In this document: positions 1 to 35,640 of the stretch, piece by piece
Position numbering within the stretch: the first letter of the stretch is position 1
Layout of the letters: every line of letters begins with the position of its first letter
IMG/VR virus record: IMGVR_UViG_2740892107_000010
Span: 1-35,640 of that record
Source of the DNA: a virus
Taxonomy: Duplodnaviria; Heunggongvirae; Uroviricota; Caudoviricetes
Strand: one strand, 5' to 3'
Length of the DNA: 35,640 bases
Made by a program: the position numbers and the translations under genes
The notes under the pieces: generated by a model
The model's database searches: none
Seen by the model: the letters and a program-made list of their open reading frames with translations, nothing else
What the model was told of the DNA's origin: nothing

Positions 1-57
1 GGTATCCGTTCTGCTGAAGTGTCATGGCGTTGATTTTACGGTGACTCTTCGACAGTG

Positions 58-83
58 AAAAGAAAAAAGGCCGCAGAGCGGCC
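58..83 (-). terminator. Rho-independent terminator downstream of the int-adjacent gene
   Basis: Perfect 6-bp stem ggccgc / gcggcc with 3-nt loop (69-83), followed on the minus strand by a T-run (plus-strand A6 at 63-68). Confidence 0.5.
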
Positions 84-189
84 ATAAACACAAACAAAAA
101 TCAATAAGTTAGATAATTATCAAAGACTTACAGACACACAAAAACACAGCCAACCACAACAAATAACAGGGATGTGGTCACTTTGTGGA

Positions 190-606
190 TCATTCGCTCC
201 CCTCTTTTTCCTTATTTCGTTGAACGCCAATTGCGACACACGTACTAAGCAAATCTTTACATTTCTCTACATCTTCAGACTTACGCAATTTGATGCTTTT
301 TACAGACTGCGGGCTACTGTCCGTAGCACGATACATCGTTATTTCAATATCATTTCGGTCTAAGAGTCCCATAATGGCTTTTGCAACCTCCACACCCTTC
401 TTCGCGAAATCAAAGAACAGAGCAAGTTTATATGGATTTTCGACGGAAAAAACTTCAATTTTGCTAAAACCAACATCGTGTAGAGAAAAATATTGCTCAA
501 CCTCATCTCGAAGTTCTGGATCGCATACAATGTCTATTCTCCAGTACTGACCTAAATGCAAATCGCTATTAACTGTTTTTTCCACAACATCCTCCTTACC
601 CAGCAA
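190..606 (-). CDS. Hypothetical protein, AT-rich cargo gene downstream of integrase
   Basis: 138-aa ORF whose start overlaps the integrase stop region; visibly lower GC than the phage core; acidic/lysine-rich; no motif I recognise. Confidence 0.5.
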   Translation of the reverse strand: MLGKEDVVEKTVNSDLHLGQYWRIDIVCDPELRDEVEQYFSLHDVGFSKIEVFSVENPYKLALFFDFAKKGVEVAKAIMGLLDRNDIEITMYRATDSSPQSVKSIKLRKSEDVEKCKDLLSTCVAIGVQRNKEKEGSE

Positions 607-1570
607 TAGGATTAAATCTCACCGCATCCTGCAAGTAATCCGGCGCAAGATGGGCATAAATCATCGTTGTCTGAATCTTTGCGTGCCCCAGAATTTTCTG
701 GAGCGTCAGAATATTGCCGCCGTTCATCATGAAATGACTGGCGAAGGTGTGGCGCAGCGCATGAACAGCCTGGCCGTCAGGAACATCAGGTGCGACCGTT
801 TTGATGACATCGCGAACCAATGGATAATCCAGCGTCGGAAACACCAGTTTCCCGCCCCGTTTTTTGATCTTTTCAAACAGGCTTTCAGAAATAGGAACGG
901 TACGGTTTTTGCTGTTCTTCGTTTTTGAAAAAGTGATTCGACAATGAAGAACACGGCGCTGCTCCAGTGCCGCTACCTCGCCCCATCGCGCCCCGGTCGA
1001 CAGAAGGATTTCGACAGCCAGCCGTTCATCGGGATTTTCAGCCAGTGCATCCAGCAACTGAACACATTCAGACTTACTCAGATATCCCATTTCGCGCTCG
1101 TTAACCTTCATTCCTTTAAGGCCTTGAACGGGGTTATCGTTAAGAAAATGGCCGGATGAGATGAGTGCGGTAAACATCGCGCTTAACGCCCCAATCTCTC
1201 GATTAATGGTGCTGGGCTGTATCCCCTGCTCTATCCTGGACACACGTAGCTCGGTGAGCATCGTTGTATTAAGTTTATGCACACACGGGTCATCCATTGC
1301 CTCACTCAAGCGCAGCAATTTAAGGCGCGTGTTATGCCCTGACTTCATTAGCTGGCCGTGGTATTTCCACCACAAGTCAATAAGCACCGACAGCGGACGG
1401 CGATCAATGGAGTTTCCTTTCCACTCATTGTTATGCTGTTGCGCCAGCACCCACCGCTCATATAAAACTGCATCCGATTTCGTTTTAAATTTTTTTCGAA
1501 TGCGTTTGCCTTTACGCCCCTCTGGACGCATGTCAAGAAGATACCCTCCCGGAATTGATTTTATGCTCAT
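596..1570 (-). CDS. int: Tyrosine recombinase / phage integrase (186-type)
   Basis: N-terminus MSIKSIPGGYLLDMRPEGRKGKRIRKKF resembles the 186-family integrase N-terminus as I recall it; C-terminal HxLRHT...Y catalytic region (HALRHTFASHF...IYAHL). Start placed at the internal Met rather than the longer ORF start at 1720. Confidence 0.9.
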   Translation of the reverse strand: MSIKSIPGGYLLDMRPEGRKGKRIRKKFKTKSDAVLYERWVLAQQHNNEWKGNSIDRRPLSVLIDLWWKYHGQLMKSGHNTRLKLLRLSEAMDDPCVHKLNTTMLTELRVSRIEQGIQPSTINREIGALSAMFTALISSGHFLNDNPVQGLKGMKVNEREMGYLSKSECVQLLDALAENPDERLAVEILLSTGARWGEVAALEQRRVLHCRITFSKTKNSKNRTVPISESLFEKIKKRGGKLVFPTLDYPLVRDVIKTVAPDVPDGQAVHALRHTFASHFMMNGGNILTLQKILGHAKIQTTMIYAHLAPDYLQDAVRFNPIAG

Positions 1571-1619
1571 TCGTGAAACCCCAGCGTTACAAGACCACCA
1601 TGCCCCCAGCGCTCCATGA

Positions 1620-1928
1620 TTAGTCGGGCTGTGTGCCAGTTTTGCGGGATTTTTGAGAAGACGATGTGTTTTCTGGCCCATCAGGGGAGAGAGAGGGACT
1701 GATCTGCCCAGCAGCCTCATTTGTTTTTCCCGTCATAAGCCAATTCATGTACTTAAAAAAGCGAGGGTGATTAACAATCTTGATAAGCACTTCGCCCCCT
1801 ATGTTTTCAATCCGCCCCGTTTCATAACGACGCAAAGTGCCGATAGGCACATCAATCAGGCCGCAAAATTCTTCGCGCGTTAAATCCTCTGATTCACGAA
1901 TCACTCTAATTTTTTCACCGATAAGCAT
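1620..1928 (-). CDS. C: Immunity repressor, P2 C-like helix-turn-helix protein
   Basis: 102 aa, HTH-like N-terminus, C-terminal FFKYMNWLMTGK...GQISPSL pattern similar to P2 C as I recall it; leftward from a divergent promoter next to int. Confidence 0.75.
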   Translation of the reverse strand: MLIGEKIRVIRESEDLTREEFCGLIDVPIGTLRRYETGRIENIGGEVLIKIVNHPRFFKYMNWLMTGKTNEAAGQISPSLSPDGPENTSSSQKSRKTGTQPD

Positions 1929-1990
1929 TGACAGTGTTCCTATAAGTACACTAAGCTTGCGCGCAAGGTGTACTTATAAGTACACCAAGT
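1929..1990. promoter_or_regulatory. Divergent early/repressor promoter region with operator palindromes
   Basis: Perfect 18-bp palindrome gtgtacttataagtacac at 1968-1985 plus a half-site copy tataagtacac at 1941-1951; TTGACA at 1929-1934; lies between the divergent C and cox-like genes. Confidence 0.6.
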
Positions 1991-2024
1991 CACAAACAAC
2001 CACAGATAGCGCAGGTTATCACAC

Positions 2025-2303
2025 ATGGCAAAAGTCCTGAACACACACGAACAGGCAGACTTTGAGCGTTTAGCAGCGTTCTATCCCTACCGCGATGAGC
2101 ATGGGTTACCAGTACTTGAAGAAAGCCTGAAAGATTACGCAAAGCGTACCAACCAAGCTGTTAACACAGTGAAAAGACAGGCTGACAGAGGTTCAATTCC
2201 CATCAACCAGGATGAAAAGAACTCAAGACGCACAGTAAATCTCTTCGCTCTTTTCCTGAAAACAATCAGGAGCGCAGAAAAATACGTGCAGATGACAAAA
2301 TAA
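2025..2303 (+). CDS. Cox/Apl-position early protein (putative excision/immunity regulator)
   Basis: 92-aa first gene of the rightward early operon, divergent from the repressor; assigned by position and size only. Confidence 0.5.
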   Translation: MAKVLNTHEQADFERLAAFYPYRDEHGLPVLEESLKDYAKRTNQAVNTVKRQADRGSIPINQDEKNSRRTVNLFALFLKTIRSAEKYVQMTK

Positions 2304-2317
2304 CGAGGTGTCATTTT

Positions 2318-2656
2318 ATGCTGAAGCAACGCCGTAATTTTCGTACCGGAACAGAACGCCACGCTAACCGTTTCACTACCAGTGCATCACGCAGCAACAT
2401 CCGCTACAGCCTGAGTGATACACACGCAACGCCGGATGGCTACCCAGTAAAACAAATCGGCGAGCACGCCTGGCTGATTGAGAAAGCTGGAATCGTGATC
2501 CACAAATGCCCACGCAATCCGTTTACCGGAAACCGCATTTTTGCATTGAGCTGTGGTGACAATCAGTTCGGGCAGGATTTCACATTATACGAAGCACTTC
2601 GCACGGTTGATCGTCTGCTTCGCGGGCAAAGTTTTATTAAACAGGCTGATTTATAA
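2318..2656 (+). CDS. Hypothetical early protein
   Basis: 112-aa ORF with GAGGTG ribosome-binding site; in the early operon. Confidence 0.55.
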   Translation: MLKQRRNFRTGTERHANRFTTSASRSNIRYSLSDTHATPDGYPVKQIGEHAWLIEKAGIVIHKCPRNPFTGNRIFALSCGDNQFGQDFTLYEALRTVDRLLRGQSFIKQADL

Positions 2657-2667
2657 CAGGTGCTTTA

Positions 2668-2954
2668 TGACCAAAGACCATGCACAAGGTGTATTTATCC
2701 GTTTTATTGATTTTCGCGGTGAACTGTTATTACGTGCATCCGCTATTGACGGAGTGACTCCGGCGGGTAAAAACGGAGCCGACGAAGCCACTTACGTTTA
2801 TCTGAACGGCACGCGACTGCTTGTGGAACTTCCGTACCAGGCCGTACGAGAAATCATTAGCGAAGCTGAAAAGGCACGCCAAGTTAATGGCGATGAACCC
2901 TATATCGAAATTATTTGTATGGATTCAGAAGCTGAAATACAGAAAGCAGATTAA
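2668..2954 (+). CDS. Hypothetical early protein
   Basis: ATG at 2668 preceded by AGGTG; 95 aa. Confidence 0.5.
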
Positions 2955-2965
2955 AGGGCGTTGTG

Positions 2966-3208
2966 ATGGGCAAAGAATATAAAACTCTCATTAACAAAGC
3001 ACTTGAGCGTTTTTATTTTCGCTTAAGTGCATCAGGCGCTCATGCTGAACGTGCGGCCCGTGACTCATTGACCAGAGCAATCCGAAGTCTGTATGACGTG
3101 GCTTTTTACGCTGATGATCTGGATGCACTTAACGAACTTTCCGAGCTGATCTGTGCCGCAGAATGCGGGGAACATATTGAACCGTATAAGCTGGGAAATA
3201 TCGCATGA
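2966..3208 (+). CDS. Hypothetical early protein
   Basis: 80-81 aa ORF; start at GTG 2963 or ATG 2966. Confidence 0.5.
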   Translation: MGKEYKTLINKALERFYFRLSASGAHAERAARDSLTRAIRSLYDVAFYADDLDALNELSELICAAECGEHIEPYKLGNIA

Positions 3209-3318
3209 GTATATTTATCTCATGGCTTGTTCTGATTATTTCGGTGGTCTGCGCCATTGGGATTATGCGAATTATTCATTCAGTAAAAAAGATTGAACGC
3301 TTTTTCACTGACGAATAA
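3205..3318 (+). CDS. Small hydrophobic peptide (single predicted transmembrane helix)
   Basis: 37-aa ORF MSIFISWLVLIISVVCAIGIMRIIHSVKKIERFFTDE, start overlapping the upstream stop (ATGA); below the ORF-track threshold. Confidence 0.3.
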   Translation: MSIFISWLVLIISVVCAIGIMRIIHSVKKIERFFTDE

Positions 3319-3410
3319 CAGCTTAAACAAAAAACCAGATTAAACCCGAAAACCTGAAAACTATCCGCATTCGCGGAGGTATTCGCACACGTAAATAACG
3401 GAGATATAAA

Positions 3411-3827
3411 ATGAACGCAAAAGAAGAAGGCATTATCGACACATTAAAAAAAATATCAGAAGCGGAAGATGAAATGGCTAAAGATGCCGTGAAGCGTAGC
3501 CAACATATGGTAGCACTTCACGCACTGACCATTGCAAAAATCACCGCTGACGCAGCCAAAATTATTGAGGAACAGGGCAAAGAAATCGACACTCTTAAAA
3601 CACAGTCAACAGTTGCAGCCATGAATCCGTCCAGCATTGGACGCTGCATTTATATTCTTGGTTCAGCAATGATGCTGCAATACACCATTATTGCCGAACT
3701 GCACGGCAAATACCTGATAACGCCTTACCACACAAAAGAGTCAGAGCTTCTGACAAATCTCCGCCTGATAGAACGCTCTCAAGCTGTATTCATTGATGAC
3801 GCGCAACGTGCCGTATTTAACGCATAG
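3411..3827 (+). CDS. Hypothetical early protein
   Basis: 138-aa ORF with GGAG ribosome-binding site. Confidence 0.55.
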   Translation: MNAKEEGIIDTLKKISEAEDEMAKDAVKRSQHMVALHALTIAKITADAAKIIEEQGKEIDTLKTQSTVAAMNPSSIGRCIYILGSAMMLQYTIIAELHGKYLITPYHTKESELLTNLRLIERSQAVFIDDAQRAVFNA

Positions 3828-3850
3828 GGTTACTGGACAAAGGGGGCGCA

Positions 3851-4054
3851 ATGGCAATTAAGCATTTTCCCGTCGTTCGCTTTACCTCCAGAGGGCGCGA
3901 ATACGAGGTCGACGAACGCCTGATTACCACTATCGACAAACATCGTTCGGAAAAGGATGCACACCACATCTACCTCACTGACGGCACTTACTTCTGCGCC
4001 ACCAACGTGGCGCGGGTAAACCTTATCCGACAGGTACAGGAGCAGCGTAAATGA
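3851..4054 (+). CDS. Hypothetical small protein
   Basis: 67-aa ORF with AGGGGG ribosome-binding site. Confidence 0.5.
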   Translation: MAIKHFPVVRFTSRGREYEVDERLITTIDKHRSEKDAHHIYLTDGTYFCATNVARVNLIRQVQEQRK

Positions 4055-4224
4055 GCAGAAGGCGAATCACACGCAGGCATCGCCGCACACACATGAATTC
4101 CTTACCGACGCTGAAAGAACTCATTCAACGCGAGATCGCTGATTTCTGCGCAACGCTGGGGGTCGCCTGGCGAACCGGAAACACCGGAAGCAATACAGCG
4201 CGAGTTATCACAACGCATCAATAA
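4051..4224 (+). CDS. Hypothetical small basic protein
   Basis: 57-aa ORF starting MSRRRITRRHRRTH, ATG overlapping the upstream stop; not in the ORF track. Confidence 0.3.
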   Translation: MSRRRITRRHRRTHMNSLPTLKELIQREIADFCATLGVAWRTGNTGSNTARVITTHQ

Positions 4225-4266
4225 CGTTTTTGATTTTTTTCCTTAACCAGTAGGGAGCAAATCACA

Positions 4267-4818
4267 ATGAAACTCAAACCCATGGGCATCCCCGGTCAGG
4301 CACCAAGACACGTTAAACAATGGACGAAACAGGAAGATGCGTTGCTGATAAGCATGTACCCGAAACACAGCATCAGGGAAATGACATCCAGACTTAATCG
4401 CTCATTTCATGCAACGGGGCAGCGCCTTATCACCTTGCGCAAGCGAGGGCTGATTGGGCGGAAACGCCAGCGGCTGGATGAAAAGGCAATAGCAGAAATA
4501 ATCAGCAACCGCCACCGAAAAAGTAAGAGGGATATGGCGCGGGAAATGAAATGTAGCAAATGCACCATACAAAAAATACTCCGCGATCGTGGTTACAGCG
4601 CAATGAAGTGTGGAGGCATACATCATGCTGCTAAATACGACGATCATATTGTTCATCTGGTAACTGAATTGCGTGATGGGCACGGCATGCCATTCAGGGA
4701 AATAAGCAGACATATACACAAAATCACAGGGATACAGGTGGCATACAGCACAGTATGGTGGCTTTACAACCGCCGAACCGCCGCCGACGCCGTGCTGTAC
4801 GAGCTATTACCAAACTGA
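4267..4818 (+). CDS. Hypothetical early protein, basic, possibly DNA-binding
   Basis: 183-aa ORF with GGGAG ribosome-binding site; lysine/arginine-rich. Confidence 0.55.
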   Translation: MKLKPMGIPGQAPRHVKQWTKQEDALLISMYPKHSIREMTSRLNRSFHATGQRLITLRKRGLIGRKRQRLDEKAIAEIISNRHRKSKRDMAREMKCSKCTIQKILRDRGYSAMKCGGIHHAAKYDDHIVHLVTELRDGHGMPFREISRHIHKITGIQVAYSTVWWLYNRRTAADAVLYELLPN

Positions 4819-4937
4819 GTAATCATCATGCACACACAAAAAAACCGCTTGCCATGCCGCAATCAGTCAGGTTACATTTCCGCTGCACCTCATAAAACGG
4901 GTGCCGGGATTTCCACCCCGCTGACAACTACAGCGCA

Positions 4938-4959
4938 CAACCGCGCCAGCGGTTTTTTT
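4938..4959 (+). terminator. Rho-independent terminator
   Basis: Stem aaccgc / gcggtt with loop gcca, followed by T7 (4952-4959), downstream of the 4267-4818 gene. Confidence 0.55.
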
Positions 4960-5138
4960 GTGCGTACTGTATCGCCACGTCTTTTTCGCACACGAATTAT
5001 GGTGGGGCGTACGGGGCCGACTTCGGTCGGGCCGGGTTCTGTAGTTGCCGGTTGTGGAAACCCTGTACGTCTCACCACCCCGAGTTTTCCACCTCTGGAT
5101 GGTGAGTTTTCAAAACTTGCAACTACAGAGGCCACACC

Positions 5139-5369
5139 ATGGCAAACCGCAAACAGCACCGCGCTATCGCGGAGCGTCGTCACATCCAGACTGAAATCAA
5201 CCGCAGACTTTTCCGCGCATCACGCGTCGCGCAAATCATGCACATCAATATGCTGCATGAGCGCAGCCACGCACTATCAAACATTTATTCCGCCTCTGTT
5301 TTCAGCTATCTGGCGGATGATCTGCACGAGCTTCAACAGCTCATCCAGCAGCAAAACAAACTCCATTAA
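5139..5369 (+). CDS. Hypothetical small protein
   Basis: 76-aa ORF with GAGG ribosome-binding site. Confidence 0.5.
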   Translation: MANRKQHRAIAERRHIQTEINRRLFRASRVAQIMHINMLHERSHALSNIYSASVFSYLADDLHELQQLIQQQNKLH

Positions 5370-5441
5370 TTCCTGTTCCGGGCCTTTCCTGCACCTTGCG
5401 GCGGGAGGCCTTCGCACATCTGTAACAAGAGGATTGCCGCA

Positions 5442-5807
5442 ATGATTCTCGCCGACGACTTTCTTGAATACCTGCTCAACACAGAACGTGATCTTGCCGC
5501 TCGCGTGCGTGATCGTTATGACATGTACCTGAAATCCCTGCCTGTACCGCAGCTCGCTGACGGAAAGATTGTTATTGATGGTCGCTACATGATTGACAGC
5601 CACGAGGGAAATTACAGGCTTTACCGCATTGAAGGTGGCACCCCGTCCGTTATTGGCATTTACCAGCGCCCATCCTCTGCAATCGTCGATGTGATTGCCG
5701 ACAGCATCCGCATCACACATCGCCATGCCGACACAGAAGACACCGTGCTGGAAATTCAGTGGCTGGCTACAGTCTGCCGCGACACCCTGAATGGCATGAC
5801 GAAGTAA
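5442..5807 (+). CDS. Hypothetical protein immediately upstream of A
   Basis: 121-aa ORF with AGAGGA ribosome-binding site. Confidence 0.55.
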   Translation: MILADDFLEYLLNTERDLAARVRDRYDMYLKSLPVPQLADGKIVIDGRYMIDSHEGNYRLYRIEGGTPSVIGIYQRPSSAIVDVIADSIRITHRHADTEDTVLEIQWLATVCRDTLNGMTK

Positions 5808-5813
5808 ATCACT

Positions 5814-8621
5814 ATGACGGCAGAGTACATCAGGGACTGGCAACAACCGCGCCACGCAGTGGGGCGTGAAGGAACGGGGATCCCCGCTCCTGAATCCGCG
5901 CTTTCCTCCTGGCTGGATGCCTACCGGGTAGAGAACGAGCGCCGCCAGGAAATAGCTGATGCGGCGTTCTCCGCCACGCCGCTGGGCAACCTGATTAATA
6001 AAAGCCTGGACGCACAGGAAAAACAGGACAAAACCATCACACTGGCAGGAGACGCCAGAAAGCAGGCACGCGGCGCGGTGGATGAAGCCATGGCCTCGCT
6101 GCGCCTGCTGCCGTCCTATCTGCGCGATCCGCTTATTCGCCACCTCTCCTTCCTGCGCAAAAAACAGGAAGCCGATCGCCGGAAAGGCAAAAAGAGCTGG
6201 CAGGCGGAACGCTATGCACGCGGAACCCTACGCAAAATATTCGAACGTCTGGATCGCACTGACGGACGCTGGCTGACACCGTGTTATTGCTCCCTTGCCG
6301 GACGCGAACGCCTGGACGATTTGCTTTACCTGCCGCAGCTCAACAAACACCAGATACAGACGCTGGCCACCATGACGGCGGCGATGTTCAGCAGCACTTT
6401 CGAAACACTCTGCGATGGCTTTGGTGCCAGAGATGGCGAGCTGACCATGGATGTAATGTTGAAGGCTTACCGGATGCTGGCTCGTATCGCATTATGCCTG
6501 CATATCATGCCGCCACATTACGAAGCCCTGAACAAGAGCGAACCGGATACGGAACTGCTGCCGGGCGCAATCCTTCGCCTGACCTGTGCGGAATGGTGGA
6601 AACGCAAACTGTGGCTTTTACGTTGCGAGTGGAGAGAAGAACAACTCCGCGCCGCCTGTCTGGTTTCCAGAAAAACATCACCCTATCTGAGCCAGGACGC
6701 GTTAAGCGAGTTTCGCGCACAGCGCGAGAAAACACGCGATTTCCTGAAAAGTTTCATGCTGGAAAACGAAGACGGGTTCACGATTGATCTCGAGACAGTG
6801 TATTACGCGGGAGTAAGTAACCCGGTTCACCGTAAGGCAGAAATGATGGCCACCATGAAGGGACTGGAACTTCTGGCCGAAGCCCGTGGCGACAAAGCGG
6901 TGTTTCTGACTGTCACCTGCCCGTCAAAATACCACGCTACAACAGAGAACGGTCATCCGAATCCCAAATGGAACGGGGCCACCATGCGCGACTCCAGCGA
7001 TTACCTGGTTAACACGTTTTTTGCGGCGGTCCGCAAGAAACTGAACCGCGACGGTCTGCGCTGGTATGGCATCCGCACGGTGGAGCCTCATCATGACGGC
7101 ACTGTGCACTGGCATATGATGGTCTTTGCTCATCCGGAAGAAATCGACAGCATCGTGGCCATCACCCGCGATATTGCCATTCAGGAAGACCGCCACGAAC
7201 TGGGCAATGATATTACTCCGCGCTTTAAGGCGGAGTACGTCGACGGCTCAAAAGGCACGCCAACCAGCTATATCGCGACCTACATCGGAAAGAACCTGGA
7301 CAGCCGCGCCGTGGATGGAATCGACCCGAAAACGGGCAAACCACGCGTTGACCACGAAACCGGAAAATCAATGGCCGAGAGCGTGGAGCGCGCCATCGGC
7401 TGGGCGCGCCTTCATCGGGTCCGCCAGTTCCAGTTCTTTGGCATCCCCTCCCGTCAGGTGTGGCGTGAACTGCGCCGCCTTGCCAGCCAGATGGCACGCA
7501 ACCCGGAAGGCCCGCAACGGCTGAAGGATGACGCAATGGATGCGGTACTCGCTGCCGCCGATGCCGGGTGTTTTGCCTCCTACATTGAAAAACAGGGCGG
7601 CGTACTTGTTCCACGTAAAGACTACCTGATTCGCACCGCCTACGACCTCGCAGATGAGCTGAACGATTACGGCGAGCAGAGTGTACAGATTTACGGGATC
7701 TGGTCGCCGCTCATCGGGGAGTCTTCCCGCGTGTGCACGCACCCGGATAACTGGAAGCTGGTAAGACGTAAACCGGAAGCGGAAGACAGCGCCCGCGAAA
7801 ATGGTTTTGACCTTCAGGGCGGCCCTGCCGCCCCTTGGACTCGTGGCAATAACTGTCCCCGTGTACAGGAAACGAGCAACAACGGAACAGAACAGCCGGA
7901 AGAACGGCCAGCACCGTGGCCGCAGCTTCCTGACGGCGTTGAAGTAAATGAATGGATGCGCTCACTGAAACGGCACGAACGCCGGGCGCTGATGCGTTCG
8001 CTTCGTGACAAACAGGCAAAAAACAGCAGCGATGAAATGCAGAACTGGACACAGAGCCGCAAACAGCCGCGACCTTTGCCTGATAACCACGAGTTACTCG
8101 CTAAAGAATGGCGGGAGTCTGCCGAATCTCTCGGCCTGCATATCGGTGAACAACAGATGCTGCACCTGTTACGGGGCGGCAGTCTGTACGTTGACGGCAG
8201 CATCATTGCACCGCAGGGATTTGAAATTGTACGCAAACCAGATACCCGACCGGACAGCCGAATCACGCAGCTCTGGCAGCGCCTGAGCCGTAATCACGGC
8301 GTAAGCAGCACGGAGATCCGCCATAACCCGGTCGCCAGCTATCTGGAACAGCTAGGGGCATCAGACCCCGAAGCCGCCGCACGCCTGGCATCCACACTTC
8401 AGCAGGACCAGAACACCATGAAGACACCCGTTACCGTGCTTTCTGACATGCTGCGCGCCATCCGTGACGCAGAGCACGCACAGAGAATCAGTGAAACCAC
8501 TGAACGCGCCCACCGCAAAGCAGACCTGCTGCGGGGTGGCCTGACCCGTGGGAACAAAAAACAGACAGAAACGGGATTCACAAATCCCGTAAATGAGCAA
8601 AAAAAGCGCCGCGAAATATGA
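5814..8621 (+). CDS. A: Rolling-circle replication initiator (P2 gpA family endonuclease)
   Basis: 935 aa; HUH-type motif VHWHMMVFA near residue 430; position after the early operon as in P2/186. Confidence 0.85.
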   Translation: MTAEYIRDWQQPRHAVGREGTGIPAPESALSSWLDAYRVENERRQEIADAAFSATPLGNLINKSLDAQEKQDKTITLAGDARKQARGAVDEAMASLRLLPSYLRDPLIRHLSFLRKKQEADRRKGKKSWQAERYARGTLRKIFERLDRTDGRWLTPCYCSLAGRERLDDLLYLPQLNKHQIQTLATMTAAMFSSTFETLCDGFGARDGELTMDVMLKAYRMLARIALCLHIMPPHYEALNKSEPDTELLPGAILRLTCAEWWKRKLWLLRCEWREEQLRAACLVSRKTSPYLSQDALSEFRAQREKTRDFLKSFMLENEDGFTIDLETVYYAGVSNPVHRKAEMMATMKGLELLAEARGDKAVFLTVTCPSKYHATTENGHPNPKWNGATMRDSSDYLVNTFFAAVRKKLNRDGLRWYGIRTVEPHHDGTVHWHMMVFAHPEEIDSIVAITRDIAIQEDRHELGNDITPRFKAEYVDGSKGTPTSYIATYIGKNLDSRAVDGIDPKTGKPRVDHETGKSMAESVERAIGWARLHRVRQFQFFGIPSRQVWRELRRLASQMARNPEGPQRLKDDAMDAVLAAADAGCFASYIEKQGGVLVPRKDYLIRTAYDLADELNDYGEQSVQIYGIWSPLIGESSRVCTHPDNWKLVRRKPEAEDSARENGFDLQGGPAAPWTRGNNCPRVQETSNNGTEQPEERPAPWPQLPDGVEVNEWMRSLKRHERRALMRSLRDKQAKNSSDEMQNWTQSRKQPRPLPDNHELLAKEWRESAESLGLHIGEQQMLHLLRGGSLYVDGSIIAPQGFEIVRKPDTRPDSRITQLWQRLSRNHGVSSTEIRHNPVASYLEQLGASDPEAAARLASTLQQDQNTMKTPVTVLSDMLRAIRDAEHAQRISETTERAHRKADLLRGGLTRGNKKQTETGFTNPVNEQKKRREI

Positions 8622-8661
8622 AGCGCGCACAAAACAGGCAAAAGCGGGATTTCAGAATCCC
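8573..8661. repeat. Two copies of a 16-bp palindrome gggatt-N4-aatccc, each followed by gtaa
   Basis: gggattcacaaatccc at 8573-8588 (inside the 3-prime end of A) and gggatttcagaatccc at 8646-8661 (just upstream of the parM-like start). Confidence 0.6.
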
Positions 8662-8697
8662 GTAACCGATTAATTAATCAATATAAGGAAAATCGAC

Positions 8698-9657
8698 ATG
8701 AAAATTTGTATCGACGACGGCTCCACCAACATCAAGCTGGCATGGACTGAGAACGGCGAACGCCGCAACGCCATCAGCCCGAACAGCTTCAAGTCGGAAT
8801 GGTCTGCGCCGTTCGGTGGCACGCATCCCGCGAACTACATGCTTGATGGCGTGCGCTATGGCTTTGATCCGGTCAGCGATCGCTTTGTCCAGACGACTGA
8901 CACGCAATACCAGTACAGCGATGTGAATGTAATCGCCATTCATCACGCGCTGGTCAAATCAGGCATCACACCACAGGAAGTGGATGTGGTTGTCACCCTG
9001 CCACTGAGTGAGTATTTCGACACAAACGCACAGCCGGACATGGCCAACATCAACCGCAAAAAAGCGAACGTCATGCGCCCGGTGGAGTACCAGAACGGCG
9101 AAGCATTCACTATCCGTAACGTACGGGTTATGCCTGAATCCATTCCGGCTGGCTTTAAAGCACTGGCTGACATGAGTCCGTTTGAATCCCTGCTGATTGT
9201 GGATTTAGGCGGAACCACGCTGGATGTGGCAAAGGTTCAGGGACAACTGGCAGGTATCAGCCAGGTGTTTTGCGATCCACACGTAGGCGTTTCCCTGATG
9301 GCCGATGCCGTACTGTCGGTGATGGCCACTAACGGTATGCGTACCAGTCACCACATCGCCAATACCATTATCGAACATCGCCATGATGAAGCCTGGCTGC
9401 GCCAGCACATCCACAATGACGCGCATTACGCCAGCCTGATGGCGGTTATTCGTGAAAAGGAAGAAACACTGAAACAACGCGTGATCCGCGCGCTGGCGGG
9501 TTTTTCGGGTTACGGGCGGGTGATGGTTGTCGGTGGCGGGGCGGAGATTGTGGCACCCGCTATCCGCGAAGCCTGCGGAGTTAATGCGACTTTCATCGCG
9601 GACGGGGTGCCACAGTTTGCTCTGGTTAATGGGCTGTACGCAATGGACAAGGAGTAA
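8698..9657 (+). CDS. parM: ParM/StbA-like actin-family ATPase
   Basis: N-terminus MKICIDDGSTNIKLAW...ISPNSFKSEW...YQYSDVNVIAIHHALVKSGI closely resembles plasmid R1 ParM as I recall it (MLVFIDDGSTNIKLQW...). Confidence 0.8.
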   Translation: MKICIDDGSTNIKLAWTENGERRNAISPNSFKSEWSAPFGGTHPANYMLDGVRYGFDPVSDRFVQTTDTQYQYSDVNVIAIHHALVKSGITPQEVDVVVTLPLSEYFDTNAQPDMANINRKKANVMRPVEYQNGEAFTIRNVRVMPESIPAGFKALADMSPFESLLIVDLGGTTLDVAKVQGQLAGISQVFCDPHVGVSLMADAVLSVMATNGMRTSHHIANTIIEHRHDEAWLRQHIHNDAHYASLMAVIREKEETLKQRVIRALAGFSGYGRVMVVGGGAEIVAPAIREACGVNATFIADGVPQFALVNGLYAMDKE

Positions 9658-9660
9658 ACC

Positions 9661-9973
9661 AATGACGACACCAACCAGACGAATAAGTTTCTATCTGAAG
9701 CCTGCCGCCGTCAAGAACGAAGGCGAAGCATGCGCCTGGCTGGACAGCCTTACACCAGAAGCCCGTAAAAACGGCCAACGCGTGGCTTTTCTGGCTGGTC
9801 TGGCGCTTCTGAAAATGAATCCGGCAGAGGCTTACCGACTGGCAGCATGGGCTGACGATGAGGCGTTATCAGTGACACAAACCAGGACAGAACGCCCCCT
9901 GTCACAGCCAGTACCAACCGCACAGATAACCAGTCAGATGGCCGGAAATATCAGGGCATTATTTCCTGAATAA
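9661..9973 (+). CDS. parR: ParR-like adaptor protein
   Basis: 104 aa directly after parM; RISFYLKP...LDSLTPEARK...AFLAGLALLKMNP...ALFPE resembles R1 ParR as I recall it; AGGAG ribosome-binding site. Confidence 0.6.
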
Positions 9974-10036
9974 CACAACGTCAGGGCGAGTTCGCCCTGA
10001 TCTCCATCTCAGAACATAAACAAGAAGAGCGACTTA

Positions 10037-10420
10037 ATGAGCAAAATCAACTATCAGGCATTACGTGAACGTTATTCACCTGCACCAGTACCAAAATGCC
10101 CTATTTGCGGCGAAGAAATGTCAATTCAGCGAATATCTGGAGCACTGGTTGTTTATGGCTGCTCCGGTTATGGTGATGATGGAGATTTCAAAATTGGTCG
10201 AACTCTTGCCGACGAACATTATGAAAAATCACGCGTAACAGTGTTGGATGTCGGGGATCCTGAAGTATTGGCGCTACTTGATTGGCTGGAAACCAAAGAC
10301 AACCGAATCGCTGAACTGGAAAAAATCGCCACTGACTATGCACTTAAATTCCAGAAAGCACAGGACGCATTAAAGTACGCCGCTTTGCTGCATAGCAGGA
10401 CAGTGCAGCTACAAGACTAA
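10037..10420 (+). CDS. Hypothetical protein with N-terminal CxxC zinc-ribbon-like motif
   Basis: 127 aa; CPICGEE ... YGCSGYG; helical C-terminal half. Confidence 0.55.
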   Translation: MSKINYQALRERYSPAPVPKCPICGEEMSIQRISGALVVYGCSGYGDDGDFKIGRTLADEHYEKSRVTVLDVGDPEVLALLDWLETKDNRIAELEKIATDYALKFQKAQDALKYAALLHSRTVQLQD

Positions 10421-10510
10421 CTTAAAGCGGAAGATTAATACATGGTGAGTCGGGGTAATTTGTTTTTATCCCGACAAATAAACAAAAAAGTGGACTATCT
10501 CTGTAGTATC

Positions 10511-11042
10511 TTATTCAGCATCGTCTCGTGCAGTCTGTGCATACGTCACAACAACGCCCAATGCATTAGTTTTCTTTTCAACATAGATAATATTGTCATA
10601 TTCATAGTTACCATACGGATAGCAAATAAGAATATTTTTATGCAGATCGGGATCATCAACAAACGCTCCGGAACAGCTTCTTGAACTACCGGATGTATAC
10701 TCATACGGTGCAACATATGATGATGTTACTCCTGGTAAAAAATAAGTCACCATCATAAGAGGGATAATCAGGAATATCCCTGTAAGAATGCAAGAGCCAG
10801 CATAAACCTTCAGGTATTCCGACAGTCCTTTCCAGCCACTTTGCTTCACTACCCCCCCTCTTCACCAGAAACAAGGAGAAGAAAAAGGACATACCCATAC
10901 TACACAAGATGTAATAATTGGATATACGCGAATTAAGATATGTAATCCTGTAGATATCTGCCCTCCACCAGTAAAAGAGGAAAATAATCCCTAGCACTGA
11001 AACAGTCATGCAAATCAAATAAGGATATGAATCTTTCTTCAT
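10511..11042 (-). CDS. AT-rich membrane protein gene, split into two overlapping frames at a C7/G7 tract
   Basis: ORF 10701-11042 (two hydrophobic segments) and ORF 10511-10849 (one hydrophobic segment) overlap in different frames; removing one base from the C7 run at 10852-10858 fuses them into about 175 aa. Confidence 0.5.
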
Positions 11043-11519
11043 GTCTTGCGCTCATTAAAATTTCCCTGCTACGAACAAATTTACCATCCGTTTTTTGCGC
11101 AGAAAACAGCACGATGCACACTGCACGATAGTGCACAAATTTGCACAATTTTTTTGAACGACTTTTTACCCTTCCGGCCAGCATGGCGGCTGGATCCGTC
11201 AAGGATCCGTGCGTGCACAAAAAAACGCGCTTTTTCTGCGCGCAGGTGACGGGGGAACAGCCCGCGTTTCAGGGGGTAAATAGCATTCCCTGAACGATGT
11301 CGCAGCGACACAACAGAATGGCTGTATTTCTCACACTGAGCGTGAAAAAGACGTGAGGGCTTTTGATTTGATGGGGTGACAGACAAGGCCGTCAAAATCG
11401 CACTGAGGCGGCAAGAACATGCAGTCGACGCGGTGGGATTGCGTAAGAGCCTGACCGTCGATGATGGCGATAAGCTGGAAGACGTCGTGAAATTATCTGA
11501 TTGATACAGGAGCTGGAGA

Positions 11520-11548
11520 GTCGGGGCATAAATTTTTTATGCCCCGGC
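11520..11548 (-). terminator. Hairpin downstream of portal gene
   Basis: Inverted repeat ggggcataaa / tttatgcccc at 11523-11545, immediately 3-prime of the Q stop on the minus strand. Confidence 0.4.
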
Positions 11549-11572
11549 GAAGCAGCAGACAAGCGAAGCGCG

Positions 11573-12619
11573 TCAGGATGTGGGCTGAGTGTCCAGCAGT
11601 GCGTAAGGGTTAAAGCGGATCACCTCTTCGCCAAGCCAGTCATTGATATGCTTCATGGCCTCCATTACGGGCATCAGCTCGTTAATTGCGTAAACCCGCG
11701 CTGCCTTCTCCACATCACCAAACGCACTTTTTTCGCCCGGCATCGCCCCCATCAGTTGCGGCGGAACGCGGTGCGCAGCCAGCACATCATCACGGGATGC
11801 CGCCTTAACATTCATGAACTCATCTTTTGCGGTGATCTGCTGGAACGGCAAAATTTGCACCCCCTCTTTGCCCCCGTTGGGCGCGTGAATGAGCACGTTT
11901 TTAAACGCACCACCACCACGTGCACCCTGTAGCGTTTCCTTCAGGGAGTCCATGCTTTCGCGGTTTACCTGCGCTGCACCGATGTAGATGATGCACCCGG
12001 CGTGGGATCCGTTGTCGTAATACAGTTTTCTGAACATGTCCGCCGAATGAGACAGGCTGGCCGAGAGTAATGCGCCGAGATATTCCGGCATGCCGTAGAT
12101 TTCCTGGTTAATGTCAGGATTCATCAGGTGGCACACTTTGCCAGAGCGAAACTGAAACGCGTCCTTGCCATCCTGCACATACCACCATGATTCAAGATCG
12201 CTTCCGCGTCGCATGTATTTCGCCAGGGCGTGCCGTAATTTAAGCGGTTCGCCGAGCATATTGCTTCGAAGCTCAAGGAATGCGTTACCGAACACAAACC
12301 AGTCCAGCGCCAGCGCCGAGAAATCCTGCCGGGAAAGCAGCGGATGCGGAATATAGCAGCCGAGCAATACATTACGCTTAAAGTAAAGCGCAGACTGATG
12401 CCAGGACGTTTGCCGGGCAGCTCTTGCCAGACCGTACCAGTCCACCGGGGTTTCATACCACCGCCCGTTATCAGCACAGTACATATTGTCCAGCAGGTCA
12501 TGCCCGGTCAGGCGGTAAGGACCATCAAATGTGAATGCACTGAGCGACGATTCTTTCCTGAGCGCATCAGCGAGATCAATGCGTGAACTCATGCGCACTT
12601 TTTTATTTTTTCTGCTCAT
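11573..12619 (-). CDS. Q: Portal protein (P2 gpQ family)
   Basis: 348 aa, size and position match P2 Q; start overlaps the terminase stop (ATGA). Confidence 0.85.
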   Translation of the reverse strand: MSRKNKKVRMSSRIDLADALRKESSLSAFTFDGPYRLTGHDLLDNMYCADNGRWYETPVDWYGLARAARQTSWHQSALYFKRNVLLGCYIPHPLLSRQDFSALALDWFVFGNAFLELRSNMLGEPLKLRHALAKYMRRGSDLESWWYVQDGKDAFQFRSGKVCHLMNPDINQEIYGMPEYLGALLSASLSHSADMFRKLYYDNGSHAGCIIYIGAAQVNRESMDSLKETLQGARGGGAFKNVLIHAPNGGKEGVQILPFQQITAKDEFMNVKAASRDDVLAAHRVPPQLMGAMPGEKSAFGDVEKAARVYAINELMPVMEAMKHINDWLGEEVIRFNPYALLDTQPTS

Positions 12620-14370
12620 CAGAACTCCATAACCGTGAAACGCTCGTTTTCTCCTTCGCCGCCAATTGGTTCGTTAATGACAGCAAGCATGGTTGCCCAC
12701 GCAAGGTCGCCGTGGCTGATCCCCCTCGCGCGGTCCGTTTCGTAAGTGATAAAGCCACCCGGTGTTTTCACCTTACGCACGGCGTTAAAGGCCGCGACCA
12801 GCTCGCGTTCGGCGCGATCGTATTCCCACCGCCCGGCACGCATTATTTGCAGCATTTTCAGTACCAGCGACCGTTTTGATGACAGCGTGAAGGTGTACGG
12901 AATAGCAGCAGGGAAAAACCGTTTCACTATCTGATAAACAGCCTCCCCGTTCCCGCCCGTCACATCAATGCCGATGTGTTCCACGTTGTAGCGACACGTG
13001 AACTCTTCAATGACTCTGGCCTGTTCTTCAAACTCCAGCCCCTGAACGCGTCGCGTCTCCACCGTTCGAAAACGGCCACCAGGAACAGCCGGAGGAACCA
13101 CCACGGACACAGCGCCGCTGTCGCCGTTTCCACTGCTGCCGTTTGCGTCATAACCAATCCATACCGGACGATTCCCCATCGGGCGGGGAGCAAAAGGTTT
13201 CCAGTCTTTCCAGTCGTCGTATCCGTCAACACCGCAGCCAATCAGGATATTCAGGTTAAATGCCGATTCCCCTTCGCGGACAAACTCACACATATAGAGA
13301 TTGCGGAACTCGTCTTCGGTGTTTTCATCACGAATTTCGTCGATATCGGTGTGTTTCCAGCCGTGATTAACCACATCTTCCAGCGTGACAATTTGCCGCC
13401 ACGTCCGGTCAGGGCAGATAAGCCCGTTATGCAGCGTTTTCCAGTCCACAGAAAAACGCTGGCGTTTATGCGTGGCCTTTTTCTCGTTCCAGCGGTCGCC
13501 GTTCCAGTAGGCGTATGCCTCGTGCGTTTCGGTGGATGGCGTGGAGAAGTAGGTGCGCCGCAGTCCGCTGAGGGTTGCCATAGCGCCAGCCACCTTGCGC
13601 AGTTCAGCAAAGCGGCTGACCCAGAAAAATTCATCAAAATAAAAATTGCCAGTATAGGACTGTGCCGACGCAGCAGAAGTGCCGAGGAAATGCAGCTCTG
13701 CGCCGTTGGAGAGGATGATTTTATCACCCCCTTTCAGCTCCACATCAACTTCAGCCGCGGCCTTCTGAATAATGCTTTTAAACTGGAACGCCTGACGACG
13801 CGACGCAGACAAAAAAATCTGGTTACGCTGGTAAGGTTGCGCCACATCGTCACGCAGCGCCATCAACAGTGCTTCCTGTGCAAAATACCAGGTCGCCCCA
13901 ATCTGTCGGGATTTCAGGATCATCCTGTTACGTATCCCGGCTTCCCTGCAAAGGGTCAGGGCGTCAAACCAGCCCCGCTGATGCCACTCCAGCCTGCTGA
14001 TGATTTTTTCCCGCAGTGCGGCAATCTGTTCCGGCGTGAAATGATTTTTAAGTTTTTTCGCCCGGCTTTTCTTTCCTGTGGCCGTCGCATCCGGCTGGTC
14101 ATTATGCAGTTTTTTAAGCTGCCGGGTCAGCAGGTCTATTTCCTTGAAGTCACCACCTGTTTTATTCTGTTTTTCAGTAAGCTGGATGAGGCGCGCATCG
14201 ATGGACTGCGTGACACGCTGCACGGGTGGCGTTTCATCCCACTGATCGCGTTTTTTCCACGCATAAATCGTGTTCGGGTTTATTCCCATCAGACGTGATA
14301 TTTCTGCGGGCGGATAACCCTGCCAGTAAAGTTGTCGCGCACGCTGGCGCACAAAAGCGTCCTGAATCAT
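12619..14370 (-). CDS. P: Terminase large subunit (P2 gpP family)
   Basis: 583 aa; divergent from O across a late promoter region, as in P2. Confidence 0.9.
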   Translation of the reverse strand: MIQDAFVRQRARQLYWQGYPPAEISRLMGINPNTIYAWKKRDQWDETPPVQRVTQSIDARLIQLTEKQNKTGGDFKEIDLLTRQLKKLHNDQPDATATGKKSRAKKLKNHFTPEQIAALREKIISRLEWHQRGWFDALTLCREAGIRNRMILKSRQIGATWYFAQEALLMALRDDVAQPYQRNQIFLSASRRQAFQFKSIIQKAAAEVDVELKGGDKIILSNGAELHFLGTSAASAQSYTGNFYFDEFFWVSRFAELRKVAGAMATLSGLRRTYFSTPSTETHEAYAYWNGDRWNEKKATHKRQRFSVDWKTLHNGLICPDRTWRQIVTLEDVVNHGWKHTDIDEIRDENTEDEFRNLYMCEFVREGESAFNLNILIGCGVDGYDDWKDWKPFAPRPMGNRPVWIGYDANGSSGNGDSGAVSVVVPPAVPGGRFRTVETRRVQGLEFEEQARVIEEFTCRYNVEHIGIDVTGGNGEAVYQIVKRFFPAAIPYTFTLSSKRSLVLKMLQIMRAGRWEYDRAERELVAAFNAVRKVKTPGGFITYETDRARGISHGDLAWATMLAVINEPIGGEGENERFTVMEF

Positions 14371-14523
14371 TGCTCCCCCTGAGTAATTACAGGAAGATTA
14401 CCCGCGCGCGAAACCGTTCTCCTTAACCCCCTGTTCTGGCTGTTTTCTTACAACAAAAGCCCTTTGTATCAGCCTGTTACGCTTTGCCATCATGACTGAA
14501 GAACCAGTCAGAGGGGCAAAACT

Positions 14524-15360
14524 ATGGCTAATGAAAAAAAGACATCCCGCAAAAAGTTTCGCGTGGCTGTCTCTGGATCAACTGTTGATGGACGCGAAAT
14601 CAGCCCGGTGCATCTGCGTGAAGCCGCCGAGAACTTCAACCCGGATGTTTACGCTGCCCGCGTGAACGTTGAGCACTATCTCTCGCCATGCCCGTCAAGC
14701 GAATTTTCCGCAATGGGCGATGTCACCGCACTGAGTACGGAAGATATTACGGAAGGCCCGCTGGCCGGACGTACTGCGTTGTATGCAGAAATCGAACCGA
14801 CCGAGCGCATGAAGCAGCTTGTCGCTGACGGCAAGAAAATCTATTCCAGTATCGAACTGCACCCGCAGTTCTCCGTTAACGGGCGCGCCTATCTGGTCGG
14901 GCTGGCGATGACCGACACCCCGGCAAGCCTGGGCACTGAGCGCCTGAAATTCACGGCACAGCAACGTCAGGCAGTAATGACGTTCAACAGTGTCCAGGGT
15001 GAGGCACCGCTCATTTCCGAAGCCATCGAGTCTGAAATCATCGAAATGGCAGAACAACGCCAGGAAGAAGGCACCCAGTGGTTTAACCGCGTAATGGGGA
15101 TTATTGGTCGTGGCCGCAAAGCGGATGACGCCAGTTTCTCCCGTATTCAGGAAGCGGTGGAAGGCGTCGCAACGTCACAGGCCGACATTATCGACCGTTT
15201 TAATGTGCTGGAAACCCGCCATCAGCAGGACCGCCAGAAAATCACGTCACTGACCACAGAGCTGGCAGCACTGAAGGAAAAACTGCGCACGCAGGACGGC
15301 GATCCGCAGAACCGCTTCACCGCAACGGGCGCAGCCTCCGACCAGCTGGCTGACTTCTGA
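14524..15360 (+). CDS. O: Capsid scaffolding protein (P2 gpO family)
   Basis: 278 aa, first gene of the rightward late capsid operon. Confidence 0.85.
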   Translation: MANEKKTSRKKFRVAVSGSTVDGREISPVHLREAAENFNPDVYAARVNVEHYLSPCPSSEFSAMGDVTALSTEDITEGPLAGRTALYAEIEPTERMKQLVADGKKIYSSIELHPQFSVNGRAYLVGLAMTDTPASLGTERLKFTAQQRQAVMTFNSVQGEAPLISEAIESEIIEMAEQRQEEGTQWFNRVMGIIGRGRKADDASFSRIQEAVEGVATSQADIIDRFNVLETRHQQDRQKITSLTTELAALKEKLRTQDGDPQNRFTATGAASDQLADF

Positions 15361-15383
15361 TAAGACAAAGGAGCAAATTTTTT

Positions 15384-16436
15384 ATGAATCTGGTGATGTC
15401 AGATATTACCCGCAACAAGCTGGGTTGCTATATGGCGCAGCAGGCGTCGCTTAACAACATCCCGGTATCTGCACTGGTATCGCGATTTACCGTGGAACCC
15501 TCGGTGCAGCAGCGTTTTGAAAACGCAGTAAAGGAGAGCACTGAATTTACAAAAAAAATTAACGTGTTCGGTGTAACCGACCAGAAAGGCGAAAAAATCC
15601 TCCTGGACACCACCGGGCCGATTGCGCGCACGAATACCAGTTATGACGGCACAAAACGCCGTAACCCGAATAACGTGGTTGATCTGAAAAACCGCAAATA
15701 CCAGTGCGAACAGGTGAACTACGACACGTTTATTTCGTATCCGCAGCTTGATGCCTGGGCGGCACACCCTGATTTTCAGTCCCGCGTCAGCACACAGATT
15801 GCCCGGCAGGTGGCGCTTGACCGCATCATGATCGGTTTCAACGGCACGTCTCACGCAGATGAGTCCAACTTCAGCACCAACAAGCTGCTTCAGGACGTTA
15901 ACGTGGGATGGCTGGAGCACATCAGAACCGACGCCAGCGAGCGCGTAATGAATGACGTGACGCTGACCTCCCGCAACATGGACAACACCGTGGCGCACGC
16001 GGGTAAGTATGCGAACGCTGATGCACTGGTACAGGACGCGCGCTCATCCCTGCTGGATGAATGGCACAAGGAAGCTGACGACCTCGTGGTGATTATGGGG
16101 CGCAACCTGTTTAACTCGCTGCGTCTGCCCGTGCTGAACAGCATCAGCGGCCAGAATCCCAATGCGGAATTACTTGCCGGACAGCTCATCCTGTCATCGC
16201 GCGCCATTGGCGGACTGGATGTATTCCTTGCGCCGTTCTTCCCGGATTCAACGATGCTGATCACCTCGTTCAACAACCTGTCGATTTACTGGCAGAAAGG
16301 AACAATGCGTCGCCTGATGAAAGACGAGCCGGAATACAACCGCATCGCCACCTACCAGTCCATCAATGACGCTTATGTCGTTGAAGACTATGGCAAGTGC
16401 GCGATGGTCACTGGCCTGAAGTTCGCCGACAGCTAA
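15384..16436 (+). CDS. N: Major capsid protein (P2 gpN family)
   Basis: 350 aa after the scaffold gene. Confidence 0.9.
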   Translation: MNLVMSDITRNKLGCYMAQQASLNNIPVSALVSRFTVEPSVQQRFENAVKESTEFTKKINVFGVTDQKGEKILLDTTGPIARTNTSYDGTKRRNPNNVVDLKNRKYQCEQVNYDTFISYPQLDAWAAHPDFQSRVSTQIARQVALDRIMIGFNGTSHADESNFSTNKLLQDVNVGWLEHIRTDASERVMNDVTLTSRNMDNTVAHAGKYANADALVQDARSSLLDEWHKEADDLVVIMGRNLFNSLRLPVLNSISGQNPNAELLAGQLILSSRAIGGLDVFLAPFFPDSTMLITSFNNLSIYWQKGTMRRLMKDEPEYNRIATYQSINDAYVVEDYGKCAMVTGLKFADS

Positions 16437-16481
16437 TCAACTCACGGCGGGCATCATGCCCGCCTGTAACGGAGAGAAAAA

Positions 16482-17282
16482 ATGATTACTCCTGCACAGC
16501 AACACTGGCAGAACGTGATGGCACAGCGCGCAGGCCGGGCGAATGAAGGCGTGGACCACGCCGCGCGTACCGCGCATGAAGAGGTGCTGTATCGTCTGCG
16601 TCTGGCACAGGCCCGACTTAAGGGCGTACAGGCCAGAAGCGCGAAAGCCGCCATCAAAAAAGAGTTGTTGCCGGACTTTTCCGGCTGGATTGAGGGAACG
16701 CTGGAGGCTGACGGCGGGCAGCAGGATGAAGTGATTGCCACGCTGATGGTGTGGGCAATTGACTGCGGCGATCTTCCGCTGGCGCTGCGTATTGGTGCGT
16801 ATGTGGTCCATCACAACCTCATCATGCCGGATAACTTTGGCCGTACTGCTGCCACGGTACTGACCGAAGAAATCTGTAATCCGGTACTGACGCAGGCCGG
16901 GACGGATGCCGACGCGGATTTGTCCGCCTTTATCGAACCACTGGACACCCTCCGGGAGATTGTCACCGACCAGGACATGCCGGACGAAGTGCGCGCCAAA
17001 TTATGCAAGGCGTGCGCCTTTGCCCGCCGTGGCCTGAGCGACGCGGACAGCATGGCCCTGTCACTGAAGCTGCTGCGCGAAGCGATGCACCTGAACCCGA
17101 ACGCAGGTGTGAAACGCGAGATTGCAACCCTTTCCCGCGCCCTGAAAAAAGCCGATTCCGCAGCCGCCCCAGATGACGCCAGCGCACAGCAGGCGCAGGA
17201 CGAAAGCAGCAAAAGTAAAAAGACAACGCGGAAGCCTGCAATACGAAAAACCACCGCGACGCAGAAGGCGAAGCGCGTTTAA
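16482..17282 (+). CDS. M: Terminase small subunit (P2 gpM family)
   Basis: 266 aa after the capsid gene. Confidence 0.85.
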   Translation: MITPAQQHWQNVMAQRAGRANEGVDHAARTAHEEVLYRLRLAQARLKGVQARSAKAAIKKELLPDFSGWIEGTLEADGGQQDEVIATLMVWAIDCGDLPLALRIGAYVVHHNLIMPDNFGRTAATVLTEEICNPVLTQAGTDADADLSAFIEPLDTLREIVTDQDMPDEVRAKLCKACAFARRGLSDADSMALSLKLLREAMHLNPNAGVKREIATLSRALKKADSAAAPDDASAQQAQDESSKSKKTTRKPAIRKTTATQKAKRV

Positions 17283-17383
17283 CGACTGACCCCGTCAGCG
17301 GGCGGCGTGCACGGTGTTCCGGTTTGACTCCGTGACCGTTTACACCGCGCACCCACCGCCCGATTTTTTCAGGAGTGAACCCC

Positions 17384-17878
17384 ATGAGTATGGTTGCCAG
17401 AACTGACCCCAGACCCGCAGAGGACGACATCACCGATACCGATGATGGCGACACTCGCATTTCAGCGGGCGCATTCTGGCCGGATATTGTGCTGCGAGAT
17501 CTGCGTCTGGCGGTACGACTGCCGGGGCGTGTGACCACCTCCCGCCTGCTGCATACCGCCACCGGGGCCGTGGCACACGTTATCCGCGAGCTGGAAGCGT
17601 GGCAGCAGGAACAGCAGGCGGCTGGCCATCAGACGCTGGCCGATGTTCCGGCACCCGTAATTAACGGAGAAAGCGTCAATCTCTGGCACTGGCGTAATGC
17701 CGTTTATACCGCCACACGCGCCCTGATTCTGGAGCGTTACCGCGATGCGGACACAACGGATAAAGGCGAGCGCCGGGCAGACGCACTGGACGCACAGGCT
17801 GCGGATCTGTGGCGCGATGTGAGCTGGGCCATCTCTGACATTCTGGGACGACCGCGAATCTTTGCGGAGTTGTGCTGA
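17384..17878 (+). CDS. L: Head completion protein (P2 gpL family)
   Basis: About 164 aa; ATG at 17384 is 10 nt after AGGAG. Confidence 0.8.
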   Translation: MSMVARTDPRPAEDDITDTDDGDTRISAGAFWPDIVLRDLRLAVRLPGRVTTSRLLHTATGAVAHVIRELEAWQQEQQAAGHQTLADVPAPVINGESVNLWHWRNAVYTATRALILERYRDADTTDKGERRADALDAQAADLWRDVSWAISDILGRPRIFAELC

Positions 17879-18078
17879 TGAAAGTGAAGGCACTGGAAGG
17901 CGACACCGTGGATTCGCTCTGTTTCCGGTACTACGGCACGACGCAGGGCGTCACCGAAAAGGTGCTGGATGCCAACCCCGGACTCTGCCAGCAGGTATTT
18001 CTGGACGCCGGGCAGGAAGTGGAGATGCCAGAGCCGGAGAAGAAGAAACGAGAAATGATTCAGTTGTGGGGGGAGTAG
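17878..18078 (+). CDS. X: Tail protein X (P2 gpX family)
   Basis: 66 aa, ATG overlapping the L stop (TGATG). Confidence 0.75.
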   Translation: MKVKALEGDTVDSLCFRYYGTTQGVTEKVLDANPGLCQQVFLDAGQEVEMPEPEKKKREMIQLWGE

Positions 18079-18080
18079 CA

Positions 18081-18404
18081 GTGAGCACCATTCAAACAGG
18101 GATCACAGAGCAGGTTATTGCGTGGCTCTTTGACCACCTGCCAACGGTGTATGCAGTAGGCGCGGCGGTCAGCATTTCCGCGCTGATGAGTCTTTATGAC
18201 GGACGAACACTGGTTCAGACCGTAACGGGATCGCTGGCGTGCGGCGTTCTTGCCATGGCCGTGGCCGGGTCGTTGCGCTTCTTCGGGTTTCCTGAAGATG
18301 CCGTGACGTTTATCGGCGCATCAATCGGTTTTATGGGTGCAGAGAAAGCACGCGACAAGGTTATTGCGGCCTTTAATCGCAGGGTGAAGGAGAAGGACGA
18401 ATGA
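18081..18404 (+). CDS. Holin
   Basis: About 107 aa from GTG 18081 with G-rich ribosome-binding site; two to three hydrophobic helices; immediately upstream of endolysin. Confidence 0.7.
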   Translation: MSTIQTGITEQVIAWLFDHLPTVYAVGAAVSISALMSLYDGRTLVQTVTGSLACGVLAMAVAGSLRFFGFPEDAVTFIGASIGFMGAEKARDKVIAAFNRRVKEKDE

Positions 18405-18793
18405 GCAACACATTTAAATTCAGCAGCCGGAGCGAAAAGAATTTGCAGGGCGTAAACCCTGATCTGGTGAAAGTGACCCGACGGGCACTGGAAATCTCGG
18501 AAGTGGATTTTGGTATCACCGAAGGATTGCGCAGCCGTTACCGCCAGAAGCAACTTGTGGCCACAGGTAAGAGCCAGACCATGAACAGCCGCCACCTTAC
18601 GGGACATGCCGTGGATGTTGTGGCTTATGTCGGCAGCCAGGTGTCATGGGAATGGCCGCTGTACGAAAAAATCGCAGCAGCATTCAGACAGGCCAGCCGG
18701 GAGCTGAATATTCCGGTGGAATGGGGCGGCGACTGGAAGACCCTGAAAGACGGACCGCATTTTCAGTTACCACACGGAGCCTATCCGGCATGA
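18401..18793 (+). CDS. Endolysin, peptidase M15-type (L-alanyl-D-glutamate endopeptidase)
   Basis: 130 aa with SRHLTGHAVDV and EWGGDW motifs typical of zinc D-Ala/L-Ala-D-Glu peptidases; start overlaps holin stop. Confidence 0.75.
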   Translation: MSNTFKFSSRSEKNLQGVNPDLVKVTRRALEISEVDFGITEGLRSRYRQKQLVATGKSQTMNSRHLTGHAVDVVAYVGSQVSWEWPLYEKIAAAFRQASRELNIPVEWGGDWKTLKDGPHFQLPHGAYPA

Positions 18794-19197
18794 AGCTCTG
18801 GCCCACGCTGGGTGTCGCTTTCCTTCTGATTGCCGCATGGGGAACATCCATGCGTCTGTCGTGGTCGCTGGGTCGGGAGAACACCAGAAACGAAGCGCAG
18901 GCCAGCACCCTGAAAAGTACCGTCGACACACTGAATATCATCAGCGCCGGAGTACAGGATATGCAGCAGGTGCTGGCACAACTCCGCGCGGAAAATCAGC
19001 AACGCAATCAGGACGGAGAGGCCAGACGTGAACAGCTACGCAACGATATTGCAAAAGATGAATGCGCCCACGCTTTGCCTGACGTTCGTTTTACTGACAG
19101 GTTGCGCAGGCACGCAGAACGCGCCACGGCCAGCACCGTCAGTCCGGCTTATACCGCAGACGCTGACCATACCGGTAACGCCGCCTCCCTTCCCTGA
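18790..19197 (+). CDS. Rz-like inner-membrane spanin
   Basis: ATG overlapping endolysin stop; N-terminal helix LWPTLGVAFLLIAAWG then coiled-coil-like region. Confidence 0.7.
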   Translation: MKLWPTLGVAFLLIAAWGTSMRLSWSLGRENTRNEAQASTLKSTVDTLNIISAGVQDMQQVLAQLRAENQQRNQDGEARREQLRNDIAKDECAHALPDVRFTDRLRRHAERATASTVSPAYTADADHTGNAASLP

Positions 19198-19348
19198 TAC
19201 TCCCACATGGGGAAATCTCGGTATATGGGGCGACCGCCTTCTGGATGCACTGGAAACCTGTAACGCGGATAAACGGGCCATTGAATTACTGGAACAGCGC
19301 AGGCTGCAACGACTGAACAACGAGGACAACAACCATGCTGAAAACTGA
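19058..19348 (+). CDS. Rz1-like outer-membrane lipoprotein spanin
   Basis: Starts inside Rz in another frame; lipobox LLTGC after a signal peptide; proline-rich. Confidence 0.65.
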   Translation: MNAPTLCLTFVLLTGCAGTQNAPRPAPSVRLIPQTLTIPVTPPPFPDTPTWGNLGIWGDRLLDALETCNADKRAIELLEQRRLQRLNNEDNNHAEN

Positions 19349-19802
19349 TTCCCTGCGTGAAGCCATGACCCGTTCATGCCGATGGTGTCAGGCCAACCCG
19401 GAAAAATTCACCATTTTCGTGGAGAGCGGCAACATTGAAACGACCGGAGAAACTCCATCGTTTGTTTACCGCTATCAGATGGTGATGTTTGTCATGGATT
19501 ACGCCGGGGAGCTGGACGACCTCACGCTGCCGTTACTGGCGTGGTTATCCGAAAATCAGCCACAGTTGTTGCTCAACCCTGAGCGTAATCAGGACATCAA
19601 ATTCTCTGCCGTTATTAATGACGATGACAGCGCCGATCTCCTGTTTACGCTTCCCCTGCGGGAACGTGTTCGCATCACGCGCAGCAGTCAGGGCACACCG
19701 CAGGCAGAACACCTTCCGGAGCCAAAACCCCGCCTGCCATCTTCCGAAGGCGACTGGTCGCATGTATTCCAGGATGTGACGTGGGGGGAAAGCGATGGAT
19801 AA
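19335..19802 (+). CDS. R: Tail completion protein R (P2 gpR family)
   Basis: 155 aa, same size as P2 R, follows the lysis genes. Confidence 0.8.
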   Translation: MLKTDSLREAMTRSCRWCQANPEKFTIFVESGNIETTGETPSFVYRYQMVMFVMDYAGELDDLTLPLLAWLSENQPQLLLNPERNQDIKFSAVINDDDSADLLFTLPLRERVRITRSSQGTPQAEHLPEPKPRLPSSEGDWSHVFQDVTWGESDG

Positions 19803-20430
19803 GGCATTCATTCGCGTGGATGAAACTTTTGAGGCCATCCGCGACAGCCTGAATCAGCAGGCCATCAATAACATCGCCAGAAAGCTGGCACAGGATTTAC
19901 GCCGCGCCCAGCAGGCGCGTATCCGGTCACAGAAAGCGCCGGACGGGACCGCGTGGACACCACGCAGACGCCGCGTAACCCGGATACAGGAGCGCATTCG
20001 CTTTATCTGGAATAACGAAACACGCACGCTGAAAAACTGGCATCACGACACGGGGAAATACGGGCGAACCATTACCGGGTGGGATGAGGATAAAAACAAT
20101 ATCCGCACGTTTTACCGGGATGACATCGACCGTTTTCTGGAAATACGCACCCGGCGTATCAACCAGGACAGCACAAAGCACGTCCCCATGTTCGTGAAAC
20201 TGCGCACCACCCGTTACCTGAAAGCCCGCGCGGATGCCTCCGGTGTGACGGTGGGTTACAGCGGCGTGGCCGCACGTATTGCACGCGTTCATCAGTTCGG
20301 CGAGCGCGATCAGGTTGCGCCGGGCATTTTCACCGATTACCCGGTACGTGAGCTGTTGGGTATCAGCCAGGCAGATGAGCGCCTGATTTATAACACGGTG
20401 CTGGGCCGGATTGCGGAGGCTGTACGGTGA
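19795..20430 (+). CDS. S: Tail completion / virion morphogenesis protein S (P2 gpS family)
   Basis: 211 aa after R. Confidence 0.75.
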   Translation: MDKAFIRVDETFEAIRDSLNQQAINNIARKLAQDLRRAQQARIRSQKAPDGTAWTPRRRRVTRIQERIRFIWNNETRTLKNWHHDTGKYGRTITGWDEDKNNIRTFYRDDIDRFLEIRTRRINQDSTKHVPMFVKLRTTRYLKARADASGVTVGYSGVAARIARVHQFGERDQVAPGIFTDYPVRELLGISQADERLIYNTVLGRIAEAVR

Positions 20431-21008
20431 GCGCAGAACTCATGCGACTGCTGAGCAACATCATCCGCACCGGGATCATCTCTGAAGTTGACGAGGAATC
20501 CTGGTGCGTGCGCGTTCGCAGCGGCGAACTGGAAACAGGCTGGCTGCGCTGGAACACCACACGCGCGGGAGCCTTCAACGTGTGGCTTCCGCCATCACCA
20601 GGCGAACAGGTGGCAATTGCCTGCATCGGCGGCAACCCGGAAACCGCCATGATAATCGGCAGCCTGTGGAGTGATGCCATCCCGGCCCCCGGCAAAAGCC
20701 TGAACGAAATCGTGATCAGCGCGCCGGACGGCGCGGTGTTCCGCTACGACGCGGACGCAGGCGCACTGAGCGCCAGCGGCATGAAAACGGCCACTTTACA
20801 GGCATCCGTCAGCGTGAAACTGGACACGCCTGTCGTGGAATGCACAGACCTTCTGAGAACAGCGACGCTTGACGTCACAAAAGGGGGAAAGATGAGCGGC
20901 AATATCACGCACAGCGGCGGCGATTTCACCTCAAACGGCATCACAGTGCATACGCATAAGCACGGTGGCGTTAAAGGTGGTAGCGATTCGACAGGAGGCC
21001 CGCAGTGA
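20427..21008 (+). CDS. V: Baseplate spike protein V (P2 gpV family)
   Basis: 193 aa, GTG start after GCGGAGG. Confidence 0.8.
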   Translation: MSAELMRLLSNIIRTGIISEVDEESWCVRVRSGELETGWLRWNTTRAGAFNVWLPPSPGEQVAIACIGGNPETAMIIGSLWSDAIPAPGKSLNEIVISAPDGAVFRYDADAGALSASGMKTATLQASVSVKLDTPVVECTDLLRTATLDVTKGGKMSGNITHSGGDFTSNGITVHTHKHGGVKGGSDSTGGPQ

Positions 21009-21355
21009 CAACCCGCTACACAGGAATGAATCCGGACGGGACGGGAAACCTGAACGATATGGAGCACCTGAAACAGTCAGTCAGGGACATCCTGACCACC
21101 CCGCTGGCAAGCCGGGTTATGCGACGGGAATATGGCAGCCTTGTGCCTGATTTGATTGACGAACCCATGAATAACACCACGCGTCTGCAATGCATGAGTG
21201 CTGCCGTGATTGCGCTGACACGATGGGAACCCCGCATTGCCCTGGACGCCATCGACGTTGTCTGGAAGGCAGGAGGCCGCGCCGGGGTGACGCTGTCGGG
21301 CACTGTCATGCAGACCATGCAGAATGTTGAATTAACCATCACGCTGAGGGAGTAA
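21005..21355 (+). CDS. W: Baseplate protein W (P2 gpW family)
   Basis: 116 aa; AGGAGG upstream. Confidence 0.85.
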   Translation: MTTRYTGMNPDGTGNLNDMEHLKQSVRDILTTPLASRVMRREYGSLVPDLIDEPMNNTTRLQCMSAAVIALTRWEPRIALDAIDVVWKAGGRAGVTLSGTVMQTMQNVELTITLRE

Positions 21356-21357
21356 TC

Positions 21358-22254
21358 ATGCCTGCCGTTGACCTTTCCCAGTTACCGGAACCCGCCATCA
21401 TCGCGGAGCCTGATTTTGAGGCAATTCTGGCTGACACAAAGGCCATGATGATTGCAGCTTATCCCGCCGAACAGCGTGAAGCCGTCTCCGCCGCGCTGGA
21501 GCTGGAATCGGAACCCCTGAACGTTATCGCCCAGACAACAGCGTTTCGTGAAATGCTGTTACGCCAGCGGGTCAATGAGGGTGCACGCGCCTGCATGTTA
21601 AGCCACAGCGCCGGGACAGACCTGGACAACCTCGCGGGCAATATGAACACAAAGCGCCTGGTTATCACTCCGGCAACGGATACCACCGACGCGGTGATGG
21701 AGAGCGACACCTCGCTGAGACTGCGGGCGCAGCGGGCGTACGACGGCCTGAGTGTTGCTGGCCCGTCAGGTGCATACGAGTATTTTGCCCGCAGCGCCAG
21801 TGGTCTGGTGCGTGATGCGCGGGCTATCAGTCCGTCTCCGGCAAATGTGACGGTTTCCATTCTGTCCACTGAAGGCGACGGCACAGCAACGGAGGCGTTG
21901 CTTAATACCGTTCGCGCCGTTCTGAATGCAGAGGATACCCGCCCGGTGGCCGACCGCCTGACCGTACAGAGCGCCAGAATCGTGACATGGCGGCTGAATG
22001 CAAAACTGTACTTCTACCCCGGCCCGGAATCCGAACCTATTCTGGCCGCGGCTGAATCGTCGTTCAGGAAGTGGCTGGCTGAGCAGGGGCTTATCGGTCA
22101 GGACGTGGCGTTGTCCGCCATTGCTGCCGCACTGCATGTGCACGGTGTGCAACGCGTGGAGATAATCGAACCCACACAGAATATGGCCATCAGCGACATA
22201 CAGGCGGCGCGCTGTGAGTCATTCACCATCAGCGAAGGTGGGCGCAATGAGTAA
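21358..22254 (+). CDS. J: Baseplate protein J (P2 gpJ family)
   Basis: 298 aa. Confidence 0.85.
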   Translation: MPAVDLSQLPEPAIIAEPDFEAILADTKAMMIAAYPAEQREAVSAALELESEPLNVIAQTTAFREMLLRQRVNEGARACMLSHSAGTDLDNLAGNMNTKRLVITPATDTTDAVMESDTSLRLRAQRAYDGLSVAGPSGAYEYFARSASGLVRDARAISPSPANVTVSILSTEGDGTATEALLNTVRAVLNAEDTRPVADRLTVQSARIVTWRLNAKLYFYPGPESEPILAAAESSFRKWLAEQGLIGQDVALSAIAAALHVHGVQRVEIIEPTQNMAISDIQAARCESFTISEGGRNE

Positions 22255-22774
22255 TTCACTGTTACCACCATCAGCCAGCAATTTCATGCGTTGTGCCGAA
22301 GCCGTCGGAGCGCGCATTACAGACATTCCGGTAGACCTCAACACGCTGTGGTCGCCGGACACCTGCCCGGCGCATCTGCTGCCTTATCTCGCCTGGGCGT
22401 TTTCCGTTGACCGCTGGGATCGCAACTGGCCGGAAGAGACAAAGCGACAGGTGATTCGTGATGCATGGCTGATACACCGACACAAAGGAACCATCAGCGC
22501 CCTGCGACGAGCCATTGAACCGCTGGGATACCTCATTCGCGTGTCTGAGTGGTGGGAGTTCGACGGCGAACCCGGAACATTCAAGGTTGATGTTGGCACG
22601 CTGGACAGTGGTGTGACCGAGGAAATGTATCTGGAAATGGAACGGCTGATTGCCGATGCCAAACCCGCAAGTCGCCACCTTATCGGTCTGAACATTATCC
22701 AGGACATTCCCGGCTGTCTGTATACAGGCGGTGTGGTCTGTGATGGTGATGTTATTACTGTTTATCCCGGATAA
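22247..22774 (+). CDS. I: Baseplate protein I (P2 gpI family)
   Basis: 175 aa from ATG 22247, overlapping the J stop. Confidence 0.8.
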   Translation: MSNSLLPPSASNFMRCAEAVGARITDIPVDLNTLWSPDTCPAHLLPYLAWAFSVDRWDRNWPEETKRQVIRDAWLIHRHKGTISALRRAIEPLGYLIRVSEWWEFDGEPGTFKVDVGTLDSGVTEEMYLEMERLIADAKPASRHLIGLNIIQDIPGCLYTGGVVCDGDVITVYPG

Positions 22775-22784
22775 GTGAGAAACA

Positions 22785-25403
22785 ATGAGCACGAAATTTA
22801 AAACCGTTATCACTACTGCCGGAGCCGCAAAGCTGGCTGCCGCCACTGTCCCCGGCGGGAAAAAAGTAAACCTGTCTGCAATGGCCGTGGGTGACGGTAA
22901 TGGCAAATTACCGGTGCCGGATGCCGGTCAGACGAAACTGGTGCATGAGGTCTGGCGTCACGCTCTGAATAAAGTCAGTGTGGATAATAAGAATAAAAAC
23001 TATATTGTGGCTGAACTGGTTGTTCCGCCAGAAGTGGGCGGCTTCTGGATGCGTGAGCTTGGTCTGTATGACGATGCCGGAACACTGATTGCGGTATCCA
23101 ACATGGCAGAAAGCTATAAGCCAGAACTGGCTGAAGGCTCCGGACGTGCGCAGACCTGCCGCATGGTTATTATTCTCAGCAACGTGGCGTCCGTTGAGCT
23201 GAGTATTGATGCCAGCACAGTGATGGCGACGCAGGATTACGTCGATGACAAAATCGCAGAGCATGAGCAGTCCCGCCGCCATCCTGACGCCACGCTGACA
23301 GAAAAAGGTTTTACTCAGTTAAGCAGTGCAACAAACAGCACCAGTGAAAAGCTGGCGGCAACGCCAAAAGCGGTCAAGGCTGCGAATGACAACGCAAATT
23401 CACGTCTGGCGAAAAATCAGAACGGTGCAGATATCCAGGATAAATCAGCTTTTCTGGACAATGTTGGCGTTACCAGCCTGACGTTTATGAAAAACAATGG
23501 CGAAATGCCGCTTGATGCTGATCTGAATACGTTTGGTCCTGTTAAGGCTTATTCAGGTATCTGGTCTAAAGCAACATCCACCAACGCAACACTGGAGAAA
23601 AATTTCCCGGAAGATAATGCTGTCGGTGTGCTTGAGGTTTTTGCTGCCGGCAATTTTGCAGGTACGCAACGCTTTACCACGAGAGACGGCAATGTATACA
23701 TGCGTAAACTCGCCAATAAGTGGAATGGCACTGATGGTCCGTGGGGCGTATGGCGTCACACTCAATCTGCTACCCGCCCTTTGAGTACGACTATAGACCT
23801 GAATACGCTTGGAGCCGCCGAGCATCTTGGTTTATGGCGTAACAGTAGCTCAGCTATAGCTTCATATGAACGCAATTATCCAGAGGAAGGCGGCTTTGCT
23901 CAGGGGATGCTTGAGATCCTCGAAGGCGGAAATTATGGAAGAACGCAACGTTATACCACTCGCCGTGGAAATATGTATGTCCGCTGTCTTGCGGCAAGCT
24001 GGGATGCATCAAATCCGCAGTGGGAACCGTGGTTAAGAGTCGGTCATCAGTCAGAGAGTCGTTATTACGAAGGTGATTTAAATGTTCTAACCGACCCCGG
24101 TATTTACAGTGTTACAGGAAAGGCAACAAACGGTCCGATGCTGGACACCGTTGGCGCGACACTACTTGGGATACTGGAAGTAATCAGACGTTTTGATGGT
24201 GTGTCTGTCTGGCAGCGTTACACAACCACAGGGAAATCAGAAACCACACAGGGACGCACTTTTGAGCGCGTCTACGCCGGGAGCAAATGGACCGAATGGC
24301 GAGAAGTATATAACTCCTTTTCGTTGCCTCTGAATCTGGGCATCGGTGGCGCAGTGGCAAAACTATCCAGTCTGGACTGGCAGACCTACGATTTTGTGCC
24401 GGGCAGTCTGATAACCGTGCGGCTTGATAACATGACCAACATTCCCGACGGTATGGACTGGGGCGTCATTGATGGCAACCTGATAAACATCGCAGTTGGT
24501 CCGAGTGATGATTCCGGTACGGGGCGCTCAATGCATGTATGGCGCAGCACTGTAAGTAAAGCGAACTACCGCTTTTTTATGGTGCGTATTTCAGGAAATC
24601 CGGGAAGCCGCACGATTACAGCAAGACGAGTACCAATCATTGACGAAGCCCAGACATGGGGCGCGAAACAGACATTCAGTGCTGGCCTTTCTGGTGAGCT
24701 GTCAGGCAATGCTGCTACAGCAACAAAGCTGAAAACGGCAAGGACAATTAACGGCGTAAAATTTGACGGCTCAGCAAATATTGAAGCGTTTCCGCCAGGT
24801 GTTCCGCTGCCGTGGCCATCAGATACACCACCTGCAGGCTATGCAATTATGCAGGGGCAGACGTTTGATAAGGCAGCATATCCGAAACTGGCTGTTGCCT
24901 ATCCTTCAGGTGTTATTCCTGATATGCGCGGCTGGACAATCAAGGGCAAACCCGCCAGTGGGCGTGCCGTATTGTCACAGGAGCAGGACGGGATTAAATC
25001 GCATACTCACAGCGCCAGTGCGTCAAATACGGACTTAGGAACGAAAACGACCAGTTCATTTGATTACGGGACAAAAACAGTCAGTACGTTTAACCACGGC
25101 ACAAAATCAACCAATACTTCTGGCAATCATACACATACCGTCGGTTTTGCTGTGAGCGTGCAATCAGGCGGTGCAGATTATGGTGTTCCGCGAAGTGATA
25201 AAGGTGCTACGACTACAAGTTCATCAGGCAATCATGCACATACAGTCAACATTGGAGCACATAACCATACTGTTGGTATTGGTGCACATTCACACACGGT
25301 TGCTATTGGCTCACACGGGCACTCTATTACCGTTAATGCTACAGGTAATACAGAAAATACCGTAAAAAACATCGCATTTAACTATATTGTGAGGCTTGCA
25401 TAA
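22785..25403 (+). CDS. H: Tail fiber protein (P2 gpH family)
   Basis: 872 aa; conserved fiber N-terminus; three internal repeated segments; C-terminus rich in H-x-H repeats. Confidence 0.9.
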
Positions 25404-25978
25404 TGGCTTTCAGAATGAGTGCAGAAGCACAAACTATCCGCGTATTTAATTTACTTGATGGAACCAATGAATTTATTGGGGAAAGTGAAGCGTATATTCC
25501 ACCGTATACAGGTCTGCCAGCAAACAGTACAGATATTGCACCACCTGATATTCCTGCTGGTTATGCAGCCGTTTTCAATGCAGATGAAATGAAATGGGAA
25601 CTGATGGAAGACCATCGCGGAAAGACCGTCTATGAAACGAAAACAGGAGCAGCCATTTATATTTCTGAACTTGGCGCATTACCTCCAGACGTGACAGCCA
25701 TTTCCCCGGAGGGGGATTATCAGAAATGGAACGGAAATGCGTGGGTGAATGATGAGAATGCAGAGCGTGATGCACTTGTCAGAGCCGCCGAATCTCAGAA
25801 GAGAGAACAAATCGCTTATGCGAGTAAGATCATTGCTACTTTGCAGGACGCTGTTGATTTAGATATAGCGACAGAAGACGAAAAGATAAACTTGACACGC
25901 TGGAAGAAGTACCGTGTATTGGTGAATCGTATTCAACCAGAAAATACCACCGATATTGATTGGCCAGAGCAACCATGA
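25403..25978 (+). CDS. G: Tail fiber assembly chaperone (P2 gpG family)
   Basis: 191 aa immediately after H. Confidence 0.8.
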
Positions 25979-25982
25979 AAAA

Positions 25983-26006
25983 AGGCGCTTACTGCGCCTT
26001 TTTTTG
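25983..26006. terminator. Bidirectional rho-independent terminator
   Basis: Stem aggcgc / gcgcct with loop ttact, A-run before and T7 after; overlaps the last codons of the convergent acetyltransferase gene. Confidence 0.65.
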
Positions 26007-26531
26007 TCTTATAACAGGAGTTATTTCGTTTATATATATTGAGTTGGAAGGAATAGATTTTGTTACCAGAGCATGAGCACCTATCGTAACGTTATCACCG
26101 ATATTAACTTGCCCACCAAGGATAGATGAATTGCAACCTATATCAACATTATCTCCAATAGTAATCATTGCCTCATTGGAAGGGGTTCTTAGACCAATAG
26201 TAACACCTTGCTTTATATGTAGATTTCTCCCTATCACACAGTTTTCTGTAATAACAATACCTGATAAGTGAGCAATATCTAAGCCTGGCCCTATACTCAC
26301 TGTTAAAGGAATCTCAACATTATAATCGCGATGAAGGTTTGCTCCGATGCGTTTGCCCACCCGGCGCATGAACCCTCCTCTGCTGTATAGATAGCTGGCC
26401 ACTCGCCACCAAAACATAAAGTGTTTTCGCCTATTGCGTCTGGTGCGAGTTAAAGCTTTTCTCCATGAAAACTCATGGTTTCCGCCTATAACTTCTATTT
26501 TTATACACTCCTTTAATGTTTTTATATCCAT
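25989..26531 (-). CDS. Hexapeptide-repeat (left-handed beta-helix) acetyltransferase, AT-rich cargo gene
   Basis: 180 aa with repeated [LIV]-G-x4 hexads (IGDNVDIG, VNIGDNVTIG, VIGRNLHIKQGVTIG); AT-rich; convergent with the tail-fiber operon. Confidence 0.75.
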   Translation of the reverse strand: MDIKTLKECIKIEVIGGNHEFSWRKALTRTRRNRRKHFMFWWRVASYLYSRGGFMRRVGKRIGANLHRDYNVEIPLTVSIGPGLDIAHLSGIVITENCVIGRNLHIKQGVTIGLRTPSNEAMITIGDNVDIGCNSSILGGQVNIGDNVTIGAHALVTKSIPSNSIYINEITPVIRQKKAQ

Positions 26532-26712
26532 GAATTTAATCTCTGCATTATCACTTACAATGTAATGGGGTGTTAATCTGACTGGGTGTGTAATGAACTC
26601 TCAAGAAATTATATTGTGGCTACTGGATGTATTCAATAAGATGGAACCAACATGTAATGTGCTTGAATGGTCCGATATGTTACGGACCATTTATCACAAG
26701 AAATTAAACTCT

Positions 26713-27207
26713 TTAAAATAAACTATGAACTGAGTTAGCCACGCTATTTAAAGACGAGGTTACCTTATCTTTGAAGCCAGTCAGCATATCGCTGAACGAT
26801 GAGGATTGCAGGCGCTCCCGCAAATCCTCATCACAGCGGTCAAGGGTCAGTGAAAACTCTATCTTTTTTGCCTTGCCGTAGCGATCAAACTCGGAGCGGG
26901 TCGTACTTGTGTCAGTCAGAACATACATGCCGTAAATCTGCCCGACGCCATCAATCAGAGGCCAGGGGCGCCCTGTATACGCCTGCGTGGTCAGCAGCGA
27001 CAGGGACACTTCGCCACCTGTGATTTCAGGATAAAGCACACCAGAAAGAACGACGCGATCATCACCTGCACCGATATACTGCCAGCTTGCTGAACGGTTA
27101 ACGCGCTCATTTTTCACATGCCGCCAGCTTTTGTTTTGCTGTAACTGCTGATGCGGCAATGTGCGCAGCTCAAAAACAAACATGCCGTAGATCATCATCA
27201 TGACCAT
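26713..27207 (-). CDS. U: Tail protein U (P2 gpU family)
   Basis: 164 aa immediately downstream of the tape-measure gene. Confidence 0.75.
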   Translation of the reverse strand: MVMMMIYGMFVFELRTLPHQQLQQNKSWRHVKNERVNRSASWQYIGAGDDRVVLSGVLYPEITGGEVSLSLLTTQAYTGRPWPLIDGVGQIYGMYVLTDTSTTRSEFDRYGKAKKIEFSLTLDRCDEDLRERLQSSSFSDMLTGFKDKVTSSLNSVANSVHSLF

Positions 27208-27213
27208 GACTCC

Positions 27214-30030
27214 TCAATCTTTATCGTAAAAACTGCCACGCCCGGCACGGGTGCGCCGTTCTATTTCTGCCCTGACCATTTCACCGACCAGTTTCGCCAG
27301 TTCGCGGGGATTCTGCGTAACAACGTTATGCAGATGAACATGAATTTCACCGCCAAATCCGGAGGCAACAGGCTCCCGGTTACGGGAAGTTGCAGGAACT
27401 GATGCCACTGGCGATCGTATGGCCTCCTCCACTGGGCGGGAGCTGGCCGTAACAACAGGGACCAGCGCCGGAGGCAGCGGAGCCGGGACCACGGGTGTGA
27501 TCTTAATTGCGGGGGCAGGCTTACTGACCTGCGCAATCTTCCGCTCCTGCCACTCCCCACGAACAGCAAGTGCGCGGGGCAGGTTCTTAAAGACAATATC
27601 GCCAGGGCCAATGCGTTTTTTCGTCTCATCAACCAGCTTACCTGTGTTATCAGCAATCTTGCTGAGTCTGCGTAGCGTACCGGTATTGCTGTCTGTGAGC
27701 GGTTTGTTGTCTTTGGGTTTATCGCCTCCGGTGCCATTGCCATTTTCCGCAGACTTCGGCGGATTGATTTTCGCAATGTCTCCCTGAAACAGAGCAACCT
27801 TATCCTGAAGAATGGCCGCACGCTGTGCGTCTTCGATTTTCTTTCTCGCCCTTTCCGCTTCATCCGGAAGCACACCGAGTTTTTCAAGTATCCACGCCAG
27901 CGTATCCAGCAACATTTTTGCAGGCGTCAGAACAAGCTGTAACGCGCCACCAAGAACGTTACCGAATACCTCGCCAGCACTGGCACATTTATCCAGCGTT
28001 TCCTTGCTGGACTCCATCGGTGACAACAGCGATTTAAACCAGTTAAACACCTGGCTGATCCCGCTTCCGATTGCGTCAAAAACAGGGCCAAACCGTTCAA
28101 AGGTTTCGCGCAACGGGGTCAGCCTTTCCATAATTCCGCTGAACACCCCGGCAAAAAATGCCCTGATGGGATCCCAATATTTCCAGATAAGAATGGCTGC
28201 TCCGGCAAGCGCAGCCACGATAAGACCAACCGGACTGAACAGCGCCCCGATAGCACCTCCCAGCAAAGAAACGGAACCCGTCACCATTCCCCATAGTGCT
28301 GGCAGGAGCCTGACAGCATTCATTGATCCGGTCAGGAGGGAAAAAACAAGACGCAGTTTTGCCAGTGGGCCAGCAAGCACACCAAGAGCAAGCGACAACG
28401 AGCCTACGGTTGCAGTCACTGCCAGCAGCGCACCGCCTGCAATCAGTAGCTGGCGCGTCAGTACAGGATGGGCCTGCGCCAGTGCCGTCACCTTTGAGAC
28501 CACCCGCGTTAGCCACTGCGTGACAGAACGCAGCGGACCGTCAACCAGATCACTGATGCGAATACGAAGACCTTCCCATGCGCTGTCGAGATTTTTCAGG
28601 TCGCCATCAAGGTTGTCGGCCATAACCTTTGCCGTGCGTTCAGCCTCACCGCGTGCGCCCTCAAGTTCTTTTCTCAGTTTGGGTAAGGAACCGTCACCCG
28701 CCGCATCAACGAGTGCCATAAACGATGTGAAAGCCTCTTCCCCGGCGATGTCCTTAAAGAAGGATACCCGGTCAACTTCCCCGTATTTGCGGGTAGCTTT
28801 ATAAAGGTCAGCCAGCAGATCTTCCATCGGGCGCATTTTGCCCCCGGCATCCGAGACGGACACGCCCAGCTCTTTCAGAGCTTCTGCCGCCGCCTTTGGC
28901 GGTGATGCCAGACGAGCCAGGCTGGCACGCATTGCCGTCCCGGCATCACTCCCCCTGATGCCCATATTCGCCAGTACGCCCGCCATCGCTGCGGCCTGCT
29001 CCAGCGATATTCCCAGCTTACCCGCCACCGGACCTGCATATTTCATGGTTTCGCCCAGTGCGCGAAGGTCAGTGTTGGTACGGGTAAACGCTGCGGTGAG
29101 TGTGTCACCGACCCGATCCATCTGGTCAGCAGAAAGGCCGAACTGCGTCAGGATATTTGAGCCAATATCTGCCGTCTCGCCGAGCTCCATACCGCCAGCC
29201 GTTGCCATGCTCAGCACGCCCGGAAGCGCAGCCTGAATGGCCTGCGGTGTGAAGCCAGCCATTGCAAGAAATGCCTGTCCACTGGCGGCATCGCCTGCAG
29301 TGAACTGAGTTTCAGAGCCAAGTTTTAACGCCTGCTCACGCAGCGCCTTAAACTGCGGGCTGTTTTTGTCGATTCGCGTCAGTGCCTGAACGCGGGACAT
29401 CTCTTTCCCGAACCCGATCGCAGGCTGCAAAAAACGCCCGGCAGCATAGCCGCCCGCCGCTGCCGCACCAATTGCCAGCGCACCACCTGTTTTCAGTTTT
29501 CCCGCAGTTTCCTGCGCGCGTGAATACCGCTCACGCGCCCGCGTTACACGCGCAAGCGCCTGCCGTTCGCGTTCAAGCTGGTTGTTGTACTGTTCGGTGC
29601 GTCTGATGGCCTGCTGGATGGTGTTATCGCTGCCTGTCAGGGAAATGCCGTGGCGTTTCAGCTCTCCGCCAAGCTCCCGCATTTTCTGAATTTCCCGTGC
29701 GCGCGATTCATTCAGGCGTTCAAGCCGGGTGCTTAACTGCTGCATCAGCTTTTGTTGTTTTTCGCTGAGCACTGTACCCGTGCGTTGTAACTGATTAAGG
29801 GCGTTAAGCTGGCGTCGTGCTTTCAATATGCCAGCATCCGCTTTACTGACAGCGTCACGGGCGCGCTCAAATGAACGCGCCTGACGCTCGAGATTTTTGA
29901 TCGCCCCCTGCGTTCGCTGGATGGAGTCACCAAACTGCCCCATCAGGCGGCGGGCGTTTTCGGCAGGCCGGGTCAGCCTGTCAACGGCGCTGAAAGCGAC
30001 CCGGATATCAAGAGTCTTCATTGTCTGCAT
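27214..30030 (-). CDS. T: Tail tape measure protein (P2 gpT family)
   Basis: About 940 aa, alanine/glycine-rich with hydrophobic central stretches; start uncertain among GTG 30057, ATG 30030, ATG 30021. Confidence 0.85.
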   Translation of the reverse strand: MQTMKTLDIRVAFSAVDRLTRPAENARRLMGQFGDSIQRTQGAIKNLERQARSFERARDAVSKADAGILKARRQLNALNQLQRTGTVLSEKQQKLMQQLSTRLERLNESRAREIQKMRELGGELKRHGISLTGSDNTIQQAIRRTEQYNNQLERERQALARVTRARERYSRAQETAGKLKTGGALAIGAAAAGGYAAGRFLQPAIGFGKEMSRVQALTRIDKNSPQFKALREQALKLGSETQFTAGDAASGQAFLAMAGFTPQAIQAALPGVLSMATAGGMELGETADIGSNILTQFGLSADQMDRVGDTLTAAFTRTNTDLRALGETMKYAGPVAGKLGISLEQAAAMAGVLANMGIRGSDAGTAMRASLARLASPPKAAAEALKELGVSVSDAGGKMRPMEDLLADLYKATRKYGEVDRVSFFKDIAGEEAFTSFMALVDAAGDGSLPKLRKELEGARGEAERTAKVMADNLDGDLKNLDSAWEGLRIRISDLVDGPLRSVTQWLTRVVSKVTALAQAHPVLTRQLLIAGGALLAVTATVGSLSLALGVLAGPLAKLRLVFSLLTGSMNAVRLLPALWGMVTGSVSLLGGAIGALFSPVGLIVAALAGAAILIWKYWDPIRAFFAGVFSGIMERLTPLRETFERFGPVFDAIGSGISQVFNWFKSLLSPMESSKETLDKCASAGEVFGNVLGGALQLVLTPAKMLLDTLAWILEKLGVLPDEAERARKKIEDAQRAAILQDKVALFQGDIAKINPPKSAENGNGTGGDKPKDNKPLTDSNTGTLRRLSKIADNTGKLVDETKKRIGPGDIVFKNLPRALAVRGEWQERKIAQVSKPAPAIKITPVVPAPLPPALVPVVTASSRPVEEAIRSPVASVPATSRNREPVASGFGGEIHVHLHNVVTQNPRELAKLVGEMVRAEIERRTRAGRGSFYDKD

Positions 30031-30537
30031 TCCCGCTGCGAAGTGCCGCCCGCTCACGCCAGCTAACCACTTCGCCGGGCGTCATCATGAAGATTTCGGC
30101 GGGCGACCAGTTAAAAATAACGGCAATATCTGCCACAAAGTCTTCTATGTGCTCAAAGCACACAACCGTGATCAGGCTTCCGTCGCCTGTTCGTTCTTCC
30201 CGCCAGAGTCCGCACCGCTCAAAAAATTTACGGCAACCACACATAACTGAATAAAGTCACGGGATGCCATTTTTTTGATCGTCACTTCATCCAGTCGCGG
30301 TGATGTCACGCGTGACAGCAGCGTAAACATGGATTCCGCTTTCAGATTCAGCACATCAGACAGCGACAAATCTCGCAGAGATCCAGCCTGCTCAATAGCC
30401 CCGGAGATCTCCACATACGTGATTTTTTCGCCGCCTCGCTCAATTGGTTGGGTAAGTTTTACGCCACGCTCACTGGTTTCTTTCACAGTGTCAGCAACTA
30501 CCGTGTTTTCGGTATCGATGTTTTTCGTCTCTTTCAT
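30008..30537 (-). CDS. Frameshift-extended tail chaperone E+E' (-1 programmed frameshift)
   Basis: The -1 frame is open from the slippery site (plus 30221-30227) to a stop at 30008; same arrangement as P2 E/E+E'. Confidence 0.65.
30172..30537 (-). CDS. E: Tail assembly chaperone E (P2 gpE family)
   Basis: 121 aa between the tube and tape-measure genes; contains in-frame slippery heptamer T-TTT-TTG. Confidence 0.75.
   Translation of the reverse strand: MKETKNIDTENTVVADTVKETSERGVKLTQPIERGGEKITYVEISGAIEQAGSLRDLSLSDVLNLKAESMFTLLSRVTSPRLDEVTIKKMASRDFIQLCVVAVNFLSGADSGGKNEQATEA
30221..30227 (-). other. Programmed -1 ribosomal frameshift slippery heptamer T_TTT_TTG
   Basis: Minus-strand sequence gta-aaT-TTT-TTG-agc phased as X-XXY-YYZ in the E frame. 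Confidence 0.65.
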
Positions 30538-30591
30538 CAGGAAACTCCTTTCAGTCAGAGGCGACGCACTGCGCCGCCTGCATATTACTTA

Positions 30592-31104
30592 TCAGCCAAG
30601 CCCAAGCGCGGAACGGATGCGATCGGGCACAATGTCCTTGCCGTCCTTCCGGTAAATGAAGTTCAGCAGGTCAATCTCCCACAACGGGCGATCGTTAACG
30701 CTCAGCTTGTAGTAGGTGTTTTTAATGGCGTAAGTGTGTGATGTGGCTTCGCCCTGTTTGGCTTCCCCCATATCAATTTCCGTCACACGTCCGCGCATTT
30801 CGACTTCATACAGGTCGCTTTCTGCATCGGTGTAGTATTCACCCGCAAAACGCAGCAGCGTGCCGTCAATCGTGCCGCCATACTTAAGGAACAGCTCACG
30901 AACTGCGCCCCCCATGACAAAGCTCGCATCAAGCGCGGAGTCGTCCAGGCCGAGATCAATACTTACCGCCCCCATCATGCCACCACCCCGGTAGCTGTCG
31001 GTTTTGCGCGTCAGCTTAGGCAGAGTGACGGACGTCACCTTACCCACTTCGTTTTCGCCATCCACAAACAGCGTAAAAAAGCGAAGATGTTTTGGCACAG
31101 CCAT
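30592..31104 (-). CDS. FII: Tail tube protein (P2 gpFII family)
   Basis: 170 aa directly after the sheath gene. Confidence 0.85.
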   Translation of the reverse strand: MAVPKHLRFFTLFVDGENEVGKVTSVTLPKLTRKTDSYRGGGMMGAVSIDLGLDDSALDASFVMGGAVRELFLKYGGTIDGTLLRFAGEYYTDAESDLYEVEMRGRVTEIDMGEAKQGEATSHTYAIKNTYYKLSVNDRPLWEIDLLNFIYRKDGKDIVPDRIRSALGLG

Positions 31105-32288
31105 CAGGCACCTCCCAGCACCGCAAATGCGGGTTCAAAGTATTCATCAGTAAACGTCTGGTAAAGCTCCATGTCTTCCAGTGGCGGAACGGGCGTATAT
31201 TTGTAGCGAATACGCACACGCCCCTGACGTAAATCCGTGGTGCTGTTATCCACCACGTCATACCAGCACTCCGCGCCAATCAGTTTCCCGGCAGTAACCA
31301 GTGAATCCAGTTTTGCCCTGACGGCACTGATAACATCCTTCACGTTCGCGGGTGTTAATGGACTGTCGATGGTTTCAAACTGCGCTTCCGCAATCGTGTC
31401 AGCCAGTACCTGTGCGGTACGGGTATACACCTCAAAGATGTAGGCGTTCGTTTCCGGTGTGCGGTTGCCCCAGAAACGGAACCCGTTGCGACGAATAATG
31501 GTCGTGATTTCTTTGTTGTTGAGGCTGTTGGCATCGCTGTCTTCGGCCTGTAACGACCAGAACACATGCCTGGACATCCCCAGCACATTTTTAACCGGAA
31601 CGTTGGACAGCGATTTGTGCCAGCCCTGCTCATGGTCAATGTACGCACGAAGGCCGCACGCATAGGCAGGCGCGGGGAACGTTTCGTTTTCGCCACTTTT
31701 CGGGTTGTAGGCGATGAAGTCCGGCCACAAGAGCATCACTTCACGTTCGTTGAATTTCTGGCGGTAGGTAATCGCTTCAGCCATCGTGTTACAGCCGTGA
31801 CATGAGGCATACACAAACGCGCGCAGTTTACCCGCTATCACGCACAGGGATTTTATTACCGCCTCCGTGTCCAGCTCCGGCGCGGCCAGAATACGCGGAC
31901 GGTATCCGATGCTTTCATCCTGCTCTGCAACAAGCAGCGCATACATCCCCGTATAGCTGCCGTCATCCTCAGAACCACCGATAACCAGTTGATCCTGCGT
32001 CTTTCCGTCTTCTTCTTTGTGTTCAGCCACGCGAACGACGATCACCTTTGTGCTCACCTGGTCTGCGATGGCCTTAAGCGCACGATAAAGCGTCCCCGTT
32101 GTCCCGCATTTTCCCAGCACGTCATTGACGCGGGTCAGCAGTGTAGGCTTGTTCAGCGGGAACAGCTTCGCGTCCGCATCATCCGCCGTTGCCACGATAC
32201 CGATAACGCTGGAATCAACATCGTTAATCGCTGTTACCAGGTCGGTATTTTCCGTAACACGGGCACCATGAAAACGAGTTTCACTCAT
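31104..32288 (-). CDS. FI: Tail sheath protein (P2 gpFI family)
   Basis: 394 aa, size and neighbours match P2 FI. Confidence 0.9.
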   Translation of the reverse strand: MSETRFHGARVTENTDLVTAINDVDSSVIGIVATADDADAKLFPLNKPTLLTRVNDVLGKCGTTGTLYRALKAIADQVSTKVIVVRVAEHKEEDGKTQDQLVIGGSEDDGSYTGMYALLVAEQDESIGYRPRILAAPELDTEAVIKSLCVIAGKLRAFVYASCHGCNTMAEAITYRQKFNEREVMLLWPDFIAYNPKSGENETFPAPAYACGLRAYIDHEQGWHKSLSNVPVKNVLGMSRHVFWSLQAEDSDANSLNNKEITTIIRRNGFRFWGNRTPETNAYIFEVYTRTAQVLADTIAEAQFETIDSPLTPANVKDVISAVRAKLDSLVTAGKLIGAECWYDVVDNSTTDLRQGRVRIRYKYTPVPPLEDMELYQTFTDEYFEPAFAVLGGA

Positions 32289-32445
32289 AGCTTCAGCCCC
32301 TTGTATCCGTTAAATGATTCGGCAACAATCATCACCCACCACGCGCGTAATCTCACCCCTGCGCCGTTCTCCCGCCACGGCGACAACAAAAAGCAGTAAC
32401 CCCCTCCGCACGCACATGCGACCATGCTGCACAGGGAGGGAGCAG

Positions 32446-33555
32446 ATGACCGACACCACCATGCAATTGCTCAGTCAGAGCACAGACCCCGTAAAAATGC
32501 CGGATTTTGATATTCTCGCGGAGGGTAAAACGCTGTCCGGCGTGGCAGAGCGCCTGATGAGCCTGTCGCTGACCGACAACCGGGGATTTGAGGCAGACCA
32601 GCTCACCATCACGCTGGATGATGCGGATGGTCAGTTGCAGCTACCGCCACGGGGCGCGCGCCTGACGGTTCTCATTGGCTGGAAAGGCGAACCGCTGACA
32701 GAAAAAGGGTCTTACATTGTTGATGAAATCGCACACGAAGGACCGCCAGACAGGCTGACTGTTTCAGCCAGAAGCGCAGATTTTCGGGATGAATTTAACG
32801 TTAAACGTGAAGTGTCCTGGCATGATGTGACCGTTGAGCGCGTGGTATCCGCCATCGCTCATCGGTATGGTCTGAAACCGCAAATCAGCGAAATGCTGAT
32901 GGATATTGAAATCGACCACGCCGACCAGACCGAAGAAAGCGACATGTCCTTCCTTACGCGCATGGCGGAAATGCTGGGCGCAATCACTACGGTAAAAAGC
33001 GGTAATCTGTTATTCATCATGCCAGGTGGTGGCGTGAACGCACAGGGCCAGCCGTTGCCCTCGTTCGCCATTACACGCAGCAGCGGCGATCGCCATCAGT
33101 TCCGTATTGCTGACCGCGAGGCGTATACGGGGGTACGCGCCTACTGGCTTGATCTTAATTACGGGAAAAAGAAAAAAGTCAGCGTGAAACGCCGTAAACC
33201 GCCAAAACCCAAAAAGGAGAAAAGCAGCAGCCGTGAAGGTGATTATATGGAAGGCGCGGAAGGCAATGTGTTTGTGTTACGCAAGACTTATCAGAACGAG
33301 CAGGCAGCAAGACGCGCAGCGGCGGCAAAGTGGCAGCAACTACAACGCGGAGCCGCATCATTCTCCATCACGCTGGCGCGTGGACGTGCAGAACTCTATC
33401 CCGAAATGCATGGCACGGTGACAGGCTTCAAAAGTGACATCGACAATCAGGACTGGATTATTGCAAAAGCCGAGCACACCATTGATAACAGCGGCTTTAC
33501 CACGCAGCTTGAGCTTGAGGCAAAAATCCCGGAATGGATAGCAGAAACAGCGTGA
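32446..33555 (+). CDS. D: Tail protein D (P2 late control gene D family)
   Basis: About 369 aa from ATG 32446 with GGGAGGG ribosome-binding site; the longer upstream ORF start at 32314 looks like an artefact. Confidence 0.8.
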   Translation: MTDTTMQLLSQSTDPVKMPDFDILAEGKTLSGVAERLMSLSLTDNRGFEADQLTITLDDADGQLQLPPRGARLTVLIGWKGEPLTEKGSYIVDEIAHEGPPDRLTVSARSADFRDEFNVKREVSWHDVTVERVVSAIAHRYGLKPQISEMLMDIEIDHADQTEESDMSFLTRMAEMLGAITTVKSGNLLFIMPGGGVNAQGQPLPSFAITRSSGDRHQFRIADREAYTGVRAYWLDLNYGKKKKVSVKRRKPPKPKKEKSSSREGDYMEGAEGNVFVLRKTYQNEQAARRAAAAKWQQLQRGAASFSITLARGRAELYPEMHGTVTGFKSDIDNQDWIIAKAEHTIDNSGFTTQLELEAKIPEWIAETA

Positions 33556-33646
33556 ATGTCTTAAATGTATTAGTTCAGATATGTACTAGCAATAAACATA
33601 GTTAGAAAGGCCGCTAACGCGGCCATATTAATTAAAACTCCAGTTA

Positions 33647-34816
33647 CTAATATTGAGAAAGATAATCAGCGACTCCATCTGCAGGGTTTCGCCCACCAGT
33701 ATAAATTGTGCCTAATTCTTGAGGTGTAACATATGTTGTAGGCCAAATGGCCATATTTTTAAAATAGTTATCTATTTTTATTCTTTGAAGTTCTTTAAAG
33801 AGATAATCTTCTAAGTCATTTCTTTTTAGACAGTTAACATAATAAGCAGCCGCACTTGCTACTATATCTACAATTTGTAATTGAGGATACTCTTGTGATG
33901 AATGGAATGTCAAAGAACGAGCTTTAATTGGCAATTCAAATTTTCTTCGATCATAACCATATGCCTCCGTAATTTTTGATATATCCATAAATTTATCAAA
34001 AATATCTTTCTTCTCTGTAATAGCTTTGGAATCGTCATGCTTAATATAAAAACCATTAGGGTATAATTTACCCCATTCTACACAGTGTCTAAAGAGGCTT
34101 GGTATAGATGGATCTAATGTGCTTTTCTCAACACCTTCCAATATATCATCAATATCGCTTCTGGTAATACTAATTCTGTTTATTATATCTGTGAATATCT
34201 TATCACTTGAGCATATCTTTAACTCATCAATTACCCTGTAAAATTCATCAATTGACTCAGTCGATTGGCTTCTGATCATATTCATAAAACACTGATACAT
34301 TACCTCTGTTTTTTCCTCCCCACAGAAAGCAGGGAAACAGAAATAGTAAACATTAGACAGAGCTAGATTCTGTCCATTTATATAAAGATCTATTCCTCTA
34401 TTAGAGCACCACGTCTCGATCAAAATATCAACAATCTTTGCTGTTAGCATGTATTTTTTATCGACCAAGTATATTTTAACATTCTCTTCATTGACATATT
34501 TGCTTTCAAGAAGCCTAATGATGCCATCCTGACCAGATTTTCTACGTCTAAGAGTTTTAAAGTGGGCTTCTGTTGGAGACTTGCTTCCGGTTAGTTCTAA
34601 TGCCTTAAGCGCATCCTGTTTACTAATACTACTTGAACTTAAGGTAAAAACAGGTTGCAATGGATCGAGTAAATTTCCGCCAGTATTACCTGATTCATCA
34701 AAAAATATATCAGGCTTTATATACAACATTTTATTTATCTTTGCCGCTAAGTTTCTTTTTTTCTCATTTTCTCGCTTAATTTTATTATCTCGCCTACGTT
34801 GACTATTCTTTCCCAT
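33647..34816 (-). CDS. AT-rich 389-aa cargo protein of unknown function (DUF3800-like N-terminal motif, tentative)
   Basis: Low GC; GAGG ribosome-binding site 5 nt upstream of ATG 34816; N-terminal IFFDESGNTG motif that I recall as typical of the DUF3800 family; inserted between D and ogr on the opposite strand. Confidence 0.7.
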   Translation of the reverse strand: MGKNSQRRRDNKIKRENEKKRNLAAKINKMLYIKPDIFFDESGNTGGNLLDPLQPVFTLSSSSISKQDALKALELTGSKSPTEAHFKTLRRRKSGQDGIIRLLESKYVNEENVKIYLVDKKYMLTAKIVDILIETWCSNRGIDLYINGQNLALSNVYYFCFPAFCGEEKTEVMYQCFMNMIRSQSTESIDEFYRVIDELKICSSDKIFTDIINRISITRSDIDDILEGVEKSTLDPSIPSLFRHCVEWGKLYPNGFYIKHDDSKAITEKKDIFDKFMDISKITEAYGYDRRKFELPIKARSLTFHSSQEYPQLQIVDIVASAAAYYVNCLKRNDLEDYLFKELQRIKIDNYFKNMAIWPTTYVTPQELGTIYTGGRNPADGVADYLSQY

Positions 34817-35048
34817 AAATACCTCACAATCTGAATTAGATATCCCAATTTAACGCATTAATAACATAATGTTATGATATCACACAATCAAAATAACGTG
34901 CTGATTTTAATGTATCAGGTTTGACTAGCTATTCTTTGATAAGCGAATAATAAGAATGTCAGCCCCTCAACTCAAAGCGGTTTAGTCAGTTGGAATCGGA
35001 GCTAGTAGAACTTAAAATAACAGAAGCACCACGTTAAGGGAGGTCTCT

Positions 35049-35309
35049 ATGTTCCGTTGTCCGCTTTGTGGCGCATCTGCCCGTATCCGCACAAGTCGTC
35101 CGGAAAATGATTCAAACACCGTGCGGCAAAAGTATTACCAGTGTAACAACCTGGAATGCGGCGTATGCTTCTCAACACTGGAAGCCTTCCATAAATTCAC
35201 ATCAAAACACGCCTCCGCCGTTCACTCTTCAGAAGGTATCCCGTGGCATGAGCTGCCAGCTTCACACAGGGGAAACAATCAGATGAGTTTGCCTTTACCT
35301 CAGAACTAA
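35049..35309 (+). CDS. ogr: Ogr/Delta-family zinc-finger late transcription activator
   Basis: 86 aa; MFRCPLCG...QCNNLEC gives a C-x2-C-x22-C-x4-C finger like P2 Ogr; GGGAGG ribosome-binding site. Confidence 0.85.
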   Translation: MFRCPLCGASARIRTSRPENDSNTVRQKYYQCNNLECGVCFSTLEAFHKFTSKHASAVHSSEGIPWHELPASHRGNNQMSLPLPQN

Positions 35310-35499
35310 CAGGCAGAATTGCCGGATTAACAAAAAAGCGATAGATTACGCGCGGGTGCCTTTCGGCTGATGGTCGGAGGGAATACCTGAAGGCCAGATG
35401 TGGAAAGGCCCCGGAAAACATTTTTGTTTAACCGAGGCCCTAACCGTCTACCCTAAGCAAGTGATAGGTTAGCGCCTCCCCGAAAAAGGAGCAAGCGCT

Positions 35500-35640
35500 A
35501 TGTCGCAAAAATCGCTTACGGCCATCACGTTCTGCGTGACGGCAATCCTCATCATCTGGATGCTGCACGGTTCGCTGTGCGAAATACGGATGAGCTTCTG
35601 GGGAGCGGAGTTTGCGGCGTTCTTACAGTGTAAGCAGTAA
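35500..35640 (+). CDS. hok: Hok/Gef-family type I toxin (HokA-like)
   Basis: 46 aa MSQKSLTAITFCVTAILIIWMLHGSLCEIRMSFWGAEFAAFLQCKQ: single transmembrane helix followed by the SLCE[IL] and AAFL motifs of Hok proteins; AGGAG ribosome-binding site; stop is the last codon of the window. Confidence 0.7.
   Translation: MSQKSLTAITFCVTAILIIWMLHGSLCEIRMSFWGAEFAAFLQCKQ

What the first reader, a model, noticed from the sequence alone, without database searches (positions are those of the whole stretch)
35380..35640. Hok-family type I toxin locus abutting the ogr end of the prophage
The final ORF has the Hok/Gef architecture and conserved motifs, with a strong ribosome-binding site. It may be the host locus flanking attR or a prophage-borne addiction module. 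The antisense RNA and any overlapping mok-like reading frame were not resolved by eye.
Basis: partly seen in the sequence, partly recalled or inferred. Interest (0 to 1): 0.5.

Follow-up and report, generated by a model that had tools for sequence, protein, structure and literature searches.

The report
Phage-borne Hok/Sok-type toxin module
The last gene of the window is a genuine, already-annotated Hok-family membrane toxin with its antisense-RNA control region, carried by the P2-like prophage itself rather than by the host, so the finding is correct but ordinary.

Summary
Confirmed. Window 35500-35640 (+) encodes a 46-aa Hok/Gef toxin (Pfam PF01848, 29.9 bits against a cut-off of 22), with an AAGGAG ribosome-binding site 8 nt upstream. 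The 146-nt leader (35354-35499) matches the Rfam hok-leader model RF01794 (46 bits, E 5.5e-9, below gathering 59).

The window stops at the hok stop codon. An E. coli locus identical from +1 to that stop shows the missing 3' part: a fold-back element at +57..+65 and a terminator ending near +121, giving an mRNA of about 408 nt.

Across 20 relatives the 5' end pairs with this 3' element (95.5% of cells paired, four compensatory pairs). It pairs alternatively with an internal box, as in plasmid R1 hok.

A Sok-like antisense gene (about 35459 to 35396, minus strand) lies where R1 Sok lies. This rests on position and conservation only.

No conserved mok frame exists. The window has only a 24-codon upstream ORF.

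The module is phage-borne. attR lies about 260 nt beyond the hok stop, and isolated P88-like phages carry D-ogr-hok-int.

The same protein is already annotated in RefSeq (WP_000078916.1), and Hok enrichment in prophages is published. Novelty: already known. Interest is low.

The parts
35319..35347 (+). Candidate hok promoter: -35 TTGCCG (35319-35324), 17-nt spacer, -10 TAGATT (35342-35347), 6 nt before the predicted +1
   Evidence: Read from the sequence. TTGnnn and TAnAnT-like hexamers sit at a fixed distance from GGGTGCC in relatives from P2-like, lambdoid, Stx-phage and plasmid contexts, while the spacer varies. The match to consensus is weak (7 of 12). The generic promoter scan reported no site. 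This part is inferred.
35354..35499 (+). hok mRNA 5' leader (146 nt), homologous to the R1 hok leader
   Evidence: Rfam RF01794 hits 35354-35513 on the + strand at 46 bits (gathering score 59), E 5.5e-9. As a control, an R1-type locus hits the same model in the same sense at 87.2 bits, ending at the hok ATG.
35354..35366 (+). tac-like 5' element GGGUGCCUUUCGG. It pairs either with the 3' fbi element (outside the window) or with the internal ucb-like box
   Evidence: RNAalifold closes columns 1-7 and 10-13 with 364-370 and 357-360. 95.5% of cells are paired, against 28-44% when the partner is slid, and 4 pairs are compensatory. The alternative helix to columns 52-61 is 94.9% paired, with 2 compensatory pairs in the same tac columns.
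35398..35472 (+). 24-codon upstream ORF (MWKGPGKHFCLTEALTVYPKQVIG). An AAGG sits 5 nt upstream. It is in frame with hok, and its TAG stop lies just before the anti-SD. It is a possible mok substitute in this allele only
   Evidence: The ATG is kept in E. coli-type relatives, but the ORF length varies from 1 to 79 codons. Salmonella-type relatives have no start codon here. Function is not established.
35403..35412 (+). ucb-like box GAAAGGCCCC. It forms the 5' arm of the sokT hairpin in the full-length fold and pairs with tac in the 3'-truncated fold
   Evidence: MFE folds of the full-length and truncated RNA. Covariation count.
35407..35439 (+). sokT-like hairpin. Its 3' arm holds GAGG (35434-35437), the homolog of the R1 mok Shine-Dalgarno; no start codon follows it
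   Evidence: helix at columns 56-62 with 85-91, with one GC-to-AU compensatory pair. The alignment with the R1-type locus places GAGGC opposite the R1 mok SD.
35396..35459 (-). Predicted Sok-like antisense RNA (about 60 nt): a 14-nt single-stranded 5' tail, a long hairpin, then UUUCC
   Evidence: Fold of -23.2 kcal/mol, z -3.1. The ends are inferred from the promoter position and the hairpin. There are no expression data.
35466..35494 (-). Candidate sok promoter: -35 TTGCTC (35494 to 35489), 17-nt spacer, -10 TAACCT (35471 to 35466)
   Evidence: It aligns with AGGATA...GCGCAA (TATCCT / TTGCGC, 17-nt spacer) of the R1-type locus. Naming that R1 pair as the Sok promoter is from memory. The block AGGTTAGCGCCTC is the most conserved stretch of the locus, with a mean pairwise difference of 0.02-0.06. 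The hexamers are weak against consensus and the generic scan found none.
35445..35458 (+). Hypervariable patch of the leader, complementary to the predicted 5' tail of the Sok-like RNA
   Evidence: 9 of the 15 differences from the E. coli FDAARGOS_401 allele fall between 35447 and 35457. This segment has the highest divergence in the leader (0.37-0.38, against 0.02-0.13 for its neighbours).
35474..35491 (+). Anti-SD / dcb-like GCCUC (35474-35478) and hok Shine-Dalgarno AAGGAG (35486-35491), forming a local hairpin that hides the SD
   Evidence: Helix at columns 124-129 with 149-154 in the consensus structure, plus the MFE folds. In the 5' 167-nt fold GCCUC pairs instead with GAGGC at 35434-35438.
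35500..35640 (+). hok: 46-aa Hok/Gef family toxin gene. Its stop codon is the last codon of the window
   Evidence: The protein equals RefSeq WP_000078916.1, 'Hok/Gef family protein'.

Best explanation
This is a complete hok/sok-type type I toxin-antitoxin module carried as cargo by a P88-like (Xuanwuvirus, P2-like) prophage. It sits between ogr and attR.

Shown:
- The gene encodes a Hok/Gef-family peptide.
- Its leader is homologous to the R1 hok leader.
- The inferred mRNA of about 408 nt (5' and 3' ends inferred, not mapped) is predicted to close on itself through 5' GGGUGCC and 3' GGCACCC (tac/fbi-like). This helix, and an alternative helix from the 5' end to an internal box (tac/ucb-like), are both supported by compensatory changes in the same 5' columns.
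- The module lies on the phage side of attR and is present in isolated phage genomes.

Inferred mechanism, by analogy with R1 hok/sok:
1. The full-length mRNA is locked and inert.
2. 3' trimming removes the fbi element. The 5' end then pairs with GAAAGGCCCC, which opens the sokT hairpin.
3. A short unstable antisense RNA (about 35459 to 35396, minus strand) binds there and triggers decay or keeps translation off.
4. When the antisense RNA is lost, Hok is made, inserts in the inner membrane and depolarises or kills the cell.

There is no conserved mok frame. I therefore propose that the released GAGGC (35434-35438) competes with the hok SD for the anti-SD GCCUC (35474-35478). In this allele, termination of the 24-codon upstream ORF right at the anti-SD could also help unmask the SD.

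The biological role is not determined. Candidates are prophage retention, help with lysis and release, or exclusion of other phages.
For: Protein family:
- Pfam 29.9 bits against a gathering score of 22.
- PHROG 251, 80.6 bits.
- 46-aa homologs named Hok/Gef in E. coli, Shigella, Salmonella and Klebsiella.
- 43% identity to K-12 HokA and 39% over 31 aa to R1 Hok.

Leader:
- RF01794 E 5.5e-9, with the strand and extent controlled on an R1-type locus.
- Element-by-element alignment with the R1-type locus.

RNA architecture:
- The 408-nt transcript of L011 is identical to the window from 35354 to 35640. It folds at -174.5 kcal/mol, z -7.0, with a 5'-3' closing stem.
- The consensus fold of 20 relatives has the same closing stem.
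- tac/fbi is 95.5% paired with 4 compensatory pairs.
- tac/ucb is 94.9% paired with 2 compensatory pairs in the same tac columns.
- The truncated RNA refolds to tac/ucb.

Antisense RNA: tail-plus-hairpin fold. The promoter block is the most conserved segment of the locus.

Phage-borne:
- att mapping against the K-12 empty site.
- D-ogr-hok next to ihfA, serS and other sites.
- Phage records P88, Chuche and others.
- The rest of the window is 96% identical to P88-like phages.

Precedent: hokW-sokW of prophage Sp5 is a working type I TA system (PMC8621323).
Against: - There are no expression or toxicity data for this subfamily in anything I could search.
- The Rfam score is below the gathering threshold.
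- Both promoters are weak by consensus, and the generic scan reported none.
- The canonical mok frame, required for hok translation in R1 (PMC9841398), is closed in the window by TGA 35388 and TAA 35454. It is not conserved among relatives, so R1-type translational coupling cannot apply as such.
- The compensatory changes mostly separate two clades (E. coli-type and Salmonella-type). They represent few independent events.
- The GAGGC/GCCUC relay rests on invariant bases and on one of three folds. The 337-nt truncated fold keeps the SD hairpin.
- The fbi element and the terminator are not in the window. They are read from an E. coli locus that is identical over the shared part.
- Chromosomal hok loci of E. 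coli were reported not to mediate post-segregational killing (cited in the bioRxiv catalogue).
Confidence: 0.85

Rival explanations
1. The hok locus is host chromosome flanking attR, not part of the prophage.
For: It is the last feature before the host gene ihfA in lysogens. E. coli does have chromosomal hok loci, for example hokA.
Against: The K-12 btuC-ihfA intergenic region is 100 nt long, has no hok, and matches window 1-84 joined to the sequence after attR. The repeated core AAAGAAAAAAGGCCGC..AGCGGCC lies about 260 nt beyond the hok stop and after the hok terminator. The same ogr-hok pair is found at serS and at other integration sites, and inside phage genome records between ogr and int.
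Confidence: 0.02
2. The locus is an evolutionary relic. The toxin gene is intact but is never translated, because the mok coupling frame has been lost, as is thought for several chromosomal hok loci.
For: There is no canonical mok. R1 needs mok translation up to the hok SD. Chromosomal hokA, hokB and hokC did not give post-segregational killing. The upstream ORF varies from 1 to 79 codons among close relatives.
Against: All 20 relatives keep an intact 45-47-codon ORF, with 13 invariant residues in a 31-protein alignment. tac, ucb, GAGG, anti-SD, SD and fbi are all kept, with compensatory changes. The module has spread among P2-like phages, lambdoid phages, Stx phages and plasmids. About a third of complete E. 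coli genomes carry a relative of it. 42 of 45 diverse Hok homologs tested in the catalogue study were toxic. Mok-less members form a whole clade, which suggests a different control mode rather than decay.
Confidence: 0.12
3. Role variant A: the module helps the phage, speeding lysis and release on induction as hokW-sokW does for Sp5, rather than acting as an addiction system.
For: The only prophage hok/sok studied experimentally behaves this way, with a 2-fold drop in phage release when it is deleted (PMC8621323). The module is retained in free phage isolates.
Against: HokW is a 51-aa HokC/D-like peptide in a lambdoid phage, which is a different subfamily. Nothing here was tested on P2-like induction.
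Confidence: 0.3
4. Role variant B: the module is a defence or exclusion moron. Infection by another phage shuts off host transcription, the Sok-like RNA decays, and Hok kills the cell (abortive infection).
For: R1 hok/sok reduces T4 plating, as cited in PMC8621323. The module sits in a cargo region next to another variable gene slot, holding DUF3800 here and com/methyltransferase in Chuche.
Against: No PADLOC model hits Hok or the DUF3800 neighbour. [quoted passage not shown]
Confidence: 0.25

Closest known systems
hok/sok (parB) of plasmid R1, the paradigm type I toxin-antitoxin system
   Same: - Hok-family toxin.
- mRNA of about 400 nt with a long leader.
- The 5' tac element pairs with the 3' fbi element, and alternatively with an internal ucb box.
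- A sokT hairpin followed by GAGG.
- An anti-SD/SD hairpin before hok.
- An antisense gene whose -10 and -35 boxes align with the R1-type ones at the same 17-nt spacing.
   Different: - The toxin is 46 aa rather than 52 aa, and only 39% identical over 31 aa.
- The leader is 146 nt, against 173 nt in R1.
- The Rfam score is below the gathering threshold.
- No start codon follows the GAGG, and there is no conserved mok frame.
- It is carried by a temperate phage, not a plasmid.
HokA (chromosomal hokA/sokA of E. coli)
   Same: It is the nearest named Hok. The best NCBIfam model is the HokA equivalog, and identity to K-12 HokA is 43%. Both cysteines are hard-coded, so no TadA recoding is needed (for HokA).
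   Different: It scores 34 bits against a cut-off of 89, so it is not a HokA equivalog. It is 46 aa rather than 50 aa. The genomic context differs.
hokW-sokW of Stx2 prophage Sp5 (E. coli O157:H7 Sakai)
   Same: It is a prophage-borne hok/sok module. PHROG 251 labels our protein 'MokW-like host killing'. Stx phages also carry a copy of our 46-aa type, about 84% identical in nucleotide sequence.
   Different: HokW is 51 aa and starts MKQQKAM (primer YO-357), so it is of the HokC/HokD type. It belongs to a different subfamily and sits at a different position in a lambdoid genome.
46-aa 'Hok/Gef family protein' of P88-like phages and prophages (RefSeq WP_000078916.1; P88 gp52 YP_009113095.1)
   Same: The protein is identical or 98% identical, and the D-ogr-hok arrangement is the same.
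   Different: Nothing of substance. The window's leader allele differs from the commonest E. coli allele at 14 positions, and it is identical to that of strain VG38-53E1 from +1 to the stop.

Membership tests
Hok/Gef toxin family (Pfam PF01848) | Small protein that matches the family profile above its curated threshold | tested here: met
   29.9 bits against a gathering score of 22, residues 7-44 on profile positions 5-42 of 42.
Hok/Gef toxin family (Pfam PF01848) | Conserved residues of the family logo (M1, C16, T18, L30, C31, E32, E41) and a hydrophobic N-terminal segment | tested here: met
   M1, C12, T14, L26, C27, E28 and E37 are present, and residues 6-22 are hydrophobic (logo).
Hok/Gef toxin family (Pfam PF01848) | Membrane-damaging toxicity on expression | not testable with these tools
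   This needs an induction assay. 42 of 45 diverse homologs were toxic in the catalogue study, but I could not check whether this cluster was among them.
hok/sok type I TA locus (R1 paradigm) | Leader homologous to the hok leader model (Rfam RF01794) | tested here: inconclusive
   46 bits, E 5.5e-9, full model length, but below the gathering score of 59. An R1-type control scores 87.2 bits.
hok/sok type I TA locus (R1 paradigm) | Long-range tac/fbi pairing of the mRNA 5' and 3' ends | tested here: met
   Met on the locus identical to the window plus 19 relatives. The fbi itself lies 57-65 nt beyond the window end.
hok/sok type I TA locus (R1 paradigm) | Alternative tac/ucb pairing, with changes coupled to those in tac/fbi | tested here: met
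   94.9% of cells paired. Columns 10 and 11 covary both with 53/52 and with 360/359. Few independent events underlie this.
hok/sok type I TA locus (R1 paradigm) | Antisense Sok RNA gene inside the leader | tested here: inconclusive
   Promoter boxes align with the R1-type ones and are the best-conserved block. The predicted RNA has a tail plus a hairpin. There is no transcript evidence, and the generic promoter scan was negative.
hok/sok type I TA locus (R1 paradigm) | mok reading frame that starts after the sokT hairpin and is translated through the hok SD | tested here: not met
   There is no start codon after GAGG. The overlapping frame is closed by TGA 35388 and TAA 35454. No such ORF is conserved in the 20 relatives. 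Only a non-conserved 24-codon upstream ORF ends 15 nt before the SD.
hok/sok type I TA locus (R1 paradigm) | Post-segregational killing or activation on transcription arrest | not testable with these tools
   An experiment is needed.
HokA equivalog (NCBIfam NF007290) | Score at or above the equivalog cut-off | tested here: not met
   34 bits against 89.
Hok family toxin subfamily model (NCBIfam NF007279) | Score at or above the subfamily cut-off | tested here: not met
   21.6 bits against 73. The 46-aa type lies outside the R1-type subfamily model.

The most novel reading that the evidence does not exclude
The 46-aa Hok subfamily may be a naturally mok-less branch of hok/sok. In this reading, toxin translation is gated purely by a relay of mutually exclusive RNA helices: tac:fbi gives way to tac:ucb, GAGGC then captures the anti-SD, and the hok SD is freed. 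The Sok-like RNA would act by trapping GAGGC and the sokT region. The hypervariable patch opposite the Sok 5' tail (35445-35458) would be a specificity code that keeps up to nine co-resident paralogous loci from cross-talking.
Probability: 0.25. Interest if true: 0.35.

Novelty: already known. Interest (0 to 1): 0.15.

Why it matters
It matters little on its own. The protein is already named Hok/Gef in RefSeq and in phage records. PHROGs has a family for it. A 2025-26 catalogue reports Hok enrichment in prophages.

The useful outcomes are practical:
- The prophage boundary is fixed: attR lies about 260 nt past the window end.
- The hok module is shown to be phage cargo.
- The window truncates the locus at the stop codon.

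The one point of wider interest is that this common subfamily, present in about a third of complete E. coli genomes, keeps every RNA element of R1 hok except the mok frame. The field still treats mok as essential, and the recent catalogue explicitly left it unanalysed.

Tried and rejected
With an alignment, the one-genome-per-species collection gave only 6 loci, three of them in implausible taxa that are probably contamination.
- The generic promoter scan found no sigma-70 site in the locus, so the promoters rest on positional homology only.
- The 87-aa ORF overlapping hok in E. coli FDAARGOS_401 looked like mok. It was rejected: it has no SD, it starts inside the tac stem, it is closed twice in the window, and it is absent from most relatives.
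- The 24-codon upstream ORF was considered as a mok substitute. It is kept only as an allele-specific possibility, because its length is not conserved and Salmonella-type loci lack it.
- The 'MokW-like' label was checked against the hokW paper. HokW belongs to a different Hok type.
- PADLOC gave nothing for Hok or the DUF3800 neighbour.
- Literature searches for hok together with P2-like phages, ogr or hotspots found nothing specific.
- A first synonymous/nonsynonymous count was off-frame and was discarded. The corrected count of 1450 synonymous to 2537 nonsynonymous codon differences is only weakly informative.

Full report
**1. What is in the sequence**

The last ORF of the window runs from 35500 to 35640 on the + strand. 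It starts with ATG and encodes 46 aa, MSQKSLTAITFCVTAILIIWMLHGSLCEIRMSFWGAEFAAFLQCKQ. Its TAA stop is the final three bases of the window. AAGGAG (35486-35491) lies 8 nt upstream of the ATG.

Just upstream is ogr (35049-35309; Pfam Ogr_Delta, 52.5 bits). Before that is a DUF3800 gene on the minus strand (33647-34816).

**2. Is it Hok?**

Yes.
- Pfam HOK_GEF scores 29.9 bits against a gathering score of 22.
- PHROG 251 scores 80.6 bits.
- A search of 5.8 billion proteins returns 67 hits. Most of those that carry a source name are called Hok/Gef family protein, and most are exactly 46 aa. They come from E. coli, Shigella, Salmonella and Klebsiella.
- In a 31-protein alignment, 13 positions are invariant, including C27, E37, A39, A40, L42, Q43, C44 and K45; L26, E28 and F41 are nearly invariant.
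- All seven residues that a recent catalogue found conserved in more than 80% of 1264 Hok peptides are present.
- Among named Hoks the nearest is HokA: 43% identity to the K-12 protein, and the best NCBIfam model is the HokA equivalog. That model scores 34 bits against a cut-off of 89, so this is a separate 46-aa subfamily.
- R1 Hok is 39% identical over 31 residues.
- The PHROG name 'MokW-like' is only a label. HokW of prophage Sp5 is 51 aa and starts MKQQKAM.

**3. Phage or host?**

It is phage DNA.
- The window is a P88-like (Xuanwuvirus, P2-like) prophage. Positions 600-25000 match phages PhiR44_2, P88 and others at about 96% identity over 73-79% of the query.
- The first 84 bases of the window match the K-12 btuC-ihfA intergenic region. 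The K-12 sequence then continues directly into what follows attR in a lysogen.
- The repeated core is AAAGAAAAAAGGCCGC(AG/TA)AGCGGCC, the ihfA terminator. It lies at window 59-84 (attL) and at L001 5051-5077 (attR). attR is therefore 260-286 nt after the hok stop and downstream of the hok terminator.
- The same D-ogr-hok arrangement sits next to ihfA in E. coli and Salmonella, next to serS in UTI89, and at other sites.
- It lies inside phage genome records. In P88 it is 746 bases from the end of the record as deposited. In the environmental isolate Chuche the order is D, ogr, hok, com, methyltransferase, integrase.
- Close relatives of the module also occur between J and the tail-fibre gene of a lambdoid prophage, in Stx phages and on a plasmid.
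- 1750 of 5426 complete E. coli genomes have a match to the 331-nt locus, with up to 9 places per genome.

**4. The RNA part**

*Leader.* Rfam RF01794 ('sok') hits 35354-35513 on the + strand at 46 bits, E 5.5e-9, below the gathering score of 59. A control with an R1-type plasmid locus (L028) hits the same model at 87.2 bits. That hit is also on the hok-sense strand and ends at the hok ATG. The model therefore describes the hok leader, and the strand of our hit is as expected.

*Missing 3' end.* The window ends at the stop codon, so the 3' untranslated region is absent. E. coli VG38-53E1 (L011) is identical to the window from 35354 to 35640. The single difference in the 328-nt match is at 35327. 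I used L011 as the continuation. It has AAGGCACCC at +57..+65 after the stop and a terminator ending at about +121. This gives a 408-nt transcript, close to the roughly 400-nt length I recall for R1 hok mRNA (from memory, not checked here).

*Full-length fold.* The MFE is -174.5 kcal/mol, z -7.0. GGGUGCCUUUCGGCU at the 5' end is paired with the 3' segment.

*Comparative support.* I aligned 20 relatives from +1 to the fbi element (A2).
- RNAalifold closes columns 1-7 with 364-370 and columns 10-13 with 357-360. All four of the latter pairs show double-sided changes.
- 95.5% of cells are paired, against 28-44% when the partner is slid by 1-3 columns.

*Truncated fold.* When the 3' end is removed, the 5' end pairs instead with GAAAGGCCCC (35403-35412), which in the full-length fold is one arm of the sokT-like hairpin. 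This alternative helix is 94.9% paired. The same tac columns 10 and 11 that covary with the fbi side also covary with columns 53 and 52.

From my own knowledge, this coupled pattern is the signature described for the hok mRNA family by Gultyaev, Franch and Gerdes (1997). The tac/fbi and tac/ucb scheme itself is summarised in PMC9841398.

Caveat: the double changes mostly separate an E. coli-type clade from a Salmonella-type clade, so they count for few independent events.

**5. Sok**

In the alignment with the R1-type locus, AGGTTA-17 nt-GAGCAA of the window lies opposite AGGATA-17 nt-GCGCAA. On the minus strand this reads as follows:
- Window: -35 TTGCTC (35494 to 35489) and -10 TAACCT (35471 to 35466).
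- R1-type: TTGCGC and TATCCT. I recall this pair as the R1 Sok promoter, from memory.

The block AGGTTAGCGCCTC is the most conserved part of the whole locus, with a mean pairwise difference of 0.02-0.06 against 0.17-0.23 for the coding region. That fits a double constraint: promoter on one strand, anti-SD on the other.

A transcript starting near 35458 would have a 14-nt unpaired tail, a long hairpin and then UUUCC. This is the architecture I recall for Sok.

The leader segment opposite that tail (35445-35458) is the most variable part of the leader (0.37-0.38). It holds 9 of the 15 differences from the commonest E. coli allele. This would suit a specificity determinant, but that is inference.

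There are no transcript data. The generic promoter scan found no site.

**6. Mok**

In R1 the mok AUG follows the GAGG after the sokT hairpin. Its translation up to the hok SD is required for hok translation.

Here GAGG (35434-35437) is conserved, but no ATG, GTG or TTG follows it.
- The frame that overlaps hok is open for 87 codons in one E. coli allele. In the window it is closed by TGA 35388 and TAA 35454, and it is closed in most relatives.
- The window has a 24-codon upstream ORF (35398-35472) with AAGG 5 nt before the ATG. It is in frame with hok, and its TAG lies two bases before GCCUC.
- A terminating ribosome could plausibly melt the anti-SD hairpin in this allele. However, the ORF is 1 to 79 codons long in other E. 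coli-type loci, and Salmonella-type loci have no start codon at all.

The defining mok feature is therefore not met.

As a substitute I propose a relay. Once tac takes ucb, the freed GAGGC can pair with GCCUC (35474-35478) and release AAGGAG. This helix appears in the fold of the first 167 nt but not in the 337-nt truncated fold. The bases involved are invariant, so covariation cannot test it. The recent Hok catalogue states that Mok was left out because it is hard to predict.

**7. Function**

The only prophage hok/sok studied experimentally, hokW-sokW of Sp5, is a working type I TA system. It is activated on induction and doubles phage release. R1 hok/sok lowers T4 plating (cited). Chromosomal hok loci failed to give post-segregational killing.

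None of this was done on the 46-aa type, so the role stays open. I rank help with lysis and release, exclusion of other phages, and prophage retention as comparable possibilities.

**8. Verdict**

The locus is an ordinary, already-annotated member of a well-known family: RefSeq WP_000078916.1, P88 gp52, PHROG 251. Hok enrichment in prophages is published.

What is added here:
- placement on the phage side of attR;
- a map of the RNA elements;
- the fact that the window cuts off the fbi element and terminator;
- the absence of a conserved mok frame in this subfamily.

Noticed in passing
window 4885-4959 (+) and 4995-5082 (+): There are Rfam hits above gathering score for isrK (63.6 bits) and C4 antisense RNA (80.5 bits), side by side in the early region of the prophage. 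C4 RNA is, from memory, the P1/P7-type immunity RNA, which suggests an RNA-based immunity or anti-repressor control module in this P2-like phage.
   Followed up: no
window 33647-34816 (-): A 389-aa DUF3800 gene (Pfam 41.2 bits) sits between the tail gene D and ogr. It is also present in E. coli FDAARGOS_401. UTI89, P88 and Chuche have nothing there, and strain VG38-53E1 has a different gene before ogr. This is a variable cargo slot. There is no PADLOC hit.
   Followed up: partly
window 59-84; L001 5051-5077: The att core is the intrinsic terminator of ihfA. attL and attR differ by two bases in the terminator loop, so integration rebuilds the ihfA terminator with a phage-derived loop. An Rfam STnc540 hit (41.3 bits) covers this ihfA 3' region in L011 2046-2190.
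   Followed up: partly
L021 1501-1641 and 1991-2131; L022 1501-1641 and 1995-2135: Some Salmonella contigs carry two copies of the 46-aa hok module in tandem, about 490 nt apart. Each has its own leader and fbi element.
   Followed up: no
L028 (plasmid pMTY1886_IncFII) 344-559: In this R1-type locus the Hok protein is 100% identical to R1 Hok. The upstream mok-like ATG is in the same frame as hok, giving a 71-codon ORF that ends at the hok stop. In R1 as I recall it, mok is out of frame. RefSeq annotates only a truncated CDS there.
   Followed up: no
L005, L006, L009: Near-identical hok loci turn up in assemblies labelled Planococcaceae MAG, Vagococcus sp. and Xanthomonas pisi. These are probably enterobacterial contamination of those assemblies. 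L005 also has a masked run of N in the leader.
   Followed up: no
L029 3359-4301 (phage Chuche): Between hok and int, Chuche carries a com-like gene and a DNA methyltransferase that are absent from the window's prophage. This is another variable cargo slot next to attP.
   Followed up: no
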